DNA of 64,000 bases, taken from a virus. Lineage: Duplodnaviria > Caudoviricetes. The notes under the pieces are model-generated. The model ran no database searches and had not been told where the DNA came from. It was given only the letters and a program-made list of their open reading frames with translations. The translations under genes were made by a program, and so were the position numbers. Location of the stretch: the IMG/VR virus record IMGVR_UViG_3300008116_000002; one strand, given 5' to 3'. This document shows positions 1 to 64,000 of the stretch, piece by piece (positions within the stretch are counted from its first letter, which is position 1; every line of letters starts with the position of its first letter).

Positions 1-340
1 TAAAGAGAATCTAATTGTTGACGAATGGTCCGAGAAACAATATAATCCCTATATTATAAACAAGGGTCTTTCGTATGGACATGATACTGTTATTCCTGCG
101 AATGAGATGAATTCTAGACCTCATTTGGACAAAACCCTTCAATTTCATTTCCTTATAAATATTATTAGGCCTAAAAAAAGATTCAATAAATGGATCAAGG
201 CCGAGAAGGTCGATGATTTGGAAACAGTAAAAGAATACTATGGCTACAGCACAGAGAAGGCCAAACAAATTCTTCCGCTTCTGAATGAATCGATTATAGA
301 TGAAATGAGAAAAAGAATAACAAAGGGCGGCAAGAAATGA
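1..340 (+). CDS. 62: Clamp loader small subunit (gp62), 5'-truncated by the window
   Basis: Frame is open from the window edge: ...YNPYIINKGLSYGHDTVIPANEMN...QFHFLINIIRPKKRFNKW...KEYYGYSTEKAKQILPLL; sits immediately upstream of regA as in T4-like phages. Confidence 0.9.
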   Translation, partial: KENLIVDEWSEKQYNPYIINKGLSYGHDTVIPANEMNSRPHLDKTLQFHFLINIIRPKKRFNKWIKAEKVDDLETVKEYYGYSTEKAKQILPLLNESIIDEMRKRITKGGKK

Positions 341-771
341 ATACAGATATTATTTCCATTAATTACCCGGGGTATAATCCCCTGGAAGTGATTCTTAAAG
401 AACCCGACGATTTTCTAAAGGTAAGAGAGACCTTGACAAGAATCGGCGTTGCTTCGAGAAAAGATAAAACCCTATATCAGTCGTGCCACATTTTACATAA
501 GCAGGGAAGATACTTTATTGTACACTTTAAAGAGCTATTTGCTTTAGATGGTAAAGTCGCAGATTTAACTGATAATGATTTACAGCGTAGAAATACTATT
601 GCCAAGTTGCTGGTAGACTGGGGTTTGATAGAAATTAATAATTCGCACCTATTTACAGATTATGCTCCCCTTTCCCAGATCAAAGTCATTTCCCATAAGG
701 AAAAGGATGATTGGAAATTGGAAACAAAATATAATATTGGTAAGAAAAAATTAAGTGGTGCATATAAATAA
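337..771 (+). CDS. regA: Translational repressor RegA
   Basis: PDDFLKVRETLTRIGVASRKDKTLYQSCHILHKQGRYFIVHFKELFALDG is the RegA signature. Confidence 0.97.
   Translation: MNTDIISINYPGYNPLEVILKEPDDFLKVRETLTRIGVASRKDKTLYQSCHILHKQGRYFIVHFKELFALDGKVADLTDNDLQRRNTIAKLLVDWGLIEINNSHLFTDYAPLSQIKVISHKEKDDWKLETKYNIGKKKLSGAYK
763..770 (+). promoter_or_regulatory. T4-type late promoter
   Basis: Exact TATAAATA overlapping the regA stop codon, upstream of pqqA and hsp20. Confidence 0.75.
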
Positions 772-869
772 TTTGTAGTTCGATAATGATCTCAAATTGG
801 ACCTTGCTACAGCATCTCCAATGAACTGATCGTAACAGCAGTACTTTTTAATCTTTCAAGGAGACTATT

Positions 870-941
870 ATGTGGACTAAACCTACAGCAAAAGATATGC
901 GTTTTGGATTTGAAATCACAATGTATATCGCAAATAGATAA
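870..941 (+). CDS. pqqA: PQQ precursor peptide PqqA (23 aa; missed by the ORF track)
   Basis: Manual translation MWTKPTAKDMRFGFEITMYIANR*; has the E-x-x-x-Y core (EITMY) and the MWxKP...R-x-G-F-E pattern; SD AAGGAG upstream. Confidence 0.93.
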   Translation: MWTKPTAKDMRFGFEITMYIANR

Positions 942-958
942 TCATCCCTTCGGGATGG
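942..958 (+). other. Stem-loop right after the pqqA stop
   Basis: TCATCCC-TTC-GGGATGG inverted repeat; no U tract. Confidence 0.5.
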
Positions 959-959
959 G

Positions 960-989
960 ACTGGTTGGCAGTTCCAGTTAAAACTGCCA
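960..989 (+). other. Putative H-type RNA pseudoknot
   Basis: S1 ACTGG(960-964)/CCAGT(974-978); S2 TGGCAGT(966-972)/ACTGCCA(983-989); loops of 1, 1 and 4 nt. Confidence 0.6.
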
Positions 990-1086
990 TCTAAAGAAAG
1001 GACTATGCCGAATGGATAGTTTAATTTCGCAGTTTGTTTTTGGTACCCCAGCATGGGGAAATAACTCGCTTAATAAGGAGACCGAT

Positions 1087-1308
1087 ATGTTGTATTACGC
1101 TAATATGGCCATTGATGCCATCCAGTCAGGAAAAACCACGTGGCTTCAAACTTTCGTCAAGGAAGAACAAGTACGCAAACCTCTTCAACAGTTTGTAGAT
1201 GCACAGACAGCCTACACAAAACAGATTACCAAGACATGGTATGATGTAACAGGTGCTGCTGCAAAAGCAACAGTTGATAAAGTATTTTCTAAGGAGGTGA
1301 AAGAATGA
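1087..1308 (+). CDS. Small helical hypothetical protein (loosely phasin-like)
   Basis: Start reassigned to ATG 1087 after SD TAAGGAG; amphipathic Q/A/T-rich helices; ATGA overlap with hsp20. Confidence 0.7.
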   Translation: MLYYANMAIDAIQSGKTTWLQTFVKEEQVRKPLQQFVDAQTAYTKQITKTWYDVTGAAAKATVDKVFSKEVKE

Positions 1309-1796
1309 ACTGGCTGCTATCCAATGTACCAAAAGACTTTGACAAATTTTTTGTAGGCTTTGACGAACAGTTCAATCGCCTGGCAAAAATGCATGATGAT
1401 ATCACAAAGAACATTCCTAATTATCCTCCATACAATATCAAAAAAACAGGTGACAATACATACCTGATTGAAGTTGCTGTCGCAGGTTTTGCGAAGCAAG
1501 ATATTGAGATTGAGTTAGTTGACGGCAAGATGGTCGTTACTGGCAAAACTCATAGTGATGATGATAGCAGTTTCTTATTCAGAGGAATTGCAAATAGAGC
1601 ATTTACTCGCACTTTTGCTTTAGATGATCAAATCGAAGTTAAAGATGCAGAAATGTTTAATGGTATGTTAAAGATTTTCTTGGAGCGTATTATTCCCGAG
1701 CATAAGAAGCCTAAGAAAATTGATGTTAAAGATACTAGTGAAACTTCTAAACCTAGCAAAAAGTCTAAAGAACTTTTACTAGAAGAAGACAAGTAA
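1305..1796 (+). CDS. hsp20: Small heat shock protein (Hsp20/IbpA family)
   Basis: NYPPYNI...IEVAVAGF...FLFRGIANRAFTRTFAL...AEMFNGMLKIFLERIIPEHKKPKKI alpha-crystallin domain. Confidence 0.96.
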   Translation: MNWLLSNVPKDFDKFFVGFDEQFNRLAKMHDDITKNIPNYPPYNIKKTGDNTYLIEVAVAGFAKQDIEIELVDGKMVVTGKTHSDDDSSFLFRGIANRAFTRTFALDDQIEVKDAEMFNGMLKIFLERIIPEHKKPKKIDVKDTSETSKPSKKSKELLLEEDK

Positions 1797-1800
1797 TTTA

Positions 1801-1816
1801 GGGGGCTTCGGCCCCC
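1801..1816 (+). terminator. T4-style CUUCGG hairpin (terminator or processing site)
   Basis: GGGGG-CTTCGG-CCCCC immediately after the hsp20 stop; U tract weak. Confidence 0.6.
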
Positions 1817-1932
1817 TGTACATATGATCAAAAAATGGTTTAAAAAATTTTTTAAGTGGTGGAGCGACTCTATCATTCATATAAGAAAGTATGATAGAGA
1901 TACGCCGCCCTGGTATTGATAAAGGATAAAAA

Positions 1933-2268
1933 ATGGTAAAGCTACTTAAACTAATCACAAGTGAAGAAATTGTAGGGAATTGCACAAAGAAGGGATCTAA
2001 GATTTACATAGACAAACCATGTGCTATTATGTTAATTTCCTCAAAGTCTACTCCAGACCAACATTCAATGGCATTGATTCCCTACGCTGCATATGCGAAG
2101 GATCATAAAATAGAAATTGAAAAGCGTCAAGTTGTATGGGAAGCAGATCTAGAAGATGATGTGTTGAATCAATACAATGCTATCTTCGGTTCAGGTATTC
2201 AAATTGTATCTGGAGATGTACCTAGAAACATTCCGAATATTTCCCAGCTTAGTGTTGTTGGGTCTTAA
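1933..2268 (+). CDS. Conserved T4-like hypothetical protein (Sm-like fold suspected)
   Basis: VKLLKLITSEEIVG...LIPYAAYA...LNQYNAIFGSGI; SD AAGGA; type usually found between hsp20 and gp43. Confidence 0.75.
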   Translation: MVKLLKLITSEEIVGNCTKKGSKIYIDKPCAIMLISSKSTPDQHSMALIPYAAYAKDHKIEIEKRQVVWEADLEDDVLNQYNAIFGSGIQIVSGDVPRNIPNISQLSVVGS

Positions 2269-2567
2269 GAGTTTTTATCTTTTCCCGAACCAATAATACA
2301 ACCCTCACCCCCAAAGGCTGGATCATCGCTATATTCTATAATAGTCCATGATCCAGTTTCTTTGTTTCTATACATAACAATTTTAGTGAGAAAATCATTA
2401 TATACTTGATTGGTTACTAGAAACTCTAACTTTTCCCCATAATTAGTTTTTAAATTATTTAGCATTTCGGATAGAGGCGAACACAATACAGGTTTATGTC
2501 TCTGGGATATCTGAGAATAAGCCAGAGGTGAAATTAAAATCATAAACAAAAGAATTAAGGTTTTCAT
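2265..2567 (-). CDS. Secreted or periplasmic hypothetical protein
   Basis: Start reassigned to MKTLILLFMILISPLAYS (signal peptide); two Cys. Confidence 0.65.
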   Translation of the reverse strand: MKTLILLFMILISPLAYSQISQRHKPVLCSPLSEMLNNLKTNYGEKLEFLVTNQVYNDFLTKIVMYRNKETGSWTIIEYSDDPAFGGEGCIIGSGKDKNS

Positions 2568-3360
2568 TTCGTATCCTTTGCGTTGTTTTTTCACAATCCA
2601 CCCATTTTAGATTGTTGTAATGTTGATAGGGCCATGTGCCTTTGGGTAACAAACATACTCCTAATTCTGGGCTATTTTCTATTCTTACCTGAACTATAGC
2701 CCAGACTAACCATGCAAAATATAGAACTGTTAAACTAGTTAAACACCAGCATAAAATTTTATACTGCAATCTTTTCTTTTTTCTTGCATTTATTTTAGCA
2801 AGCTCTCTTTCACGCTGCATTTCTATAGCAATCGCCCCAGCCTGTTCTTGGCCGACTTTTTCCATCATGTCGTTTACTTCAGTCCATAGCGTACCAAGTT
2901 CGGGTGGGCTGTTATAGACCATGATTTCGCGCAGTTCTTCGCCCATGTGCTGAAGCTGCTTTTTAAGTAAAACACGCTGTAGAGCACGTTTACCTAGACT
3001 GTCTTCTCCATGATAAACTTCTGTTTTACTACGTCGTTCTTCTTCTTCAAATATGGCCTTGCACTTGTAGTAGTTGTCAAAGTATGCACCTAGTTGCTGT
3101 CCAATTTCTGTGTAGATATTAGTTGTATCACCCGACTTCTTGTTTAATTCTATTATGCGATTTTTTTCTTCAATGTACTGATTGCGTTCCTGAACCGTAG
3201 GTTGGCGATCTTTAAATTTATTATGAAATTGATCGTCAAGATCTTTGAGGACCTCCTTGACATCCCCAGCCGCACCTTTAATATCCTTATAAAGTTTACA
3301 GCCTTCCTTGACGAGTTTAACTGCTCCGTTTGCTAAAGCAAACAGTGTTAATGGATCCAT
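2494..3360 (-). CDS. Coiled-coil protein with one C-terminal TM helix
   Basis: 288-aa ORF; long helical region, then YKILCWCLTSLTVLYFAWLVWAIV, then a Cys-containing tail. Confidence 0.75.
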   Translation of the reverse strand: MDPLTLFALANGAVKLVKEGCKLYKDIKGAAGDVKEVLKDLDDQFHNKFKDRQPTVQERNQYIEEKNRIIELNKKSGDTTNIYTEIGQQLGAYFDNYYKCKAIFEEEERRSKTEVYHGEDSLGKRALQRVLLKKQLQHMGEELREIMVYNSPPELGTLWTEVNDMMEKVGQEQAGAIAIEMQRERELAKINARKKKRLQYKILCWCLTSLTVLYFAWLVWAIVQVRIENSPELGVCLLPKGTWPYQHYNNLKWVDCEKTTQRIRNENLNSFVYDFNFTSGLFSDIPET

Positions 3361-3366
3361 TTTCTT

Positions 3367-3579
3367 TTATTTTTTATCCCTGTTCTTCACGGCCTCTTTT
3401 AACATAGATTTAATCATTAGTAAAACTCTTCCCTTTTCTCTTTCGGTAAGATGTTTGACTAACATCAGTTTGTCATCATAACTTTTAGCACCATCTAAAA
3501 AGTCGGCAGGAACAGATATCTTTTTCTTTTTCTTAAATTTCTTTAATTCGTTTTTTAGCTTATCTTGTTCCTCCGACAT
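3367..3579 (-). CDS. Small basic hypothetical protein
   Basis: 70-aa ORF with SD, in a co-directional cassette. Confidence 0.6.
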   Translation of the reverse strand: MSEEQDKLKNELKKFKKKKKISVPADFLDGAKSYDDKLMLVKHLTEREKGRVLLMIKSMLKEAVKNRDKK

Positions 3580-3590
3580 TTTTTCTTCTC

Positions 3591-3767
3591 TTATTTTTTC
3601 TCTGGAATCTTAGTGCCTTCTAACTTTTTATGCACTTTGATTGTTTTACAAACTTCTTTTTCTTTTTTAGTCTTGTTATCAAACTCTTTGACACAGACTT
3701 TTTTTTCTTCTGCCGCATAAGCCAATGGCATTGTTGCGATTAATAACGCTGTAATTAAATTTTTCAT
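3591..3767 (-). CDS. Small exported Lys-rich protein (58 aa; missed by the ORF track)
   Basis: Manual translation MKNLITALLIATMPLAYAAEEKKVCVKEFDNKTKKEKEVCKTIKVHKKLEGTKIPEKK*; signal peptide, Cys pair, ATGA overlap with the upstream gene. Confidence 0.7.
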   Translation of the reverse strand: MKNLITALLIATMPLAYAAEEKKVCVKEFDNKTKKEKEVCKTIKVHKKLEGTKIPEKK

Positions 3768-3988
3768 TTCTTTTCCTTTGAAGTAAATTTTTCAGATGCG
3801 GTAAATCCAAGACCACCGATGACGATATACATCATATATTCATAGGTGGTAGGATTTACTTTTCTTTCAAAAAACATTTCTGCAATAAACCCAATGGCTA
3901 GCAAAGCAAATGCCAAAAAGGTTATTACTCTTTTGCTGCTTGGATTTTGCTCTCCTTCACCGGAGAGCATTTTGGCCAGAAAGTTCAT
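3764..3988 (-). CDS. Two-TM membrane protein, holin candidate
   Basis: 74 aa, two hydrophobic segments, basic C-terminus, in the endolysin operon. Confidence 0.6.
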   Translation of the reverse strand: MNFLAKMLSGEGEQNPSSKRVITFLAFALLAIGFIAEMFFERKVNPTTYEYMMYIVIGGLGFTASEKFTSKEKK

Positions 3989-4474
3989 TTATAGCTCCGG
4001 ATGTGGAGGTTGTGCTGGTGCTTCTTTACCACCAAAGCCTGCAGCAACATTAGGCGCAAAGCTTGCAAACGCATCAGGTGCTGCTGCAAATGGGCTTGCT
4101 GTAGATGTTGCTACTGCCGCACTACCTAGTGATATTGAGGCACTCAACCCGTTAACCGGAGGTGTAGGTGGCGGAGTATATGGTTTGTTCGCTGCATCTA
4201 ATGCTTTAGCTCTTAAATCCTTATCGTCACCTGCTAGCATAATGCCAGACAATGTACCAGTTAAGAATGTAGCAATCGGAATAATTAATTCAAAGAACTT
4301 ATTATCCACTGGGCTCATACCATTCATTGGTTGAGTAACAAAGATTAAACTATATAGAACAACAAAAACAATTCCAAATAGTGTTAACCCTAAAACGATA
4401 CCAATAAAGAATTTTAATCTCGCGTTTAATTCTTCAGTTGTATATCTTGGTCCTTCCCATATATCTTTAATCAT
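3989..4474 (-). CDS. Two-TM membrane protein with Pro/Ala-rich tail (lysis-associated candidate)
   Basis: FFIGIVLGLTLFGIVFVVLYSLIF and FFELIIPIATFLTGTLSGIML; directly downstream of the lipoprotein gene. Confidence 0.65.
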   Translation of the reverse strand: MIKDIWEGPRYTTEELNARLKFFIGIVLGLTLFGIVFVVLYSLIFVTQPMNGMSPVDNKFFELIIPIATFLTGTLSGIMLAGDDKDLRAKALDAANKPYTPPPTPPVNGLSASISLGSAAVATSTASPFAAAPDAFASFAPNVAAGFGGKEAPAQPPHPEL

Positions 4475-4716
4475 TTACATTCTCCTTTTTTCGGCATCTG
4501 TTGTGCAGGCTGCGCTATATTTGTATTTCCCGGTGCGGCTCCAACCTTATCTTTTTCATATGGAGTCAAATCCTCAGGGCAAGTTCCATTGGCACTACAA
4601 TATGGTTTTTTACATTCTTTCTTTTCCCAATTGTCTGGATCTTGACAGGGATAACGATAGTTCTCCGAGCAAGCAACCAGCAAAGGTAATAGTAAAAGTG
4701 CTAAATATCTCATCAA
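4471..4716 (-). CDS. Lipoprotein (o-spanin candidate)
   Basis: Lipobox LLVA-C after a hydrophobic signal; Pro/Cys-rich mature part; adjacent to the endolysin. Confidence 0.7.
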   Translation of the reverse strand: MMRYLALLLLPLLVACSENYRYPCQDPDNWEKKECKKPYCSANGTCPEDLTPYEKDKVGAAPGNTNIAQPAQQMPKKGECK

Positions 4717-5330
4717 TGTCCTCCCAGAACATGAAGTGCGTGAGCATAATGCTTTTTGCGATCTTCAAGTCCTATGGTCCCACCATTGATTCTTTTTGTC
4801 ATGGTAAGAATGTCTCCGGTGTCTGCCCATTGATTTAGTTTATTTGTTTCCCAAAACCAACACGCGGATTGTGCAGCACCCTCAAAAGTCTGAGTATATT
4901 CTGCAGCCTCTTCTGGAGAAATTTCTAATGAAGCGGCAAACCAAGTGTAGTTTGTTTTACCTGTCAATTGAATAAGTCCGCGACCTCGGTATCTCCACCC
5001 GTCGCCTGATGCTTCGTCACCGTTGCCCATACGATTCGCATAGATACGATTCGCAATTTTCTCTGGTTTCTTTTCGTAGGTTTTTGCAGTTGCAATATCC
5101 GAAAAGTATTTCCCAAATATTTTTACCAGGCTTTCTGCTTTATAATTTAGATTTTCTGTGAGAAAAACAAACCCGCCCGATTCATGTGCACACTGTGCAA
5201 CGAATGCTGCAATCCTTTGGGGAGTGTTGATTTCATAATCCGGTAATAATTGACTCAATGCATTATGCCACTGATCAATATAAGGATTCTTAGGTAATAA
5301 TTGTTTAAGCTGAGCTTTGGTCAGTTCCAT
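4713..5330 (-). CDS. Glycoside hydrolase family 19 endolysin
   Basis: IAAFVAQCAHESG, ENLNY, YRGRGLIQLTGKTNY, TKRINGGTIGLEDR motifs. Confidence 0.93.
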   Translation of the reverse strand: MELTKAQLKQLLPKNPYIDQWHNALSQLLPDYEINTPQRIAAFVAQCAHESGGFVFLTENLNYKAESLVKIFGKYFSDIATAKTYEKKPEKIANRIYANRMGNGDEASGDGWRYRGRGLIQLTGKTNYTWFAASLEISPEEAAEYTQTFEGAAQSACWFWETNKLNQWADTGDILTMTKRINGGTIGLEDRKKHYAHALHVLGGH

Positions 5331-5453
5331 TTAGTTTCCTTTAAGTTATGATAATAAAGTCATGTGCTTGACCTTAAGGTTCAACTCAAAAGAAAAACGG
5401 ACGAAGAATGCCAAAAAGCACGAAAAAAGGATTACTTTTAGTAATCTCCCTTA

Positions 5454-5461
5454 TATTTATA
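5454..5461 (-). promoter_or_regulatory. T4-type late promoter for the lysis cassette
   Basis: TATAAATA on the minus strand about 125 nt upstream of the endolysin start. Confidence 0.75.
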
Positions 5462-5490
5462 TTGCACCCTAGCAATAGATATATTATAAT
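5462..5490 (+). promoter_or_regulatory. Sigma70-like promoter (gp43)
   Basis: TTGCAC-17 bp-TATAAT, back-to-back with the divergent late promoter. Confidence 0.65.
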
Positions 5491-5516
5491 TAGGCGTTAA
5501 ACGAGGAGCAAAACTA

Positions 5517-8006
5517 ATGAAATTCTACACTAGCGTCAATCAGTATGGTAACAATATTTTGGTTAGGGGCGTGAACAATGGCAAAATGGTTCAGGAAAGA
5601 ATCCCCTTTAAACCGACGCTTTTTGTCAAATCCAGAGAGGAAAGTAAGTACAAATCCCTATACGGGGAAAATCTTCAATCTATAAATTTTGAGAATATTA
5701 ACGACGCCAAGGATTATATTTCTCAGTATAAAGATGTAGAAAACTTTCCGATCTTCGGTAATACCAATTTTGCGTATCAGTATATAACTGAGAACTTTTC
5801 TGATAACATAGAATTTGATATTTCTCAGATTAAAATTTGGTCCTTGGATATTGAAACATCTGCGGACAATGGATTCCCCGATGTATCAAGCGCACAGGAA
5901 AAGGTTCTTCTAATTACAATTCAAGATTACGAAACGAAGAAACTTACCACATTCGGTCTAAATGATTACGCCCCTAAAACTGAAAAGCATACCTATATTG
6001 GATGTAAAGATGAGATAACACTTCTCACTAAATTTTTAGATTTTATTTCCAGTGATTACCCTCACATCATAACAGGTTGGAACGTAGAATTTTTTGATAT
6101 CCCGTACCTATGTAATCGCATTCGAAGAATTCTTGGCGAGGATACACTTAGAACTTTTTCTCCCTGGAGAAATGTCAAGGAAAAAAACATCATCAAATTG
6201 AAGAAAGAAAATATTTCTTTTGATCTTCTCGGCATCGCTATTCTAGATTATTTAGATTTGTACAAGAAGTTTACTTATACAAATCAGGAATCCTACAAAC
6301 TAGATCACATCGCAAAAGTAGAACTAGGTAAAGAAAAATTATCCTATGAAGGAACCTTTACAGACTTTTATAAAAATGATTGGGAAAGGTTTGTTGACTA
6401 TAACATTCGAGATGTGGAACTTGTAGATGAACTAGAAGAAAAGATGAGACTAATTGAACTCATCTTAACTATGGCTTATGATGCAAAGTGTAATTATATT
6501 GATATCTTTTCTGCAGTAAGAACTTGGGATTGTATTCTTTATAATGAACTATGGAAAAAGAATATTGTAGTCCATCAAAGAGAGAATAGATCTGGCAGAC
6601 AAATTGCGGGTGCTTATGTCAAGGAACCTAAACCTGGTAAGTACAACTGGGTAGTTTCTTTTGATGCTACTAGTCTGTATCCAAGTATTATTATGCAGTA
6701 TAATATGTCTCCGGAAACTCTAATTACAGACTATCCATATCTGTATGATGTTAGTATATCTAAACTTCTGGAGAGTAAAGAAGATCTATCAGAACTTGAA
6801 GATAGAGATTATTGTATGACATCAAATGGTAGATGTTTCTCCAGAGATAAGCAAGGTGTATTTCCTGAAATTGTTCAAAAGTTATTTGATGATAGAAAGA
6901 AATATAAGAAACTGATGTTGGATGCTCAGAGTCAGTATGAAGAAACTAAAAATAAGCATTGGCTAAAAGAGATATCTAAGTATAATAACTTTCAGATGGC
7001 TAGAAAAATTCAAATGAATTCTTTGTTCGGAGCCATGGCAAATGAATACTTTAGATTTTATGACGACCACATTGCAGAAGGTATTACTTTAACAGGGCAG
7101 TATATTATTCAAAGTGTAGGTAAAGCCTTAGATGATTACCTGAATAAGGTATGCGGCACTAAAGACTTTCCTTATTCTTTTTATTCCGATACTGATTCCT
7201 GTTATATCACATTAGATCCCCTGGTTGAAAAATTCTACAAGAATCAATCCAAGGAAAAGATTGTTGGTATTCTCGACAAGATTTGTGAAACTAAGATTCA
7301 GGAAGTTCTAAATAAAGCATGCGATGGTATTGCATCCTACACAAATGCCTTTGATAAAAAAATTGTTTTTAAACGAGAGGCAATCGCAGAAACGGGTGTT
7401 TGGGTAGCTAAGAAAAGATATGCTTTGAACGTCTCGAATAATGAAGGGGTTCAATATAAAGAGCCCAAGTTGAAGGTGATGGGATTAGAAATCGTCAGAT
7501 CATCTACACCTGAGCCTGTAAGAGATGCACTTAGAGCGGCAGTTAAACTTGCACTAACCTCTGACGAGGAAACGCTTCAGAATTATATTAGAGACTTTGA
7601 ATCGGAATACAGAAAAATTAATCCAGAGGAGATATCCTTCCCTAGGGGAGTAAACGGATTAGATAAATATTCAGATAAAGCAAATATATATAAGCAAGCA
7701 ACTCCAATGCATGTCCGAGGAGCATTGCTTTATAATTTTTACTTGGAAAAATATGATCTAAGTAAAAAGTATCAGAGAATTAAAGAGGGTGACAAAATTA
7801 AGTTCATCTATCTCAAGGAACCTAATACTATAGGTGAGAACTGTATCGCATTTAACACTGTTATACCTCCAGAAATGGATCTTAGAAAATTTGCAGACTA
7901 TGATACAATGTTTGCGAAATCCTTTCTAGAACCTTTAACTACAATATTGGATGGTATTGGTTGGACAGCTAAACCGCAAGCTACATTAGAAGGATTATTC
8001 GGATGA
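5517..8006 (+). CDS. 43: Family B DNA polymerase (gp43)
   Basis: Exonuclease DIET and YNIRD; polymerase FDATSLYPS, KIQMNSLFG, YSDTDS; C-terminal clamp-binding LEGLFG. Confidence 0.99.
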   Translation: MKFYTSVNQYGNNILVRGVNNGKMVQERIPFKPTLFVKSREESKYKSLYGENLQSINFENINDAKDYISQYKDVENFPIFGNTNFAYQYITENFSDNIEFDISQIKIWSLDIETSADNGFPDVSSAQEKVLLITIQDYETKKLTTFGLNDYAPKTEKHTYIGCKDEITLLTKFLDFISSDYPHIITGWNVEFFDIPYLCNRIRRILGEDTLRTFSPWRNVKEKNIIKLKKENISFDLLGIAILDYLDLYKKFTYTNQESYKLDHIAKVELGKEKLSYEGTFTDFYKNDWERFVDYNIRDVELVDELEEKMRLIELILTMAYDAKCNYIDIFSAVRTWDCILYNELWKKNIVVHQRENRSGRQIAGAYVKEPKPGKYNWVVSFDATSLYPSIIMQYNMSPETLITDYPYLYDVSISKLLESKEDLSELEDRDYCMTSNGRCFSRDKQGVFPEIVQKLFDDRKKYKKLMLDAQSQYEETKNKHWLKEISKYNNFQMARKIQMNSLFGAMANEYFRFYDDHIAEGITLTGQYIIQSVGKALDDYLNKVCGTKDFPYSFYSDTDSCYITLDPLVEKFYKNQSKEKIVGILDKICETKIQEVLNKACDGIASYTNAFDKKIVFKREAIAETGVWVAKKRYALNVSNNEGVQYKEPKLKVMGLEIVRSSTPEPVRDALRAAVKLALTSDEETLQNYIRDFESEYRKINPEEISFPRGVNGLDKYSDKANIYKQATPMHVRGALLYNFYLEKYDLSKKYQRIKEGDKIKFIYLKEPNTIGENCIAFNTVIPPEMDLRKFADYDTMFAKSFLEPLTTILDGIGWTAKPQATLEGLFG

Positions 8007-8437
8007 AAAAATTACTATTATTACTAGTTGCACTGCCCCTATTTGCATTTGCACAAAAAACACCTCAAGGTGTAACATATGATGCTCAGATTTTAAAAGT
8101 TAATGACGGAGATACTATCGTTATTGCTGCACCGTTTTTGCCTGCTCCCCTAAAACCCCAATTGGCGGTACGTGTCTTCGGGGTAGACACTCCAGAAAAA
8201 GGCTTTCGTGCAAAGTGTGAAGCCGAGAATCAGCGAGGACTTGCAGCCTCAGAGTTTACTAAAAACGCTGTTGCCAAATCAATTAAGCGTCAGGTCATCC
8301 TCTACGACTGGGATAAGTTCGGTGGTCGTGTATTGGGTGATATCATTTTAGATGGACAAAGCTTAAGAGCGATGTTAATTAAGAATGGTTTCGCCAGAGA
8401 ATATTATGGTGAGGCAAAACAAAGTTGGTGCGATTAA
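8003..8437 (+). CDS. Thermonuclease (SNase family) with signal peptide
   Basis: DGDT, VRVFGVDTPE, DKFGGRVLG, GFAREY motifs; N-terminal signal sequence. Confidence 0.9.
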   Translation: MKKLLLLLVALPLFAFAQKTPQGVTYDAQILKVNDGDTIVIAAPFLPAPLKPQLAVRVFGVDTPEKGFRAKCEAENQRGLAASEFTKNAVAKSIKRQVILYDWDKFGGRVLGDIILDGQSLRAMLIKNGFAREYYGEAKQSWCD

Positions 8438-8440
8438 TTA

Positions 8441-8469
8441 TAGACTTATTGCATAGATTGCAATATAAT
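8441..8469 (+). promoter_or_regulatory. Sigma70-like promoter (uvsX)
   Basis: TAGACT-17 bp-TATAAT. Confidence 0.65.
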
Positions 8470-8494
8470 ATAGATTATTACTTTAGGAGATATT

Positions 8495-9553
8495 ATGTCT
8501 TTACTTGAAAAATTGAAAAAGAATTCTACAATCAAAGAAACTGAAATTTTAGAAAAGTCCAAATTCTTTAATAAGAAGGACATGATTCAAACTTCGGTTC
8601 CCATGATGAATGTTGCTTTATCCGGAAGTCTTGAGGGTGGTCTAACTCCGGGACTAACTGTTTTTGCTGGACCATCTAAACATTTTAAAACCGCTTTTTC
8701 TTTATTGTTGGCAAAATCTTATTTGGAAAAATATGAAGATTCTGTTGTATTGTTTTATGACTCTGAGTTTGGCAGCCCTCAGTCTTATTTTGATAGCTTC
8801 GGAATTGACACCTCACGTGTACTACACACTCCGATAACGGACATTGAACAATTGAAGTTTGATGTTATGTCGCAGATTAATAATGTAGAGCGAGGCGATC
8901 ATGTTATTGTTATTGTAGATTCCGTAGGAAATCTTGCTTCAAAGAAAGAAGTTGATGATGCTCTCGAAGGTAAATCTGTTGCAGACATGACCCGAGCAAA
9001 GCAGATGAAATCTTTGTTCCGTATGATTACACCACATCTAACCATTAAAGATATTCCAATGGTTGTTGTGAATCATACCTATTCAGAAATTGGTCTTTAT
9101 CCTAAGCAGATTGTTTCTGGAGGAACAGGAATTTATTATTCTGCAGATAACATCTTTATCATCGGTCGTCAACAGGAAAAAGATGGAACAGAAGTTGTAG
9201 GATATAACTTTATCGTAAATGTAGAAAAGTCCCGTTTCGTAAAAGAAAAGTCAAAGATTCCAGTTGAAGTTTCTTTTGATGGTGGTATCAGCAGATGGTC
9301 AGGATTGCTTGACGTTGCTTTGGAGGGTGGATTTGTAATTAAGCCTTCGAATGGTTGGTACTCTCTAAAAGGTGATGAAAAGAAATATAGACTAAAGGAT
9401 ACTTATACCAAAGAGTTTTGGTTGCCTGTTTTAACAAATAAAGAGTTTAGAAGTTACATAGAAACAAGATATCAAGTCGCAGGTGGAAGTATAATGAGTA
9501 CTTTCAGTGATGACGATTTAACAGAGGAGTTCGAGAATGCAAGTGAAATATGA
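8495..9553 (+). CDS. uvsX: RecA-like recombinase UvsX
   Basis: Walker A AGPSKHFKT, FYDSEFG, IVDSVGNLASKKE, SGGTGIYYSAD. Confidence 0.98.
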   Translation: MSLLEKLKKNSTIKETEILEKSKFFNKKDMIQTSVPMMNVALSGSLEGGLTPGLTVFAGPSKHFKTAFSLLLAKSYLEKYEDSVVLFYDSEFGSPQSYFDSFGIDTSRVLHTPITDIEQLKFDVMSQINNVERGDHVIVIVDSVGNLASKKEVDDALEGKSVADMTRAKQMKSLFRMITPHLTIKDIPMVVVNHTYSEIGLYPKQIVSGGTGIYYSADNIFIIGRQQEKDGTEVVGYNFIVNVEKSRFVKEKSKIPVEVSFDGGISRWSGLLDVALEGGFVIKPSNGWYSLKGDEKKYRLKDTYTKEFWLPVLTNKEFRSYIETRYQVAGGSIMSTFSDDDLTEEFENASEI

Positions 9554-9827
9554 ACCTTGGAGCATTCAAAAGGATGGTAAAGATGCTTGGGGAGTAAAAA
9601 TCTTAGAAGGCACCTTCAACGAATTGACAATCGCTATTAACGATGTTAAACTTGAGGAAGATGATAATGTAGCAGTAGACTACGACATTATTTATTCTTT
9701 AGCCCCTACGTCGGAAATAGATGAGAATGAATTCAATGAAGTATTGTCATTTATTATTCAAGACATTTTAGTAAAGGCAATGAATGCACACGAAGATAGA
9801 ATGCGTAATCCTCCAGAACTTACTTAA
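9537..9827 (+). CDS. Small acidic protein, positional gp40 (head assembly chaperone) candidate
   Basis: Between uvsX and gp41, as T4 gene 40 is; sequence similarity not evident by eye. Confidence 0.45.
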   Translation: MQVKYEPWSIQKDGKDAWGVKILEGTFNELTIAINDVKLEEDDNVAVDYDIIYSLAPTSEIDENEFNEVLSFIIQDILVKAMNAHEDRMRNPPELT

Positions 9828-11205
9828 TGATGATGCGTATATGAGGAAAGTAATTCCGTTTTTAAAGCGGGATTACTTTTTAGAGTCAGGTGAGAAAATT
9901 GTATTTGATAAGATTAAATCTTTTATAGATTCCTACAACTCCTTGCCAACCAAAGATGCTTTGGTTATCGCATGTCAAAATGATAGATCTTTAAACGAGG
10001 ATCAATTTCAAGAAGTATTCAATATAGTACAAACTTTAGATCCAACAGAACATAATAAAGAATGGCTGTATAAGGAAACAGAAAAATTCTGTAAGGACAA
10101 AGCAGTTTATAATGCTATTCTTTCCTCGGTTGCTATTCTGGATGGTCGAGATAAAAATAAATCAGAGGATGGTATTCCTTCGATGCTCCAAGAAGCACTT
10201 GGAGTTTGTTTCGATGATACTGTAGGACATGACTATATTAGAAATGCAGATAGCAGATATGATTTCTATCATAAGGTAGAAACGAGAATTCCTTTTGATC
10301 TGGACTTCTTCAATAAGATCACTAACGGAGGCATGCCGAATAAAACTTTGAATGTAGTTTTGGCAGGTACAGGGGTTGGTAAATCTTTGTTTATGTGTCA
10401 TGTAGCAGCATCTGTTCTTGCACAAGGTAAAAATGTTCTTTATATTACTCTTGAGATGGCGGAAGAGAGAATTGCGGAACGTATTGATGCGAATCTAATG
10501 AACATCTCATTAGATCAATTAAAAGAGTTGCCAAAGGCATTATTTGATTCTCGTATCGAAAAGATTAGAAACAAAACCGAAGGCGCTCTGATCATTAAAG
10601 AATATCCTACTACCGGAGCACACTCTGGTCATTTCAAATCTTTATTGAATGAACTGCAGTTAAAGCGCCAGTTTAAGCCTGATCTAATTGTAATTGACTA
10701 TCTGAATATTTGTGCAAGTTCTAGATTAAAAGCAGGTGCAGGTGTTAACTCTTATACTTTAGTTAAGTCTATTGCAGAAGAACTACGAGGACTTGCAGTT
10801 GAAGAAAATGTTCCTATTCTAAGTGCGACTCAGACTACTAGAACTGGTTATGGTAATACAGACGTAGAACTAACAGACACATCTGAATCTTTTGGCTTGC
10901 CCGCAACTGTTGACTTTATGTTTGCTTTGATCTCTACAGAAGATCTTGAAAATATGAATCAACTAATGGTGAAGCAATTGAAGAATAGATATAACGATCC
11001 TACAGTAAATAAAAGATTCGTTATTGGTGTAGATAGATCTAAGATGAAGTTATATGACTTAGAAGCCTCCGCACAAAAGAACATTGCTGATTCTGGTATT
11101 AATCATTCCTCTATGCCTAAGTATGACAAAATGCCTCAAGCAAGAGATATGTTACCAAAAGACTTATCACTAAAGGCTAGAGATTTTTCAAAGATTAAAC
11201 TATGA
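9784..11205 (+). CDS. 41: Replicative helicase (gp41, DnaB-like)
   Basis: Walker A AGTGVGKS, YITLEMAEERIAERID, IDYLNIC, ATQTTR, SESFGLPATVD. Confidence 0.98.
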   Translation: MHTKIECVILQNLLNDDAYMRKVIPFLKRDYFLESGEKIVFDKIKSFIDSYNSLPTKDALVIACQNDRSLNEDQFQEVFNIVQTLDPTEHNKEWLYKETEKFCKDKAVYNAILSSVAILDGRDKNKSEDGIPSMLQEALGVCFDDTVGHDYIRNADSRYDFYHKVETRIPFDLDFFNKITNGGMPNKTLNVVLAGTGVGKSLFMCHVAASVLAQGKNVLYITLEMAEERIAERIDANLMNISLDQLKELPKALFDSRIEKIRNKTEGALIIKEYPTTGAHSGHFKSLLNELQLKRQFKPDLIVIDYLNICASSRLKAGAGVNSYTLVKSIAEELRGLAVEENVPILSATQTTRTGYGNTDVELTDTSESFGLPATVDFMFALISTEDLENMNQLMVKQLKNRYNDPTVNKRFVIGVDRSKMKLYDLEASAQKNIADSGINHSSMPKYDKMPQARDMLPKDLSLKARDFSKIKL

Positions 11206-11411
11206 AAACTTTAAAAGGAAAACTTCTTTCAAACGGCAATTTAAAGAGTCAGGATATGAATACTATATCGGAGATTGATTCGCCGGTACCGATTAATGTT
11301 AAAGATCTAAAGTTACCAAGTACAACAAGTGTTGATTCTTCTAAACCTATGAATGAGGAAGATCTAAAAATTTATATGTTCTGGAAAGAAATATTGGAAA
11401 ACAATCCATAA
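11202..11411 (+). CDS. Hypothetical protein
   Basis: ATGA-coupled to the helicase gene. Confidence 0.5.
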   Translation: MKTLKGKLLSNGNLKSQDMNTISEIDSPVPINVKDLKLPSTTSVDSSKPMNEEDLKIYMFWKEILENNP

Positions 11412-11441
11412 ATAATAGTATAGAAACTTCGGAAGGTTACT

Positions 11442-11927
11442 ATGGAACTTACTGTAGTTGGAGCCAAAGATCGTAATCTTACCAAAATTTTTAAACTAGC
11501 TGCGAACTTCTTTGCAGCTAAACTCTTATCACCTAGAATAGTAAAGAATATAATTCTTAAAATTACTATTCGAGATAGTTTAGATGCAGGCGGATATTGC
11601 GACTGTATCCCAACAACCAATCCCCCTAGAGTGTTTGTGATAGACATTCTCAGAACCAGAAAAAAGATCCATATGTTTACCGCTCTCGCACACGAAATGG
11701 TACATTTGAAACAATTGGCAACTGGTGAATTGAAAGATAGAAAACTAAAAACTAAATACATTAGAGTTTGGAGAGGCGAAATATATGAGGATGATATATC
11801 CTATTGGGATCACCCTTGGGAATTTGAAGCATACGGAATGCAGGACAGTCTGGTTGCAAAGTTTTTAATAGAACAAAATCAATTTAAAAATTTAAATCAA
11901 AGACGACAAGATTGGTATATGCCATAA
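11442..11927 (+). CDS. HExxH zinc metallopeptidase-like protein
   Basis: ALAHEMVHLKQ and downstream PWEFEAY; CATAAATA late-like box at 11407-11414. Confidence 0.8.
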   Translation: MELTVVGAKDRNLTKIFKLAANFFAAKLLSPRIVKNIILKITIRDSLDAGGYCDCIPTTNPPRVFVIDILRTRKKIHMFTALAHEMVHLKQLATGELKDRKLKTKYIRVWRGEIYEDDISYWDHPWEFEAYGMQDSLVAKFLIEQNQFKNLNQRRQDWYMP

Positions 11928-11982
11928 TGCTTAAATTCGGAGGATTCATGATGTAACCTTAGTATAAAATAAAGGAGAAATT

Positions 11983-12165
11983 ATGGGAGAGAGTATTTTT
12001 TCGTTGTATGATATTATACAACTAGGTTTGATGCTTCTAGCTTGCTATTGTTGTAAGGCATATGGATACCAAAAAGGTATTGTGGACACGCTAGAATATT
12101 TTGAAAAGAGTGGAGTTATCGAAATCCCAACGGAAGAGCCAGTTGAGGAAAAGGAGAAAAATTAA
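11983..12165 (+). CDS. Small membrane protein
   Basis: SD AAAGGAG; one hydrophobic segment and an acidic tail. Confidence 0.6.
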   Translation: MGESIFSLYDIIQLGLMLLACYCCKAYGYQKGIVDTLEYFEKSGVIEIPTEEPVEEKEKN

Positions 12166-12206
12166 CAAACTGATAATATTAGCAAATCAACAATATTATT
12201 AAAGTG

Positions 12207-12242
12207 ATAATACCCTAGCGTTTCCCTAGGGTATTATTTTGG
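12207..12242 (+). terminator. Intrinsic terminator
   Basis: 12-bp stem ATAATACCCTAG/CTAGGGTATTAT, 7-nt loop, T run. Confidence 0.75.
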
Positions 12243-12256
12243 CTGGAAAAAAGTGC

Positions 12257-12285
12257 TTGACAAGATGACCATTTTGTGCTATAAT
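12257..12285 (+). promoter_or_regulatory. Strong sigma70-type early promoter
   Basis: TTGACA-17 bp-TATAAT with extended TG and an A-tract UP element. Confidence 0.88.
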
Positions 12286-12308
12286 TATGGTATAGTGAAA
12301 GGTCGGAT

Positions 12309-12683
12309 ATGAACTTTAATGTAGGACAAGACGTAGAGATCCAAACCAAGATGCGGTCACACCGACTTGGCGTGGACTATGACTATTCTACTTTTAAGGG
12401 TAAGGTGGTACCTAATCCTAAATGGATTGATTCGGATTACGTTTGTGTGTACACGGGCGAACCGAATTACCCGACCTCAGTAATTCATAAGAGATTTATT
12501 GTGGGACACGTGTTCTCACAAGCAAGAACGAACGAGCGTATATTTCAAGTTAAGTCCAAATCAAAGGGCAAGACATATATGGTCGTATCGAAGGGCGGGG
12601 CGATTACGTGCAACTGTACGGGGTTTGGTTTCCGTCGTAAGTGTAGCCATTCGGACAAAGTCCGTCAGCTTTTGGAAAAATAA
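12309..12683 (+). CDS. SWIM zinc-finger protein
   Basis: C-terminal CNCTGFGFRRKCSH (CxC...CxH). Confidence 0.8.
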   Translation: MNFNVGQDVEIQTKMRSHRLGVDYDYSTFKGKVVPNPKWIDSDYVCVYTGEPNYPTSVIHKRFIVGHVFSQARTNERIFQVKSKSKGKTYMVVSKGGAITCNCTGFGFRRKCSHSDKVRQLLEK

Positions 12684-12686
12684 TGC

Positions 12687-12715
12687 TTGACTTCTTGTCC
12701 ATATGGTTATATAAT
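12687..12715 (+). promoter_or_regulatory. Sigma70-type early promoter
   Basis: TTGACT-17 bp-TATAAT; shares TGCTTGAC and TATAATTATGGT flanks with the 12257 promoter. Confidence 0.85.
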
Positions 12716-12770
12716 TATGGTGTAGTAGTTGAAATTGATTCGTTTATTTTATATCATGGAGATCTAAATT

Positions 12771-13151
12771 ATGTCTAAATTTACAGTTGCAGGTGTTTCT
12801 ACTCAGAACGGTATCACTAAGGTTCGTTTCGCGAATGACATCGTGGCTCGCACCAAGCTGTTGTCCAAAGGTGGTCACTCTCCCCTAGAACTTGTTGAGC
12901 TGCCTAAGGCAATGACCAAGGCAGAAGCTTGTCAGTATCTGCTTGATCTAGGTGGCGTGTTTTCTAGTTACAAGAGTCTTATTACTGAGACCAAGGACAA
13001 GAAAAACGGTGTAGGTCCAGTCAAGGCACCGGCGGCAGTTAAGCCTAGTAAGGCTGCTAAGGTTACTAAGGCAAAGCCCACTAAGGTTATTGCACCTAAG
13101 GTGCAGGAAGAAGATCTTGAGATCACTGAGATCAAAGAACTGGCTGCATAA
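12771..13151 (+). CDS. Early protein with Lys/Ala/Pro-rich (histone-like) tail
   Basis: KFTVAGVSTQNGITKVRFAND...PVKAPAAVKPSKAAKVTKAKPTK; strong codon bias. Confidence 0.75.
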   Translation: MSKFTVAGVSTQNGITKVRFANDIVARTKLLSKGGHSPLELVELPKAMTKAEACQYLLDLGGVFSSYKSLITETKDKKNGVGPVKAPAAVKPSKAAKVTKAKPTKVIAPKVQEEDLEITEIKELAA

Positions 13152-13178
13152 ATAACCGGAAGGTGTTATGAAGTTGAA

Positions 13179-13200
13179 AGCGCCCTTCGGGGCGCTGTCT
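13179..13200 (+). terminator. UUCG hairpin terminator
   Basis: AGCGCCC-TTCG-GGGCGCT followed by T-rich sequence. Confidence 0.7.
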
Positions 13201-13224
13201 TGTCTTGTATAAAGGATGTTTTTT

Positions 13225-14034
13225 ATGGATGAATATTCAAATTTTTTACCTACGTATGGTATTGTTGGATTGGGGTTCGTAGGCTCTGCAGTTAAGCATT
13301 CAATGCAGGGCAGGGCTAATATTAAAGTAGTCGATGTTGATCCAACCAAATCTTCGCATAGTATAGAACAGTTAATAGATTGTGAAGGTGTTTTTGTTTG
13401 TGTACCAACACCTCAGGCAGATGATGGAGTGTGCGATACGTCAGCTTTAGAAGATGTTTTGACCAAATTAGAATACTACACCGGACCAATTATCAGTAAG
13501 TGTACTGCTCCCCCTGCTTTTTATAAAAAGTTGAGCGAGAAGTATATTAATCTGATCCATGCCCCAGAATTTCTAACTGCGGCAAATGCTAAGCAAGATT
13601 ATATATTAGGCACTTTTGCTATGATTGGCGGATCATCTAGTGCGTTTAGAGGTGAGGCGGAACGTATTATAAGAATTGGGCAAAAGAATTTAAAAGACGT
13701 TAGACATTGTAGTGTTGAAGAAGCAGCGTTGGCAAAGTATGGCATTAATACTTTTCTTGCAACCAAGATTGTGTTCATGAATGAAATGTATTTGCTTTGT
13801 GAAAAGACAGGAGTAGACTTTGATAAGGTTGCCGAGTTAATTAAACTTGATTCTCGTATTGGTTCTACTCATATGAAAGTACCAGGACCAGATGGCTTTG
13901 GTTTTGCAGGAATGTGTTTTCCTAAAGACACTTCTGCACTATATCATTATGCGAAATCAAATGGTATAGAAATGGAACATATGAAAAATGTAATTGAAGT
14001 AAACAAAAAGTTAAGAAACATCGGTAAAAACTAA
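13225..14034 (+). CDS. ugd: UDP-glucose/GDP-mannose dehydrogenase family protein (short form)
   Basis: GIVGLGFVG Rossmann motif, FVCVPTP, PEFL, KYGINTFLATKI, GFAGMCFPKD. Confidence 0.9.
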   Translation: MDEYSNFLPTYGIVGLGFVGSAVKHSMQGRANIKVVDVDPTKSSHSIEQLIDCEGVFVCVPTPQADDGVCDTSALEDVLTKLEYYTGPIISKCTAPPAFYKKLSEKYINLIHAPEFLTAANAKQDYILGTFAMIGGSSSAFRGEAERIIRIGQKNLKDVRHCSVEEAALAKYGINTFLATKIVFMNEMYLLCEKTGVDFDKVAELIKLDSRIGSTHMKVPGPDGFGFAGMCFPKDTSALYHYAKSNGIEMEHMKNVIEVNKKLRNIGKN

Positions 14035-14043
14035 GACTTACTG

Positions 14044-14051
14044 TATAAATA
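14044..14051 (+). promoter_or_regulatory. T4-type late promoter upstream of the tRNA-array leader
   Basis: Exact TATAAATA. Confidence 0.8.
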
Positions 14052-14072
14052 ATTGATACTTTAAGGAAACAA

Positions 14073-14177
14073 ATGTTTCATCTAATACAAAACCCCAGTG
14101 TAAGTTGCAAGTCATATGACAGACAGTCAGAGGCCTTTGCACGCACAAATATTCTATGGAGTTATATCGAGGGTTAG
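14073..14177 (+). CDS. Putative attenuator leader peptide (34 aa, contains all 20 amino acids)
   Basis: SD TAAGGA; MFHLIQNPSVSCKSYDRQSEAFARTNILWSYIEG*; last codons overlap an antiterminator strand. Confidence 0.75.
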   Translation: MFHLIQNPSVSCKSYDRQSEAFARTNILWSYIEG

Positions 14178-14204
14178 AGTATTAAAACGATACTAAGTTT
14201 TGAT

Positions 14205-14241
14205 AACCCTCGGCACTCACAAGGTCCCGAGGGTTTTTGTT
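14205..14241 (+). terminator. Intrinsic terminator/attenuator upstream of the tRNA array
   Basis: AACCCTCGG(14205-14213)/CCGAGGGTT(14227-14235) plus TTTGTT; the 5' arm can alternatively pair with CGAGGGTTA(14168-14176). Confidence 0.8.
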
Positions 14242-14277
14242 ATGAGGTGTTAACACTTTAATAAGTCAAAAAAGTGC

Positions 14278-14306
14278 TTGACACAGATACCAAGTTGTGC
14301 TATAAT
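14278..14306 (+). promoter_or_regulatory. Strong sigma70-type early promoter of the tRNA array
   Basis: TTGACA-17 bp-TATAAT with extended TG. Confidence 0.88.
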
Positions 14307-14384
14307 AAGCACATATTAAAGAAGTAGGCAATGCAAGACAGCGTTGCTTGTAGTAAATGTTATTTAACAATTTGTACTAGTTTT

Positions 14385-14461
14385 GCCCACTTAGCTCAGT
14401 CGGTTAGAGCACAATCTTGATAAGGTTGGGGTCCCTGGTTCGATTCCAGGAGTGGGTACCA
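14385..14461 (+). tRNA. tRNA-Ile(GAU)
   Basis: Cloverleaf, anticodon loop TTGATAA, encoded CCA. Confidence 0.95.
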
Positions 14462-14462
14462 A

Positions 14463-14538
14463 GTCCCATTCGTCTAGTGGCCTAGGACATCGCCCTTTCA
14501 CGGCGGTAACAGGAGTTCGAGTCTCCTATGGGACGCCA
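14463..14538 (+). tRNA. tRNA-Glu(UUC)
   Basis: Cloverleaf, loop CTTTCAC, CCA. Confidence 0.95.
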
Positions 14539-14581
14539 TTTGATATGCCGATTGAGAAATAGTACAGTCAACATATCAAAT

Positions 14582-14659
14582 GGTAAGGTGGCTGAGTGGT
14601 CCAAAGCAGCAGTCTGCAAAACTGTAAAGCCGCCGGTTCAAATCCGGCCCTTACCTCCA
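14582..14659 (+). tRNA. tRNA-Cys(GCA)
   Basis: Cloverleaf, loop CTGCAAA, U73 discriminator, CCA. Confidence 0.93.
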
Positions 14660-14664
14660 GATAA

Positions 14665-14739
14665 GGTCTCAAAGTGTTCATGGACGCACATATGCCTGTC
14701 ACGCATAAAGAAGGGGATCGTTACCCCTTGAGACCGCCA
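14665..14739 (+). tRNA. tRNA-Asp(GUC), atypical D and T loops
   Basis: Acceptor GGTCTCA/TGAGACC, loop CTGTCAC, G73, CCA; T loop reads GATCGTTA instead of GTTCGA. Confidence 0.85.
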
Positions 14740-14780
14740 GAACCCCCGGGATCCCTTACCCGGTAATATTACTAGGGGGT

Positions 14781-14946
14781 ATTGACAGCCACAATGTCAG
14801 GGTGTCGAGATCGGAGCTACCTCAAAACTCCTGGGAAGGAGTGACGAAAAGTCTCGAAGGACAGCGCTGCAACTGACCTTAATAAAAGCGGACGGACAGT
14901 GAAACAACTCAGGAAAGGGCGAGTGCTGGGTGCTCGTAGCTTTCCA
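14781..14946 (+). ncRNA. Putative structured ncRNA A ending in CCA
   Basis: GC-richer intergenic stretch with several stems; GAGCTAC/GTAGCTT helix followed by T-CCA; shares a GGACAG..AACAACTC.AG motif with ncRNA B. Confidence 0.5.
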
Positions 14947-14948
14947 TT

Positions 14949-15030
14949 GCCCATGTGGTGAAATGGTAGACACGCTTGCCTTAGGAGCAAGTACGAGAGT
15001 GTGGCGGTTCGAGTCCGTCCATGGGCACCA
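14949..15030 (+). tRNA. tRNA-Leu(UAG)
   Basis: Cloverleaf with variable arm, loop CTTAGGA, CCA. Confidence 0.93.
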
Positions 15031-15122
15031 TATTGAAGTGTTGTTTAGGGTGGCAGGTAAAAGTTTAACAAGACTTTGAGGGCTGGAATTCCCGATCTGT
15101 GAACAGCAGAACACTTCAATAT

Positions 15123-15197
15123 GGGGAATTGGCGTAATTGGGAACGCAGTAGCTTTGCAAGCTTCAGTCAGGAGTTCGAATCTCCTATTCTCCACCA
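15123..15197 (+). tRNA. tRNA-Ala(UGC)
   Basis: G3:U70 pair, loop TTTGCAA, CCA. Confidence 0.94.
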
Positions 15198-15204
15198 AAT
15201 ATTT

Positions 15205-15282
15205 CGGGGAGTAGCTTAGTCCGGTTAAAGCGCCTGCTTTGGGAGCAGGAGATCGAGAGTTCGAATCCCTCTTCCCCGACCA
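15205..15282 (+). tRNA. tRNA-Pro(UGG)
   Basis: Cloverleaf, loop TTTGGGA, CCA. Confidence 0.95.
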
Positions 15283-15289
15283 GTTTTAT

Positions 15290-15364
15290 TCCAGAGTAGC
15301 TCAGCGGCAGAGCCGCGGACTGTTAATCCGTTGGTCGTTGGTTCGATCCCAACCTCTGGAGCCA
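15290..15364 (+). tRNA. tRNA-Asn(GUU)
   Basis: Cloverleaf, loop CTGTTAA, CCA. Confidence 0.95.
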
Positions 15365-15370
15365 GTTTTA

Positions 15371-15455
15371 GGATGACGAGCAGCATTGGTGACTGCAGCA
15401 GACTGTAAATCTGTCGCCTCAGGCATACGGGGTTCGATTCCCTGGTCATCCACCA
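15371..15455 (+). tRNA. tRNA-Tyr(GUA)
   Basis: Cloverleaf with variable arm, loop CTGTAAA, CCA. Confidence 0.93.
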
Positions 15456-15458
15456 TAC

Positions 15459-15533
15459 GGGAGATTAGCTCAGTGGTAGAGCAGCGCCCTTACAAGGCGA
15501 AGGTCAATGGTTCGACCCCGTTATCTCCTACCA
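15459..15533 (+). tRNA. tRNA-Val(UAC)
   Basis: Cloverleaf, loop CTTACAA, CCA. Confidence 0.95.
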
Positions 15534-15541
15534 GATTTTAT

Positions 15542-15618
15542 CTGGCGTTAGCTCAGTTGGATAGAGCAACAGCCTTCTAAGCTGTGGGTCGGGGGTTCGA
15601 ATCCCTCACGCCAGGCCA
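15542..15618 (+). tRNA. tRNA-Arg(UCU)
   Basis: Cloverleaf, loop CTTCTAA, CCA. Confidence 0.96.
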
Positions 15619-15624
15619 TACAAT

Positions 15625-15698
15625 TGGGGATTAGTGAAATGGTATCACACCGGATTTTGATTCCGAGGTCGTAAGTTCGATTCTTACATCCCCTGCCA
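15625..15698 (+). tRNA. tRNA-Gln(UUG)
   Basis: Cloverleaf, loop TTTTGAT, CCA. Confidence 0.93.
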
Positions 15699-15730
15699 AA
15701 TCGTTATTAAAGTGTTAATAAAACAAATGC

Positions 15731-15759
15731 TTGACAAGAAATTGATTCGGTGTTATAAT
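15731..15759 (+). promoter_or_regulatory. Strong sigma70-type early promoter
   Basis: TTGACA-17 bp-TATAAT with extended TG. Confidence 0.88.
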
Positions 15760-15788
15760 TATGATATAATGTAAATAAGGAGATACAA

Positions 15789-15929
15789 ATGCAACGAAAA
15801 CGTATCGCCAAGCCCCGTAACCCGCTGGTGGCTTTGGCATTGTTTAAGAAAGCGGGTAAGCATCAAAAAACAAACAAAGCATTACGTAGGGAATATAGAG
15901 CGGGCATAGCTCAGTTGGTAGAGCAGTAG
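15789..15929 (+). CDS. Small Lys/Arg-rich protein whose stop lies inside tRNA-Lys (46 aa; missed by the ORF track)
   Basis: SD TAAGGAG; MQRKRIAKPRNPLVALALFKKAGKHQKTNKALRREYRAGIAQLVEQ*. Confidence 0.75.
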   Translation: MQRKRIAKPRNPLVALALFKKAGKHQKTNKALRREYRAGIAQLVEQ

Positions 15930-15975
15930 ACTTTTAATCTATGTGTCGTGGGTTCGAATCCCTCTGCCCGTACCA
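15900..15975 (+). tRNA. tRNA-Lys(UUU)
   Basis: Cloverleaf, loop CTTTTAA, CCA. Confidence 0.95.
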
Positions 15976-16056
15976 TATTAAAACACATTTCGAGCGGTGT
16001 TCCGATATCGGCCAGCCCGCCCCAAAGTAGATGTCTAGGGTAGTGTGTTTTAATAT

Positions 16057-16405
16057 GGTGAAGAAGCAAGGTTGGGATTTCGTCAGATAATGACGGTGCG
16101 CTGAAAAAACCCAGTAATGCGAAGCCGAAAGGCATCCTTGCGGTAAGCAGAAAGTTGGCGTGGCGACCAATCATCATAAAGTTCCGGTTACTACTTTCCT
16201 GAAAGTAGCGTATGGTAAACGAGAAAGTCCCGGTGGCTATGGCACCGTTAGCGAGACATAGACTCTGTATTTCGATGCGGTGTCTCCGGTGTCTCAGACA
16301 ACATAGCAACGTGGACACTACGCAGCAAACCGCTATTAGTGTTTGGACAGGGCAACAACTCCAGCATAGGGGCGATCTGTGGAAAGACGTGGCCTAAGCA
16401 AGAAT
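16057..16405 (+). ncRNA. Putative large structured ncRNA B (about 350 nt)
   Basis: Many stems in an AT-rich genome: GCAAGG/CCTTGC, CGTCA/TGACG, GCC-GAAA-GGC, CTACTTT/AAAGTAG, CGGTG/CACCG, GAGACA/TGTCTC with an inner UUCG hairpin; no credible ORF; flanked by tRNAs. Confidence 0.6.
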
Positions 16406-16410
16406 ACGAT

Positions 16411-16486
16411 GGTGTCTATAGTGTAGTGGTCTGCACGCCAGATTGTGGGCCTGGCAGTATGAGTTCAATCCTCATTAGACACCCCA
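16411..16486 (+). tRNA. tRNA-His(GUG)
   Basis: G-1 and C73, loop TTGTGGG, CCA. Confidence 0.9.
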
Positions 16487-16540
16487 AAGTTAATCGCGTG
16501 TGAGGCGTGGGGCTTCGGCCCCTAACCTATTTGTACTTGT

Positions 16541-16630
16541 GGAAGTGTGGCAGAGTCCGGTTTATTGCAACAGTCTTGAAAACTGTCGAACAGAAATGTT
16601 CCGTGAGTTCGAATCTCACCGCTTCCGCCA
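16541..16630 (+). tRNA. tRNA-Ser(UGA)
   Basis: Long variable arm, loop CTTGAAA, G73, CCA. Confidence 0.95.
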
Positions 16631-16643
16631 CTAAGGAGTAATT

Positions 16644-16793
16644 ATGCCAATGTATGAAACAACAGTAAGAACGCCACAGGGTGAAGTAAAAGATAGAGTG
16701 TTTGCAAAAGATTTACAAGAAGCAAGAATGCTTTTTGAACAAAGACACGGACCTAGAAACGTACCATATATACCTAAAGTAATTCCAAGTTAG
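16644..16793 (+). CDS. Small hypothetical protein (49 aa; missed by the ORF track)
   Basis: SD TAAGGAG; MPMYETTVRTPQGEVKDRVFAKDLQEARMLFEQRHGPRNVPYIPKVIPS*. Confidence 0.7.
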   Translation: MPMYETTVRTPQGEVKDRVFAKDLQEARMLFEQRHGPRNVPYIPKVIPS

Positions 16794-16805
16794 AAGGAGA
16801 AACAA

Positions 16806-17369
16806 ATGCCTGCAATTTTTTTAGTTAGTGATACTCATTTCGGCCATGCAGGCGTTTGTAAATTTCTACGTGACGATGGCACTAAATTACGTCCATGGGA
16901 TAACCCCGAGGACATGGATGAAGAAATGGTCAAGCGGTGGAATGAAACTGTTAGACCAAAAGATAAAGTTTATCATTTAGGAGATGTAGTTATTAATCGA
17001 AAGGCTTTAAAAACGCTTAGTAGATTAAACGGTGAAAAGGTCTTAATCAAAGGTAATCACGACATCTTTAAACTTGAAGAATACACTGAGTATTTTAAAG
17101 ATGTTCGAGGTTATCATGTACTGAATGGAATGATTCTAAGCCACATTCCTATTCATGAAGAAAGCCTTGCGAGGTTCGGGACTAATATTCATGGACATCT
17201 ACATTACAATCGTGTAAAGAAAAATGAAGTCATTGATCCTCGTTATCACTGCGTATGTGTAGAGCATACCGACTACCGCCCAATTCTTTTTGAGGATGTC
17301 ATTAAAAAGATTCAAGAAGAGGGTGGGCATATTGGATTTAAAAATGGCAATGGACCTATTATAGATTGA
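16806..17369 (+). CDS. Calcineurin-like metallophosphoesterase
   Basis: SDTHFGH, HLGDV, KGNHD, SHIP, IHGHLH motifs. Confidence 0.93.
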   Translation: MPAIFLVSDTHFGHAGVCKFLRDDGTKLRPWDNPEDMDEEMVKRWNETVRPKDKVYHLGDVVINRKALKTLSRLNGEKVLIKGNHDIFKLEEYTEYFKDVRGYHVLNGMILSHIPIHEESLARFGTNIHGHLHYNRVKKNEVIDPRYHCVCVEHTDYRPILFEDVIKKIQEEGGHIGFKNGNGPIID

Positions 17370-17379
17370 GGAGTTTGAA

Positions 17380-17586
17380 TTGAATACTAAGTTGAAAGCA
17401 ATTAAACAGACAGCTATGATGGTAGTTATCATATGTCTTATTCCTATGATTCTAACGTTTTTGTTTACTTCCGAGATAGCATCTTATATTTTTATCATAG
17501 GTATGGTAGCATTTTTTATATACATTATGTATTCTGTAAATCTAGCATTTATAGAATTTGAGGAAAAGTTTAAAAATAAGGAGTAA
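17380..17586 (+). CDS. Small two-TM membrane protein
   Basis: TTG start after GAGGAG; two hydrophobic helices. Confidence 0.55.
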   Translation: MNTKLKAIKQTAMMVVIICLIPMILTFLFTSEIASYIFIIGMVAFFIYIMYSVNLAFIEFEEKFKNKE

Positions 17587-17592
17587 GTATTT

Positions 17593-17687
17593 GGAGCGTT
17601 GGCCGAGTTGGTCGAAGGCACTTTCCTGCTAAGAAAGCATCTGGGCAAAAACCTGGATCATTGGTTCGAATCCAATACGCTCCGCCA
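17593..17687 (+). tRNA. tRNA-Ser(GCU)
   Basis: Long variable arm, loop CTGCTAA, CCA. Confidence 0.94.
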
Positions 17688-17692
17688 GCAAT

Positions 17693-17724
17693 GCCCCCGT
17701 AGTTTAATGGTAAAACAGCGGATT
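17693..17724 (+). pseudogene. Orphan 5' half of a tRNA, broken in the anticodon loop
   Basis: GCCCCCG-TA-GTTTAATGGTAAAAC-A-GCGGA-TT gives the 5' acceptor strand, D arm and 5' anticodon strand; no matching 3' half found; a late promoter follows directly. Confidence 0.75.
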
Positions 17725-17725
17725 G

Positions 17726-17733
17726 TATAAATA
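17726..17733 (+). promoter_or_regulatory. T4-type late promoter of the endonuclease gene
   Basis: Exact TATAAATA, then SD AAAGGAG. Confidence 0.8.
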
Positions 17734-17752
17734 ATAGTAAAGGAGAAATCTT

Positions 17753-18403
17753 ATGCTATTATGCAAATTTTGCCAAAAAGAATGTAAGAATGAAAACTCA
17801 TTGAGGAATCACAAGAGACTTTGTAAAGAAAATCCAAATAAACAACCACACCCTAAAGGTAATAGCGGAAAAGTTGGTTGGAATAAAGGGCTAACTGCAG
17901 AAACTGATGATAGAGTTTTTGCTAATAGAGAAGCTTTACGAAAACAAAGAAAAGAAAATGGTTCTAATTGGATAGGAAGAAAGCATTCAGATGAAACTAA
18001 AGAATTATTATCAATAAGAGCGTCTGAACGTTTATGTAAAAATTCAAAATACTCTATAAATTTTGAATATAAACCTGGAATCATATTAGAATCTTCATAT
18101 GAAGTTGAAACTGCTAAAATTTTAGATGAATTGAATATAGAATGGATTAAAGTTAGGACTGGTTATAAATGGGATGACAATGGAAAGATAAGAAGATATG
18201 TCCCTGATTTTTTCCTTCCGAAATATAACATATTTCTAGATCCAAAAAATGATTATTTGATTAAAAAAGACAAAATAAAAATAGATTCTGCAATGAAACT
18301 TAATTCAATAACTATTATTGTGTTATCAAAAGATGATTTGAATGTAGAATCTATAAAAAGTAAATTGCCTACCGTAGCTCAAGGAGAGCAGGGTGCCTTA
18401 TAA
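17753..18403 (+). mobile_element. Free-standing homing-type endonuclease (Zn finger + NUMOD3-like + PD-(D/E)XK-like domain)
   Basis: CKFC...H...C, GWNKGLT, GRKHSDETKELLS, SSYE...YVPDFFLPKYNIFLDPK; very AT-rich. Confidence 0.75.
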
Positions 18404-18457
18404 GCACTTCGACCAGATAAGTCCCAGGTTGTGGTTCGATTCCGCACGGTAGGACCA
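18368..18457 (+). tRNA. tRNA-Ile(UAU) with long variable arm
   Basis: Acceptor CCTACCG/CGGTAGG, A73, loop CTTATAA, T arm GGTTCGATTCC, CCA. Confidence 0.8.
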
Positions 18458-18459
18458 GA

Positions 18460-18534
18460 GGTAATGTAGCATAACGGTAGTGCACCGCCTTCATACGGCG
18501 CAAGGTATAGGTTCAAATCCTATCATTACCACCA
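18460..18534 (+). tRNA. tRNA-Met(CAU), probably elongator
   Basis: Paired G1:C72, loop TTCATAC, CCA. Confidence 0.85.
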
Positions 18535-18544
18535 TAGTTTCAGA

Positions 18545-18620
18545 CGCGGATTAGGGAAGAGGTCATCCCGCTAGGCTCATAACCTGGAGATCGCTGGTTC
18601 GAATCCGGCATCCGCAACCA
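18545..18620 (+). tRNA. Initiator tRNA-fMet(CAU)
   Basis: C1:A72 mismatch, CGCGG start, loop CTCATAA, CCA. Confidence 0.9.
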
Positions 18621-18628
18621 GTTTATAA

Positions 18629-19216
18629 ATGAATATGAAAATTTATGATAATGTTTTACCGAATCAAACTTTTTCTAATTTAAAAAATAGAATTTTTGAT
18701 TCCAATTTCCCTTGGTTTTTTAGTAGAACTTCTGTAGAAAATCCTATAGAGGATAATATTTTAACCTATAGTTTTTCTCATGCGGTTATGAATCACGGTG
18801 TGCCAAATTCTATAATATTTGACACAATTAATAGTTGCATCTTAACCATGTTAGATAATTGTAATATAAAACTAAATATGTTATTAAGTATTAGACTTGG
18901 ATTACTACAACCAGTGTCTAGAGAAAATCATAGTAATGATCCGCACGTGGATAGTCAAGAAAAACACAAGGTGGGTTTATTCTATTTAAATACTACAGAT
19001 GGCGCAACAACAGTATATAATGAAAAGTACGATCCTTCTACAAAGATGGATCCAACAGAATATTATAGATCGGTTCTAAATAGAAATCTTTCTATTCAGT
19101 CCAAAGTAGAATGCACTGAAAATAGATTAGTTATTTTTGATGGTATGTATTATCATTCAAGTACTACTCCTACCGATGTACCTAGGAGAGTAGCATTAAA
19201 TTTTAATTTTGTATGA
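18629..19216 (+). CDS. 2OG-Fe(II) oxygenase-like protein
   Basis: PHVD (HxD), LFYLNTTDGAT, ENRLVIFDG, HSS...RVALNFN double-stranded beta-helix pattern. Confidence 0.75.
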   Translation: MNMKIYDNVLPNQTFSNLKNRIFDSNFPWFFSRTSVENPIEDNILTYSFSHAVMNHGVPNSIIFDTINSCILTMLDNCNIKLNMLLSIRLGLLQPVSRENHSNDPHVDSQEKHKVGLFYLNTTDGATTVYNEKYDPSTKMDPTEYYRSVLNRNLSIQSKVECTENRLVIFDGMYYHSSTTPTDVPRRVALNFNFV

Positions 19217-19218
19217 TA

Positions 19219-19296
19219 CCGCCATTAGCTCAATTGGAATAGAGCGCAACGCTACGGACGTTGAGGTTAGGGGTTCGAGTCCTTTATGGCGGGCCA
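19219..19296 (+). tRNA. tRNA-Arg(ACG)
   Basis: Cloverleaf, loop CTACGGA, CCA. Confidence 0.94.
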
Positions 19297-19874
19297 GTTT
19301 CTGAAGGTGGAATTGCTATTAATTCTTCAATACCAAAGTAATAGTCTTTAAGAATTTCTGACATTAGATCGCATATTTTTATATTTTTTTCAAAACCAGC
19401 AAGATCATTTTTTCTACCTTCTATTTGCTTTTCAACAAGTTCAAGTATTAAATTTTTTCTTTTGGTTTTAGAATTTACTCGACGTAGTACTTGTTTTAAA
19501 TGTTCGAGATGAACATTACATACATTAATATTGTGGTGCATATCTGTTCGTATTTTTATAACCTCATCCTGCATTAGGACAATTAGATCATCTGTTTCTG
19601 GGTTTAAGTTAGGAACAAGTCTTGACACCATCTGAGAAATATGTTCTAATGCAGCATTGCGAAGAGTTAGATCTTCTGAGGACTCACCTAACAGATCAAA
19701 TTCTTTTCTTCGAATAGGATCGATTAGAATTTCATATGCAAGTTTAATACGAACGAATATTTGTTCATCCCCACCCTTGTCGGGATGATGCACTTGAGCC
19801 AATGAACGAAATTTTATTTTAATTTCTTCATCTGTTGCATCAATCGGAATATCTAATTCGATGTAAGGATTCAT
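19284..19874 (-). CDS. J-domain (DnaJ-like) protein
   Basis: NPYIELDI...FRSLAQVHHPDKGGD...AYEILIDPIRRKEFD. Confidence 0.9.
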   Translation of the reverse strand: MNPYIELDIPIDATDEEIKIKFRSLAQVHHPDKGGDEQIFVRIKLAYEILIDPIRRKEFDLLGESSEDLTLRNAALEHISQMVSRLVPNLNPETDDLIVLMQDEVIKIRTDMHHNINVCNVHLEHLKQVLRRVNSKTKRKNLILELVEKQIEGRKNDLAGFEKNIKICDLMSEILKDYYFGIEELIAIPPSETGPP

Positions 19875-19912
19875 GGCTATAAATTATTTTATAGTATTTA
19901 TTAGGAGATAGT

Positions 19913-20095
19913 ATGTCAGGAAAAGGATCTAAACCAAGACCATTTGCAATAACCAGGGAACACTTTGTAGAAAACTGGGATATGATTTTTAACAAAGAAA
20001 ACAATACTGGTACAGATAAAAATGAGTATCAAGACATTCTTTCAACCGAGGAAGCAGTATTATCAGCTTTCGAAAACTTAAAGGAAGTAAAATGA
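19913..20095 (+). CDS. Small hypothetical protein
   Basis: SD TAGGAG; MSGKGSKPRP...; ATGA-coupled to the next gene. Confidence 0.75.
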   Translation: MSGKGSKPRPFAITREHFVENWDMIFNKENNTGTDKNEYQDILSTEEAVLSAFENLKEVK

Positions 20096-20991
20096 ATCTC
20101 GCTGGTGTTAACGGCAGCATAGCGGTCTCCAAAACCGAAGGACGGGGTTCGAATCCCTGGCGGGGTGCCAAATATATTGCTCTACTACTTGCATTCGTAA
20201 CTTGCTTTGCGTCTGCGCATGAGCCTAAAAAGAAAAAGAAAAAGAAAGTAGTTACTGCGGAAACTGCAAGCTATGTGGTGTACAACAATACAAAAGATGC
20301 TTACGAGTATATTAGAGAAAAAGAAAAGGTTCGCCCAATAGCAAGTGTCACTAAGCTAATGACGGCAATGGTTGCTCTAAATTATGATTTGAATTTAAAT
20401 CGAGAACTTAAAATTCAATCTAAGGTAGGTGGGACTTTACCGAGAAACAAAAGTTATACTAGGCAAGAATTGTTTGGAGCAATGCTTGTTCGAAGTGATA
20501 ACTCCGCGGCAGAAACTTTGGCTAGTGATTTTCCTGGAGGTAGAGAAGCCTTTATTCGTGAGATGAATAAATTTGCAAACTATATCGGTATGCGAGATAC
20601 AAACTTCGATGATCCAACAGGACTGAGCGCTGCAAATACTTCGACAGCCACAGATGTTGCGGCGATGGTTGCACATGCAGCACAATATACTTTGATTCGA
20701 GAAACTAGTACAAAGAAGCAGGTTGAAATTGATACTCAATATAAGAGAAAAATTAGAAAACTTGTTTTAAACAATACAAACAAACCTGTTCTTTTTAACT
20801 TTGATGATATTGTCGTTAGTAAAACAGGCTTTACCTCCAGAGCAGGATATTGTTTGGCTTTGGCAGTTGAACGAAACAATCAAAGATATTCTGTAGTTAT
20901 TTTGGGTTCTAGAAATAAGCAAGCTAGAATTCATAAAGCCGAGGACATTTTGTATAATCATATTGCATACAAAGATATTGACACTAATTAA
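20092..20991 (+). CDS. D-Ala-D-Ala carboxy/endopeptidase (peptidase S11, PbpG/DacA-like), with tRNA-Trp nested in frame
   Basis: SxxK (SVTK), SxN (SDN), KTG motifs; signal peptide KYIALLLAFVTCFASA. Confidence 0.9.
   Translation: MNLAGVNGSIAVSKTEGRGSNPWRGAKYIALLLAFVTCFASAHEPKKKKKKKVVTAETASYVVYNNTKDAYEYIREKEKVRPIASVTKLMTAMVALNYDLNLNRELKIQSKVGGTLPRNKSYTRQELFGAMLVRSDNSAAETLASDFPGGREAFIREMNKFANYIGMRDTNFDDPTGLSAANTSTATDVAAMVAHAAQYTLIRETSTKKQVEIDTQYKRKIRKLVLNNTNKPVLFNFDDIVVSKTGFTSRAGYCLALAVERNNQRYSVVILGSRNKQARIHKAEDILYNHIAYKDIDTN
20096..20170 (+). tRNA. tRNA-Trp(CCA)
   Basis: Acceptor ATCTCGC/GCGGGGT, loop CTCCAAA, T arm GGTTCGAATCC, G73, CCA. Confidence 0.88.
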
Positions 20992-21006
20992 GAAAGAATA
21001 TATAAT
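20978..21006 (+). promoter_or_regulatory. Sigma70-type promoter
   Basis: TTGACA-17 bp-TATAAT. Confidence 0.8.
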
Positions 21007-21029
21007 TAGACTAGTTCAAAGGGGAAGTT

Positions 21030-21503
21030 ATGAGAAAAAAGTTGGACATTCAAGAAATCAAAAGTTTCATTGAATCGCAAAGCCCGGAAACTAAAATTTA
21101 TCTTGGAGCGGACTCTGAACGATATAAACATAATGGTAAATGGTATGCGGATTATACTATTGCAGTTGTAGTTCATATTGATGGTCGCCATGGGTGTAAA
21201 ATTTTTGGTGAGGTTCAAACTGAACTAGATTATGATGCAAAAAACAGCAAACCATCTATGCGTTTGATGAATGAGGTCTACAAGGTTGCAGAATTGTATC
21301 AAAAGATTGTGGATGTCGTCGAGGACAGACACGTAGAAATACATTTGGATATTAACCCAGATGAAAAACATAACAGTAGTATTGTGATTCAGCAAGCAGT
21401 TGGTTATATCAAAGGTATGTGTAATGTGGTACCTATGGTTAAACCAAAAGCATTTGCCGCAAGTTATGCAGCAGATAGACTTAAAGAATTGCTTGCAGCA
21501 TGA
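21030..21503 (+). CDS. RNase H-like YkuK-family protein
   Basis: IYLGADS, RLMNEV, EIHLDIN, VKPKAFAASYAADR. Confidence 0.8.
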   Translation: MRKKLDIQEIKSFIESQSPETKIYLGADSERYKHNGKWYADYTIAVVVHIDGRHGCKIFGEVQTELDYDAKNSKPSMRLMNEVYKVAELYQKIVDVVEDRHVEIHLDINPDEKHNSSIVIQQAVGYIKGMCNVVPMVKPKAFAASYAADRLKELLAA

Positions 21504-21508
21504 AATTC

Positions 21509-21582
21509 GCCCTCTTAGTTAAATGGTATAACAGTTGATTTGTAATCATCTATTGGCAGTTCGATTCTGTCAGAGGGCACCA
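21509..21582 (+). tRNA. tRNA-Thr(UGU)
   Basis: Cloverleaf, loop TTTGTAA, CCA. Confidence 0.94.
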
Positions 21583-21598
21583 TTTTAGAAAGGTCGGT

Positions 21599-21799
21599 AT
21601 GTTAGGATTGGAACAGGCAGGTGTATTTTTAGGAGCAACAATTCTTATTGGCTTTGGTATAGCATTTATTGGAATGGTTGTGATTTTTCTTAATAACATG
21701 ATTCATAGATTTTGGAAGCCGTTAAACTGGTTCGGAAAGTATTTTAACTTTAACGAGCCAACCAACCCTGAGCCTCCAAAAACTAAACCTTCATTATAA
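21599..21799 (+). CDS. Small membrane protein
   Basis: Single long hydrophobic helix; SD AAGG. Confidence 0.6.
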   Translation: MLGLEQAGVFLGATILIGFGIAFIGMVVIFLNNMIHRFWKPLNWFGKYFNFNEPTNPEPPKTKPSL

Positions 21800-21808
21800 G
21801 GAGTTTGT

Positions 21809-21961
21809 ATGCAAAAGGAATTACTAAAAGAAAATGGACCTAAGTGTGGTTGTGGTCGTAGCCCAAGTGGGTATTGCATTGGTTGGCATGGACTTTCTGA
21901 ATCGGAATATAAAGAGCGTTTGGAACAATACAAGCAAGATCTAGGCGAGAACGACAAATAA
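21809..21961 (+). CDS. Small Cys/His protein resembling a CDGSH iron-sulfur motif (50 aa; missed by the ORF track)
   Basis: SD TAAGGAG; KCGCGRSPSGYCIGWHG. Confidence 0.7.
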   Translation: MQKELLKENGPKCGCGRSPSGYCIGWHGLSESEYKERLEQYKQDLGENDK

Positions 21962-21971
21962 ATAGTTACAT

Positions 21972-22045
21972 GCGGGATTAGTTTAATGGTAAAACGAAAG
22001 CCTTCCAAGCTCTAATCATCGGTTCGATTCCGATATCCCGCTCCA
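21972..22045 (+). tRNA. tRNA-Gly(UCC)
   Basis: GCGGGAT acceptor, loop CTTCCAA, U73, CCA. Confidence 0.95.
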
Positions 22046-22049
22046 TAAT

Positions 22050-22337
22050 ATGCGTATTCAAAAAGATGAGACTTACGAGCAATGGTCAGAAAAGGTTCGT
22101 CTTTTTGAATATGGAGTTGCACTGCAAAGAATTGCTAAAGGCGACGATATAGATATTGTTTTGGAGTCTATGTCGAAAAAAATTAATCAAAAACTTTTGC
22201 ATCCTTTGATCGAAAGCATCAAACAATCATGTCAAATAGATTATGATCCTTTGATCGCAAGAAAAAATTACGAAGAAAATTACTTAGGAAAAGCAAATCC
22301 TGTAGCAGATCATATGAATGATGTAGACTTCTATTAA
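22050..22337 (+). CDS. Protein resembling the isolated dimerisation domain of glutamyl-tRNA reductase
   Basis: ALQRIAKGDDIDIVLESMSKKINQKLLHP resembles the HemA C-terminal A-L...G-E-D...L...NK-L-H-P pattern. Confidence 0.6.
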   Translation: MRIQKDETYEQWSEKVRLFEYGVALQRIAKGDDIDIVLESMSKKINQKLLHPLIESIKQSCQIDYDPLIARKNYEENYLGKANPVADHMNDVDFY

Positions 22338-22367
22338 TCACAAAGACCCCCTTAAACTTTGTGTCTA

Positions 22368-22375
22368 TATAAATA
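22368..22375 (+). promoter_or_regulatory. T4-type late promoter
   Basis: Exact TATAAATA, then SD AAAGGAGG. Confidence 0.8.
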
Positions 22376-22392
22376 GATATAAAGGAGGGTCT

Positions 22393-22821
22393 ATGATAGA
22401 TATTAATGAATTCATTAAAACTAGTAAACAAGAACGGCAATCTCATTTATTATTATCTGAAAAATGTATTGAACGTGGGGGAAATTCGACCAATCACAAG
22501 GGGGTATTAGCTCAGTATTTGAATACCTCTATCCCTTCGGGTAGAATACTTTTATGCCATGCGTGCAACAATGAAAAATGTAGTAATCCAAAACATTTAT
22601 ATTGGGGTACAGACAAAGAAAATATTACTGAAGATAATAAAAAATGGAAATCTGTTTGGGAAAGAACCATTGAAAAATATGGATATGAGGAAGCCTGCAG
22701 GATAAATTCTCGTAAGCAAATTGGAAACAAAAATGGTTCGGGCAATAAAGGTAAATCTAAAACTGAAGAACATAAAAAAAAGATAGCAAAGTCTATTAAA
22801 AGCAATTATAATAAGATGTGA
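22393..22821 (+). mobile_element. Homing-type HNH/His-Cys endonuclease with NUMOD3-like tail
   Basis: LCHACNNEKCSNPKHLYWGTDKEN; KGKSKTEEHKKKIAKS; own late promoter. Confidence 0.75.
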
Positions 22822-22831
22822 TGTATTTAAT

Positions 22832-22917
22832 GCGAGTGTGGTGGAACGGTATACACTTTGGACTTAAAATCCAACGCCCGTAAGGGATTGAGGGTTCAAA
22901 TCCCTCCACTCGTACCA
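22832..22917 (+). tRNA. tRNA-Leu(UAA)
   Basis: Variable arm, loop CTTAAAA, CCA. Confidence 0.95.
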
Positions 22918-22948
22918 GTGTTTTATATTTTTATTTTAAGGAGATTGA

Positions 22949-23485
22949 ATGAAAACAGTAGGTGATAAACTTGAATCATTTTCAGTTACCGGTGTTAATC
23001 CCGGTAAGGATGATTTCTTTACTATTACAGAAAAATCTTTTGAAGGTAAGTGGAAAGTAATTGTTTACTATCCAAAAGATTTTACATTCGTATGCCCAAC
23101 AGAAATCGTAGCATATGATAAATTGTTCCAAGACTTTGCAGATCGTGATGCAGTATTGTTGACAGGTTCAACAGATAATGAATTCTGCAAACTAGCATGG
23201 CAACGTAGTCATGAAGATCTTTCAAAGATCAAGCATATTCAATTTGCTGACACCGCACGTGAATGGGGCGTATCTTTGATCGAGCAATTGGGTGTGTTCT
23301 ACGCACCGGCAGGCGCAGCACTTCGTGCAACCTTTATCGTTGATCCAGAGAACACCATTCAGCACGTTACCGTAAACAACTTGAACGTTGGTCGTAGCCC
23401 AGAAGAAACACTTCGTATTCTTGATGCGCTACAAACTGGTGAACTATGTGCATGCAATCGCACAATCGGCGGAGAGACTCTATAA
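22949..23485 (+). CDS. ahpC: Peroxiredoxin AhpC
   Basis: YPKDFTFVCPTE peroxidatic Cys; ALRATFIVDP; GELCACN. Confidence 0.96.
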   Translation: MKTVGDKLESFSVTGVNPGKDDFFTITEKSFEGKWKVIVYYPKDFTFVCPTEIVAYDKLFQDFADRDAVLLTGSTDNEFCKLAWQRSHEDLSKIKHIQFADTAREWGVSLIEQLGVFYAPAGAALRATFIVDPENTIQHVTVNNLNVGRSPEETLRILDALQTGELCACNRTIGGETL

Positions 23486-24003
23486 TGACTGCTTGGGTAG
23501 ATACACTAAAAGAAGTAAGTATTCCTGAGTATGCCAAGGATACTAAACTTAATTTAGATGCGGTTATCAAACGTAGTTCACTACCCGCAGAAGAGGCGGA
23601 GGCAATTGCTCTTGCAGCTGCCTTTGCTACAGGTAATAGTAAACTATGGACATGGCTTCACGATCAACTTACAGATCGTAAAGAGGCAGATGCCGCTCTT
23701 ACCGCAGGCGCAATCATGGCACAAAATAATGTATGGTATCCATATGTTGAAATGGCAGATGATGCGAACCTAAAAGGTCTTCCTGCTCAACTTCGTATGA
23801 ATGCAATTGCAAGCCATGGTGGTACAACAAAGGCAAGGTTTGAAGCATATAGTCTTGCAGCAAGTATTGTGGGCAAGTGTCATTTTTGTGTAAAAGCGCA
23901 TTACGAAACTTTGAAGCAAGAAGGTTATACTGTAGAACAATTACGAGACATTGGTCGTATTGCTGCAGTAATGAAAAGTGTTGCAAGTGTTTTAGCTAAT
24001 TAA
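23485..24003 (+). CDS. ahpD: Alkylhydroperoxidase AhpD
   Basis: Start reassigned to the TAATG-coupled ATG; SIVGKCHFCVKAH; MAQNNVWYPY. Confidence 0.93.
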   Translation: MTAWVDTLKEVSIPEYAKDTKLNLDAVIKRSSLPAEEAEAIALAAAFATGNSKLWTWLHDQLTDRKEADAALTAGAIMAQNNVWYPYVEMADDANLKGLPAQLRMNAIASHGGTTKARFEAYSLAASIVGKCHFCVKAHYETLKQEGYTVEQLRDIGRIAAVMKSVASVLAN

Positions 24004-24010
24004 AGCACAA

Positions 24011-24087
24011 GGGCCGGAAGCTTAATTGGTATAAGCGTCCGACTCATAATCGGGGGACAGTGAGTTCGAGTCTCACCCGGCCCACCA
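24011..24087 (+). tRNA. tRNA(CAU), probably Ile2 (lysidine type)
   Basis: GACTCATAATC anticodon arm typical of Ile2, A73, CCA. Confidence 0.85.
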
Positions 24088-24101
24088 TTTAAGGAGAAGT
24101 T

Positions 24102-24362
24102 ATGCTAGGTATTATAGAAAATGATCGTGTAGATAAAGGTAGATATACCTCGCAAGAAGCAGCAAATAAAGTAGGTGGCATTTATAATTTGGTTTTAATT
24201 GCAAGTGCCAGAGCACGAGAACTAAAAAAACATCAATCCGCAGATACTGCAAGAACTATGATTGTTGCGGCACTCGCAGATGTTGAAGATGGTAAGGTAG
24301 GTGCAGATTATCTGCGTAGGCATCAAAAAGATATTGACAAACAATATCGCAAAAGCAAATGA
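24102..24362 (+). CDS. rpoZ: RNA polymerase omega-like subunit
   Basis: RYTSQEAANKVGGIYNLVLIASARARELKK...IVAALADVEDGK aligns by eye to omega (R-x-T...F/Y-x-LVL-x-A-x-x-RAR...ALxEI-x-x-G). Confidence 0.8.
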   Translation: MLGIIENDRVDKGRYTSQEAANKVGGIYNLVLIASARARELKKHQSADTARTMIVAALADVEDGKVGADYLRRHQKDIDKQYRKSK

Positions 24363-24373
24363 ACAACTTGTGA

Positions 24374-24402
24374 TAGACTTTTTCCGAAAAGTATATTATA
24401 AT
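24374..24402 (+). promoter_or_regulatory. Sigma70-like promoter
   Basis: TAGACT-17 bp-TATAAT. Confidence 0.7.
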
Positions 24403-24449
24403 TGTACTGTAGTTAAATGCTACATTTTTTTATTTTAATGGAGATCAAT

Positions 24450-24701
24450 ATGTTGAAAGAACGTATTTTGAAAGTACTTAAGTCTGGTCGCCAATACACT
24501 CCTGCTCAACTCGCAGGTTTGACTGGCACTTCTGAGGATTCTATTCGTCCTCGTATCAGCGAGCTTCGTTCTGAAGGCTTCGCAATCTACACTAACAGCA
24601 CCAAGAATGGCAAGACTGCATATCGCCTAGGCACTCCTAGTCGTAAGATGGTTGCTGCTGCTTATCATCTTTATGGCAGCGAGGCATTTGCTCGGGTATA
24701 A
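24450..24701 (+). CDS. Winged helix-turn-helix DNA-binding protein
   Basis: Start at MLKERIL after GGAG; TPAQLAGLTGTSEDSIRPRISELRSEG. Confidence 0.8.
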   Translation: MLKERILKVLKSGRQYTPAQLAGLTGTSEDSIRPRISELRSEGFAIYTNSTKNGKTAYRLGTPSRKMVAAAYHLYGSEAFARV

Positions 24702-24729
24702 TCTAATCCTTATTGCCTAAACTTATATT

Positions 24730-25278
24730 ATGAATATCAATTTTTCCGATCCTTCAGTTAAGAAAGAGATGAACAAACTAGTCGCTGCCAAGCGCAGTGG
24801 TCTAGTCAAGTTGACGCAAGATCAGCTTGAGAGTATCGCCCAATACTCTAAGTGGAAATATGAAGAGAAGAAGGCTTCTTTATCTCCTCAAAAGAAAGCA
24901 GCTCTTCGCAAAAAGACTCGTGCAGCTCACAGAGCTAAAAAAGCAGACCCATCTAAATTCGGAAAGACCGAATACACCGCTCTAAAGACCAGAGCGAAAG
25001 AAAAGAATCTGCCATTTGATCTAACTCCAAGCTTTTTGCAGGATCTCTTTGATACGACAAACGGTGTTTGTCAACAAACAGGTATTCCTTTTGATATGAC
25101 TTTAGGCACTAAAAAGAATAGAAACCCGTTGCGGCCTAGCATTGATCGTATATCCTCAGATGGCGGATATACTCAGGACAATGTGCGAGTAGTCCTTACA
25201 CTGGTAAATATTGCGAAAGCTGATTTTTCAGATGACGTAGTAAATCTGGTAATTAAGGCCTGGGCTGAAAAAATTTAG
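24730..25278 (+). CDS. Basic protein with C-terminal HNH-like nuclease domain
   Basis: CQQTGIPF...RPSIDRISSDGGYTQDNVRVV. Confidence 0.65.
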   Translation: MNINFSDPSVKKEMNKLVAAKRSGLVKLTQDQLESIAQYSKWKYEEKKASLSPQKKAALRKKTRAAHRAKKADPSKFGKTEYTALKTRAKEKNLPFDLTPSFLQDLFDTTNGVCQQTGIPFDMTLGTKKNRNPLRPSIDRISSDGGYTQDNVRVVLTLVNIAKADFSDDVVNLVIKAWAEKI

Positions 25279-25293
25279 AGTTAGATCCCCTTG

Positions 25294-25318
25294 GGGCGAC
25301 GAAAGTCGCCCTTTTTTT
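25294..25318 (+). terminator. Intrinsic terminator ending the tRNA/early region
   Basis: GGGCGAC-GAAA-GTCGCCC-TTTTTTT. Confidence 0.92.
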
Positions 25319-25335
25319 GTCTCGTATTTTCTAGA

Positions 25336-25343
25336 TATAAATA
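25336..25343 (+). promoter_or_regulatory. T4-type late promoter
   Basis: Exact TATAAATA at the start of the late block. Confidence 0.85.
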
Positions 25344-25362
25344 TTATTAAATTAATATTTGG

Positions 25363-26388
25363 ATGGAACTTATGATTCAAGCATTTAAAGAATTCCTCAC
25401 AGAAGCCAGAGAAACCGGCAAAGCCTCAGACGCAGAGGGCAAATTGCATGAACTTCTAACCGGTTTTCATTTCAATAAAAAGAAACACGTAGAATCATAT
25501 CGTGAAGAAGGTCAAACACCTCAAGAAGTTCACGATAGATTAAAGTCCGAAGTTAGTGCTGCAACTTATGATAGAATTCATAAGCATGCTAATGAAATGG
25601 CTAATCATCTACATAACTTTATTAAAGCATCGGGCTTTAAAGGTAAAGTAGGTAAAACAGCCTGGACATCTCAGACATCGGACATTGAGCATTTTACGGG
25701 AAAGAAAGATCCGAATAATGAATCAGATCTGATGACTACTTTGGTTCACGGAAAAGGCTCTACTAAACCTGAAGGCACCACTGAGCATATTGGCTTTAGT
25801 ATGAAATATGCAGATAATGCTCCAACATTAAAAAATAAAACTCCAAAGACAATGGCTGAAAGCTATAACATGGATCATAAAACCTTAGCTGAACCTCACG
25901 AAGAACATATGAAAAATGTTAGAGTTCATCTTCGTGCAGGCGAAAAAACTTCTGCGGCAGAAATGCATAAGAAGTTTAAAGAATTAAAAGGTACAGATAA
26001 AGGTAATGCGATAGAAAAAACTTCTAACTCTTCTCGTATTGAGATGATCGGTAGACTTCATGATCACCTTGCTAAAATGAATCCGCAAGAATTGCACGAT
26101 CATATATTGAATCATATTGCAGGACCAACCAACTCTACTGTTATTATGGCAAGTACCTCAAGCGAAGGTAAACATCATATTCTTGATACCAGAGAGCACT
26201 ACAAAAAAATATTAGCAGAACATAAAGATAGTTTATCTGTTAAAAAGGGTACAGGTACAACGATGTCTATTATCGGAAAAGAAGGTAAGCCATTACTAAA
26301 TTTCCAAGCTGTTAATAAAGGCAGACCAACTAAGACACCTGAGTTTATTGCTAAACCTGGTGCAGCTCTAATGAAAACCTCAGTATGA
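25363..26388 (+). CDS. Putative head-packaged protein with PD-(D/E)XK-like motif
   Basis: N-terminal AFKEFLTE motif; KLHE...SDLM...GFSMK. Confidence 0.55.
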   Translation: MELMIQAFKEFLTEARETGKASDAEGKLHELLTGFHFNKKKHVESYREEGQTPQEVHDRLKSEVSAATYDRIHKHANEMANHLHNFIKASGFKGKVGKTAWTSQTSDIEHFTGKKDPNNESDLMTTLVHGKGSTKPEGTTEHIGFSMKYADNAPTLKNKTPKTMAESYNMDHKTLAEPHEEHMKNVRVHLRAGEKTSAAEMHKKFKELKGTDKGNAIEKTSNSSRIEMIGRLHDHLAKMNPQELHDHILNHIAGPTNSTVIMASTSSEGKHHILDTREHYKKILAEHKDSLSVKKGTGTTMSIIGKEGKPLLNFQAVNKGRPTKTPEFIAKPGAALMKTSV

Positions 26389-27560
26389 AAAACTTTTTAT
26401 CCTTCCTAGCAGAACAAGTTGCACCCGAAAAGTCTAAAGCGGTTAAACACCTTTCGCATTTGGGAGGTGAAGCTCATTTCAATAGTAAAGAAGAATCTGA
26501 AGCTGATCTAAAACGATTAGAAGATCTGCACAAATATCTAAAGGGCGACCAATCTACAACTAAAAGTGTGGTGATTAAAGCAGACGGTTCACCTTCATTT
26601 GAAATGGGGCATGTCAAAAATCCTGAAACAGGACAAAGAGAATTTGGTGTAGCATATAAAGGTGCTTCTAAAGGATATGCCTTCAATCAGAAAGACATAG
26701 ATGAGAAGTTTGGACACTCTGAAGGTTTACATTCTAAGATGTCTCAGCTATTAGAACACGGCAAAAAAGTTTTAAGTCCATTACATGGAGTCTATCAAGG
26801 CGACTTCATGGGCAGTTCTAAGGATGGTACGATTAAAAAAGAAGGCGATGAGATTACTCATAAAGAGAATTTAATTAAGTATCATTACCCTGCAAATTCA
26901 GAAGAAGGTAAGGCAGTAAAGCGAGCAAAAATTAGTCTATCTTTACACACTCGTATAGATAAAGAACAGCCTGAATATGAAGTAGACACATCTAAATTTT
27001 ATTCTCATCCTGATGTTCATATCTTCAATAACAAATTGAACAAAAGAAATCTTAACTATAATTTAGATGATAGAAAAGATTTCGAAAAGCATTACACCAA
27101 GGCGATGCAGCATTTTGCCAACATAGATAACCATGATGAGTTAATACAAGGTCACAGTCAGCATCTACACACATATATTAATAAAACAGTTAGAACGGGA
27201 ACCGCACCTTCGCCTGCAGGCTATAAGAAACATTTAGATACTGTGCTACAAAAAGAAGTAGAAAAAGTAAAGAAGCCTGAGACTAAGATGAAAAAGTTCA
27301 ACGATAAATTAGCAATGATGCATCATGTGGAAACCAATAAACAACAATTCGGCGAACTGTTTAATGCTCACAGAAGTCTTGATAGAGCAAAAAATATTTT
27401 GTTAAAGACTTTAGAAAACTCTGGGCAAAATCAAAAACATACTATTGATGGCCAACATACTAACCCAGAAGGATTTGTTGTTGCATATAAAGATGGCTCT
27501 GTAGCAAAGGTGGTAAATAGAAGTAAAGAAGGATTTTCAGGAAAGAATTTAAATAAATGA
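26385..27560 (+). CDS. Ligase/nucleotidyltransferase-fold protein (KxDG ... EGFV)
   Basis: IKADGSPS, YQGDFM, PEGFVV, AKVV; N-terminal MKNFLSFLAE. Confidence 0.6.
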   Translation: MKNFLSFLAEQVAPEKSKAVKHLSHLGGEAHFNSKEESEADLKRLEDLHKYLKGDQSTTKSVVIKADGSPSFEMGHVKNPETGQREFGVAYKGASKGYAFNQKDIDEKFGHSEGLHSKMSQLLEHGKKVLSPLHGVYQGDFMGSSKDGTIKKEGDEITHKENLIKYHYPANSEEGKAVKRAKISLSLHTRIDKEQPEYEVDTSKFYSHPDVHIFNNKLNKRNLNYNLDDRKDFEKHYTKAMQHFANIDNHDELIQGHSQHLHTYINKTVRTGTAPSPAGYKKHLDTVLQKEVEKVKKPETKMKKFNDKLAMMHHVETNKQQFGELFNAHRSLDRAKNILLKTLENSGQNQKHTIDGQHTNPEGFVVAYKDGSVAKVVNRSKEGFSGKNLNK

Positions 27561-28330
27561 TAAGTTTCAAATCCTACTTAGCTGAAGATACTACCAAGCA
27601 TACACTTCATGTCTTTGATATAGACGACACGCTGTTACATACGACTGCCAAAATACACGTAAGAAATAAAGAAGGTAAAGTAGTAGACACTCTTACCAAC
27701 CAACAGTTCAACGATCACAAATTGCCTGCAGGACATAGTTATGACTTTAGTGAATTTAGAAATGCTGCAAAGTTTAGAAAAGAATCTAAACCTATTCATT
27801 CTATGATTAACAAAGTTAAGTCCGTAGCAAGCAAACCCGGTCACCATGTTATATTCAATACCGCAAGAGCAAACTTTGATGATAAGAATACCTTCTTAGG
27901 TGCCTTCAAAGATCACGGCATACCTATGCATAAAATCCATGTTATCAGAGCAGGCAACATTAATATGGAAGGCCCTCCCGCGGAAAAGAAAGCCGTAGTT
28001 ATTCATGGCTATATAAAGAAACATAAGTACAATGATGTACACATGTATGACGATAGCAAAACGAATTTAAGATCGTTTCTATCTTTAAGAAATAAACATC
28101 CGAATACAAACTTCCATGCACATCACATTGTTGGTTCGGATGCTAAACGCTTTGTGAATGAAAACTTTGCTGATGGTCGTAACCCAGAAGACAAGGGTGA
28201 CAGCAAACGCTACAAAGTACCTACTAAAGCTAGTATTACAACCTTGCGTCGTGTTGCTAAAGAAGGAGGACGTAGAGGACAATTAGCGCATTGGATGGCT
28301 AATATGAAGAGCGGTAAACGTAAAGCCTAG
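27557..28330 (+). CDS. HAD-superfamily phosphatase
   Basis: VFDIDDTL, FNTAR, MYDDS; N-terminal MISFKSYLAE. Confidence 0.8.
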   Translation: MISFKSYLAEDTTKHTLHVFDIDDTLLHTTAKIHVRNKEGKVVDTLTNQQFNDHKLPAGHSYDFSEFRNAAKFRKESKPIHSMINKVKSVASKPGHHVIFNTARANFDDKNTFLGAFKDHGIPMHKIHVIRAGNINMEGPPAEKKAVVIHGYIKKHKYNDVHMYDDSKTNLRSFLSLRNKHPNTNFHAHHIVGSDAKRFVNENFADGRNPEDKGDSKRYKVPTKASITTLRRVAKEGGRRGQLAHWMANMKSGKRKA

Positions 28331-28382
28331 CATTATTAATAGGGTACATAGCAAAGTATAATTTCGTGTCAATGGAAAGTCA

Positions 28383-29183
28383 ATGAAAAGTATTAAAGAA
28401 AAGCAAAATTTGGTCAACTTGGCTAAAGCATTGGGTCAGAATGCTGACCCTACTTTGGTTAAAGAACTTGCTGCTTTCAATGCCATTAAGCAAGACGCTC
28501 ATGCATCAATTAAAAAAACTGCGTTGAAAGATCTGACGGAGGCATTTAAAAAAGTAGATTTGGAAAAAGAAATACAACAGGTTATCGAATATCCTGTTCC
28601 TCCAACTTTAGATGAGGTGTTACAAACTTTAAAAGAAGAGGATAACACAAATGAGCTGGTACAACCACAAACCGAAGAAGCACCCATCCGAGAATCAGAA
28701 ACAACCGACCCCGAACCAACCCTCGCCGAAAGAGCCGCAAAGGTAATTAGCGAAGCTCCGAAAAAAGATAGCTTTCAACAACCTGATCCTGATCCAGTAG
28801 AAAAGAATTTTAGAGATGTACAATTAAAATTAAAATTCTTAGAACAAGCTATTGGTAAAATTGCAGCATATGGACCAGGCGGCGGTGCGGGCGATACAAC
28901 ATCAATTACATCGTATACGAAGTTAGTAACCTCTTCTACTTATGTGGTTAGTAGAAAAGATTACTATGTAGGAATAAATTACTCGGGTGCTACTACTATA
29001 ACTCTACCTTCTATAAATGTGGAGAATGGTAGACAGTTGGTAATTAAAGATGAATCTGGTAATGCAAGTTTAAATCCAATTACTGTTTTGGGTAATGTAG
29101 ACAATGATCCGAATGGATTTATTATAAAAATAAACAATGGCGGAATACAATTAATTTATAGAAATGGTTGGAGAATAATATGA
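28383..29183 (+). CDS. Hypothetical (probable virion) protein
   Basis: Helical N-half; after GGGAG a beta-rich C-domain DYYVGIN...TITLP...VIKDESG. Confidence 0.6.
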   Translation: MKSIKEKQNLVNLAKALGQNADPTLVKELAAFNAIKQDAHASIKKTALKDLTEAFKKVDLEKEIQQVIEYPVPPTLDEVLQTLKEEDNTNELVQPQTEEAPIRESETTDPEPTLAERAAKVISEAPKKDSFQQPDPDPVEKNFRDVQLKLKFLEQAIGKIAAYGPGGGAGDTTSITSYTKLVTSSTYVVSRKDYYVGINYSGATTITLPSINVENGRQLVIKDESGNASLNPITVLGNVDNDPNGFIIKINNGGIQLIYRNGWRII

Positions 29184-30541
29184 CATATCTTTTTAGTAAT
29201 ACCGTCATTGTTGCTAATGAAGTGGAAATAAAAAATGATGCAGCTAACACTTTACCTATAAGTATAATACATGAGGGAAATGTTGTAAATCATTATAATG
29301 AGCTTCCTGTAACATTGTCAGCAGGTGCATCTGACGCATTTGGTAGATTGAGAATTAGTAATCCTTACACATTGGGAGATTACAAACACTTATATGGCAT
29401 CGATCCCAATTTTATAGATAAACTTGATAACGGCGGAACCATTGCGTTCGTTAGAAATCAAGCATGCGCAAAGCTAGCCACAAATGCACACCCCCATAGT
29501 AATGTTATACATCAAACTAAAATGTATCATCATTATATGCCGGGCAAGAGTCAGTTAATAAAAAGCACCTTTAATTTTTATTCTAACACCACAAACGTAA
29601 TTAAACGTACCGGATATTTTGACGAGTATAATGGTATTTATTTTGAACAAGATGGCAATGGAGTTCTAAGTTTTTGTATAAGAACAGATGTATCTGGTTC
29701 AGCAAGTGATGCTAGAAAGATACCACAAAGTCAATGGAATGTAGACAAATGTGATGGTACGGGACCTTCAAAGTTTAACCTAGATATCACAAAGACACAA
29801 ATTCTTTTTATAGATTTTCAGTGGTTAGGCGTTGGTAGAGTACGCTGTGGATTTGTGCATGATGGTATTTTTATATCCGCCCATGAATTTTATAACAGTA
29901 ATAACTTAGATGTAGTTTATATGAGTAATCCTAATCTACCAGTTAGATGTGAGATTAGAAATGTTGGTGCTACCACCGGAGCGAATCTAGATCAAATTTG
30001 TTCTACTGTAATTAGTGAAGGCGGTTATGTGGAATCGGGACAGGATTGGGGGGTAACTAGTCCTAGTTCCCGTTCGCTAAATTCTGGTAATACTTTACCA
30101 ATTATGGCAATTAAACTAGCACCAACTCTGCGAGGATATCCGAATCGAGAAACCGTAAGAATGGGGCAAATAAGTTTATACAGTTCTGCTAGTACAATTA
30201 AATATAAACTGATAAAGCTTCCAAACGAAGGTTTTTTAATAGGTGGCGACTGGGCAAATGTTAATATAGAAAGCGGAGTTTTATATAACTCAAATGCGAC
30301 TCTGTCTATTGATGGCGAAGAAATTGATAATGGGTTCATAACCGCAACTGCTGGTTCGGGGTCATCGGGTAAAGCGACTGCGGGAACTGCAACACCAAAT
30401 GCCCCAAGTGTTGCTAAGAAAAATTTCATTACGCAGAATTACTTCAATTCTAATAGCGAAGTTTTTGTAGTAGTCGTTACCAATATTGGGCCAGATCCAA
30501 CAACTGTGGAAGCTGGGGTGCAATGGCGTGAGATTTACTGA
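29180..30541 (+). CDS. Probable virion structural protein
   Basis: ATGA-coupled start; DAFGRLRISNP, YMPGKSQ, DFQWLGVGRVRCGF, NLPVRCEI. Confidence 0.65.
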   Translation: MTYLFSNTVIVANEVEIKNDAANTLPISIIHEGNVVNHYNELPVTLSAGASDAFGRLRISNPYTLGDYKHLYGIDPNFIDKLDNGGTIAFVRNQACAKLATNAHPHSNVIHQTKMYHHYMPGKSQLIKSTFNFYSNTTNVIKRTGYFDEYNGIYFEQDGNGVLSFCIRTDVSGSASDARKIPQSQWNVDKCDGTGPSKFNLDITKTQILFIDFQWLGVGRVRCGFVHDGIFISAHEFYNSNNLDVVYMSNPNLPVRCEIRNVGATTGANLDQICSTVISEGGYVESGQDWGVTSPSSRSLNSGNTLPIMAIKLAPTLRGYPNRETVRMGQISLYSSASTIKYKLIKLPNEGFLIGGDWANVNIESGVLYNSNATLSIDGEEIDNGFITATAGSGSSGKATAGTATPNAPSVAKKNFITQNYFNSNSEVFVVVVTNIGPDPTTVEAGVQWREIY

Positions 30542-30557
30542 TCCAAATATCAAAACA

Positions 30558-30565
30558 TATAAATA
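30558..30565 (+). promoter_or_regulatory. T4-type late promoter
   Basis: Exact TATAAATA. Confidence 0.8.
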
Positions 30566-30591
30566 ATAAGAATTATATTCTGATAGAGCTC

Positions 30592-32427
30592 ATGAAATTT
30601 AAAGATTACATCCGAGAAGAAGCCAGCAAACCTGATACCATAGTAGTCCTTAATGGCCGCATGAATCCAATGACTCGTGGCCACGAGGAAAATATAAATG
30701 GTATGCTAAAATTTGCCAAAAATCACAAAGCTGATCATTTGGTAATCGCTTCCCATTCTCATGATAGTAAGAAAAATCCATTAACTCCAGAACAAAAATT
30801 AAAGCATCTTAAAAGAGCTTTTCCCGGGGTTAATATAAAAACGTCATCTAAAGAACATCCTACAATATTTCATCAGCTATCTCAGGTACATTCTCAGGGG
30901 TATTCCCATGTGGTATTGCCCTCCGGTTCCGACCGCACTGAGGATTATGATAGAATAAAAGAATATAATGGTAAGCATGGCAAACATGGTTACTATAACT
31001 TTAAGACAATTACAACTGCCAGCACCGGAGAAAGACAAGAAGGTATCTCAGGAACAGACATGAGAAATCATGTTACTAATAATAATTTTAAAAAGTTCAG
31101 AGAAAATCTTCCTTCTAAATTATCTGCAAATGAACAGCATGCCAGAGAAGTGTTTAATGATGTAAAGACTGGGCTGACACCAAAGAAAAAAGTTACCGAG
31201 GATTATGAAAATCCAAATCGCTTTGATTGGGGCACTCCTGGCGGTACTAAGTATATGCAGAAAATGACTCCGAATAAACCTATTGAGTGCGTAACGCCCA
31301 ATGAGGTCTGGAGCGAAAAGATGGGAATGTGTGTTCCTATTAGAGAAGCATATATTAATAATGAAATTTTTAAATTGGATGAAATCGTTGAAGCAAAAAA
31401 TGGTGACAAAGGTCCTATCGTATTTCGAGGATCAACCTATGTTACTATAAAATTAAACGAAGGTGTTACTGTTAAGCACTGGCTTAAAGATATTAAAGAG
31501 TCAACCGGCAAACTTGTTGAAAAGAAAACTACTGAGCCTGTTGTAACTTATAAGAAAAGATTTAGCGAAAAGAGAATACCTGCCTTATTAATGACTAAGG
31601 AACAACTTGTAGAAATGAATAAAGAAAATTCTCAAATTACCTACATGGGATATAAGACAGAGCATTTTGATATGTGCCCCTCTGCACATGCTTTATTCAC
31701 CAAATTAATGACTTTAGATAAATTAAATCCTAAGTACATTCTTCAAGCAATGCAGGCAACAGATCACTATTTGGGTATAGAAAAAAATGCACAGGCGAAA
31801 GGATTCGCTAACGAACAAATGGTACATGACTTTAATATGAAATTTGCTATTGCACATGACACCTTAAATATGTTATACGTTGAAGATAAAGATTTAGAAT
31901 TCATGCAAGATCATCTTAAGATTATGTCTGATTTAAGTATGCATAGAGACGGAACCTTTGCGAATGAACCTTTAGGTACAGTAACTGTACAAGGTACAAG
32001 TATGGAAGAAAGTTCAGACAGCGCTGATTATAAAATTGTTATAGAACCCGGCGGTAGAAAACGTAAAGTTCGTATGTTTAAAGAACAAAGAAAGACAATA
32101 ACTATGAATAACAAATATTCTAATCTTCGTAAAAGAATTCAAGAACTTTACGAACCAGATGCTCCTACCCATAACCGAGACATTAATTTCTCAAACGAAA
32201 AAGATGTGTTCCATGGTATAGATCACCCAATTGCTGACCAACACGTAGATGGAAAAGCTGTTGGAATGGTATCTTTTAAATCTTTTATGAATGATCCTGT
32301 TAATCAAAGGGTGGCAGCAGAGCACGAGAAAGATAGACAAGATGTGCATAGAGCTCAAACTCAATTAGGATTGAATCCAAGCCCTGCATATAAGCAGATG
32401 AAAAAAGTAAAACAACTGGAGCCATAG
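30592..32427 (+). CDS. HxGH-class nucleotidyltransferase (cytidylyltransferase-like) with additional C-terminal domains
   Basis: GRMNPMTRGH, KKNPL, SGSDR, ISGTDMR; N-terminal MKFKDYIREE. Confidence 0.82.
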   Translation: MKFKDYIREEASKPDTIVVLNGRMNPMTRGHEENINGMLKFAKNHKADHLVIASHSHDSKKNPLTPEQKLKHLKRAFPGVNIKTSSKEHPTIFHQLSQVHSQGYSHVVLPSGSDRTEDYDRIKEYNGKHGKHGYYNFKTITTASTGERQEGISGTDMRNHVTNNNFKKFRENLPSKLSANEQHAREVFNDVKTGLTPKKKVTEDYENPNRFDWGTPGGTKYMQKMTPNKPIECVTPNEVWSEKMGMCVPIREAYINNEIFKLDEIVEAKNGDKGPIVFRGSTYVTIKLNEGVTVKHWLKDIKESTGKLVEKKTTEPVVTYKKRFSEKRIPALLMTKEQLVEMNKENSQITYMGYKTEHFDMCPSAHALFTKLMTLDKLNPKYILQAMQATDHYLGIEKNAQAKGFANEQMVHDFNMKFAIAHDTLNMLYVEDKDLEFMQDHLKIMSDLSMHRDGTFANEPLGTVTVQGTSMEESSDSADYKIVIEPGGRKRKVRMFKEQRKTITMNNKYSNLRKRIQELYEPDAPTHNRDINFSNEKDVFHGIDHPIADQHVDGKAVGMVSFKSFMNDPVNQRVAAEHEKDRQDVHRAQTQLGLNPSPAYKQMKKVKQLEP

Positions 32428-32428
32428 A

Positions 32429-32863
32429 ATGGATGAATTGAAAACAGCGTTAACTAAAGTTTTAGCAAATACTTTCGTTATGTACTTTAAAGCACATGCA
32501 TATCATTGGAATGTAGAGGGAATGTTTTTCCCCCAGTTCCATGAATTTTTCGGAAACCTATACGAAGAACTACACGGTGCAGTCGATCCTATTGCTGAAC
32601 ACATTAGAGCAATTGACGGTTACGCTCCAGCATCCTTATCAGATATAAAGTCTGCTTCTGTGATAGCAGAAAGTATGCTCATAACAGAACCTAAACAAAT
32701 GATTAGTAATTTAATTTCTGATAATAATTTAGTTATTATTTCTTTAATGCAAGCGTATCAGGAAGCAGAAAAGGTTTCGGAAATAGGGTTGGCAAATTTC
32801 CTACAAGACAGAATCGACATTCATCAAAAACATGGTTGGATGCTAAAGGCTAGTGCAAAATGA
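32429..32863 (+). CDS. dps: Dps (ferritin-like) protein
   Basis: KAHAYHWNVEG..FPQFHEFFGNLYEE...VDPIAEHIRA; HQKHGWML. Confidence 0.93.
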   Translation: MDELKTALTKVLANTFVMYFKAHAYHWNVEGMFFPQFHEFFGNLYEELHGAVDPIAEHIRAIDGYAPASLSDIKSASVIAESMLITEPKQMISNLISDNNLVIISLMQAYQEAEKVSEIGLANFLQDRIDIHQKHGWMLKASAK

Positions 32864-33303
32864 TTACATTTAAAAATTTTACTCAGGAAATTTCAGAAGA
32901 AGATATCGATAATCTAATCGAATCTTTAGAATGGGAAGATGTCATTGAGCTTTTTGATGAGGAAAATTTTATATTAGACGAGGCTATCTCCGCAACTGAA
33001 AGACTTAAGCGTGGGCAAAAGATGCGCTCAAGAAAAGAGATGCTTAAGATTGCAAGAAATATTAAGTTAAAAAGAGCTGCAAATACAGATGTTTTAAAAA
33101 GAAGATCTAAAGTGTCTGCAAGAAAACTTCTTATGAGAAAGTTTCTGAAGGGAAGAAGCAAGTCTGATCTTTCCGCAGGAGAAAAAAGTGCGTTGGAAGC
33201 TAGAATTTCTGCAGCGCTAAAAATGGCGAAAAATCTTCCAGATAGATTAATGCCAAAGGTTAGAGATATTGAAAGAAAACGTTTGCATAGTAGGGGAAAA
33301 TGA
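32860..33303 (+). CDS. Basic hypothetical (prohead core-like) protein
   Basis: MITFKNFTQE, acidic N-terminus with ILDE, Arg/Lys-rich helices. Confidence 0.6.
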   Translation: MITFKNFTQEISEEDIDNLIESLEWEDVIELFDEENFILDEAISATERLKRGQKMRSRKEMLKIARNIKLKRAANTDVLKRRSKVSARKLLMRKFLKGRSKSDLSAGEKSALEARISAALKMAKNLPDRLMPKVRDIERKRLHSRGK

Positions 33304-34124
33304 GCATGAAGTTTAAAGAACTCAGAGAAAGTATTACCTCTAGAATGATATCCATGGCGGTGAAACATACTACACCAAAGAAAAAATCCATGGTGAAAGA
33401 AGGTGAGGCAGAGGATTCTTTAGCTAAATCGGATAAAGACAAGTTTAAGTCCAAATCTTATATGGATAATGATGGCGGTGCGGCGGTACCAAAGAACTTT
33501 AATGGTGCTGACAAATATATGGATAAAGGCCCTGCTAGCGGTACTGTAAAGAAAACTTATATGGATAAAGGCCCGGCTACTCCTCCTGTAGTAAAAGAGG
33601 AATATCCGCAAATAGGAGATGGAATTTATCTAGAATTAGATGATGTTTTAATTGAAACAGAAATTATAGATGAAACCGAAGATGGTTTTATTATTTACAT
33701 GGATGAGCAAAGTGAAACTTTAGTATCAAAAATTCCTGAGTTTATTTTTGGGAAAGATACTGTTGATTCTTTGAAAAGAATTAAAGATAGGGATCGTGAA
33801 AATCAGGATCCTATGAAGAAAACTGCAGCTGCTGCAGATTTTTGGAGTAAAAGATTAAACAATCCTACAGGAAAAAATGTTAATGAAGCAGAGTATCAGG
33901 GTCGGGATGTTTCATTAAATAAACCAATGGCGGGCGATGTAGCTAAATCAAAAGTTTATGTTAAGGGGCCCAGCGGAAGAGTAGTGAAAGTAAATTTCGG
34001 TGATAAAAATCTTAGTATTAAAAAGCATATTCCTGCCAGAAGAAAATCTTTTAGAGCAAGGCACAAATGCGAAACCCCTGGACCAAAACACAAAGCAAGG
34101 TATTGGTCGTGTAAAGCTTGGTAA
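33300..34124 (+). CDS. Hypothetical protein with conserved basic C-terminal domain
   Basis: EAEYQGRDVSLNKP...KVNFGD...ARRKSFRARHKC...ARYWSCKAW; three YMDxxP-like repeats. Confidence 0.7.
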   Translation: MSMKFKELRESITSRMISMAVKHTTPKKKSMVKEGEAEDSLAKSDKDKFKSKSYMDNDGGAAVPKNFNGADKYMDKGPASGTVKKTYMDKGPATPPVVKEEYPQIGDGIYLELDDVLIETEIIDETEDGFIIYMDEQSETLVSKIPEFIFGKDTVDSLKRIKDRDRENQDPMKKTAAAADFWSKRLNNPTGKNVNEAEYQGRDVSLNKPMAGDVAKSKVYVKGPSGRVVKVNFGDKNLSIKKHIPARRKSFRARHKCETPGPKHKARYWSCKAW

Positions 34125-34178
34125 TAGGCATCATTTTTTAATAATAAATAATTTAAGTAACATTAAAAGGAAATAAAA

Positions 34179-35483
34179 ATGGCACGTATAACAAACAACT
34201 TATTTGAATCAATTCAAAAAGTGACTGCCGGCGAAGTCGTAGAAAGTTCGGTAGATAAAGCTCATTACTGCGCTACACACGTAGAACACGCTCTTTTGGG
34301 CTATGGACAATGTATTTCAGAACAACATGCTGAACCAGATGAGAATGGCGATATTGCATGGTATACTGTTCAATTCCCAACGGGAACTCATAAAATTTCT
34401 ACAAACCAACTTAGAGTTGTAGAAGGCAAATCTCATATGCATTCTAAGAAGATGGCTGAAGATACCGAAGCCATCGAGGAAGCTGAAGGCGGAATTCCAA
34501 AGACCGACAGACATAAAAAATTAGCATCGCATTATGGCGATCCAAATCGCATTACCAGAGGCGATGTCATCACTGCTGCTAAAAAGAATGCAATGAAGGA
34601 AGCTAAAGATGTAAGCGCTTTCGATTGGAAGAGTAAATCTAAGGCACCTGAAAGTAAATTTTCGGCTAAGAAAACTGCTTCCGGAACCATTTATACTAAA
34701 AAGTATAAAGAGGAAAAGGATGATGATGATTTAAAATCACCTTCAAGAAGAGCTAGAGATTCTGCAGCAGTTCTCGGTAAAGGTGAAGTAAGAAAACAAA
34801 AATCCATGAAAGAGGGAACCATGCAAACAGTTATTAACCATAATGACTTCGTATTAGAAGTCACAGACAATCCTACGTTTAAAGATTATTTTGCAGCAAT
34901 GCAAGCAATTGTTCCTTCTCTTGACGAGAACGTACAACAAGAAATGATTACAATTGCGACTGAAGCCTACAAAGAAGGTTACATTGACGTAATCTTAGAA
35001 TCAATGGCAAAACAGGCATTTACTGATAGGATAAATAATTATAGAAAAGCAGGCTATGAAGTATATAATGAAAAGTATGTAGTGAATTCTGGCGATCCAT
35101 ACGTAGAATATACTGTAGAAAAGAACGGCGAAGTAACGAAGTATGTACATACCGGTGTTGCTATGCAAGTTAGTGAAGAAGATGAGATTCAGACTTCTGT
35201 AGATTCTCAGGGTCGTATTCGTTATATGAAAGATCCAAAGAATCCTAGTCCACAAAAATCATCTGTAGATGATAAAGGTAGACTACAATATAAGGATACA
35301 GACAGACCAAATTCTTCTTCCGTAGATGATCAAGGTCGTATTCAGTATATGAGAGATCCAAATAATCCTACTCCTCAGTATTCTTCAGTTGATTCTAAGG
35401 GTAGACTACAGTACAAGGGACCTACTGCTGGTCCTCAGCAAACTACTGTAGATGACAAAGATAGAATTATCTTCCGTAAGTAA
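34179..35483 (+). CDS. Hypothetical late protein with five C-terminal VDxxGR repeats
   Basis: AATAAATA box at 34143-34150; several x-x-E putative maturation sites; repeats visible in the translation. Confidence 0.7.
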   Translation: MARITNNLFESIQKVTAGEVVESSVDKAHYCATHVEHALLGYGQCISEQHAEPDENGDIAWYTVQFPTGTHKISTNQLRVVEGKSHMHSKKMAEDTEAIEEAEGGIPKTDRHKKLASHYGDPNRITRGDVITAAKKNAMKEAKDVSAFDWKSKSKAPESKFSAKKTASGTIYTKKYKEEKDDDDLKSPSRRARDSAAVLGKGEVRKQKSMKEGTMQTVINHNDFVLEVTDNPTFKDYFAAMQAIVPSLDENVQQEMITIATEAYKEGYIDVILESMAKQAFTDRINNYRKAGYEVYNEKYVVNSGDPYVEYTVEKNGEVTKYVHTGVAMQVSEEDEIQTSVDSQGRIRYMKDPKNPSPQKSSVDDKGRLQYKDTDRPNSSSVDDQGRIQYMRDPNNPTPQYSSVDSKGRLQYKGPTAGPQQTTVDDKDRIIFRK

Positions 35484-35543
35484 TGGCGTAAGCCCGACAG
35501 GTCGGGGTCGTTAGCCCGATCAAAAAATAATAAGGAGAGCAAA

Positions 35544-36398
35544 ATGTCTCAATGGGGCAATTTAGATTACAAAGAATTGTTGGGAACCGCGGCAGTAGTT
35601 GAGGGCGCAACTAACGTAACAACAACAATCGGTAGCTTTACTACAGCTAACGTAAGACCAGGAGACGCTCTTCTGATTTCGAACGTTAAGTATAGAGTAG
35701 CAGCTATTACTTCTAATACAACTTTAACACTAAGTAATGCCTATACTGCAGCAACAGGTGCAGGCAGGGCAATGGCTATACAACAATCGCCTAAAGATCT
35801 TCTAACCTATGGTTGGACGTCAAACGTTAATTACGATAACCTAGTAGGTAAGCGTAATGTATTTGGTGTAGATAAATTAGAAGTTCAAAATCCTGATGTA
35901 AAAGCCAAAGGTATTAACTCACCAGGCTGGGTGCATTATAAGACTTGGACAAACACTCAGGGCTCTACTCGTCACAGAGCAGAAACTTTAGTTGCAATGT
36001 CGAAGAACTTTAATAGTAATGCTATTCCTTCACTGCAACTTGATGCACCAGATGATGCAACAATTCCTGATTATGGTGTAACCGTTTCAACAGTTAGTGC
36101 AACTAAGACAGGTACTGCGGCATCACCAAGTGCAATTTATGCGGCAACAGGAACAGTTATTCCTTCAGGTCCGACCCCAACATATACATGGCAGTTCTCG
36201 CCAAATAATATCGTTTGGGTAGGTCTATTGAACAACGATGGTCCGGTAAACACAGGAAATGCTACATCGTCAATAACTCTATCTAATATCTACGCAACAC
36301 CTAATGTTATTAGTGGTTATGTAAGAGTTGTAGTTGGTGCAGCAGGAACAACTGATACAGCAACATCTGCAGCATTCCAGATTGTAGCAGGTTCCTAA
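35544..36398 (+). CDS. Virion structural protein (tail or baseplate associated)
   Basis: MSQWG start, SPGWVHY...RHRAETLVAM, C-terminal Ig-like TYTWQ...YVRVVV. Confidence 0.65.
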   Translation: MSQWGNLDYKELLGTAAVVEGATNVTTTIGSFTTANVRPGDALLISNVKYRVAAITSNTTLTLSNAYTAATGAGRAMAIQQSPKDLLTYGWTSNVNYDNLVGKRNVFGVDKLEVQNPDVKAKGINSPGWVHYKTWTNTQGSTRHRAETLVAMSKNFNSNAIPSLQLDAPDDATIPDYGVTVSTVSATKTGTAASPSAIYAATGTVIPSGPTPTYTWQFSPNNIVWVGLLNNDGPVNTGNATSSITLSNIYATPNVISGYVRVVVGAAGTTDTATSAAFQIVAGS

Positions 36399-36424
36399 TT
36401 AGTGAAATAAATTAAAAGAAAATA

Positions 36425-39328
36425 ATGGCAGATCTAAAATTATCTGATTTACTTGCCGCGACCGCTATATCTGAAGATACCTTCATTTATGGTATTCAAA
36501 ACGGCATAAGTAAAAAGATTGGTTCAAATGTTTTATTCCAAAATCTAACCGACCCTATTCTTAAAGGTAGGGTCGTTTTAGATGGTGTGCAATTAATTAA
36601 GGGAACCGATACTAATCAAACTATTAGTGTAACTAAATCAAGAACTGAATTTAGTACAGGTTCTCTTGTGATGTACCCTAGTCTGCCAGAACCTTCTATT
36701 GATGGCGTTATTAAAATTCTAACCTTGGCAAATACGCAAGGTGGCAGAGTTGAAATAACTACAGCAAATTCTAGAATATTTCCTAATGTCTCAATTACTA
36801 TGGATAAGCGTGGCGAGAGCCTTATGCTTATCTATAGTAGTAATTCTTATTCTAATGGCTGGGTTATCTTAGGAACAACACCTGGTCTGAAAACAAGTTT
36901 AGAATTACCTGAAGCAAATATTAGTGATCAAAGAATTCGTAGAGCTATTAGTGCGGGCAACGAAACTATAATTTATGATGAAGCTAACGGTAAAATTCGC
37001 ATAGGCGATCTTTCTAATACTGTAGCGCAAATTAGTTTAGCCAATGTAACAACTGACGATTTACGTGAAGGTAACATCAACTTATACTTCACAAATAATA
37101 GAGCAGTAACTGCTCTAATTCCGGATTTAAATCAACTTAGAAAACCTAACGCAAATGTAATATACGTTTCAGTAAATGGTGATGACCGTTTAGACGGTTT
37201 AACAATGCCGAATGCTATTGCAAATATTCATGTTGCATTAAGTAGAGTTAACGCATATTGGACTGTTAAAGTTTTCCCAGGCGTTTATACGTTATATGGA
37301 AATCCTGTTACTATTCCAAGAAAAGTTTCTTTGATCGGTAATGATTTAAGAACTTGTGATATCTATCCTGAGAATCAAACCGAAGACATGTTCTATATGA
37401 ACAACGGAGCATATGTCAATGGGTTTACATTCAGAGGGCATAGAGCAGCAAATCCGAATGATATTAAAAACGGATCTGCAGTATTCTCCTACAATCCCGA
37501 TGGGTCTGCAGGAAATATTACAACCAGTCCATATATTCAGAATTGTTCGTCTATTACCACTACCGGCACTGGCGTAAGAGTAAATGGTAATTACGTGGGC
37601 GGACTACGTTCAATGGTTCTTGATGCCTATACGCAGTTTAATCAGGGTGGCATAGGTGTACACCTGTTGAACAAGGGATATATGCAGTTAGTATCTCTAT
37701 TCACAATTTGCTGCGAATATTCCGTTCTTGCAGAACATGGTGGTTTTGGTTCCATTACTAACTCTAATAGCTCATTTGGTAATTTTGGTTTAGTTGCAGA
37801 TGGTGCAAGTGAAACTTTATATTCTGCAAAAATAATTAGGCAAATTTCAAGTAGAGCAGTTGAAATAGAAACAACAGTTAAGCCAAATATTCAAGATAGA
37901 TTATTAATGGCTAACTATAATCAAGAAAAATGTTTTAGAGACACTGGTCTAATTGTAGATTCCTTAGCGTTAGATTTAGCATATCAATCAAATACTCAGT
38001 CAAGATTCGCAGGATTACAGTACTGGGCACAGAGCGTATCTAAAGTATTAGATCAAAAAAATGAAGTTTCATCTACACTTAGATATCTAAAGACCTTAGC
38101 TACGAACGTAGTAATTAACAGTACTAACTGGGATAATGCTGCCAATGTACCTTTTCAGGGAACAAATACACAAGTTATTTTGGGCGCCGCTCCCGGCGAT
38201 GGCAACACTTCTAATTTGGTTGCAGGTGCGTTTGATTTATTTTTAGATGTTTATGAAAATGGTTTATTTGGCGTTACTGACAGGATAATACCTAATTCAT
38301 ATCCCGCAAATTCAAATCCAGTCATTCAAAATACTGCAAATTTACTTATTGCAAATAAGAACTTCATGCAGTCTGAAGCGCAGGCATTTTTGACAACAAA
38401 TTTTCCATACGCGACATATATTCCCGGAACAAGTATGTTCCTAGATGCGGGTAAACTTATAGATGCTATAACTTTTGATGTTTTACATGGCGGTAATAGA
38501 CAAACTATTACCAGGGCAATATTATATTATGATTATATACAGGATTCAACCGCAGTTAGAAATCAAAGGGTTCAAACCAGCGGAGCTTTCTCCTTTATTA
38601 AAACCTTTATAGACGATATTCTAACTCTAACGCCTATTGCAAATACTTATCAAACTACTTATACTCAAAATACTACTATAGGTAATGCAGTAACCAGTAG
38701 CGAAGTTTTATATGTAAGAAATAGGATTGATGACATAACAAATATTATTGATAACGGTCCTGATTATGAAAATGTTCAATATAATATTGAACCGATCTCG
38801 CTTACCGCAAATACTAACCCCAATGTAGTTCTCGCCACTCAGATTATTCTGGCAAACAGAGATTTTATTAGAGCAGAAGTACTTGAGTATGTAAATCAAA
38901 ATTGGAAAGATTTAAGTAATGGTACAAGAAACTTCTATACAGTAAACGAATCAACTGACGTATCTTCTAACCTTTGCATTGTTACTTTTGATGAGAAAAT
39001 TCTTGCCGTAGATAGACCTTTGGCAAATAATAGAATTAGTTTTTATCAGGGAAGTTACATATCAGGTTCTAGTCATACTTTTGAATATGTAGGTGCGGGA
39101 ACTCAATTATTGCCTGCCTTACCAATGAATGGCGGCATACCTGTACAAGACCATGAAGTTGTTGAAACTCGTGGAGGTTCAGTATACTATACAAGTACAG
39201 ACCATAAGGGTGATTTTAGAATTGGTAACGAACTACTAATTAATAGAGCAACTGGTACGATCAACGGTAGAACATTTAATAAGAGCTTGTTCGCGGTTAT
39301 GACCCCGTACATTTTGGCATTACAATAA
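36425..39328 (+). CDS. Large baseplate/tail protein with beta-helix-like domain
   Basis: YVSVNGDD...VFPGVY...LIGNDLRT...SPYIQNCSSIT...; C-terminal GGSVYYTSTDHKGDFRIG. Confidence 0.7.
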   Translation: MADLKLSDLLAATAISEDTFIYGIQNGISKKIGSNVLFQNLTDPILKGRVVLDGVQLIKGTDTNQTISVTKSRTEFSTGSLVMYPSLPEPSIDGVIKILTLANTQGGRVEITTANSRIFPNVSITMDKRGESLMLIYSSNSYSNGWVILGTTPGLKTSLELPEANISDQRIRRAISAGNETIIYDEANGKIRIGDLSNTVAQISLANVTTDDLREGNINLYFTNNRAVTALIPDLNQLRKPNANVIYVSVNGDDRLDGLTMPNAIANIHVALSRVNAYWTVKVFPGVYTLYGNPVTIPRKVSLIGNDLRTCDIYPENQTEDMFYMNNGAYVNGFTFRGHRAANPNDIKNGSAVFSYNPDGSAGNITTSPYIQNCSSITTTGTGVRVNGNYVGGLRSMVLDAYTQFNQGGIGVHLLNKGYMQLVSLFTICCEYSVLAEHGGFGSITNSNSSFGNFGLVADGASETLYSAKIIRQISSRAVEIETTVKPNIQDRLLMANYNQEKCFRDTGLIVDSLALDLAYQSNTQSRFAGLQYWAQSVSKVLDQKNEVSSTLRYLKTLATNVVINSTNWDNAANVPFQGTNTQVILGAAPGDGNTSNLVAGAFDLFLDVYENGLFGVTDRIIPNSYPANSNPVIQNTANLLIANKNFMQSEAQAFLTTNFPYATYIPGTSMFLDAGKLIDAITFDVLHGGNRQTITRAILYYDYIQDSTAVRNQRVQTSGAFSFIKTFIDDILTLTPIANTYQTTYTQNTTIGNAVTSSEVLYVRNRIDDITNIIDNGPDYENVQYNIEPISLTANTNPNVVLATQIILANRDFIRAEVLEYVNQNWKDLSNGTRNFYTVNESTDVSSNLCIVTFDEKILAVDRPLANNRISFYQGSYISGSSHTFEYVGAGTQLLPALPMNGGIPVQDHEVVETRGGSVYYTSTDHKGDFRIGNELLINRATGTINGRTFNKSLFAVMTPYILALQ

Positions 39329-39338
39329 AGGATTAAAA

Positions 39339-39701
39339 ATGGCAACGTTAGTTCCCTTAAATACTTTTAAAACAATTGCGGCAAATATTACTACGAATCA
39401 AACATTACTCTATACTACTCCTGAAGAAGTCGCAACAATTATTCTTACAGCTCAGGTAAGTAATACGGGAAGCGCCGACGCTAATGTTACATTTATTCAT
39501 AGATCCAATGTATTAGTAGGTGGCACTAGAGTAATTACTGATACAGAATTGGTTAAAGATTTTGACATCCCTACAAAAGATGCATCATCAGTTATTGTAG
39601 GTAAAATTGTTTTAGAAGAAAATCAGGCAGTTCTGGTTAGAGGTAGCGCAAATGCTACTCTAAAAATTCTTTTAAGCTTGTTAGAAACTTCATTAGTATA
39701 A
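39339..39701 (+). CDS. Small virion adaptor protein (paralogue of 51069..51410)
   Basis: [19 protein letters not shown]...ILTAQVSN...IVLEENQ...LSLLETS. Confidence 0.7.
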
Positions 39702-39705
39702 AAAA

Positions 39706-41475
39706 ATGTCCTTAAAAAGTCTAAGCGGAAGAGTAAGGGTAAAAAACCCGGCAAGTGCGGATCCGGCACGATATAGCTATTTAAACGTAGAAAATGCGGA
39801 ACCTAATTTAGGGTTACCGGATGCAGATGGCTACATTTTAAAGGGTGATGTAAACGGAAGACGATATTGGACTGCAGGTGCTGCCAACGTAAGACCTTCT
39901 CTTAGATATGACTACATTGCAAGCGAAGGGCAAAATGTTTTTAGTAATACTACCGTAAGTTTAACAGGTAGATCTTTATTCTTTGCAAATACAGATGTAG
40001 TTTTAGTTCATATCAACGGGGTATTACTTTCTCCAACTGGTAATGTTCTTTTAGGTGCAGAACAGATACCTGACTACACCTTGGGCGATAGTTCTATAAC
40101 ATTGTCCGAAGCTGCATCCGCAGGCGATATTGTTACAATTATGCCTGTTCTTGGTGGGTCTAGTGGAGATCGAGGACCAGCTGGACCAACAGGCCCGCAG
40201 GGTGCTACGGGTGCAACTCTTTTAGTTGGTGGACCTACAGGTGCAACCGGAGTTCGAGGAGCAACAGGTGCCACTGGTGCAACAGGACCTACGGGACCGC
40301 AAGGCTCTACAGGATTAGGTGCCACAGGCGCAACAGGGCCAACCGGTCCGACGGGACCTACGGGGCCTACAGGCCCCGCAGCAGCGACAGGTGCAGAAGG
40401 TTCGACCGGAGCCACAGGCCCAACCGGTGCTACGGGAATTGGTGCAACAGGTCCAACAGGTGCCACGGGTGCGACAGGTCCTAGCGGCCCATCGGGATTT
40501 ATAGGACCATCTGGGCCTTCGGGTCCTACAGGATCTACAGGTTCGACCGGAGCCACCGGACCTACGGGACCAACAGGGCCTTCGGGACCAACAGGACCAT
40601 CTGGACCCACTGGCCCATCGGGATTTATCGGACCTACCGGACCAAGCGGACCTACCGGACCTAGTGGGCCGACGGGACCAACAGGGCCTTCGGGACCAAC
40701 CGGACCAAGCGGACCTACGGGAGTCTCGGGGCCTAGTGGCCCTTCAGGGCCTTCCGGACCTAGTGGAGCAAGAGGACTTCAAGGACTTCAAGGAATACAA
40801 GGAATACAAGGATTGCAAGGAAATCCTGGCTCCCAAGGTATTCAAGGGCCAACAGGACCTACTGGGCCCACTGGGCTTACTCCCGCAATAGGCGGATCGA
40901 CTACGCATATACAGTACAATAACAACGGATCCCTATCCGGAGATTCAAACTTAACATGGACGGCTAGCGGATCAGGTAGAAATTTAATAGTTGGTGGATC
41001 AGATGGCACAGCAAATCATGGAATAGTTTCTAGATTCTTTAATTTCAATTCTTCCGGCACGACGATATATTATAACGTCGCATCGACTTGGATTTCTTTT
41101 GATATTGCAAGTGGGCAAAAATTCCGAATCGCAAACAACGGAGACGTAACTGCGGCGGGTGACGTTATTGCGTATGGTGTATCTGATATTAGACTAAAGA
41201 ATAATATTAAGGTTATAGACAAGGCGTTAAATAAAGTATTACAGCTAGAAGGTATAACTTATAATTGGAACAATATTGCTGCTGAAAAAATAGAAAAATC
41301 TACAACAGAAAGAGAATCTGGTATTATTGCACAACAAGTTAAAGAAGTTTTGCCTGAGGCTGTTTCTGAAAGAGCAGATGGTTATTTAGGAGTACGTTAC
41401 GAAAAACTAATACCTCTTTTAGTTCAAGCAATTAAGGAGTTGAAGGAAGAAGTAGAAGAACTTAAAAATCGTTAA
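39706..41475 (+). CDS. Collagen-like tail fibre with C-terminal intramolecular chaperone (peptidase S74-type)
   Basis: Long G-P/A/S-T/S repeat; SDIRLKNNI...[15 protein letters not shown]...[17 protein letters not shown]. Confidence 0.88.
40170..40880 (+). repeat. Collagen Gly-X-Y coding repeat (Thr/Ser-rich)
   Basis: Period-9 DNA repeats such as GGACCTACG/GGTGCAACA. Confidence 0.9.
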
Positions 41476-41493
41476 TTTTATTGAAAGTATATT

Positions 41494-43179
41494 ATGAGAT
41501 TTCATATTTTGGGAATACCTCATACGGTAACATCTAAAGAATATAATGCCTGCGCATATACGCAAAAGGTTGTTAAATTTGGTAAGATGATGACACAGAG
41601 AGGGCATACTGTTATTCATTATGGGCATGAAGATTCTGATCTTATTTGTTCTGAACACGTTAGTGTAATTACAAACAAAGATTTAGAAATTGCATATGGT
41701 AATTATGATTGGAGAAAAAACTTTTTTAAGTTTGACGTAAATGATCATGCTTATCAAACATTCTACAAAAATGCAATTGCTGAAGTAGGTAAAAGAAAGC
41801 AAAAGAATGATTTTATTTTACCTTTTTGGGGGCATGGTGTAAGACCTATTTGCGACGCTCATCAGCATGATATGATTGTAGTTGAGCCAGGTATAGGATA
41901 CGCCGGCGGACATTGGGCAAGATGGAAAGTATTTGAATCCTATTCTATAATGCACGCATTTTATGGAATGCAGGGAGTCGGGCATTGTCAGTCTGATTGG
42001 TATGATGTAGTTATACCAAATTACTTTGACGAAGAAGATTTTATTTATTCTGAGGAAAAAGAAGATTATATTTTGTTTTTGAGCAGGGTGTACGAAGGCA
42101 AGGGTATTCATATTGCAGTACAAGCAGCACAAGCAGCGGGAGTTAAGTTAATTGTTGCAGGTCAAAATCCAGACAATCTTCAATTCCCTGATAATGTTAC
42201 TTACGTTGGTTATGCAGATGTAGAAACAAGAAAAAGATTGATGGCAAAAGCCAAAGGATTAATTGTAGCATCGTTGTATATGGAACCATTTGGTGGTGTG
42301 CAAATAGAAAGTTTATTATCCGGAACACCGACTATTACTACAGATTGGGGCGCATTTACAGAAAATAATATACAAGGTGTTACTGGATATAGATGCAGAA
42401 CATTTGCAGATTTTGTAAACGCAATGAAAAATGTGGACAAAATCAAATCATCGGATTGTAGAAAACAAGGGGAAAGATTTTTACTTCAGAATGTTGCCCC
42501 AATGTATGAGAAGTATTTTCAAGATGTGCTAAATGTATATACCGGAAAAGGCTGGTATGAAATTAAAAAGAAAAAGGAACCAAAAAAAATTTTTATAGAC
42601 TGCGGAACACATATGTTCCAAGGATTTGAGAAACACAGATTAAATTTAAACATAGATAATAAATGGGTAATACATGGGTTTGAAGCTAATCCATATGTTT
42701 ACGAAGCAGCAAAAGATTTAAGAAAAAATTACATATCTGAAGGTTTAAATTTTAATCATCATAATCTAGCGGTAGGAACTAAAACTAAATCATCCACAGT
42801 TAATTGTGCTTGGGCAGGATATTTGGGAGGGTTTTTGCACGTTGGATCCAACACGTTAAAAAATCCTCCAGCAGTTGATACAGTTTTTGGTGAGAATTTT
42901 GATTATGTGGAAAAAAGAATACATGAAATTAATTTTTCAGACTTTGTTAAAAACATATGTGATGACGAAGATTATTCAATTTTAAAAATGGATATTGAGG
43001 GTTCGGAATTTGAGGTTTTGGATCATATGATATTAACGGGCGCTATTAAATTATTCAAAGAGGTTTATATAGAATTTCATCAAAGATTTTTTGATAATCC
43101 CTCTTTTTATGAACAAAAAATTCTAAAGTATAAAGAATTTTTTAAAGAAAATAATATAATTCTAAGGGAAGATGGATAA
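41494..43179 (+). CDS. Glycosyltransferase (GT-B, GT4-like) fused to an FkbM-type methyltransferase
   Basis: FLSRVYEGKG, EPFGGVQIESLLSGTPTITTDWGAFTE; then FIDCGTH, GFEANP, LKMDIEGSEFEVL. Confidence 0.88.
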   Translation: MRFHILGIPHTVTSKEYNACAYTQKVVKFGKMMTQRGHTVIHYGHEDSDLICSEHVSVITNKDLEIAYGNYDWRKNFFKFDVNDHAYQTFYKNAIAEVGKRKQKNDFILPFWGHGVRPICDAHQHDMIVVEPGIGYAGGHWARWKVFESYSIMHAFYGMQGVGHCQSDWYDVVIPNYFDEEDFIYSEEKEDYILFLSRVYEGKGIHIAVQAAQAAGVKLIVAGQNPDNLQFPDNVTYVGYADVETRKRLMAKAKGLIVASLYMEPFGGVQIESLLSGTPTITTDWGAFTENNIQGVTGYRCRTFADFVNAMKNVDKIKSSDCRKQGERFLLQNVAPMYEKYFQDVLNVYTGKGWYEIKKKKEPKKIFIDCGTHMFQGFEKHRLNLNIDNKWVIHGFEANPYVYEAAKDLRKNYISEGLNFNHHNLAVGTKTKSSTVNCAWAGYLGGFLHVGSNTLKNPPAVDTVFGENFDYVEKRIHEINFSDFVKNICDDEDYSILKMDIEGSEFEVLDHMILTGAIKLFKEVYIEFHQRFFDNPSFYEQKILKYKEFFKENNIILREDG

Positions 43180-43266
43180 CAATTGAGATATAATTTTGGC
43201 GAGTAACCTATAGTAATTGAATTCTTTTTTTCATGAAATGCTATCTACTATCCAATTTTGGATTAA

Positions 43267-43274
43267 TATAAATA
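43267..43274 (+). promoter_or_regulatory. T4-type late promoter
   Basis: Exact TATAAATA. Confidence 0.8.
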
Positions 43275-43298
43275 ATAGAGAAAAGTCTTGGAAAAAGA

Positions 43299-46200
43299 AT
43301 GACAAGAGCACGAGTATTTTCAAAAGGTTTGGGTGGCGGAGGCGGAGCAAATGCTAATATAAATTTAGCAGATGTCCTACCTCTTCTTACTACTGCTAAT
43401 GTAATTGAGATTTTCCCAAATGTTTACTACAGTAATGCTAGAGTATTTGCAAATATTAATCTTGCAAGTCTAGATGATCTGTTTGATGTAGGAAATACTA
43501 CTGGTAAGGTCGCAGGACAAGGGCTAGTTTGGAATGGAAATGTTTGGACATTTGGTAACATTTCTGCAAATTTAAGTCTATTTACTACTGACGATTTACC
43601 TCAGGGCAATACCAATTTTTACTTCTCTAATGCTCTGGCTAGACGAGCATTTACTGCAGGAACCCCTTCAATTGTAATCGACTGGAATCTAGGTACCATT
43701 TCGGCTAACCTAGAAGCAGTTGCTGCGTCTGCAAATACAACTGATACATTACCAGAAGGCGCTGTTAATCTTTACTATAGAGACTCGAGAGCGCACGCTA
43801 ATTTAAAATTAGCTAGACTTTCTGATTTAAGTGATGTATATACAAAAGGTGATATCCTACCAACAGGTCATCCTGGGGCAGGAACTCCCTTAACTCAAGT
43901 AAATACCGGATATACTTTAGTTTGGCATGAAGAATCTAATTCATGGATTGCCGGCAGAGTAGTATCTGAAGAATCAAATGTTGCTAATTCTGCAATAGAA
44001 GCCAATACTGTATTAAGTCTTGGTAATCTTACAACAAATGATTTAGCTGAAGGCAATGTAAATTTCTATTTTACCAATGCTCGTGTTTTAGCCAATGTAG
44101 AAAGAATGAGTATCAACGTATTGGCAGATGTCAATACTTCAGATAGTCAAGAAGGTTACATACTTACTTACATTGGATCTACTTGGGTTGCAAGATCTCT
44201 AGGTAATATCTCAAATATTGATATTGTAGTATCCACAAACTTCGCAAACACCGCAGGGTTAGCTAATGTTGCTCTAATAGCCAATACTGCAAATTTAGCT
44301 TTAGTAGCTAGTGTTGCAAACTTAGCCCTTAATACCCAATTAGCTAATTCTGCGACCTTCGCATTTACTGCAAACGTTGCGAACCTTGCGTTAGTAGCAT
44401 TGACTGCTTTAACAACAAATGCGGCAACACAGGTTCAGAATTTAAATAATTTTACTACTGCTAATTTAGCAGAAGGTGTAAATCTTTACTATACAAATGC
44501 AAGAGTTCTATCTAATGTAGAACAAATGAGTATTAATGTATTGGCAGATGTCAATACAACAAATGTTTCCGTTGGTACAGGCATTGGCTATGTTTTAACT
44601 TGGACAGGTTCAGAATGGGCGCCTAATGCCTTGCCCGGTGCAAGCGATACTTCAGGTTTTGCAGAAAGATCCAATGTAGCTAACGTAGCGTTGTCCGCAG
44701 TATCTACAGAAAGAGCTAATGTAGCAAATACTGTTTTAACGCTAAGTAATTTTACAACTGCGGATTTACGCGAATCTTTTAGCAATCTTTATTACACATC
44801 TCAAAGAGTACGAGATGATATTCAAAATGCTATTCTCAATAAAGATATTGAGATAGGCGATGCAATTGTTAATGGTAATCTTAATGTTAGGGGAAATTTA
44901 ACATTACTAAATAGCGATAATGTTTTAGTTAAAGCCAGAAGAATAACTTTAGCTTCACAGGCATCTGGAGTATCCCAGGCAGAAGGCGCTGGCATCTATA
45001 TTGAAGGTGCCAATGTAGCATTCGCATATAGTCAGACAAATGATGGTTGGGGTTTAGATAAAAATCTAACCATCAATGGTAACCTATTACCTGCAGTAAA
45101 TGGACAATATAACTTAGGTCAACCCGGAAAGTTATGGAGAGGCGTTTATATTGGCGCCCAAACCATCTTCTTAGGCAATACCTCTATTGGTGAAAATCCA
45201 ACGGGCGGATTAATCGTTCAAGATCAGTTTGGTAATCCTGCAGGAATTGATTTATCTAATATTGTTGGTACCGAATATGTTTCGATTAACAGATTAATAG
45301 GTAATACAAACCCCGAAATAGAAAATCAAGCCTATATCGGCGGTAATGTTAAGCAATTCACATCCGGCAAGACGGGTAATATTTACTTTGGTATTTTAAA
45401 GGATGGAACTGTTAACGAATTCGCAGGTATGCGAGTTATTGAAGCCAATATTGATGGTAATGTAAGAAGTGATGTTCTATTCTACAATGATTATGAAAAT
45501 AGAAATAATTCTACAATTAGATTGGGATTATATGGTGATGGTAATATTGGTTTAACAAGTAATCTTGTTATATTCAATAACATTAATTTAATTGATAGAT
45601 TTGGTAATTTTGTAGGTAACGCATTCTTAGGTACTACAGACGTAGCAATAGAAAAAGGCGGCACCGGCGCTAACACCCGACCAAATGCAAGAAGAAATCT
45701 ATTCTCAGATTTCTCGGGCGGCCTTGTAGCTAAGATTGGCGGAGCAACAAATACACTTGTAGCAACATCTATTGTTGCAGGTACAGGTGTTTATGTAACG
45801 GATGGTGATGCACAGAATGGTAGTCCAACTATTGCTATTGGTCAGAACGTACATCCTACTGCATCAGTTATATTTAGTAACGTTACTGTTAATGGACAAT
45901 TAAACAGCGATGACATTACTGCGGCAGTTATTACCGCAAGAACAGATTTAATTGTTCAAGGTAATTTGACAATTCGTGGTAATATTACTACAATTAATTC
46001 TACCACAGTAGTAATTGATGATAAGAATTTAGTACTTGCGAATAATGCGATCGATGCATCGCAAGCGGATGGTGCGGGCATTACAATTAATGGTGCCAAT
46101 GCTACAATTAATTACGCAAGTGGCGGCGACAAGTTTGTAGTAAATAAAGCATTAGAAGTACAAGGCAATTTAACTTTAGGTTCGTATTCTGTTACCGCAG

Positions 46201-46913
46201 AACAAGTTAATGTTACTGGCGATAAAGTAATTCTTCTTTCATCGGTTGCAGGATCACCAACTTCCAATGCAAGCTTAGTAGTAAATAGAGGATCCAGTCC
46301 AGATGTAGATTTAAAATGGAATGAATCTACTGATCGTTGGGAATTTACTAACGACGGCACAAACTATTTTGTTTTACCCAGACCAGAAGAATATGACAAT
46401 GTAATATATGATGTTTCAATACAGAGTGGAACCACTCCTGCTCTAAGTGCTAATTTAATTCTAAATGGAAGAAAATCTGGTAATGTAATTTCTACAGATA
46501 GAATTGAAATTGTTGGTTCTGGTTTAGTAAAAGTAACAAGAACAAATGATGACAAGTTAAATATTGCAGCAGGCGTTGGTACAATTACAGTAACAAATAT
46601 TGATAATGCCGGAAATTATGTTCTAGATCAATTTCCGCTAGGAACCTATAGATCAGCAAAGTACGTTTATAGTGCTTTAACGACATCATATATTTCTGGC
46701 GGCCCACATCACGCAACAGGAGAAATTTTAGTATTGCATGATGGTGCAAATGCGTATATTACTCAGTATGCAATGTTGACGTCTACAGACGATGATGTAA
46801 TTAATTTGGACGCCGACATAAATAGTGGGAACCTAAGATTGTTAGCAACTGCAACGTCGGGTGGTCATTTGGTTACCTTAAAATTAACTGGTATAACTTA
46901 TACTGAAATATAA
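43299..46913 (+). CDS. Long tail fibre/baseplate protein
   Basis: Repeated TTxxLxEGxxNLY(F/Y)(T/S)NxR motif, V.DKNLVLA..GAGI blocks, C-terminal YRSAKY...GEILVLHDG..AYITQYA. Confidence 0.75.
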   Translation: MTRARVFSKGLGGGGGANANINLADVLPLLTTANVIEIFPNVYYSNARVFANINLASLDDLFDVGNTTGKVAGQGLVWNGNVWTFGNISANLSLFTTDDLPQGNTNFYFSNALARRAFTAGTPSIVIDWNLGTISANLEAVAASANTTDTLPEGAVNLYYRDSRAHANLKLARLSDLSDVYTKGDILPTGHPGAGTPLTQVNTGYTLVWHEESNSWIAGRVVSEESNVANSAIEANTVLSLGNLTTNDLAEGNVNFYFTNARVLANVERMSINVLADVNTSDSQEGYILTYIGSTWVARSLGNISNIDIVVSTNFANTAGLANVALIANTANLALVASVANLALNTQLANSATFAFTANVANLALVALTALTTNAATQVQNLNNFTTANLAEGVNLYYTNARVLSNVEQMSINVLADVNTTNVSVGTGIGYVLTWTGSEWAPNALPGASDTSGFAERSNVANVALSAVSTERANVANTVLTLSNFTTADLRESFSNLYYTSQRVRDDIQNAILNKDIEIGDAIVNGNLNVRGNLTLLNSDNVLVKARRITLASQASGVSQAEGAGIYIEGANVAFAYSQTNDGWGLDKNLTINGNLLPAVNGQYNLGQPGKLWRGVYIGAQTIFLGNTSIGENPTGGLIVQDQFGNPAGIDLSNIVGTEYVSINRLIGNTNPEIENQAYIGGNVKQFTSGKTGNIYFGILKDGTVNEFAGMRVIEANIDGNVRSDVLFYNDYENRNNSTIRLGLYGDGNIGLTSNLVIFNNINLIDRFGNFVGNAFLGTTDVAIEKGGTGANTRPNARRNLFSDFSGGLVAKIGGATNTLVATSIVAGTGVYVTDGDAQNGSPTIAIGQNVHPTASVIFSNVTVNGQLNSDDITAAVITARTDLIVQGNLTIRGNITTINSTTVVIDDKNLVLANNAIDASQADGAGITINGANATINYASGGDKFVVNKALEVQGNLTLGSYSVTAEQVNVTGDKVILLSSVAGSPTSNASLVVNRGSSPDVDLKWNESTDRWEFTNDGTNYFVLPRPEEYDNVIYDVSIQSGTTPALSANLILNGRKSGNVISTDRIEIVGSGLVKVTRTNDDKLNIAAGVGTITVTNIDNAGNYVLDQFPLGTYRSAKYVYSALTTSYISGGPHHATGEILVLHDGANAYITQYAMLTSTDDDVINLDADINSGNLRLLATATSGGHLVTLKLTGITYTEI

Positions 46914-46916
46914 TAA

Positions 46917-49900
46917 ATGCAAGATTTTAGAGTAAAATCCGGACTAAGAGTCGATGGTAATGTATATGGCGTTACCAATTTAACCGTTACCTATAGCGGT
47001 TCCTTTGGTAATATTAGAGTTACCGGAGATATTGTAGGTAATGTTGTTGGCACAGTTAGTAGCTTAGCCAATCATACTACATCAAATCTTGCAGAGGGTA
47101 ACAATCTATATTATACAAATGCCAGAGCATACGCTAATTTAACTTTAGCCAGTATCAATGCTCTGGCGGATGTTGATACTGTTAATGTTTCTCCGCTATT
47201 AGGATATGGATTACTTTGGGACGGTTCAAAATGGGCGCCAAACGTAATCACAGTTTCAGATACAGAATTAGCGAATGTTGCTAATAGTGTTCTTGGTATT
47301 GTACAACAATCTATTTCATCATTCCAAGCAAATGCTGCTCTCGTATCGGAAGAAGCAAACGTTGCTAATGTTGTTAGAACTTTAGCGAATTTCACTACTG
47401 CAAACTTAGCAGAAGGTACTAATCTTTACTTTACTTCTGAAAGAGTGCTAGATGCCTTAGAAGGCAATAATGTTACAGTTAATAATTTAACTGTATCTGG
47501 TGATTTAGAAGTACAAGGAAATATTGTAACTATTAATACTGCAACACTAGTTGTAGAAGATAAAAATATTCTTCTTGCGAACGGTGCAATTAATGCCGGC
47601 CAAGCTAACGGTGCAGGTATTACCATTGCGGGTGCAAATGCATCCATTACATATGATTCAGCCAACGATCAATTTGAAACTAATAAAGATTTAGAAGTAC
47701 AAGGTAATGTAAATATTGCCGCAGCAACTGAAGCAGCAAATGGATCGACTACTGGCGCACTAACAGTTACAGGTGGCGCATATATTGCTGGTAATTTGAA
47801 TGTTGCTGGTGCAATATTCTCAGAAGCAGAGCCGGTAATTAATTTAAGTGCAATGAATCAGAGCTTGGCGGTATTAAGATCGCAAGTTCTCGCACCTTCA
47901 AGTAACGTATTATATGTAAATGGCAACGGTGATGATGCAAACGATGGTTTCTCATATGCAAACGCTCTTGCTAATATTCACACTGCATTAAATCGCGCAC
48001 AACCTTGGACAACAGTTTTTGTTAAGAGCGGCGATTATGTACTTTATAATCAGCCAGTAACAATTAAGCAAAGAGTTGGTTTGGTTGGTGATAACTTAAG
48101 AACAACAACTGTTAGACCAAGTCAAGCAAACGTAGATATGTTCTACGTTGAAAACGCATCATATGTAACAGGAATTACATTTAGAGATCATATTGCACCT
48201 GCTGCAGTATTCTCATATAATCCAGATGGTTCCGCTGGAACTATTGTAACAAGCCCGTACATCCAAAATTGCTCATCCATTACAACTACCGGTACAGGTA
48301 TGCGTGTAAATGGTAATTATGTAAGCGGATTACGTTCAATGGTTTGTGATTCTTATACCAATACTAATGAAGGTGGTATAGGAATTCATATGTTGAACAG
48401 AGGCTATACTCAGTTAGTTTCTGTATTTACTATTTGCTGTGATATTGCTGTACTTTGCGAGGATGGAGGTTTCTGTTCTATCACAAACTCCAACGCATCG
48501 TTTGGTAGATTGGGTCTATTAGCAAGAGGTGTTAGCCAGCCGCTAAACTTCGGAAAGTTCGATTCAATCGTAGATACGGATGAAGGAACCAAATATTTAA
48601 TTAAGGATTTGAATTCAAGACCGAACTATGGTGACGCAGTTCTGTTTGCCAATTACAATCAAGAAAAATGTTCTAGAGACACAGGTTTAATTGTAGATTC
48701 ATTGGCATTTGATTTGGCATATCAGTCAAATACACAATCTGCTTTCTCTGGTTTACAATATTGGGCACAAGCAGAATCTGCTATTCCAAACCAGGCAGAG
48801 GAAACAATTGCCGCATTTAATTATGCTAAAGATTTAGCAACGAATGTTGCATTAAATATTACCATTACATCTCCAAGACAAGCAAATGTTACCCAAACAT
48901 CTGGCACTGCTGGGGCATGGGTATCGAGAATTTCTGACGGATTTGATTTAGTTGCAAATATTATTACCGGCGGAACGATAGGTGTAACTGATAGAATTAT
49001 TCCAAATGGATTCCCTGCAAATACAAATGTAGCTGTTAATGATGCAGCCAATTTAGTTCTTCTGAACAAGTCATTTATTCAGAAAGAAGTAATTGCATTT
49101 GTTAATCAAGAATATCCAGGATTCTTTAGTAATGCAAGTAATTTTATTGATGCAGCAAATGCTGCATCAAAATGCGAAAGAGATACAGGTTACTTACTTG
49201 ATAGTATAGTATTTGACTTCCTACATAATGGTAATAGACAAGCTATTACTTCGGGTGTATATTATTATAATAATGATTTCAATACTACACAAATTGCCAA
49301 TCAAATTCCGCAAACAACTGCGGCATATGATTTTATTGGATCCATAGTTGATGATATTGTAAGAAATAAAAAGGTTGCGGCATATAATCAAGAAAAATGT
49401 GAAAGAGATACTGGTCTAATCGTAGATTCTCTAGCATTTGATTTAGCTTATAATAGTAATACGCAATCCAACTTCGCAGGTTTACAATACTGGTCTCAGA
49501 CATCTTCGGCAATCCCTAACCAGTCTGAAGAAACTGTGGCAGCAATTAATCATGCCAAAGTATTAGCTGCAAATGTTGCACAAAATATTACTATTGCTTC
49601 TCCAAAGCAAGCTAATATTCTGCAAGTATCTGGTACAGGTGGTAGCGCACTAGAGTCAAATACAATTACTAATAATTATAACTTAATTATTGATATTATT
49701 AATAATGGAACTGTTGGTGTAACTGATAGAATTGTTCCTAACAGATTCCCCGCTAATTCTGATGTAAATGTTAATAATGCTGCGAATTTAATTCTTTTGA
49801 ATAGATCATTTATCCAGGCAGAAACAATTGCGTATATAAATCAAACATACCCAGGATTCTTTGCTAACGCTAATAACTTTATTGATCCTGTAAATGCAGA

Positions 49901-51062
49901 AGCAAAATGTTCAAGAGACGTTGGATTCATTTTAGATAGCGTAGCTTTTGATTTAAGACATGATGGTAATAGACAATCGATTCAATCGGGTGTGTTCTAC
50001 TATAACTTCAGTGCAAACACAACTCAAATTAATGATCAGATTGTACAGACCGGCGCAGCATATAATTTTATTGGTAGTATCATAGATGAGGTTGTAAGAG
50101 GAGTTCCTGTAGCAAATGTAAGGCAAAATGTCTATACTCAAAATACTACAGCAGCGACTGCCGCAACCTTTGAAGAAGCAAACATTGTTCTGCAGAAAAT
50201 TAGTTTAATTAATAATATTATTACTAGTGGGCCAAATGTTGCTCTGGCCAAAACATCATTAAGCGGAAATGTTATTACAATCTCCACAAATGTGTCAAAT
50301 GCAGTTAAATTAATTTTAGCAAACAAAGATTTTATTAGAGCAGAGACAATTGAATTTGTAAATGCTACATTGTTCGATCCTCCGTATCAGTCTGTTTATA
50401 GACAAAATACTACAGCTTTCCCTGCGGCAAGTTTAACCGAAGCAAACTTAGTATTAAATAATATAGATCTAATTACAAATATTATTGAGAATGGTGCAAA
50501 TGCTGCTCCTGCTAGAAGACCAATATCTTATAGTACGTTAAGTAATGACTCAAATGTAATTAATGCAGCTAAAATTATTCTATCTAATAGAGACTTTATT
50601 GTTGCAGAAGTAAATGGATACATTAATAGAAATTGGGCAAATATTAGTAATGGAACAGTTGCTTTCTATACAGTAGCTAACAGCACACCGCTTGTAGGAA
50701 ATACTTCGTTAGTTACTTTCCTTGAGGGTGCGATAGAAGATATTACTCCGATAGCAAATTCTACAGTGAGTTTCCATCAACCAAGTTATATTTCTGCGTT
50801 GGGTTACACATTTGAATATATTGGTTCGGGCACTAATTTACAAACGGCATTACCGTATAATGGCGGATTCCCGATTCAAGAAAATGAAGTTACTGAAGAA
50901 AAAGGCGGAAGAGTTTATTTCACAAGTACAGACCAACAGGGCGACTTTAGAATTGGTACAGAACTAGTTTTCAATAGAGTAGATGGAACAATTTCAGGTA
51001 GAACATTTACCAAGGCATTGTTCTCAGTTATGACACCATATATATTAGCAGTCGAAGGATAA
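46917..51062 (+). CDS. Large baseplate/tail protein (paralogue of 36425..39328)
   Basis: Same YVNGNGDD...SPYIQNCSSIT and FTSTDQQGDFRIG blocks; NYNQEKCxRDTGLIVDSLAFDLAY block repeated. Confidence 0.75.
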   Translation: MQDFRVKSGLRVDGNVYGVTNLTVTYSGSFGNIRVTGDIVGNVVGTVSSLANHTTSNLAEGNNLYYTNARAYANLTLASINALADVDTVNVSPLLGYGLLWDGSKWAPNVITVSDTELANVANSVLGIVQQSISSFQANAALVSEEANVANVVRTLANFTTANLAEGTNLYFTSERVLDALEGNNVTVNNLTVSGDLEVQGNIVTINTATLVVEDKNILLANGAINAGQANGAGITIAGANASITYDSANDQFETNKDLEVQGNVNIAAATEAANGSTTGALTVTGGAYIAGNLNVAGAIFSEAEPVINLSAMNQSLAVLRSQVLAPSSNVLYVNGNGDDANDGFSYANALANIHTALNRAQPWTTVFVKSGDYVLYNQPVTIKQRVGLVGDNLRTTTVRPSQANVDMFYVENASYVTGITFRDHIAPAAVFSYNPDGSAGTIVTSPYIQNCSSITTTGTGMRVNGNYVSGLRSMVCDSYTNTNEGGIGIHMLNRGYTQLVSVFTICCDIAVLCEDGGFCSITNSNASFGRLGLLARGVSQPLNFGKFDSIVDTDEGTKYLIKDLNSRPNYGDAVLFANYNQEKCSRDTGLIVDSLAFDLAYQSNTQSAFSGLQYWAQAESAIPNQAEETIAAFNYAKDLATNVALNITITSPRQANVTQTSGTAGAWVSRISDGFDLVANIITGGTIGVTDRIIPNGFPANTNVAVNDAANLVLLNKSFIQKEVIAFVNQEYPGFFSNASNFIDAANAASKCERDTGYLLDSIVFDFLHNGNRQAITSGVYYYNNDFNTTQIANQIPQTTAAYDFIGSIVDDIVRNKKVAAYNQEKCERDTGLIVDSLAFDLAYNSNTQSNFAGLQYWSQTSSAIPNQSEETVAAINHAKVLAANVAQNITIASPKQANILQVSGTGGSALESNTITNNYNLIIDIINNGTVGVTDRIVPNRFPANSDVNVNNAANLILLNRSFIQAETIAYINQTYPGFFANANNFIDPVNAEAKCSRDVGFILDSVAFDLRHDGNRQSIQSGVFYYNFSANTTQINDQIVQTGAAYNFIGSIIDEVVRGVPVANVRQNVYTQNTTAATAATFEEANIVLQKISLINNIITSGPNVALAKTSLSGNVITISTNVSNAVKLILANKDFIRAETIEFVNATLFDPPYQSVYRQNTTAFPAASLTEANLVLNNIDLITNIIENGANAAPARRPISYSTLSNDSNVINAAKIILSNRDFIVAEVNGYINRNWANISNGTVAFYTVANSTPLVGNTSLVTFLEGAIEDITPIANSTVSFHQPSYISALGYTFEYIGSGTNLQTALPYNGGFPIQENEVTEEKGGRVYFTSTDQQGDFRIGTELVFNRVDGTISGRTFTKALFSVMTPYILAVEG

Positions 51063-51068
51063 AATCAA

Positions 51069-51410
51069 ATGGCAACCGCATTAAACGTATTCAGAACAGT
51101 TACAGCAGACCTTACAACCGAAGATAAGTTGTTATATACTGCACCAAGCAGAAAAACATCTATTTTCCTTTCGGTTCAGGCTACTAATCTAACTAATAAT
51201 ACTGTTCAAGTATCTTTTTATCATGGATCAACTGCAAATGTAAAGACTGCTCTTGCTAAAAACTTCAAAATTCCAACAGGCGATTCTATGGCAGTTATCA
51301 GCGCGGGTGCTAAGTTGGTGTTAGAAACAGGACAAAAAGTATATTCAAGCGCAAGCGCAAACAATTCAGTTCAATTAGTAATGAGCGTACTAGAATCAGC
51401 AAATGACTAA
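51069..51410 (+). CDS. Small virion adaptor protein (paralogue of 39339..39701)
   Basis: LNVFRTVTADLTT..LLYTAP...LVLETGQ...MSVLESAN. Confidence 0.7.
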   Translation: MATALNVFRTVTADLTTEDKLLYTAPSRKTSIFLSVQATNLTNNTVQVSFYHGSTANVKTALAKNFKIPTGDSMAVISAGAKLVLETGQKVYSSASANNSVQLVMSVLESAND

Positions 51411-54400
51411 ACTAATATCGGGAAGAATTGCTAAAGTAGACAGCGCTAATGTCAGTGCTGATCGTTATCAATTCATAGAGCTTTCAGAAACAGAACCAGA
51501 TTTAGGCCTACCTTCTGAGTTAGGTCAAATATTCACCTCAGACTTATCCGGTAACAGATATTGGGTTCGTTTAGATACTGCAAACGTAACAGAACTTAAT
51601 AATCTATATTTTACCAATACTAGAGTTATAAGTGCTCTTGTTGGTGCAAATGTATCTTTAAATAATTTAATTGTATCCGGTGATCTAGAAGTACAAGGCA
51701 ATCTTGTAACTTTAAATGTGGTTTCCGTTTCAATTGAAGATAAGAATTTATTACTGGCAAATGGTGCCACTAATTCAGCCGCAGCAGATGGCGCAGGAAT
51801 CACTATTGCGGGTGCTAATGCTGAAATAACATATCAAAATACCGGCGATAGAATTAATTTCAACAAACCGGTTAATGTTCAAGGCAATTTAACGATCGAT
51901 GGTTCGTTTGTTGGCAATGGCTTAATAATTAGAAACATTGCTGTTACTGATGAAATATTAACAGGAAATATTTTAGGTCAAGGGTTTACATCTAATACAA
52001 TTGTTGTATCCGAAACCTTAACTGGTAATATAATCACTGCAAATGTAGTAACTTCAAAAGAATGGTATGGCATTTATACTGCCAACGTACTAGAAACTTC
52101 GGGCAACCTGTACTATACAAATGATAGAGTATTCTCATTTGTAACAGGAATGTCTATAGGTGACCTTGTAGATGTTGCAAATATCTATACCCACAATGGC
52201 GGAGCTTATGTAGGTATACAGGAAGGACAAGCTTTAGTTTGGGATGGTAATGTATTTATTCCAGTATTCGTTAATAGTGAAGTTGCAAACGTAGCAGATC
52301 TTGCTGTTAAGGTTCTAAATTTAGAAAATCAAACTACTGCCAATGTCCGTGAAGCAGCATCCAATCTATACTTTACAAATACTAGAGTATTAGATGCGAT
52401 TTCACTTGCAACTATTAATCCAAATAATATTAACGCAAATAATATTGTTGTAGATAGTATTACTGCAAATATTTGGAACAGAATATATACGGCAAATGTA
52501 ATTGAAACTGCAGGTAATTTATATTTTACCACACAAAGAGCTAGAAGTTCCGTTTCAAACAGTACAGGTGTTTATTATAGTTCAGACAATGGGGTGTTCT
52601 CAATTGGACAAGATGTTGCAATAACATCCGATGTTCAATTTAGAGATTTAACACTATCAGGTAATTTATTCATATTAGGTAATGTCGCAATTATTGCAGC
52701 CAATACCTTAGAAATTAATGATCCGATTATACATCTTGGTTTAGGTAATCCAGGTGATCAGTGGGATATTGGATTCGTTGGGCATTATGTAGACGCCGGG
52801 GACAGACACACAGGTCTCTTTAGAGATGCAACTGATAAGAAATTTAAATTTTTCAGCAATACAACTGTAGATCCTAGTAATGTAAATTATATCGATACTA
52901 CTGAAGATTCATTTAGATTAGCTTCAGTTGTTGCAGAGACATTTGAAGGTAATGTAATTGGTACTGTAAGCAGTATCGCCAATCATAATACTGATGCTCT
53001 TGCTGAAGGCGTAAATAACCTTTACTATACCAATGCAAGAACTGTCCAAACAGTAACACCATTATTAACTACTGCAAATGTAGTAGAATTAACTAATCAA
53101 TATTTTACTAACGTTAGAGTTCTACAAGCAGTAGAACCAAGATTAACTACTGCAAATGTAGTAGAATTAACTAATCAATATTTTACTAACGTTAGAGTTC
53201 TACAAGCAGTAGAACCAAGATTAACTACTGCTAATGTAACAGAACTAGATAATCTATATTTTACCAATGCTCGTGTTCTAGCTAATGTAGAACAAATGAG
53301 TGTTAATGTGTTTGCTGATGTTGATATTTCAGGTGTTGCTGTAAATGCAACATTAGTTTGGGATGGTACGAAGTTTGTTCCAGGTTCTACAGATACGTCT
53401 TTAAGATCTAACTTCGCAAATGCTGCAACTTTTGCTAACATTGCAGGATCATCTAATGTTGCCCTACTTGCAGACTTAGCTAATTTAGTATCTTCGTTAA
53501 GTAATCATAATACTTCGAATCTTGCTGAAGGTACTAACTTATATTATACAAATAGTAGAGTTTTATCAGCATTAGTTTTTGCAAATGTTTTAGTTGCGGA
53601 TTTAACAGCAGCAGGTAATCTTGTTGCAAATGGTCTAATCATCCGCGGTATTAATGTTAATGATAATTTTCTGACGGGCAATATTAACATTACGAATATT
53701 GCCGCAGCAAATGTAATTAATGCAAATATTATTTCTGCGCAGCAATGGCAAGGAATTTATACTGCCAATGTAATTGAATCGCCAACAAATTTATACTTTA
53801 CTAATACCAGAGCAATTTCTGTAGTAACGCCTTTATTAACTACGGCGAATGTAAATGAATTTGGATCGAATCTTTACTTTACACCTGAAAGAGTAGTTCA
53901 GACAGTAACGCCTTTATTAACTACGGCGAATGTAAATGAATTTGGATCGAATCTTTACTTTACACCTGAAAGAGTAGTTCAGACAGTAACGCCTTTATTA
54001 ACTACAGCAAACGTAAATGAAACAGGTGCAAATCTATATTTTACCCCTACAAGAGTAGTTCAAACAGTAACGCCTCTATTAACTACAGCAAACGTAAATG
54101 AAACAGGTGCAAATCTATATTTTACAAATGCGAGAGTTTTAGCTTCTCTTGTTAATGCAAATGTTCTAGTTGCAGATTTAACAGCAGCAGGTAATTTAGT
54201 AGCAAATGGTTTAATTATTCGCGGTATTAATGTTACTGATGCTGTACTAACAGGCAATCTTACCGTTACTAATATTACAAATGGTAATGTAATTATTGCG
54301 AATGTTATTTCTTCACAAGTTTGGCAGAATTTATATTCCGGCAACATAATTGAATCCACAAATCTATTCTTCTCAAATGCAAGAGTAAATGTAGCAGTTC

Positions 54401-55809
54401 GTCCGATGATGACGACTGCAAATGTGGTAGAAAAGGATAACCTATATTTTACAATTCAACGAGTATTTGATACCTTATCATATGCAAATTTAGGATTAAA
54501 CAATCTAACAGTTATCGGTGATTTAGAAGTACTTGGGAATACCGTTACTCTAAATACCGGTATTCTTACTGTTGAAGATAAAAACATTACGCTGGCAAAT
54601 GGATCTACTTCTGCTGCGGTAGCAGATGGTGCAGGTATTCATGTCGCCGGCGCCGGCGCCAATATCATTTATGAAGTCGCAGGTGATGTTTGGGGCTTTA
54701 ATAAAGATATTAGAGTTACCGGCAATATAATTGCAACCGCAAACTTAATTGCGAATGGCTTAATAATCAGAAACATTAACGTATCTGATACTGTTCTTGC
54801 AGGTAACGTAACAGGTACGGCTGTTACTGGAGCAAATTTATTAGCTGATAGTGTAACAGCTAATATTTGGAATAGATTATATACTGCAAATGTAATTGAA
54901 ACTGCAGGTAATTTATATTTCACAACTGCAAGGGCAAGAGCATCCTTTACTGCTGGCGAAAATGTTACGATTACTGATGGTGAAATTTCAGCACAATTAG
55001 GATCTACAGTTGTAGTTAATGATAGCACAACAGTTGTGGCTGCAGCAAATACTTTAACCTATTCAATGGGTAGAAATATAACTGATCCAAGAAACGTATT
55101 AGTTATTATCGAAGGTTTATTGCAGATACCTACAACAGATTATACTGTTAGTGGTTCTAGTTTAACATTAACCTCGCAGCCTCCGGTTGGTACTAGTATT
55201 GAAATAAGATTCTTTGGTACTGAGGCATTTAGATCTACTACACCATCAACACTTGCTACAGTTAATACATTTGTTGGTAACGGAGCAAATTCTAGTTTCA
55301 ATTTAACAGTTAGTCCTCCAAGTAAATCATATGTTACCGTAGTTATTGACGGTGTTACGCAATTAGCTGAAGCATATGAAATAGTAGGTACAACTTTAAT
55401 TTTAGATGAAGCACCAGATAATTCTGCAAATATTGATGTAAGAATTATAACCGGTGTTGGTACAGGTGCATTCAACACCAGAACATTTAATGGCGACGGT
55501 GCCAATACTAATTTTACAATTACTTCAGGGTTTTCCAACGATACTATACTTGTATTTGAGAATGGTGTTGCGCAGGTACCTGTTACCGATTATAATGTTT
55601 CAGGAACCACATTACAATTTACAACAGCACCCGCACCAAATGTAATTGTTCAAATTAGGGAATTAGGAGTGGTTCCGAACGTAAGTCAACAATCTAATAA
55701 TTTAGTTTTTGTTATGGCAAATTCATTACATTGGCAAGGCGAAACTATTACAACAGTTTCTGCAGCATTAAATCAATTAGCAGCTAGACTATACACCGCA
55801 GGTTATTAA
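51403..55809 (+). CDS. Long tail fibre with tandem repeats
   Basis: N-terminus similar to 39706 gene (SGR...RYxFxxxxxxEPxLGLP); many LTTANVxE..NLYFT repeats; C-terminal FxGxGxxxxF / VxIDGVxQ domains. Confidence 0.78.
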   Translation: MTKLISGRIAKVDSANVSADRYQFIELSETEPDLGLPSELGQIFTSDLSGNRYWVRLDTANVTELNNLYFTNTRVISALVGANVSLNNLIVSGDLEVQGNLVTLNVVSVSIEDKNLLLANGATNSAAADGAGITIAGANAEITYQNTGDRINFNKPVNVQGNLTIDGSFVGNGLIIRNIAVTDEILTGNILGQGFTSNTIVVSETLTGNIITANVVTSKEWYGIYTANVLETSGNLYYTNDRVFSFVTGMSIGDLVDVANIYTHNGGAYVGIQEGQALVWDGNVFIPVFVNSEVANVADLAVKVLNLENQTTANVREAASNLYFTNTRVLDAISLATINPNNINANNIVVDSITANIWNRIYTANVIETAGNLYFTTQRARSSVSNSTGVYYSSDNGVFSIGQDVAITSDVQFRDLTLSGNLFILGNVAIIAANTLEINDPIIHLGLGNPGDQWDIGFVGHYVDAGDRHTGLFRDATDKKFKFFSNTTVDPSNVNYIDTTEDSFRLASVVAETFEGNVIGTVSSIANHNTDALAEGVNNLYYTNARTVQTVTPLLTTANVVELTNQYFTNVRVLQAVEPRLTTANVVELTNQYFTNVRVLQAVEPRLTTANVTELDNLYFTNARVLANVEQMSVNVFADVDISGVAVNATLVWDGTKFVPGSTDTSLRSNFANAATFANIAGSSNVALLADLANLVSSLSNHNTSNLAEGTNLYYTNSRVLSALVFANVLVADLTAAGNLVANGLIIRGINVNDNFLTGNINITNIAAANVINANIISAQQWQGIYTANVIESPTNLYFTNTRAISVVTPLLTTANVNEFGSNLYFTPERVVQTVTPLLTTANVNEFGSNLYFTPERVVQTVTPLLTTANVNETGANLYFTPTRVVQTVTPLLTTANVNETGANLYFTNARVLASLVNANVLVADLTAAGNLVANGLIIRGINVTDAVLTGNLTVTNITNGNVIIANVISSQVWQNLYSGNIIESTNLFFSNARVNVAVRPMMTTANVVEKDNLYFTIQRVFDTLSYANLGLNNLTVIGDLEVLGNTVTLNTGILTVEDKNITLANGSTSAAVADGAGIHVAGAGANIIYEVAGDVWGFNKDIRVTGNIIATANLIANGLIIRNINVSDTVLAGNVTGTAVTGANLLADSVTANIWNRLYTANVIETAGNLYFTTARARASFTAGENVTITDGEISAQLGSTVVVNDSTTVVAAANTLTYSMGRNITDPRNVLVIIEGLLQIPTTDYTVSGSSLTLTSQPPVGTSIEIRFFGTEAFRSTTPSTLATVNTFVGNGANSSFNLTVSPPSKSYVTVVIDGVTQLAEAYEIVGTTLILDEAPDNSANIDVRIITGVGTGAFNTRTFNGDGANTNFTITSGFSNDTILVFENGVAQVPVTDYNVSGTTLQFTTAPAPNVIVQIRELGVVPNVSQQSNNLVFVMANSLHWQGETITTVSAALNQLAARLYTAGY
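53065..53231 (+). repeat. Perfect 78-bp tandem repeat (2 copies plus partial)
   Basis: LTTANVVELTNQYFTNVRVLQAVEPR encoded twice with identical DNA at 53065 and 53143. Confidence 0.92.
53824..54135 (+). repeat. 81-bp tandem repeat (4 copies)
   Basis: Units start at 53824, 53905, 53986, 54067; VTPLLTTANVNE(F/T)G(S/A)NLYFT. Confidence 0.92.
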
Positions 55810-55824
55810 ACATAAATAATTTAT

Positions 55825-56235
55825 ATGGCAAGAAGAATAAGCAGATTACAAATAGAAACAAGTGCAGCTAGTAACAATGACATACTGGTTGTGGAGGCTG
55901 GCGACTTTGTTTTTAAGAATCTTGCCAATGTCTACGCTGGCATTAGTCCAAATTCAAATGTGGAAGGTAATATTAGATTTACCGGTTCGGTAACTGCTAA
56001 TTCTTTTGCTTCTGCAGGCACGGGTACTCCCACAGTAAGTTCTGAAACAAGTATTAATCTAAGTGCTAATGGTGCAAATGGTGGCGCAGTAGTAGTACAA
56101 AATTCAGCCTTAAGATTAAGATCATATTCTACTGGAAATTTATCCTCTCTTACTGCAGTTGAGGGAGATCTAGTTTACAATAATACAACTAAAACTCTCC
56201 AATTTTATAATGGTACAGTTTGGGCAAACGTCTAA
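55825..56235 (+). CDS. Small tail-fibre-associated protein
   Basis: CATAAATA box at 55811-55818; C-terminal GDLVYNNTTKTLQFYNGTVW. Confidence 0.7.
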   Translation: MARRISRLQIETSAASNNDILVVEAGDFVFKNLANVYAGISPNSNVEGNIRFTGSVTANSFASAGTGTPTVSSETSINLSANGANGGAVVVQNSALRLRSYSTGNLSSLTAVEGDLVYNNTTKTLQFYNGTVWANV

Positions 56236-56254
56236 GAATTAGATAAAGAATCAA

Positions 56255-59496
<3,242 letters not shown>

Positions 59497-59497
<1 letters not shown>

Positions 59498-60567
59498 TGG
59501 CTCTTTTAAATGACGGAGAAATTAGTCTAGGTGGTAGTTCTACAGGTAGATCTATAAATTTAGAATTAAGCAAATTACCCGCAGCCATAGTTAGTCTTAA
59601 TGATTCGGATGTACGAAGTCTAGCCGGCATTCTATCCGGCACTATTTCCCTAGAAAATTTTTACGGTAAATCTGTCTACATATATGGGCAGGAAGAATTT
59701 ACCTCGGCTGGAACCTACACCTGGGTTTGTCCAGAAGGAGTTACCGCAGTATCTGTTTTATGCATAGGCGGTGGCGGCGGCGGTGATGCAGGTTCTGATC
59801 TTATTGGCGTAGGTGGAGGCGGCGGTGGCGGCGGTCTTGCCTACAGAAATAATATTTCCGTTATACCAGGACAAAGCTATACCATAGTTGTAGGTGCAGG
59901 CGGATTCGGTCAGATTACAGTGAATAGAGTAACTACACAAGTAAGTACAGATGGTGGACAATCTAGCGCATTTTCCTGCATTGCGACGGGCGGGGCAAAA
60001 GGTGCCAGAACTGCTGCCACAGTCGTAATTGGTTCAACCGCGGATGGCGATGGTGGGGGAAGATCGGGAGTATTTAATGGTGGGGCATCAGGCGGAGTAG
60101 GTGGTTCAATCGACACTTCCGTTTTAGGATTTAGAGGACCTGGGGGTGGCGGAGCTGCAGGTTATACTGGCACAGGAGGCTATGGCGCACGTGGTCAAAG
60201 GGCATCTGGCACACCAACTTCTGCTGCAGGATTTGCTGGAGGACCAGGAGCAGGTGGCGGCGCAGGCGGTGGAGGCTCAGCTTTTAGAAGCGATGTTGTT
60301 AGAGTAGCCACCGGAGCAGGTGGAGGTGGTGTAGGAATTTATGGCGCAGGTCCCAATGGCGCAGGTGGCACGGGTGGTTCCTCAACCGTAGCTGCGGTGG
60401 ATGGTGGTGATGGTTCAAGTGGTTCTTTTGGCTATTATGGTGCAGGTGGAGGTGGAGGAGTAGGTGGAGATTCTAGATCAGCACAGGACGGAAAAAACGG
60501 TGCGGTAAGAATTATTTGGCCTGGTCAATTAAGAGCATTCCCACAAACAATTACAGAAAATGTATAA
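59497..60567 (+). CDS. Glycine-rich tail-tip adhesin candidate
   Basis: TAATG-coupled to the fibre gene; short N-domain GEISL...SLND..VRSLAG...ISLENFYGKS then polyglycine motifs. Confidence 0.65.
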
Positions 60568-62149
60568 AGAATATATTGTTAGCTTAAATCGAGGTGTGGA
60601 TTACGACGCTTTCTGGAATCAAATAGAAAACGAGAGCGAAAACGATTCCTTTGTACCATCTAGACGAGTAGAAATAATTAATAATAGAGATGGTAGCTCA
60701 CGTAGTTGCCATTATTCTTTAACAGATGAAGAAGCGGCAAACTTAAAAAATGATTCTAGAGTTTATTCGGTTGAAATTCCCCCTGATCAAAGAGACGATG
60801 TAAAAATTGGTCTAAGAGCTTTTCAGGTAGGAGACTTTTCAAAAGGAAATTCTTCTTCGGGTGACAGAAGAAACTGGGGATTAAAAAGGATAAACGAAGC
60901 AACAAATGTCTATGGCACAGGTAATACTGCAAATGATATTTACAAGTATATCTTAGATGGCACAGGCGTAGATGTAGTTATACAAGATAGCGGTATTGAA
61001 GTTGCTCATCCTGAATTTAAAGATGATGCGGGCAGCTCAAGAGTACAACAAATAAATTGGTATACTGAAAGTGGCTTAGGTGGAACACAGAATGCAAATC
61101 ATTACAGAGATTTTGATGGCCATGGAACTCACGTAGCAGGAATTGTTGCAGGCAAAACTTTTGGTTGGGCAAAAAATGCAAGAATATATTCCCTGAAGGT
61201 TAATGGTCTTGAGGGAGCAGGCGATACTAACACAGGTATTTCCATTACAGATTGCTTTGATGTAATTAAACTTTGGCATAGAAGAAAACCAATAGATCCT
61301 AAAACAGGATTTAGAAGACCAACCATTGTTAATATGAGTTGGGGATATAGTTTAACATATTCAAGTGTATCATCTGTAACCTATAGAGGAACAACTTACA
61401 CTGACGGAAGTACTACAGGAGATGCTGCATACCGCTGGACAAATTATGGCTTAGTTAATTTGACCAGTGGAGGAAACTTTGTAACTAATTTTAGATTGGG
61501 TTCTGTTGATACAGATATACAAGAATTAATAGATGAGGGAATACATGTTGTAATTGCGGGTGGAAATAATTATCATAAAATAGATGTACCATCAGGAGTA
61601 GATTATAATAATAGTTTTGTAACTGGTGGTTCCACATATGAATATCATAGGGGGTCTAGTCCGTATGATGATGAGGCATTAAAGGTTGGAAATATTGATA
61701 CCATCACTTTTAACGCAGTACAAGACCAAAAAGCACATTCAAGTGAAACAGGGCCAGGTATAGATATTTGGGCACCGGGTGCAAACGTAGTAAGTGCAAC
61801 AAGTAACATTAATGAATATAGCAATGTTTCATATAATTTAGATTCAGGTTTTAAGCAAATTAATTTAAGCGGTACATCTATGGCAGCCCCGCAGGTATGC
61901 GGAGTAGGCGCACTTGTTTTACAATTAAATCCAGGATTAACCCCTGCAAATTTAAAGAACTGGTTTGTTACAAAAGCAGTAAGTAATTCGGTTATATATA
62001 CTTCGAATGTCAACAATGATTACACTAATACAAGATCGTTGTTAGGCGGAAATAATAGATTTTTATATAATCCATTTGGTATAGAATCAGATTGTAATTT
62101 AGTTGGTCCTGTAACCATTACCAATGGAGCATTTACTTTAGAAAAATAA
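60560..62149 (+). CDS. Subtilisin-like serine protease (S8) with I9-like propeptide
   Basis: VDVVIQDSG (Asp), GHGTHVAG (His), SGTSMAAPQV (Ser). Confidence 0.93.
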   Translation: MYKEYIVSLNRGVDYDAFWNQIENESENDSFVPSRRVEIINNRDGSSRSCHYSLTDEEAANLKNDSRVYSVEIPPDQRDDVKIGLRAFQVGDFSKGNSSSGDRRNWGLKRINEATNVYGTGNTANDIYKYILDGTGVDVVIQDSGIEVAHPEFKDDAGSSRVQQINWYTESGLGGTQNANHYRDFDGHGTHVAGIVAGKTFGWAKNARIYSLKVNGLEGAGDTNTGISITDCFDVIKLWHRRKPIDPKTGFRRPTIVNMSWGYSLTYSSVSSVTYRGTTYTDGSTTGDAAYRWTNYGLVNLTSGGNFVTNFRLGSVDTDIQELIDEGIHVVIAGGNNYHKIDVPSGVDYNNSFVTGGSTYEYHRGSSPYDDEALKVGNIDTITFNAVQDQKAHSSETGPGIDIWAPGANVVSATSNINEYSNVSYNLDSGFKQINLSGTSMAAPQVCGVGALVLQLNPGLTPANLKNWFVTKAVSNSVIYTSNVNNDYTNTRSLLGGNNRFLYNPFGIESDCNLVGPVTITNGAFTLEK

Positions 62150-62150
62150 T

Positions 62151-62540
62151 ATGCAATTTGAATTGACTGAAGATAATTTTATTATGTTTGCGGTAAAAAA
62201 TTACGATAATCCTGGTTGTGTGGGGATGGATGAATTTTATGATGACTTAAAAAGATTTAAGTATATAAAAAGATTACTTAGAAAACATAATGTTGGTAAA
62301 GATTTAAAAGAAAGATTAATTTTAAATCACATTATAGTTCTTGGTAATTTGTTTGGGGTTGAAGCCACAACTAAAATGTTATTTTTTAAACTTGAGAAAA
62401 AGTTTTGGCCTCAGATAAAAACCTTTTTAGTATTTCTAAATTATATGCCATTAAAAGTTATAGTATCACCGGGTGTGGAAATTTTAGATATAGACATACC
62501 GATCGACGAAAAAATTTTTGAAACTTTAAAGACAATCTAA
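62151..62540 (+). CDS. Conserved T4-like hypothetical protein
   Basis: ELTEDNFIMFAVKNYDNP...EFYDDLKRFKYIKRLL...RLILNHIIVLGNLFG. Confidence 0.8.
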   Translation: MQFELTEDNFIMFAVKNYDNPGCVGMDEFYDDLKRFKYIKRLLRKHNVGKDLKERLILNHIIVLGNLFGVEATTKMLFFKLEKKFWPQIKTFLVFLNYMPLKVIVSPGVEILDIDIPIDEKIFETLKTI

Positions 62541-62541
62541 T

Positions 62542-63111
62542 ATGGGACGATTTGTAGATTCAATTATTGCTTATAGAATTTTAACATTATTAGTTACTCC
62601 TTTTGAAAATACTGAGGCATTTCGTCGCGGAATAATTGATACCAAAGGCAAAGAATTAAAAAAGATGAGCGATCTTAAATCTGTTGAAGATAGAGACGCT
62701 TATACTTTATTACATAGATTAGTATATAGAATAAAAAGAATAATAGAGAAAGTGCCCATTGATAATAAAAAGATTGTATCTTTAGCTGCGGCATATTCTC
62801 TAATTAAAGAACATCTGAATAATAATAAAGAACCAATAAATTTAGAAGAACAATATCTTAAAAGACTAGATACTAATCTTAACGAAGAAGTTGCTTATTT
62901 AGAAACACTTATGGAAAAGAACAAGATGTTTACGTTTAAGCAATTTACTGAGGAAAATGGTCCAGTCGCAGCAGCTCCCGCAAATAACGCAGCAGCTACA
63001 CCTGGCATTGCAGGTTTAGGAAAAGATGTACCTGTTAGTGTAAAAGCGCAAAAAAGATATACCTCTAAAAATTCTAAATTTATGTTTAGACGAGGAAAAG
63101 TAAATGGCTGA
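62542..63111 (+). CDS. Conserved T4-like hypothetical protein
   Basis: DSIIAYRILTLLVTPFENTEAFRRGIID..G; internal FTFKQFTEE motif. Confidence 0.75.
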   Translation: MGRFVDSIIAYRILTLLVTPFENTEAFRRGIIDTKGKELKKMSDLKSVEDRDAYTLLHRLVYRIKRIIEKVPIDNKKIVSLAAAYSLIKEHLNNNKEPINLEEQYLKRLDTNLNEEVAYLETLMEKNKMFTFKQFTEENGPVAAAPANNAAATPGIAGLGKDVPVSVKAQKRYTSKNSKFMFRRGKVNG

Positions 63112-63445
63112 GCAAAAGATTAGAGATCTAGATACAGATATTAGAGTGTCTGTTTTAGAAACTCAGGTTAATTCGTTAACTCATGATCTTGAGAAAATAG
63201 AAAAGAAAATTGATGATAACTATTCAGTTCTCCACACCAGAATAAATGAATTGGATGAGGCGTTTGAAATAAAAAATGAAAAGATATTGAAAAAGATAGA
63301 TGACCATAGTTTGGCAAGCACCCAACACACCAGAGAACTTTTGGATAAGATTAATAAAATCGAAAAATGGAGATGGATGATTATGGGCGGGGCCTTGGTT
63401 GCTGGTTATGTTCTGGCACATATTAGAATGGAAAATCTATTTTAA
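63104..63445 (+). CDS. Coiled-coil protein with C-terminal TM helix
   Basis: Heptad region, then EKWRWMIMGGALVAGYVLA. Confidence 0.7.
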   Translation: MAEQKIRDLDTDIRVSVLETQVNSLTHDLEKIEKKIDDNYSVLHTRINELDEAFEIKNEKILKKIDDHSLASTQHTRELLDKINKIEKWRWMIMGGALVAGYVLAHIRMENLF

Positions 63446-63448
63446 CAC

Positions 63449-63477
63449 TTGACATTCTACCTGTGATATAATATAAT
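63449..63477 (+). promoter_or_regulatory. Sigma70-type promoter (primase)
   Basis: TTGACA-17 bp-TATAAT. Confidence 0.8.
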
Positions 63478-63499
63478 TTAGGCTTATATAGGAGCCTAA

Positions 63500-64000
63500 A
63501 TGTCTTTATTTGTCGATCTAAAATATTTAAAATTAGTTAGTTCACAACTGCCCCTTTTTAAACAAAAGGGCGATCATCTATATAATTGCAGATGTATCAT
63601 CTGTGGTGATTCTTCCAAAAAGAAAAATAGAGCAAGGGGATACTTTTACTCATCGAAGAACGAACTGTATTATAAGTGTCACAATTGCAGCGCTTCTATG
63701 CACTTTGGTTCATTTCTAAAACAGTTTTTTAATGTACAATATAATCATTATGCTTTAGAAAGATATGGTCAAGGAATTCCAAAAAATAAACCTCATCAAA
63801 GTGTTGAGGAAAAATTTAAAATGGCTGAACCTGTTTTTGAAAAGAAAACCGAAAGACTTATTGATAAAATTTTAGATAGAGTAGATACCTTACCCGAGGA
63901 TCATATTGCAGTAAAGTTTTGCGAAAAAAGAAAAATTCCTGTAGAAAAGTATGAGGATATATACTTCATTGATAATGTTAAAAACATAGAACAACTAAGT
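63500..64000 (+). CDS. 61: DNA primase (gp61), 3'-truncated by the window
   Basis: Manual translation MSLFVDLKYLKLVSSQLPLFKQKGDHLYNCRCIICGDSSKKKNRARGYFY...YYKCHNC (zinc ribbon); SD AGGAG. Confidence 0.95.
   Translation, partial: MSLFVDLKYLKLVSSQLPLFKQKGDHLYNCRCIICGDSSKKKNRARGYFYSSKNELYYKCHNCSASMHFGSFLKQFFNVQYNHYALERYGQGIPKNKPHQSVEEKFKMAEPVFEKKTERLIDKILDRVDTLPEDHIAVKFCEKRKIPVEKYEDIYFIDNVKNIEQLS

Follow-up and report, generated by a model that had tools for sequence, protein, structure and literature searches.

Two probable non-coding RNA genes between tRNA-Lys and tRNA-His of a phage tRNA array, one of them from a family absent from Rfam

The window analysed here is a stretch of 64,000 nt (IMG/VR record IMGVR_UViG_3300008116_000002) from a phage that encodes a T4-type family-B DNA polymerase and a DnaB-like helicase, together with long proteins of the tail fibre and baseplate. 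No close relative of this phage was found among 50,697 GenBank phage records. ARAGORN detects 25 tRNA genes in it, all on the + strand, between 14385 and 24087. Two of them, tRNA-Lys(UUU), with an encoded CCA (15900-15975, + strand; Rfam tRNA, 71.8 bits), and tRNA-His(GUG) (16412-16486 by ARAGORN, or 16411-16486, + strand, with the candidate G-1 read from the sequence at 16411), flank a gap of 436 nt in which a large structured RNA had been predicted. Both the gap and its GC-rich composition, as described in that original prediction, are borne out: the GC content is 0.46-0.50, like that of the tRNAs, against 0.27-0.37 in the adjacent coding DNA. Upstream, a consensus sigma-70-type promoter (TTGACA-17-TATAAT with a TG, 15731-15759, + strand), called from its 12/12 consensus match only, heads a segment made of a mini-ORF, tRNA-Lys, a hairpin spacer, two stretches that we call RNA A and RNA B, tRNA-His and tRNA-Ser.

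The hairpin spacer (15972-16059, + strand) is closed by a perfect 16-bp terminal stem (inverted repeat I1) and has homologues in L014/L015, L005, L041 and L007. The ACCA that ends tRNA-Lys opens the 5' arm of this stem, and the first five bases of the helix that closes RNA A, in its 5' strand, are also part of the 3' arm. Because this strand is shared, the spacer stem and the closing helix are mutually exclusive, and would correspond to precursor and mature folds. Similar CCA-to-AUGG stems also flank tRNA-Glu and tRNA-Leu (repeats I2 and I3). On the other side of the gap, between tRNA-His and tRNA-Ser, positions 16508-16524 form a GC-rich, UUCG-capped hairpin that was called terminator-like and has no clear U-run; it may serve in processing or stability.

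A 17-nt motif common to both spacer RNAs of the array retrieved IMG/VR loci with homologues. Most of these align only to the 3' two-thirds of the flagged stretch, which is RNA B, while the 5' third, RNA A, matches separately. RNA A is the rarer of the two: it was found at 16 loci, B being also present in all 14 A loci examined, and A was not seen at 63 of 77 B loci. The two are set apart in five lineages, with tRNA genes intervening in L039 and L005, and with 200 to 700 nt between them, in either order, in L130, L142 and L124. Three other lineages, represented by the window, L147 and the L014 group, have them abutting, with 1-2 nt between. The single RNA of about 350 nt originally proposed is thus better described as two cassettes of about 123 and 230 nt, and the flagged stretch appears to consist of two non-coding RNA genes that are independent of each other, A (16055-16177) and B (16179-16410).

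It could be argued that in the window phage A and B nevertheless form a single functional unit, a composite RNA of about 355 nt. The short spacing in the window, L014 and L147 lineages means that the two might stay joined there, an obvious cut site such as a tRNA or a long linker is missing between them, and A is confined to loci that also hold B. We find this unlikely, however, given that five other lineages place A 200 to 700 nt up- or downstream of B (with tRNAs between in two of them), that A closes on itself by its own covarying 6-bp terminal helix, that most B loci do without A, and that the first base of the conserved fold of B does not change with what lies ahead of it, A or a tRNA. 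Regions of phage arrays that look 'large ornate' in this way are best annotated as strings of separate RNA cassettes.

RNA A (about 123 nt, 16055-16177, + strand) folds into seven helices, including one pseudoknot, in an alignment of 10 distinct sequences. Its closing helix P1 (16055-60/16172-77) encloses P2 (16066-71/16136-41), P3 (16074-76/16110-12), P4 (16081-85/16091-95), the pseudoknot P5 (16099-101/16119-21), P6 (16124-26/16131-33) and P7 (16154-58/16167-71), all on the + strand. P6, which is optional, is the GAAA-capped hairpin already noticed in the original prediction (16124-16133). The 31 pairs are 98.7% paired, against 23-53% in slid controls, and seven of them show compensatory change among the 10 distinct sequences.

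RNA B (about 230 nt, 16179-16410, + strand) has ten helices, four of which are pseudoknots. The covariance model that had been suggested as a check, called R1 here, was built from 30 clade-1 sequences, the window copy being one of the seed members. Its match to the window (16179-16409, model positions 1-198, 201.8 bits, E 2.8e-69) is therefore guaranteed by its place in the seed; a further 27 sequences, not used in building R1, reach 80-127 bits. The fold was scored on the 30-sequence clade-1 alignment, with slid partners and 500 shuffles as controls: the 43 pairs are 94.6% paired, against 35-43% once partners are slid, and compensatory change is seen in 18 pairs, a number that none of the 500 shuffles equals. 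About 45% of positions are invariant across the 57 distinct homologues.

At the 5' end of B, three elements make up what we call the 5' lock (16183-16208), defined by pair counts and by compensation across classes. In pseudoknot PK3 (16183-85/16381-83), the 5' UCC pairs with GGA in the loop of the 3'-terminal hairpin Ph; in pseudoknot PKa (16186-87/16198-99), the following GG pairs with CC in the loop of the hairpin Pa (16191-96/16203-08). PKa and PK3 vary little within clade 1, and it is across clades and sister classes that repeated compensation is found, namely GG/CC, CG/CG, AG/CU, UG/CG, CCUG/CAGG and CGGC/GCCG for PKa, and UCC/GGA, UCU/AGA and ACC/GGU for PK3.

Next come helices Pc (16214-16/16228-30) and Pb (16231-34/16244-47), both within 16214-16247. 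Pc shows pairs of the GC, AU and GU types, its third pair being weak in the window's own clade, and Pb shows an A-U for C-G swap in 7 sequences. The Pb loop takes part in pseudoknot PK1, in which GCUAUG pairs with CAUAGC (16236-41/16302-07; 100% paired, with two compensatory pairs). Between the two strands of PK1 lies Pvar (16254-16295), a clade-specific inserted hairpin that appears in the alignments as an insertion relative to R1, most family members having only a short hairpin at this position; within it is the UUCG-capped hairpin of the original prediction. From the 3' strand of PK1 onwards (16302-16344), S1 (16309-11/16321-23) and S2 (16313-18/16339-44), the latter with both-sided changes in five of its six pairs, cross each other to form a compact pseudoknot that has a small inner hairpin. 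The 3' module (16364-16410) consists of an outer helix, Pout (16364-70/16393-99), enclosing Ph (16372-74/16388-90), whose UGGA loop closes PK3, and of an 11-nt tail (16400-16410) that reaches G-1 of tRNA-His. All these elements are on the + strand. Taken together, the alignments describe a fold that is closed on itself, two pseudoknots tying its first conserved bases and two more knitting its middle, and we hold the identity and fold of B with high confidence.

Between S2 and the 3' module lies a near-invariant, apparently unpaired 17-mer, GGACAGGGCAACAACUC (16345-16361, + strand), recognised from conserved columns and as a direct repeat (D11) with 14894-14910. The family consensus, GGACAGGGUAACAACUC, is common to B and its sister classes. 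Together with what follows it (16345-16399), it forms the family signature of the window copy: the 17-mer, an outer helix, a GGGC-hairpin-GURGC element, and a loop pairing with the 5' end. The 17-mer could be engaged in tertiary pairs, which would be invisible in invariant columns. Comparison by eye with the 16S 790 loop, tRNA D-loops and RNA A gave complementarity of 5-7 nt only, which is at chance level. An 11-nt GAAA tetraloop receptor was also considered and rejected, the UAUGG and CCUAAG that would form it being located in separate covarying helices (PK1 and Pout) and changing freely.

The case for structure is comparative and rests on covariation. Stems had been counted in the original prediction; they are not evidence in themselves, because the folding energy of single sequences is no better than that of shuffled ones (MFE z-scores of -0.48 for the gap, -0.54 for RNA A and -0.48 for RNA B), and the MFE fold fails to reproduce the one supported by covariation. 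A conserved structure is nevertheless recovered in both RNAs by covariation. The absence of a credible ORF, on the other hand, was rightly noted: the sole sizeable same-strand ORF in the gap, 16212-16397 (61 codons), is not conserved, its start ATG being replaced by GUG or GUU in relatives, and the longest ATG-ORF on either strand has a median length of 35 aa across the 57 RNA B homologues. We therefore rejected it as a hidden gene.

A profile search yielded 77 full-length copies of B, 57 of them distinct, in uncultivated phage contigs, and 67 further sites that match the 3' module alone (the 3' 70 nt). There is one copy per locus, and it follows the orientation of the tRNAs strictly: 1005 tRNAs in B loci are on the strand of B, and none on the opposite one. 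B starts within 5 nt of a tRNA 3' end in 17 of 64 copies, and ends within 5 nt of the next tRNA in 17 of 61. Upstream, the nearest tRNA is Glu more often than any other (25/64); downstream, Asp (21/61) and Lys (17/61) are the commonest; in the window, the neighbours are Lys and His. The pattern of the 3' module occurs at 72 viral loci, against two contigs in a one-genome-per-species set of 185,579 prokaryote species; R1 matches neither of these contigs, and no real cellular match was found in that set. In the 50,697 GenBank phage records, no match to B was obtained at E<=10. The Rfam search proposed with the original prediction returned nothing credible for the gap even at E<=10 (Rfam 15, positions 15950-16560), and, with gathering thresholds applied, nothing but tRNAs across the window; a full-text literature search found no published description of the B family. 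B thus belongs to a large RNA family that Rfam does not contain and that is restricted to the tRNA arrays of uncultivated large phages. It had been suggested that the RNA could be a new class or a reduced relative of GOLLD or ROOL; for B, which falls in no catalogued family, the first possibility is retained, and the second finds no Rfam match.

The window itself holds a diverged paralogue of B, of a sister class, between tRNA-Asp and tRNA-Leu (14755-14955, + strand; 30 bits with R1, E 6e-9). It aligns over the full length of R1, has the 17-mer and the 3' module in common with B, and shows, by eye, ACCC/GGGU at the position of PK3. Other sister-class RNAs score 32-60 bits with R1, also at full length. 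Fifteen loci have, besides B, a sister copy in the same orientation, and each of the four complete genomes examined (214-365 kb, the records of L015, L026, L050 and L039) has exactly two R1 family members. In the records of L015 and L026 the two copies are 120-165 kb apart, and in that of L015 on opposite strands. Such spacing indicates that the second family copy is not always in the same array.

Among 128 family loci, no strictly linked protein partner was found. The commonest protein neighbour is a Metallophos_2 phosphoesterase, present in 36 of them, and genes for a dual-specificity phosphatase and an RNaseH_like protein (PF04308) also recur near family loci. In the window, a calcineurin-like phosphoesterase (Metallophos_2, phrog_547) is encoded just past the array segment, at 16806-17369. 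These recurring neighbours could be RNA end-healing enzymes.

The question arises as to how A and B are produced and what they do. Our overall explanation, to which we give a probability of about 0.5, is that the gap contains two RNA genes, that B belongs to a family of phage tRNA arrays, that both RNAs would be released by tRNA processing, and that B would act in trans. A and B are co-oriented with the tRNA array and appear well placed for such a release, in agreement with the co-processed structured RNA first proposed. The consensus promoter at 15731-15759 would drive a common transcript of both and of tRNA-Lys, tRNA-His and tRNA-Ser, from which the enzymes that mature tRNAs would excise A and B: an RNase P cut at the 5' end of tRNA-His would create the 3' end of B, and endonuclease cuts in the short AU-rich linkers the remaining ends. 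B would then persist as a stable, nuclease-protected RNA, a stability favoured by the locking of both its termini in the fold. We infer the excision and stability of A and B from the gene layout.

As for the role of B, the 17-mer and several joiners are invariant while the helices covary, which points to partner recognition or catalysis rather than to a spacer, and the restriction of the family to large tRNA arrays suggests a role in tRNA metabolism or translation. B might thus act in trans through its invariant strand and joiners, which a conserved protein or RNA partner in these processes would recognise, and the two sister classes would have non-redundant roles. This binding role, suggested by sequence conservation, is proposed tentatively, with rather less than an even chance of being right. 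A bolder version, and not a likely one, is that B, together with its sister class, makes up a new class of functional RNA specific to large phages, with exactly one copy of each sister class required per genome, either as a ribozyme that works on tRNAs or their precursor, or as a two-component RNA that would bind and re-tune a core part of the host tRNA or translation machinery. At about 200 nt, highly conserved, multiply pseudoknotted, confined to phages and present as two non-identical copies per genome, the B family is well suited to structure determination, ribozyme assays and pull-down work.

Instead of being a substrate of the tRNA-maturing enzymes, B could be a catalytic or cis-acting processing element, for instance a ribozyme that would cut its own 5' edge and free tRNAs without host enzymes. 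Its extreme 5' end is engaged in two pseudoknots, an arrangement known from ribozymes with their cleavage site at the 5' end; many of its single-stranded positions are invariant, and 17 copies start 0-5 nt past a tRNA CCA; the phosphoesterase and dual-specificity phosphatase genes found nearby would then possibly heal the ends produced. However, 47 of 64 copies are not immediately preceded by a tRNA, the 2-4 nt ahead of the conserved UCC are variable, so that the context of a cleavage site is not conserved, and no Rfam self-cleaving ribozyme or RNase P matches at E<=5-10. Moreover, an element present once per array cannot process 25 tRNAs in cis. We hold this scenario to be distinctly unlikely.

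Self-assembly of B with its sister class into an RNA-only particle, homo- or hetero-oligomeric, has its model in GOLLD and ROOL, whose cages form without protein (PMC12286853). The genomic niche is the same, a true GOLLD even lying 100 nt upstream of B in L036, and the two sister copies of complete genomes would fit a two-component assembly. Yet GOLLD and ROOL exceed B in size by a factor of three to four, a conserved palindromic free loop is absent, and the whole-length duplex energy, a crude measure, does not set cognate B/sister pairs apart from non-cognate ones (-80.4 against -79.4 kcal/mol, with scattered ranks). A particle of this kind is very unlikely.

The strict linkage of B to large phage tRNA arrays would also suit a decoy or inhibitor of host defences that attack tRNAs (anticodon nucleases and similar), encoded beside the replacement tRNAs. 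Among the nearest tRNAs of B, those for Glu, Asp, Lys, Tyr and Asn predominate, and these are typical targets of tRNA-cleaving nucleases. This bias may, however, be inherited synteny; an element resembling an anticodon stem-loop is not conserved, and linkage to defence or counter-defence genes was not found at family loci, so that such a role seems most improbable. Finally, that the gap is functionless, made of decayed tRNA genes or spacer, agrees with the non-significant MFE z-scores and is practically untenable, being already contradicted by the covariation and conservation of B (18 compensated pairs, about 45% invariant positions in 57 distinct homologues), the fold of which is not tRNA-like, at a place where neither ARAGORN nor Rfam sees a tRNA.

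The preferred reading, two RNA genes released from a tRNA precursor, invites comparison with RNAs already known. That phage tRNA clusters hold extra stable RNAs has been known for fifty years, first from T4 RNA C/D and later from GOLLD and ROOL, and to our knowledge none of these has an assigned function. Among RNAs described elsewhere, known self-cleaving ribozymes (hammerhead, HDV-like, twister, pistol and hatchet) were rejected, none having an Rfam match in the window or in ten relatives. The exclusion of tmRNA and RNase P in the original prediction also holds. For tmRNA, there is neither an Rfam match nor an ARAGORN call over A and B. Genes for a betaproteobacterial-type tmRNA (137 bits) are found near the arrays of two B-carrying phages (L005:13913-14302 and L125:8311-8690), a type that gives a clue to the host group.

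RNase P RNA (RF00010/RF00011, and the reduced type T) is, like B, pseudoknotted and tied to tRNA processing. In the window copy of B, GAGAAAGUCC recalls CR-I, and a conserved strand containing ACAG is also reminiscent of RNase P. The bacterial A/B, archaeal and type T models nevertheless have no match, at E<=10 in the window and at E<=5 in ten homologue loci. The CR-I-like bases vary within the family (AGAUCC, UGACCC or AAUCCA in relatives) and belong to helix Pc, and no P4-type pairing, as made by CR-I (GAGGAAAGUCC) and CR-V in RNase P, could be drawn in B. We therefore rejected this assignment.

GOLLD and ROOL are phage-borne, elaborately pseudoknotted and located near tRNA islands (PMC12286853). 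They differ from B in size, 600-800 nt or more against about 200-230 nt, and in also occurring in bacterial prophages, whereas B was not found in the genomes of 185,579 prokaryote species. GOLLD (RF02032, gathering threshold 150 bits) was rejected for want of an Rfam match at E<=10 in the window and at E<=5 in ten homologue loci, and ROOL (RF03087) likewise has no Rfam match in the window or homologue loci. The true GOLLD of L036 (L036:1381-1845, RF02032, 214 bits) has an embedded tRNA and ends about 100 nt upstream of the B copy at L036:1943-2142. The GOLLD model thus does detect a real GOLLD at that locus, adjoining its B and not over it.

The last system to be compared is that of the species 1 and species 2 stable RNAs of T4 (rnaC, 139 nt, and rnaD, 119 nt). 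Descent from them, raised in the original prediction in the form of a reduced relative, is contradicted by the absence of any R1 match in the T4 tRNA region (L118) at E<=1, and the 17-mer or another common motif is absent there. There are also differences of structure: rnaC ends in a tRNA-like T-arm, whereas B has none, is larger and is multiply pseudoknotted. The likeness is one of arrangement. According to the T4 annotation, rnaC and rnaD are non-tRNA genes within a tRNA cluster, co-oriented and abutting like A and B, and there are two of them per genome, as is the case for the B family.

Follow-up and report, generated by a model that had tools for sequence, protein, structure and literature searches.

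In a freshwater phage, a complete tRNA-Trp gene is nested, in frame, behind the start codon of an S11 DD-peptidase gene and ahead of its signal peptide. Comparison with relatives shows that selection acts on one stretch of DNA in two roles, as a tRNA and as a segment of an ORF, and that this ORF has no other canonical start. On the comparative evidence, we consider it fairly probable that the locus gives rise to a dual-use precursor RNA, each transcript of which would yield either the tRNA or the enzyme. We infer that the ATG at 20092 is used in vivo, that maturation of the tRNA competes with translation, and that the phage makes use of this competition, with a low or timed output of peptidase. 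A first-pass annotation of this DNA had already proposed a single RNA whose start codon lies 5´ of the tRNA, so that processing would sever the ORF from its start, and the comparisons described below lend support to that proposal.

The window (the whole stretch of DNA that was analysed, 64,000 nucleotides) comes from a T4-like phage and encodes a family B DNA polymerase, a DnaB-type helicase and collagen-like fibres. Exact matches to its DNA are found in freshwater and lake metagenomes, and no close cultured relative was found among the INPHARED phage records in either DNA or protein comparison. ARAGORN identifies 25 tRNA genes within 14385-24087, one of which is tRNA-Trp. The features of the locus are collected in Table 1. 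The upstream ORF of 60 codons (ORF60) is syntenic among relatives. Ahead of it, the motif TATAAATT resembles the T4 late-promoter consensus, TATAAATA. This motif is 218 nt before tRNA-Trp, a distance that is the same in the five loci of the window's subclade, and no late-promoter motif of its type was seen in the other subclades of relatives; we treat it as a hint only of a promoter for a unit of ORF60, tRNA-Trp and peptidase.

Table 1. Features of the nested tRNA-Trp/peptidase locus, in window coordinates.
Feature	Position	Strand	Remarks
TATAAATT, possible promoter of the ORF60/tRNA-Trp/peptidase unit	19878..19885	+	near T4 late-promoter consensus
Upstream 60-aa ORF (ORF60)	19913..20095	+	no family match; TGA stop overlaps the peptidase ATG (ATGA)
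Shine-Dalgarno-like AAGGAAG	20081..20087	+	4 nt before ATG 20092; AGGA core at 20082-20085, 6 nt before
ATG start codon	20092..20094	+	sole canonical in-frame start 5´ of the signal peptide
tRNA-Trp, anticodon CCA, 75 nt, CCA encoded	20096..20170	+	ARAGORN, Rfam; codons 2-27 of the ORF
Codons R-G-A-K	20161..20172	+	positive n-region; three codons from the tRNA 3´ acceptor strand
Signal-peptide hydrophobic core and ASA cleavage motif	20173..20217	+	predicted cut before H43
In-frame ATT, rival non-canonical start	20176..20178	+	SD-like GGGGTG of the tRNA 3´ strand 8 nt upstream
Mature PBP7-like S11 DD-peptidase and stop codon	20218..20991	+	Pfam PF00768; SxxK, SxN, KTG motifs

The peptidase ORF extends from 20092 to 20991 (299 aa), and the last two bases of its ATG together with the next A make up the TGA stop of ORF60. 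The AAGGAAG leader is predicted to pair with the anti-Shine-Dalgarno (anti-SD) sequence at -6.3 kcal/mol, a value that ~7% of random 20-mers from the window also reach. Read in frame, the tRNA-Trp stretch supplies 25 sense codons, which are followed by K-YIALLLAFVTCFASA and then by HE. Between 20092 and the GTG at 20275, which is the next canonical in-frame start and lies downstream of the signal peptide, there is no in-frame ATG, GTG or TTG. By eye, the ORF appears to have a Sec-type signal plan, consisting of R-G-A-K, a 12-residue hydrophobic core and A-S-A, behind a 26-residue extension, and homologues are built alike in this region. The K codon of R-G-A-K begins with the terminal A of the tRNA CCA, and cleavage before H43 is predicted from the -3/-1 rule. 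The first-pass annotation had described the same layout, and each of its elements was recovered here: an ORF starting at ATG 20092 with a Shine-Dalgarno (SD) sequence and ATGA coupling to the upstream gene, a canonical tRNA-Trp with CCA, a stop-free reading of that tRNA into the signal peptide of an S11 peptidase, and the lack of an in-frame ATG, GTG or TTG between the two. The single Trp codon of the 299-codon ORF (TGG, 20158..20160, + strand) is located within the tRNA-Trp gene.

Residues 55-274 of the encoded protein match Peptidase_S11 (PF00768) with E = 7.6e-39 and 134 bits, against a gathering threshold of 27.6. The best NCBIfam match, NF008668 (the PBP7/PbpG D-Ala-D-Ala endopeptidase), reaches 163 bits and so misses the equivalog cutoff of 294, and we therefore call the peptidase PBP7-like only. 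The SxxK, SxN and KTG catalytic motifs are invariant in our alignment (A1). Between lineages, dN/dS for the peptidase is 0.07-0.2, with dS of 1.3-3.7, such that synonymous sites are saturated. This pattern of substitution indicates that the peptidase is a functional gene under strong purifying selection. Given the low dN/dS and the saturation of synonymous sites, the invariant ATGA described below is not leftover similarity.

The nested tRNA-Trp also has the marks of a genuine tRNA. It scores 39.9 bits against Rfam RF00005, for which the gathering threshold is 29. Across 13 tRNA-Trp variants, 96.9% of the pair cells of the cloverleaf hold standard pairs, and compensatory changes on both sides are seen in 14 of its 20 pairs. 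This degree of pairing and covariation was reached by none of 500 shuffles, and registers slid along the sequence fell far below it. Covarying pairs are also present inside the fused clade, at 1-71 (A-U/G-C), 28-42 and 50-62. The covariation indicates that the nested tRNA-Trp is kept as a tRNA by selection. The cloverleaf did not emerge from thermodynamic folding of 20066-20215, which gave a structure no better than shuffles (z = 0.49) and is uninformative on access to the SD sequence. In the same fold, the leader is predicted to pair with 20194-20212.

Among 5.8 billion proteins searched, there are 14 distinct relatives (59-92% identical) that had been called from the ATG before the tRNA and whose N-termini consist of translated tRNA. 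The DNA was read for 11 distinct loci of the window type. In all 11, ATGA adjoins nucleotide 1 of the tRNA, the tRNA is 75 nt long and the peptidase is in phase; the 20 nt preceding the ATG are freely variable among these loci. The frame in which ORF60 passes over the ATGA differs between subclades. In the window's own subclade it reads AAA-TGA and stops there, and in the L001 and L165 subclades the reading is AAT-GAA, with the stop at a TAG within the tRNA, so that the ATG is not kept for the sake of ORF60. A leader preference of RNase P was rejected as the reason for the ATGA, since the window's 24 remaining tRNAs have leaders that differ and contain no ATGA-type motif. Counting against a start at this ATG, L162, L166 and L165 have a weak SD sequence, at -2.8 to -4.9 kcal/mol.

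The N-terminus of the protein also bears on where translation begins. All 104 homologues that have their own M start carry at least one K or R before the hydrophobic core. The family-typical N-terminus is M-x-R-x-L-I-L, and out-group homologues have an ordinary M-x-K/R signal peptide. In the fused clade, the Arg of the n-region is encoded by tRNA nucleotides 66-68, which argues for a translation start upstream of the tRNA 3´ end. Given that the enzyme needs to be exported, and that ATG 20092 is the only canonical start before the hydrophobic core, these considerations support read-through from this ATG.

An open frame through a tRNA is, on its own, unremarkable. Among 180 distinct tRNAs of related loci, ~28% of the tRNA/frame combinations, taken over all frames, are free of stops, and the frame used in the window's tRNA-Trp is open in 49% of the 180. 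Stop avoidance offers no independent test, because there are few tRNA variants in the fused clade. What does exceed chance is that a start codon, the correct phase and the lack of any other start are kept together among diverged relatives. Since open frames are common by chance, the case rests on conservation and necessity.

The first-pass annotation had raised the question of whether homologues keep the nesting or have a tRNA-free N-terminus, and we found both. Nesting runs throughout the clade of tRNA-Trp fusions, which is monophyletic in the maximum-likelihood tree with support of 100/99. In a sister lineage, L004-L010 (59% identical), ORF60 has been lost and its ribosome-binding region retained. 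Here an AT-rich spacer contains AGGAG and, after 6 nt, an ATG placed 20 nt upstream of a 74-nt tRNA-Trp. With one base fewer in its D-loop, this tRNA is read over its 5´ part in another frame, which is open in just 10.6% of tRNAs; the ORF is still open and in phase with the peptidase, for which there is no other canonical start. L012 (57% identical) is unfused, with a tRNA-Trp whose corresponding frame has stops, an 11-nt spacer, and a peptidase that begins at its own ATG (M-K-K-L-L-L). In L163/L164 (62% identical) the tRNA is missing, and ORF60 is coupled via TAATG to a peptidase that starts M-R-G-L-I-L. As these two nest inside the fused clade in the tree, beside a fused member (95/92), parsimony favours secondary loss of the tRNA. 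Secondary loss is a tentative reading for L163/L164, in that the out-group L025 also starts M-I-R-G-L-I. We rejected the M-R-G-L-I-L start as proof of an in-frame deletion; it is only suggestive, given ~50% nucleotide identity at the junction and the similar N-terminus of that out-group.

Other fusions have different geometries. In the out-group member L082, which is among the matches listed in a scan of metagenome contigs that gave mainly distant homologues, a 74-nt tRNA-Trp is fused in another frame, such that tRNA nucleotides 71-73 form an ATG and the CCA is read as Pro. In a distant clade, 37% identical, at least six loci have a tRNA-Arg(TCT) fused to an S11 peptidase. The CCA is a Pro codon in these loci, the hydrophobic core follows directly after it, and canonical starts are limited to either a TTG 8 nt upstream of the tRNA or an ATG or GTG within it. 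Judged from these arrangements, tRNA nesting at the 5´ end of S11 peptidase genes has evidently arisen several times.

Contigs from three lake metatranscriptome runs, with ~93-95% identity to the window, extend over 20030-20216, 20056-20206 and 20069-20216, and all three run from the end of ORF60 through the ATG and the complete tRNA into the signal peptide; these contigs are of low depth, come from a relative and are free of strand and end information, and DNA carry-over is possible. Further contigs from RNA runs match the body of the peptidase exactly (20483-20645 and 20875-21039). The RNA contigs are consistent with an unprocessed precursor. Another RNA contig (X27) stops one base short of the tRNA 5´ end, and we do not count it as evidence of RNase P cleavage, since unitigs break at strain divergence.

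In the model that we prefer, ORF60, tRNA-Trp and the peptidase would be carried on one RNA, transcribed within the phage tRNA array. A ribosome would start at ATG 20092, either through SD binding or by re-initiation after the overlapping TGA of ORF60, and ribosomes that are ending ORF60 would cover the first nucleotides of the tRNA and thereby delay its folding. The initiating ribosome would then unwind the 75-nt tRNA, read its 25 codons, and proceed into the signal-peptide core and the DD-peptidase. The 26 tRNA-encoded residues would make up a long N-terminal extension in which R-G-A-K serves as the positive n-region, and signal peptidase, cutting after ASA, would remove the entire tRNA-encoded extension. 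If the tRNA folds first, RNase P would cut one base past the ATG and 3´ processing would occur at the CCA. This would free tRNA-Trp and leave the peptidase coding RNA with neither a start codon nor an SD sequence. A tRNA folded directly behind the start codon would be expected to impede initiation, a consideration that counts against read-through.

We suggest, tentatively, that tRNA maturation could go further and act as a regulated switch, in which the share of precursors that escape RNase P would set the amount or the timing of the peptidase. That share would depend on the traffic of ribosomes on ORF60 and on the capacity of host RNase P while 25 tRNAs are being processed, and ribosome pausing at the single UGG codon inside tRNA-Trp may be a further input. 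On this reading, S11 peptidase genes would have acquired such wiring more than once, with tRNA-Trp in three geometries and also with tRNA-Arg.

The alternative that survives best is initiation at a non-canonical codon just 3´ of the tRNA, which would be ATT 20176 in the window and ATT, ATA, TTG or ATG in relatives, with GGGGTG as the SD sequence and ATG 20092 incidental. The 20 nt preceding this ATT could form a duplex of -6.8 kcal/mol, at 8-nt spacing, and in this respect ATT 20176 is as good as ATG 20092; most loci have an in-frame ATT, ATA, TTG or ATG 0-12 nt past the tRNA. However, chance alone would place such Ile and Leu codons in an AT-rich hydrophobic segment, and both the codon and the position of the candidate start change between loci. 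In L166 and L004, the sole candidate after the tRNA is an ATA that overlaps the CCA, 2 nt after the SD-like motif. Initiation at these positions would also produce signal peptides of 12-16 residues that lack K/R, against the 104 of 104 own-start homologues that have it, and would leave unexplained both the invariant ATGA and the in-phase AGGAG-ATG of L004. For these reasons, we regard such a start as unlikely. It would, moreover, need an uncut tRNA 3´ end, so that competition with tRNA maturation would persist. Whether translation begins here or at ATG 20092, the sequence needed for initiation is within the tRNA or 5´ of it, and consequently the processed RNA would not be translatable.

We give very little credence to the overlap being an accident of a compact tRNA array, with a silent or decaying peptidase or an apparent tRNA that is a coding relic. 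Gene callers do run ORFs through tRNAs by default, and one frame in three or four is stop-free in any tRNA. Nevertheless, a silent or decaying gene is at odds with the strong purifying selection on the peptidase and its invariant catalytic motifs, and a relic is at odds with the compensatory changes that preserve the cloverleaf. An accident would also fit poorly with tRNA-Trp being unique among the 25 tRNAs of the window, and with a layout that has lasted across lineages whose synonymous sites are saturated.

The least credible alternative, which we reject on the 74-nt variants, is that the tRNA is taken out of the message, being either excised with rejoining of the flanks or bypassed as in T4 gene 60, to give a protein that begins M-K-Y-I-A-L-L-L: T4-like phages encode RNA ligases and use bypassing in gene 60, and removal of the tRNA from the 75-nt type preserves the frame and yields an ideal M-K signal peptide, but removal of the 74-nt tRNA from L004-L010 puts the peptidase out of frame and into a stop, the CCA is a Pro codon in L082 and in the tRNA-Arg loci, a joined form without the tRNA was not seen in the RNA contigs, and we know of no bacterial pathway that rejoins the products of RNase P and 3´ processing. 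The bypass in T4 gene 60 involves matched take-off and landing codons and a frame-independent gap; matched codons are absent from the flanks of the phage tRNA, and skipping of the 74-nt variants would shift the peptidase out of frame.

Transcripts shared between tRNAs and mRNAs are known, as in the thrU-tyrU-glyT-thrT-tufB operon of E. coli and the T4 tRNA cluster with its ORFs, where RNase P and RNase E separate the products. In operons of the tufB type, the downstream gene has its own SD sequence and start codon after the tRNA, and its message survives processing, unlike that of the phage peptidase. Long N-terminal extensions are also known from autotransporters, in which ~25 residues precede a normal Sec signal peptide, and such precursors can be exported. 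The autotransporter extensions are conserved protein motifs, whereas the phage extension would be the by-product of an RNA gene, and no homology is implied. Overlaps between tRNA and protein genes are present in compact animal mitochondrial genomes, where processing of one product truncates the other and one transcript therefore cannot give both (Doublet et al., 2015, cited in PMC8124441). Overlaps of the mitochondrial kind are usually partial and occur in organelle genomes with tRNA punctuation, and they are not known to set an entire tRNA between start codon and signal peptide.

The sole published bacterial precedent that we found is the selB-selC pair of Alphaproteobacteria, in which the tRNA forms a dispensable C-terminal tail (PMC8124441). 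There selC, encoding tRNA-Sec, is nested in the selB ORF, and it was described as the first case of a tRNA gene nested within a bacterial ORF (Mukai, 2021; PMC8124441). Folding and processing of the tRNA was proposed to repress the full-length protein, in a study that was purely bioinformatic (Mukai, 2021, Int J Mol Sci 22:4605; PMC8124441). The phage locus resembles selB-selC in that a complete tRNA gene on the same strand is read as sense codons within an ORF, in that the arrangement is kept in many relatives and lost in some, and in that a tRNA length divisible by three helps to keep the frame. In selB, the functional domains are made before the C-terminal extension that the tRNA encodes, and there is coupling to the next ORF. 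In the phage, the tRNA occupies codons 2-27, ahead of the signal peptide, so that a processed RNA would give no enzyme. The phage locus also differs in that the tRNA and the peptidase are functionally unrelated, in its occurrence in a phage, in the several independent geometries of fusion and in the involvement of a second tRNA identity (Arg). Our literature search found no phage example of a translated tRNA.

If ATG 20092 is used, a whole functional tRNA gene would be read as codons before any of the enzyme is made, and tRNA processing would be an obligatory antagonist of peptidase synthesis. Annotation pipelines that bar overlaps between coding sequences and tRNAs would truncate peptidases of this kind, as has happened for P0002, P0009 and P0018. 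The locus would offer a natural test case for the competition between ribosomes and RNase P on nascent RNA, and for the joint action of tRNA and coding constraints on one sequence. It would likewise be a test case for how a phage doses a peptidoglycan hydrolase that is potentially dangerous.

A distant S11 peptidase (37% identical) is preceded at six loci by an in-frame nested tRNA-Arg(TCT), with Pro encoded by the CCA and the hydrophobic signal core directly after it. The candidate start in five of the six is a TTG 8 nt 5´ of the tRNA, and tRNA-internal ATG or GTG codons are alternative candidates. An out-group peptidase, at the related locus L082, is fused to a 74-nt tRNA-Trp (L082:1400-1473) in a third frame. 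Here, nt 71-73 of the tRNA form an ATG with CCA adjoining 3´ (M-P-I-L-A-L-L...), and the same frame has a second ATG 25 nt 5´ of the tRNA.

Within the window, the only TGG (Trp) among the 299 codons of the peptidase ORF, at 20158-20160, falls inside the tRNA-Trp gene. This placement may be due to chance; a protein of such a length would be expected to contain roughly three Trp codons. In the minimum-energy fold, the SD/ATG leader (20076-20097) pairs across the tRNA with the signal-peptide coding region (20194-20212), a fold not better than those of shuffled sequences.

The genes flanking the unit of upstream small ORF, tRNA-Trp and peptidase, encoding DnaJ-domain and RNaseH-like proteins, keep their synteny in most relatives. 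Elsewhere in the window, ARAGORN called a 90-nt tRNA-Ile(tat) at 18368-18457, unusually long for tRNA-Ile and also called in relatives L002, L004, L166 and L169; it overlaps by 36 nt an ORF (17753-18403, 216 aa) without a family match. The tRNA array of the phage also contains genes for an AhpC-like peroxiredoxin and an AhpD-like alkylhydroperoxidase (22949-24003), with tRNA-Leu on one side of them and tRNA-Met on the other.

Coordinates of unit-flanking genes, upstream small ORFs, mis-called peptidases and nested tRNA-Arg genes
Feature	Location	Strand
DnaJ-domain protein, flanks unit (opposite strand)	19284-19874	(-)
RNaseH-like (PF04308) protein, flanks unit	21030-21503	(+)
Upstream small ORF, stop inside tRNA	L001:2778-2936	
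Same	L165:670-855	
Same	L166:1829-2014	
Mis-called fused-clade peptidases	L170:851-1666 (P0018); P0002; P0009	
tRNA-Arg(TCT) in S11 peptidase ORF	L117:540-614	
Same	L118:1426-1500	
Same	L121:330-404	
Same	L171-L173:1129-1203	

Some peptidases of the clade carrying the tRNA-Trp fusion were cut short by gene callers, which placed starts at an ATG, TTG or Leu codon within the signal peptide. These truncated calls show a route by which the tRNA-in-ORF layout becomes mis-annotated.

In the L001, L165 and L166 subclades, a TAG at tRNA nt 8-10 is the stop codon of the upstream small ORF, and therefore RNase P cleavage would strip the stop codon from that ORF too.

Follow-up and report, generated by a model that had tools for sequence, protein, structure and literature searches.

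The window analysed here, a stretch of 64,000 nucleotides of viral DNA, carries at the 3' edge of a large tRNA array a gene for a homologue of the omega subunit (RpoZ) of bacterial RNA polymerase (RNAP). Judged by its sequence, the gene is best described as encoding a phage-specific homologue of a host RNAP core subunit, found in the tRNA arrays of uncultured T4-like phages. It is apparently unpublished, as no description of a phage-encoded omega was found in the literature searched.

The omega gene and its product

The following features, all on the + strand, define the gene and the parts of its product.

24102..24362, + strand: gene of the RpoZ-like phage omega, 86 codons and a stop codon (open reading frame list, PF01192/TIGR00690 and fold matches)
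24091..24096, + strand: Shine-Dalgarno sequence AAGGAG, 5 nt ahead of the ATG and 4 nt past the tRNA 3' end (read from the sequence)
24102..24131, + strand: N-terminal extension, codons 1-10, variable in sequence and predicted to be disordered (pN/pS 1.14; pLDDT below 50 for residues 1-8)
24132..24152, + strand: DKGRYTS, codons 11-17, near-invariant (HMM alignment to E. coli omega; pN/pS 0.03)
24153..24311, + strand: omega core, codons 18-70, with conserved G25, Y28, A34, ARARE 36-40, A57, G64, G67 and Y70
24312..24359, + strand: basic C-terminal tail, codons 71-86, LRRHQKDIDKQYRKSK, net charge +5, conserved (pN/pS 0.29)

The relatives of this omega share the same ATG and Shine-Dalgarno arrangement, with AAGG/AGGA motifs upstream of their starts. 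The window reading frame has no other in-frame start ahead of the conserved core, and an internal start is excluded because one of the relatives has Pro at position 10.

Taken as a single sequence, the protein reaches the family thresholds marginally, with 26.9 bits against PF01192 (RNA_pol_Rpb6, cut-off 26) and 23.6 bits against TIGR00690 (rpoZ, cut-off 23.6). A profile of about 20 relatives aligned with E. coli omega at E=2.9e-11, profile positions 12-77 being matched to omega residues 1-70. These metagenomic relatives are 61-99% identical to the window protein, are 84-87 aa long and have an identical architecture. Moreover, a protein identical to that of the window is present on other contigs, the longest of about 213 kb. 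Some metagenomic copies carry the label 'subunit K/omega' from the IMG pipeline, and no PHROGs family was matched by the window omega.

Both core motifs of the omega family (G-x-x-F/Y-x-L-V-x-x-A-x-x-R-A-R-E/Q and A-L-x-x-[IV]-E-x-G) are present in the protein, and residues G25, Y28, A34, A36-R37-A38-R39-E40, A57 and G64 are invariant in the alignment of the window clade and mostly so in the wider alignment. The AlphaFold2 model (mean pLDDT 76.5) has helices at residues 17-24, 27-44 and 50-62, these three with pLDDT values of 75-90, and at 69-73 and 75-85. The best matches retrieved with this model, about 30 with Foldseek and 37 rows with VIA-align (Z 4.1-6.1, 53-70 residues aligned), are all omega chains of RNAP; with such moderate Z values the predicted fold corroborates the identity, short of proof. 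The assignment of this reading frame as an RpoZ/omega homologue, which the first-pass annotation had proposed together with an HMM and structure check, is hence confirmed by sequence and modelled fold: the Pfam and TIGRFAM cut-offs are reached, the family profile finds E. coli omega at the E value given above, and the model retrieves omega chains.

A T4-like genome with omega in its tRNA array

The window belongs to a divergent T4-like myovirus, with UvsX, a gp41/DnaB-type helicase and a family B DNA polymerase of the gp43 type that is about 49% identical to the gp43 of a cyanomyophage. It also encodes collagen/S74 tail fibres, virion proteins, homing endonucleases and a polynucleotide-kinase-like gene, and the T4 capsid protein Gp23 family is found in all five near-complete omega-bearing relatives. 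No RNAP domain was found in the large reading frames of the window. The beta' domain PF00623 was not found in four complete (190-354 kb) and one partial omega-bearing viral contigs, in a search whose controls were positive in 14 of 14 genomes and whose HMM very divergent phiKZ-type beta/beta' proteins could escape. The co-occurring beta and beta' genes that mark a virus-encoded multisubunit RNAP, of the type of NCLDV or jumbo phages, were therefore not found with omega. In NCLDV the RPB6/omega homologues are part of a full multisubunit RNAP that the virus itself encodes; the phage protein is likewise virus-encoded and of the same Rpb6/omega family, and differs from them in that no beta' domain was found in the four complete relatives. 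The setting is not that of a cellular rpoZ either, as the gene lies in a T4-like phage, in a tRNA array, and its product in a viral clade apart from 62 cellular omegas. From the T4-like backbone and the lack of a beta' domain in the four complete relatives we infer that the phage omega must therefore act on the RNAP of the host.

The immediate surroundings of the gene are as follows.

14385..24087, + strand: array of 25 tRNAs with interspersed accessory genes (ARAGORN, Pfam/PHROG), omega being a cassette at its 3' edge
24011..24087, + strand: tRNA-Met(CAT), the last of the array (ARAGORN), with its CCA end 14 nt upstream of the omega ATG
24450..24701, + strand: gene of an 83 aa winged-helix (wHTH) protein directly downstream of omega (Pfam HTH_39/HTH_11, PHROG)

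All 25 tRNAs of the array are on one strand, the same as omega. This holds beyond the window, since within 10 kb of 79 viral omega loci all of the 1296 tRNAs (1296/1296) are on the omega strand. At least four tRNAs are found at 68 of these 79 loci (up to 46), with tRNAs on both flanks at 40, and after dereplication 34 of 57 viral omegas adjoin a tRNA at a distance of 30 nt or less on at least one side. A tRNA-Met(CAT) lies 13-18 nt upstream of omega in two different N-terminal classes. The syntenic neighbours across the omega loci include genes for a metallophosphoesterase (25), a DSP/PTP-like phosphatase (23), an RNase H-like protein of PF04308 (20), a wHTH protein (15) and an endonuclease (13). 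The association with tRNAs can be explained partly by descent and not by function, because this synteny is kept among related T4-like phages.

The signals that would govern transcription of the block are listed below.

14278..14306, + strand: perfect sigma70 promoter TTGACA-17-TATAAT, TG-extended, which heads the tRNA array
15731..15759, + strand: perfect sigma70 promoter, serving the tRNA/omega block
20978..21006, + strand: perfect sigma70 promoter, the last strong promoter ahead of omega
25293..25312, + strand: hairpin followed by a T-run, resembling a strong intrinsic terminator, at the end of the block with the omega, wHTH and endonuclease genes

Perfect TTGACA-N17-TATAAT promoters occur five times in the window (expected number 0.05), each time on the + strand, and three of these serve the block of tRNAs and omega. 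They are preceded by A-tract regions and have mostly TG-extended -10 elements and AT-rich discriminators; an AT-rich discriminator is not of the GC-rich type that is repressed by ppGpp/DksA. The block is enclosed by terminator-like hairpins at 13179 and 25293; the hairpin that follows the omega stop codon lacks significance (z = -1.75). Matches on the + strand of the window to TATAAATA, the motif of T4 late promoters, are no more frequent than expected by chance. Because of these promoters and terminators, omega is probably expressed by the host sigma70 holoenzyme from units that resemble stable-RNA operons.

Total matches to the E. coli boxA consensus in the window are at chance level. One boxA-like sequence, TGTTATTTAACAA (14358-14370), with 2 mismatches, lies within the 78-nt leader that extends from the first perfect promoter to the first tRNA. 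Moreover, in 59 representative loci a boxA-like motif follows near-consensus promoters within 120 nt in 12 cases, against about 1.3 expected, the typical form in the relatives being [TC]G[TC]TCTTTAAAAA, about 25 nt past the -10 element. The position of the single mismatched site in the window and the pairing of promoter and boxA in the relatives are suggestive.

A viral lineage of omegas with altered ends

Relatives of the window omega were found in IMG/VR at 79 loci, with 58 distinct proteins. In a tree of 69 viral or metagenomic and 62 cellular omegas, the latter of gamma-, beta- and alpha-type, viral and cellular sequences are separated by one split (SH-aLRT 99); the internal order is uncertain because the tree was built from no more than 79 columns and with a fast search. 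The canonical 'MARITS' viral omegas appear basal in this tree, and the window clade groups with other D-x-G-R-Y-T-S forms (support 95). An exhaustive profile search gave 569 cluster representatives at E<=1e-10, and among the best 150 of these only two combine a cellular N-terminus with an acidic tail.

A scan of genome contigs gave canonical cellular omegas only, apart from one phage-like contig belonging to a MAG. When the 50,697 phage records of INPHARED were searched by tblastn with omegas of the window and of two further viral classes, no genuine phage match was obtained; the matches that did appear were rejected as phage omegas, all being host rpoZ contamination or host flanks. Megablast with 10 kb of the window gave no match.

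The two ends of the protein distinguish the viral from the cellular omegas. All of the 113 cellular proteobacterial omegas extracted begin with MAR[VI]T (one with MSR) at offset 0 and without any extension, and in 151 of 151 genomes carrying the family TIGR00690 is matched from model position 1-2 onward, among the matches listed. The canonical N-terminus is found in 12 of 57 viral omegas (about a fifth, the basal ones). The others have the D-x-G-R-Y-T-S form, common to three clades, with 5 to 11 additional residues, or belong to the large 'SRGxxID' class, with 7 to 11 additional residues and Glu at the Arg3 position, or to one of many further types.

In the window omega, K12-G13-R14-Y15-T16 align with M1-A2-R3-V4-T5 of cellular omega, which is the ppGpp site-1 contact region, and a conserved Asp precedes them. 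The extension that was noticed at first reading is thus real, and because K12-G13 align with M1-A2 it amounts to 11 residues and not to the 13 then counted; in the VIA-align comparison residue 11 of the model is matched to residue 1 of Francisella omega. Likewise the absence of an acidic C-terminal tail, also noticed then, holds as far as it goes; the tail is moreover basic, with a net charge of +5, opposite in sign to the tails of cellular omegas, which goes beyond a simple loss of acidity. This is a trait of the lineage, as 68 of 69 viral tails are basic (median +4) whereas 58 of 61 cellular tails are acidic (median -6; Mann-Whitney p ~1e-22), only 2 of the 61 cellular omegas having a positive tail.

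The selection on these parts is very uneven. Within the window clade pN/pS is 0.33 overall, 1.14 for residues 2-10, 0.03 for DKGRYTS (11-17), 0.28 for the core (18-70) and 0.29 for the basic tail (71-86), values that come from 5 nucleotide sequences with synonymous sites close to saturation. Much of the extension may then be a passive leader, because residues 2-10 evolve neutrally. The novelty that is selected appears, from these sequence comparisons, to be the Asp-Lys placed exactly where the cellular N-terminus would sit, plus the basic tail.

Compared with E. coli omega, the phage protein is alike in fold and in the core motifs GxxY/FxLVLIAxxRARE ... ALxxxExG, with the equivalents of Arg3 and Thr5 kept. 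It differs from the E. coli and other proteobacterial omegas in being phage-encoded within a tRNA array, in its 11-residue N-terminal cap, in its place in a separate viral clade (support 99), in a shortened central loop and in a tail that is basic (+5) and not acidic. A natural N-terminal extension, of about 25 residues, is also found in actinobacterial omegas, and the M. tuberculosis and M. smegmatis chains align from residue ~26-28 onward to model residues 5-8; these are however cellular proteins of another phylum, the sequence of their extension is unrelated and the identity is only 16-18%.

Possible action on the host polymerase

In E. coli, ppGpp site 1 is composed of beta' R362/R417/K615/I619 and omega Ala2/Arg3, and the 5'-diphosphate of ppGpp is held by omega Ala2/Arg3 together with beta' Arg417 (PMC13192712), in agreement with the earlier statement that the extreme N-terminus of omega forms this site with beta'. 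Site 1 acts mainly on elongation and pausing, and site 2, with DksA, governs initiation (PMC13192712, preprint 2026). Promoter-level stringent control runs through DksA/site 2, and RNAP without omega is insensitive to ppGpp in vitro unless DksA is added (PMC5811629). Omega also serves as a folding aid for beta' (PMC5811629), and an RNAP that has lost it is less processive and more sensitive to Rho (PMC13192885).

The unextended MAR[VI]T start with Ala2 and Arg3 that forms this site is not found in the window omega, where 11 residues stand ahead of the Met1 equivalent, Gly replaces Ala2 and Arg3 is kept. Its N-terminus is, in contrast to that of E. coli omega, not terminal, the conserved Asp-Lys and about 10 variable residues lying ahead of the contact residues. 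The equivalents of these, Gly13-Arg14, are present, highly conserved and under very strong purifying selection; therefore site 1 may be modified and not destroyed, and the same conservation could equally be compatible with preserved ppGpp binding. It is a speculation that the conserved Asp, three residues before the Arg, may neutralise or plug the phosphate pocket. A loss of site 1 cannot explain phage omega in general, because the basal viral omegas keep the MARITS start.

The first-pass annotation had suggested that such a subunit could desensitise host RNAP to the stringent response, in keeping with the transcription of a tRNA array during starvation. In favour of desensitisation is an N-terminus that is invariant in 113 of 113 cellular omegas and remodelled in most viral ones; against it are the retained Gly13-Arg14 and the canonical basal viral forms, and the site-1 idea is plausible but unproven. 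As for the tRNA array, the part that stands is that omega would serve the host RNAP. The link with starvation is more plausibly one of elongation and processivity than of escape at promoters, because site 1 is elongation-based and the array promoters have AT-rich discriminators.

The reading that we favour, which is tentative and somewhat short of probable, is that phage omega works on the host core with its latch function kept and its site 1 and tail altered, and so allows efficient elongation through long, mostly untranslated tRNA operons at high ppGpp. Omega would be made early, as a cassette cut from a sigma70-driven poly-tRNA transcript, and its conserved core would bind host beta', at the C-terminal region to which omega attaches in the RNAP core, so that host core on phage DNA would carry phage omega instead of, or besides, host omega. 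The subunit would retain the 'latch' role and with it stable, processive elongation complexes. The N-terminus, which in cellular omega helps to hold ppGpp, is capped by 11 extra residues with the conserved Asp-Lys at their end, and the acidic regulatory tail is swapped for a basic one. The net effect would be an RNAP that remains fast and processive on long, largely untranslated tRNA and early operons when host ppGpp rises. Such a change would concern the site-1 response in elongation and not an escape from DksA/site-2 promoter control; the effect is placed at elongation and not at promoters because a swap of omega leaves site 2/DksA untouched. That phage omega binds host beta', takes the place of host omega and affects the ppGpp response or processivity are all predictions of this scheme. 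No ppGpp hydrolases were found in the window, and in the complete omega-bearing relatives MazG, which is generic, is present in 5 of 5 and a SpoT-type HD protein in 2 of 5; MazG and SpoT-type hydrolases are thus not tightly linked with omega, which counts against this reading, as do the mild phenotypes of rpoZ deletion in E. coli (PMC13192885).

A broader form of the same proposal is doubtful. It holds that replacement of a core subunit is a general, undescribed takeover mechanism of aquatic T4-like phages, in which omega, co-transcribed with rrn-like tRNA operons (consensus sigma70 promoters, boxA), would retune elongation. The Asp-Lys cap would be a plug or mimic in the pocket of the ppGpp 5'-diphosphate, uncoupling site-1 control, and the basic tail would engage nucleic acid or a phage factor.

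It is also possible, if rather unlikely, that the phage simply supplies omega: a higher dosage would saturate host cores, in assembly or as chaperone and 'latch', during host shut-off, and the changes at the ends would be drift under relaxed constraint. The known action of omega as a beta' folding aid (PMC5811629) and as a processivity factor (PMC13192885) agrees with this, and so do the conservation of the core while residues 2-10 are neutral and the canonical form of the basal viral omegas. The ends themselves speak against it: purifying selection acts on DKGRYTS (pN/pS 0.03) and on the basic tail (0.29), and the charge of the tail is reversed systematically, with 68/69 viral tails positive and 58/61 cellular ones negative, which looks like directional change and not like drift.

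Basic tails being a trait of the family, the tail, the capped N-terminus or both may instead act as an adaptor through which nucleic acid (nascent RNA, or DNA), an antitermination complex of the rrn type or a regulator of the phage, for instance the wHTH protein, is tethered to host RNAP, which would be redirected to phage units. We consider this distinctly unlikely. The wHTH gene follows omega at 7 of 7 loci of the DxGRYTS class (median distance 76 nt), yet it is absent at the 20 loci of the SRGxxID class, where the tails are basic too. BoxA-like motifs do follow consensus promoters in the relatives, whereas the site in the window is weak, with its 2 mismatches and a background at chance level. 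A precedent is given by GafA of RcGTA, a regulator reported to act through omega (PMC9638019).

A shift in sigma competition caused by phage omega is improbable. In Synechocystis omega helps to recruit the primary sigma factor and to express those genes whose expression is high (PMC3985657), the impact of E-sigma38 is greater in an rpoZ mutant of E. coli (PMC3147163), and the window has its 5 perfect sigma70 promoters; for E. coli, however, such an effect is contradicted (PMC13192885). In addition, the N-terminal cap and the basic tail would be left unexplained.

Even less can be said for the extension as a T4-type head-targeting propeptide, by which omega would be taken into the head, cut behind I-I-E by the prohead protease and delivered into the cell along with the DNA, as is T4 Alt; we hold this to be very improbable. 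The cleavage rule of T4 gp21 is (L/I)-x-E, which the start MLGIIE|N of the window omega fits, and the neighbouring gene 26385 begins with a T4-like tag, MKNFLSFLAE. Such a motif is nevertheless found in only 7 of 20 members of the clade, residues 2-10 evolve neutrally (pN/pS 1.14) and do not resemble in sequence the phage's own tag MKNFLSFLAE, and the gene lies in an early sigma70 unit and not in a late unit. A capsid-targeting tag (T4 CTS propeptide) was consequently rejected as the main reading of the extension, on the grounds of the 7/20 count and the neutral evolution. Finally, a hitchhiker without function, or DNA of the host wrongly joined to a viral contig in assembly, which a small reading frame in an accessory-gene zone with single-sequence HMM scores just at the cut-offs could suggest, is effectively refuted by the purifying selection on the gene, by relatives of the same architecture, about 20 of them close and hundreds more distant, by the co-linear phage context at 79 loci and by the clean split from cellular omegas.

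T4 is known to modify host RNAP by ADP-ribosylation of alpha (Alt/ModA) and through AsiA, MotA, gp55, gp33, RpbA and Alc. The case of phage omega is similar in that a T4-like phage would re-tool the host RNAP and brings no polymerase of its own; the T4 modifiers are however novel phage proteins or enzymes that act on host subunits, whereas phage omega is a homologue of a core subunit and would be substituted for it. Genes for ribosomal proteins bS21 and bS1 are reportedly present in phages, in work attributed to Mizuno in 2019 and to Al-Shayeb in 2020. They are comparable as small, exchangeable, peripheral subunits of a host machine that are encoded by large phages, often beside tRNAs, with the difference that they concern translation and phage omega transcription.

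Omega is the least understood of the RNAP core subunits, and to our knowledge no clear physiological role of ppGpp site 1 has been described beyond modest effects on elongation. The phage omegas form a viral lineage of hundreds of 50%-identity clusters in which the beta'-binding core is kept, the N-terminus that contacts ppGpp is rewritten and the charge of the tail is reversed. They are ready-made natural 'mutant' subunits for dissecting the function of omega and of site 1, and the proposal is directly testable with reconstituted RNAP. Moreover, in metagenome studies rpoZ is sometimes treated as a marker of 'bacterial' origin (e.g. PMC10134851), and phage copies of rpoZ can contaminate analyses that use it in this way. 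If the reading proposed here is true, the substitution of a core RNAP subunit would add a new class of host takeover to the T4 paradigm, one that would be tied to phage tRNA arrays resembling stable-RNA operons.

Promoters and boxA-like leaders

Five perfect sigma70 promoters are present in the window, against 0.05 expected, and all of them are placed on the + strand.

Perfect sigma70 promoters of the window (TTGACA-N17-TATAAT matches)
12257-12285, +
14278-14306, +
15731-15759, +
20978-21006, +
63449-63477, +

The majority have a TG-extended -10, 'aaaaagtgc' in the upstream region and an AT-rich discriminator. This phage is heavily dependent on the host sigma70 holoenzyme. In relatives bearing omega, the phage RpoZ homologue, a boxA-like motif ([TC]G[TC]TCTTTAA[AC]AA) was found about 25 nt 3' of near-consensus promoters, with 12 such pairs versus about 1.3 expected; promoter leaders containing it belong to loci L030, L035, L041, L051, L055, L056, L060 and L061. 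In the window, a boxA-like motif (TGTTATTTAACAA, 14358-14370, + strand) lies 3' of the array promoter and 5' of the first tRNA. These motifs can possibly indicate rrn-type antitermination of phage tRNA operons.

Genes within and beside the tRNA array

Immediately 3' of omega lies a gene encoding a winged-helix (wHTH) protein of 83 aa (24450-24701, +). This pair is kept in all seven loci of the DxGRYTS class, the viral omega group of the window protein, and none was found in the 20 loci of the SRGxxID class. The wHTH protein is a candidate partner or regulator.

Several protein-coding genes are interspersed with the tRNAs.

Accessory genes within the tRNA array
16806-17369, +, metallophosphoesterase
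18629-19216, +, 2OG-Fe(II) oxygenase
20092-20991, +, D-Ala-D-Ala carboxypeptidase (tRNA-Trp overlaps the ORF start as listed; the gene must therefore begin further 3')
21030-21503, +, RNase H-like protein (PF04308)
22050-22337, +, 95-aa ORF resembling glutamyl-tRNA reductase, dimerisation domain only
22949-24003, +, gene pair encoding an AhpC/TSA peroxiredoxin and an AhpD-like protein (CMD family, CxxC)

The last pair, shortly 5' of tRNA-Met and omega, represents antioxidant genes of host-like type on a phage. The N-termini of two other window proteins, MELMIQAFKEFLTE (25363-26388, +) and MKNFLSFLAE (26385-27560, +), are similar to the head-targeting/prohead-protease tag of T4.

Omega in relatives and in records labelled as phage

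Phage-encoded permuted tmRNA genes of the two-piece type are located in the tRNA arrays of two omega-bearing relatives, L010 (5734-6119) and L051 (15711-16120). Their tags are ANDEMFALAA and ANDEQFLMAANA, and these tmRNAs may hint at the host lineage. L084, a 183-kb contig in a 'Haliscomenobacter' MAG with three omega-family matches in total, encodes a viral-type omega (MARITSD..., basic tail) which was placed in the viral clade and has tRNAs nearby; it probably represents either a prophage or phage DNA binned in error.

Five INPHARED records with a phage label (MG065691.1, MG065686.1, OR845831.1, OR851528.1 and CAKLQH020000003.1) have an omega score equal to that of Salmonella chromosomes or an annotated host-type rpoZ, and their omega looks like host DNA rather than a phage omega. 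Metagenome stoichiometry work has taken rpoZ as a 'bacterial' marker gene (PMC10134851). A large phage omega lineage, basic and Arg/Lys-rich, could skew stoichiometry based on this marker.
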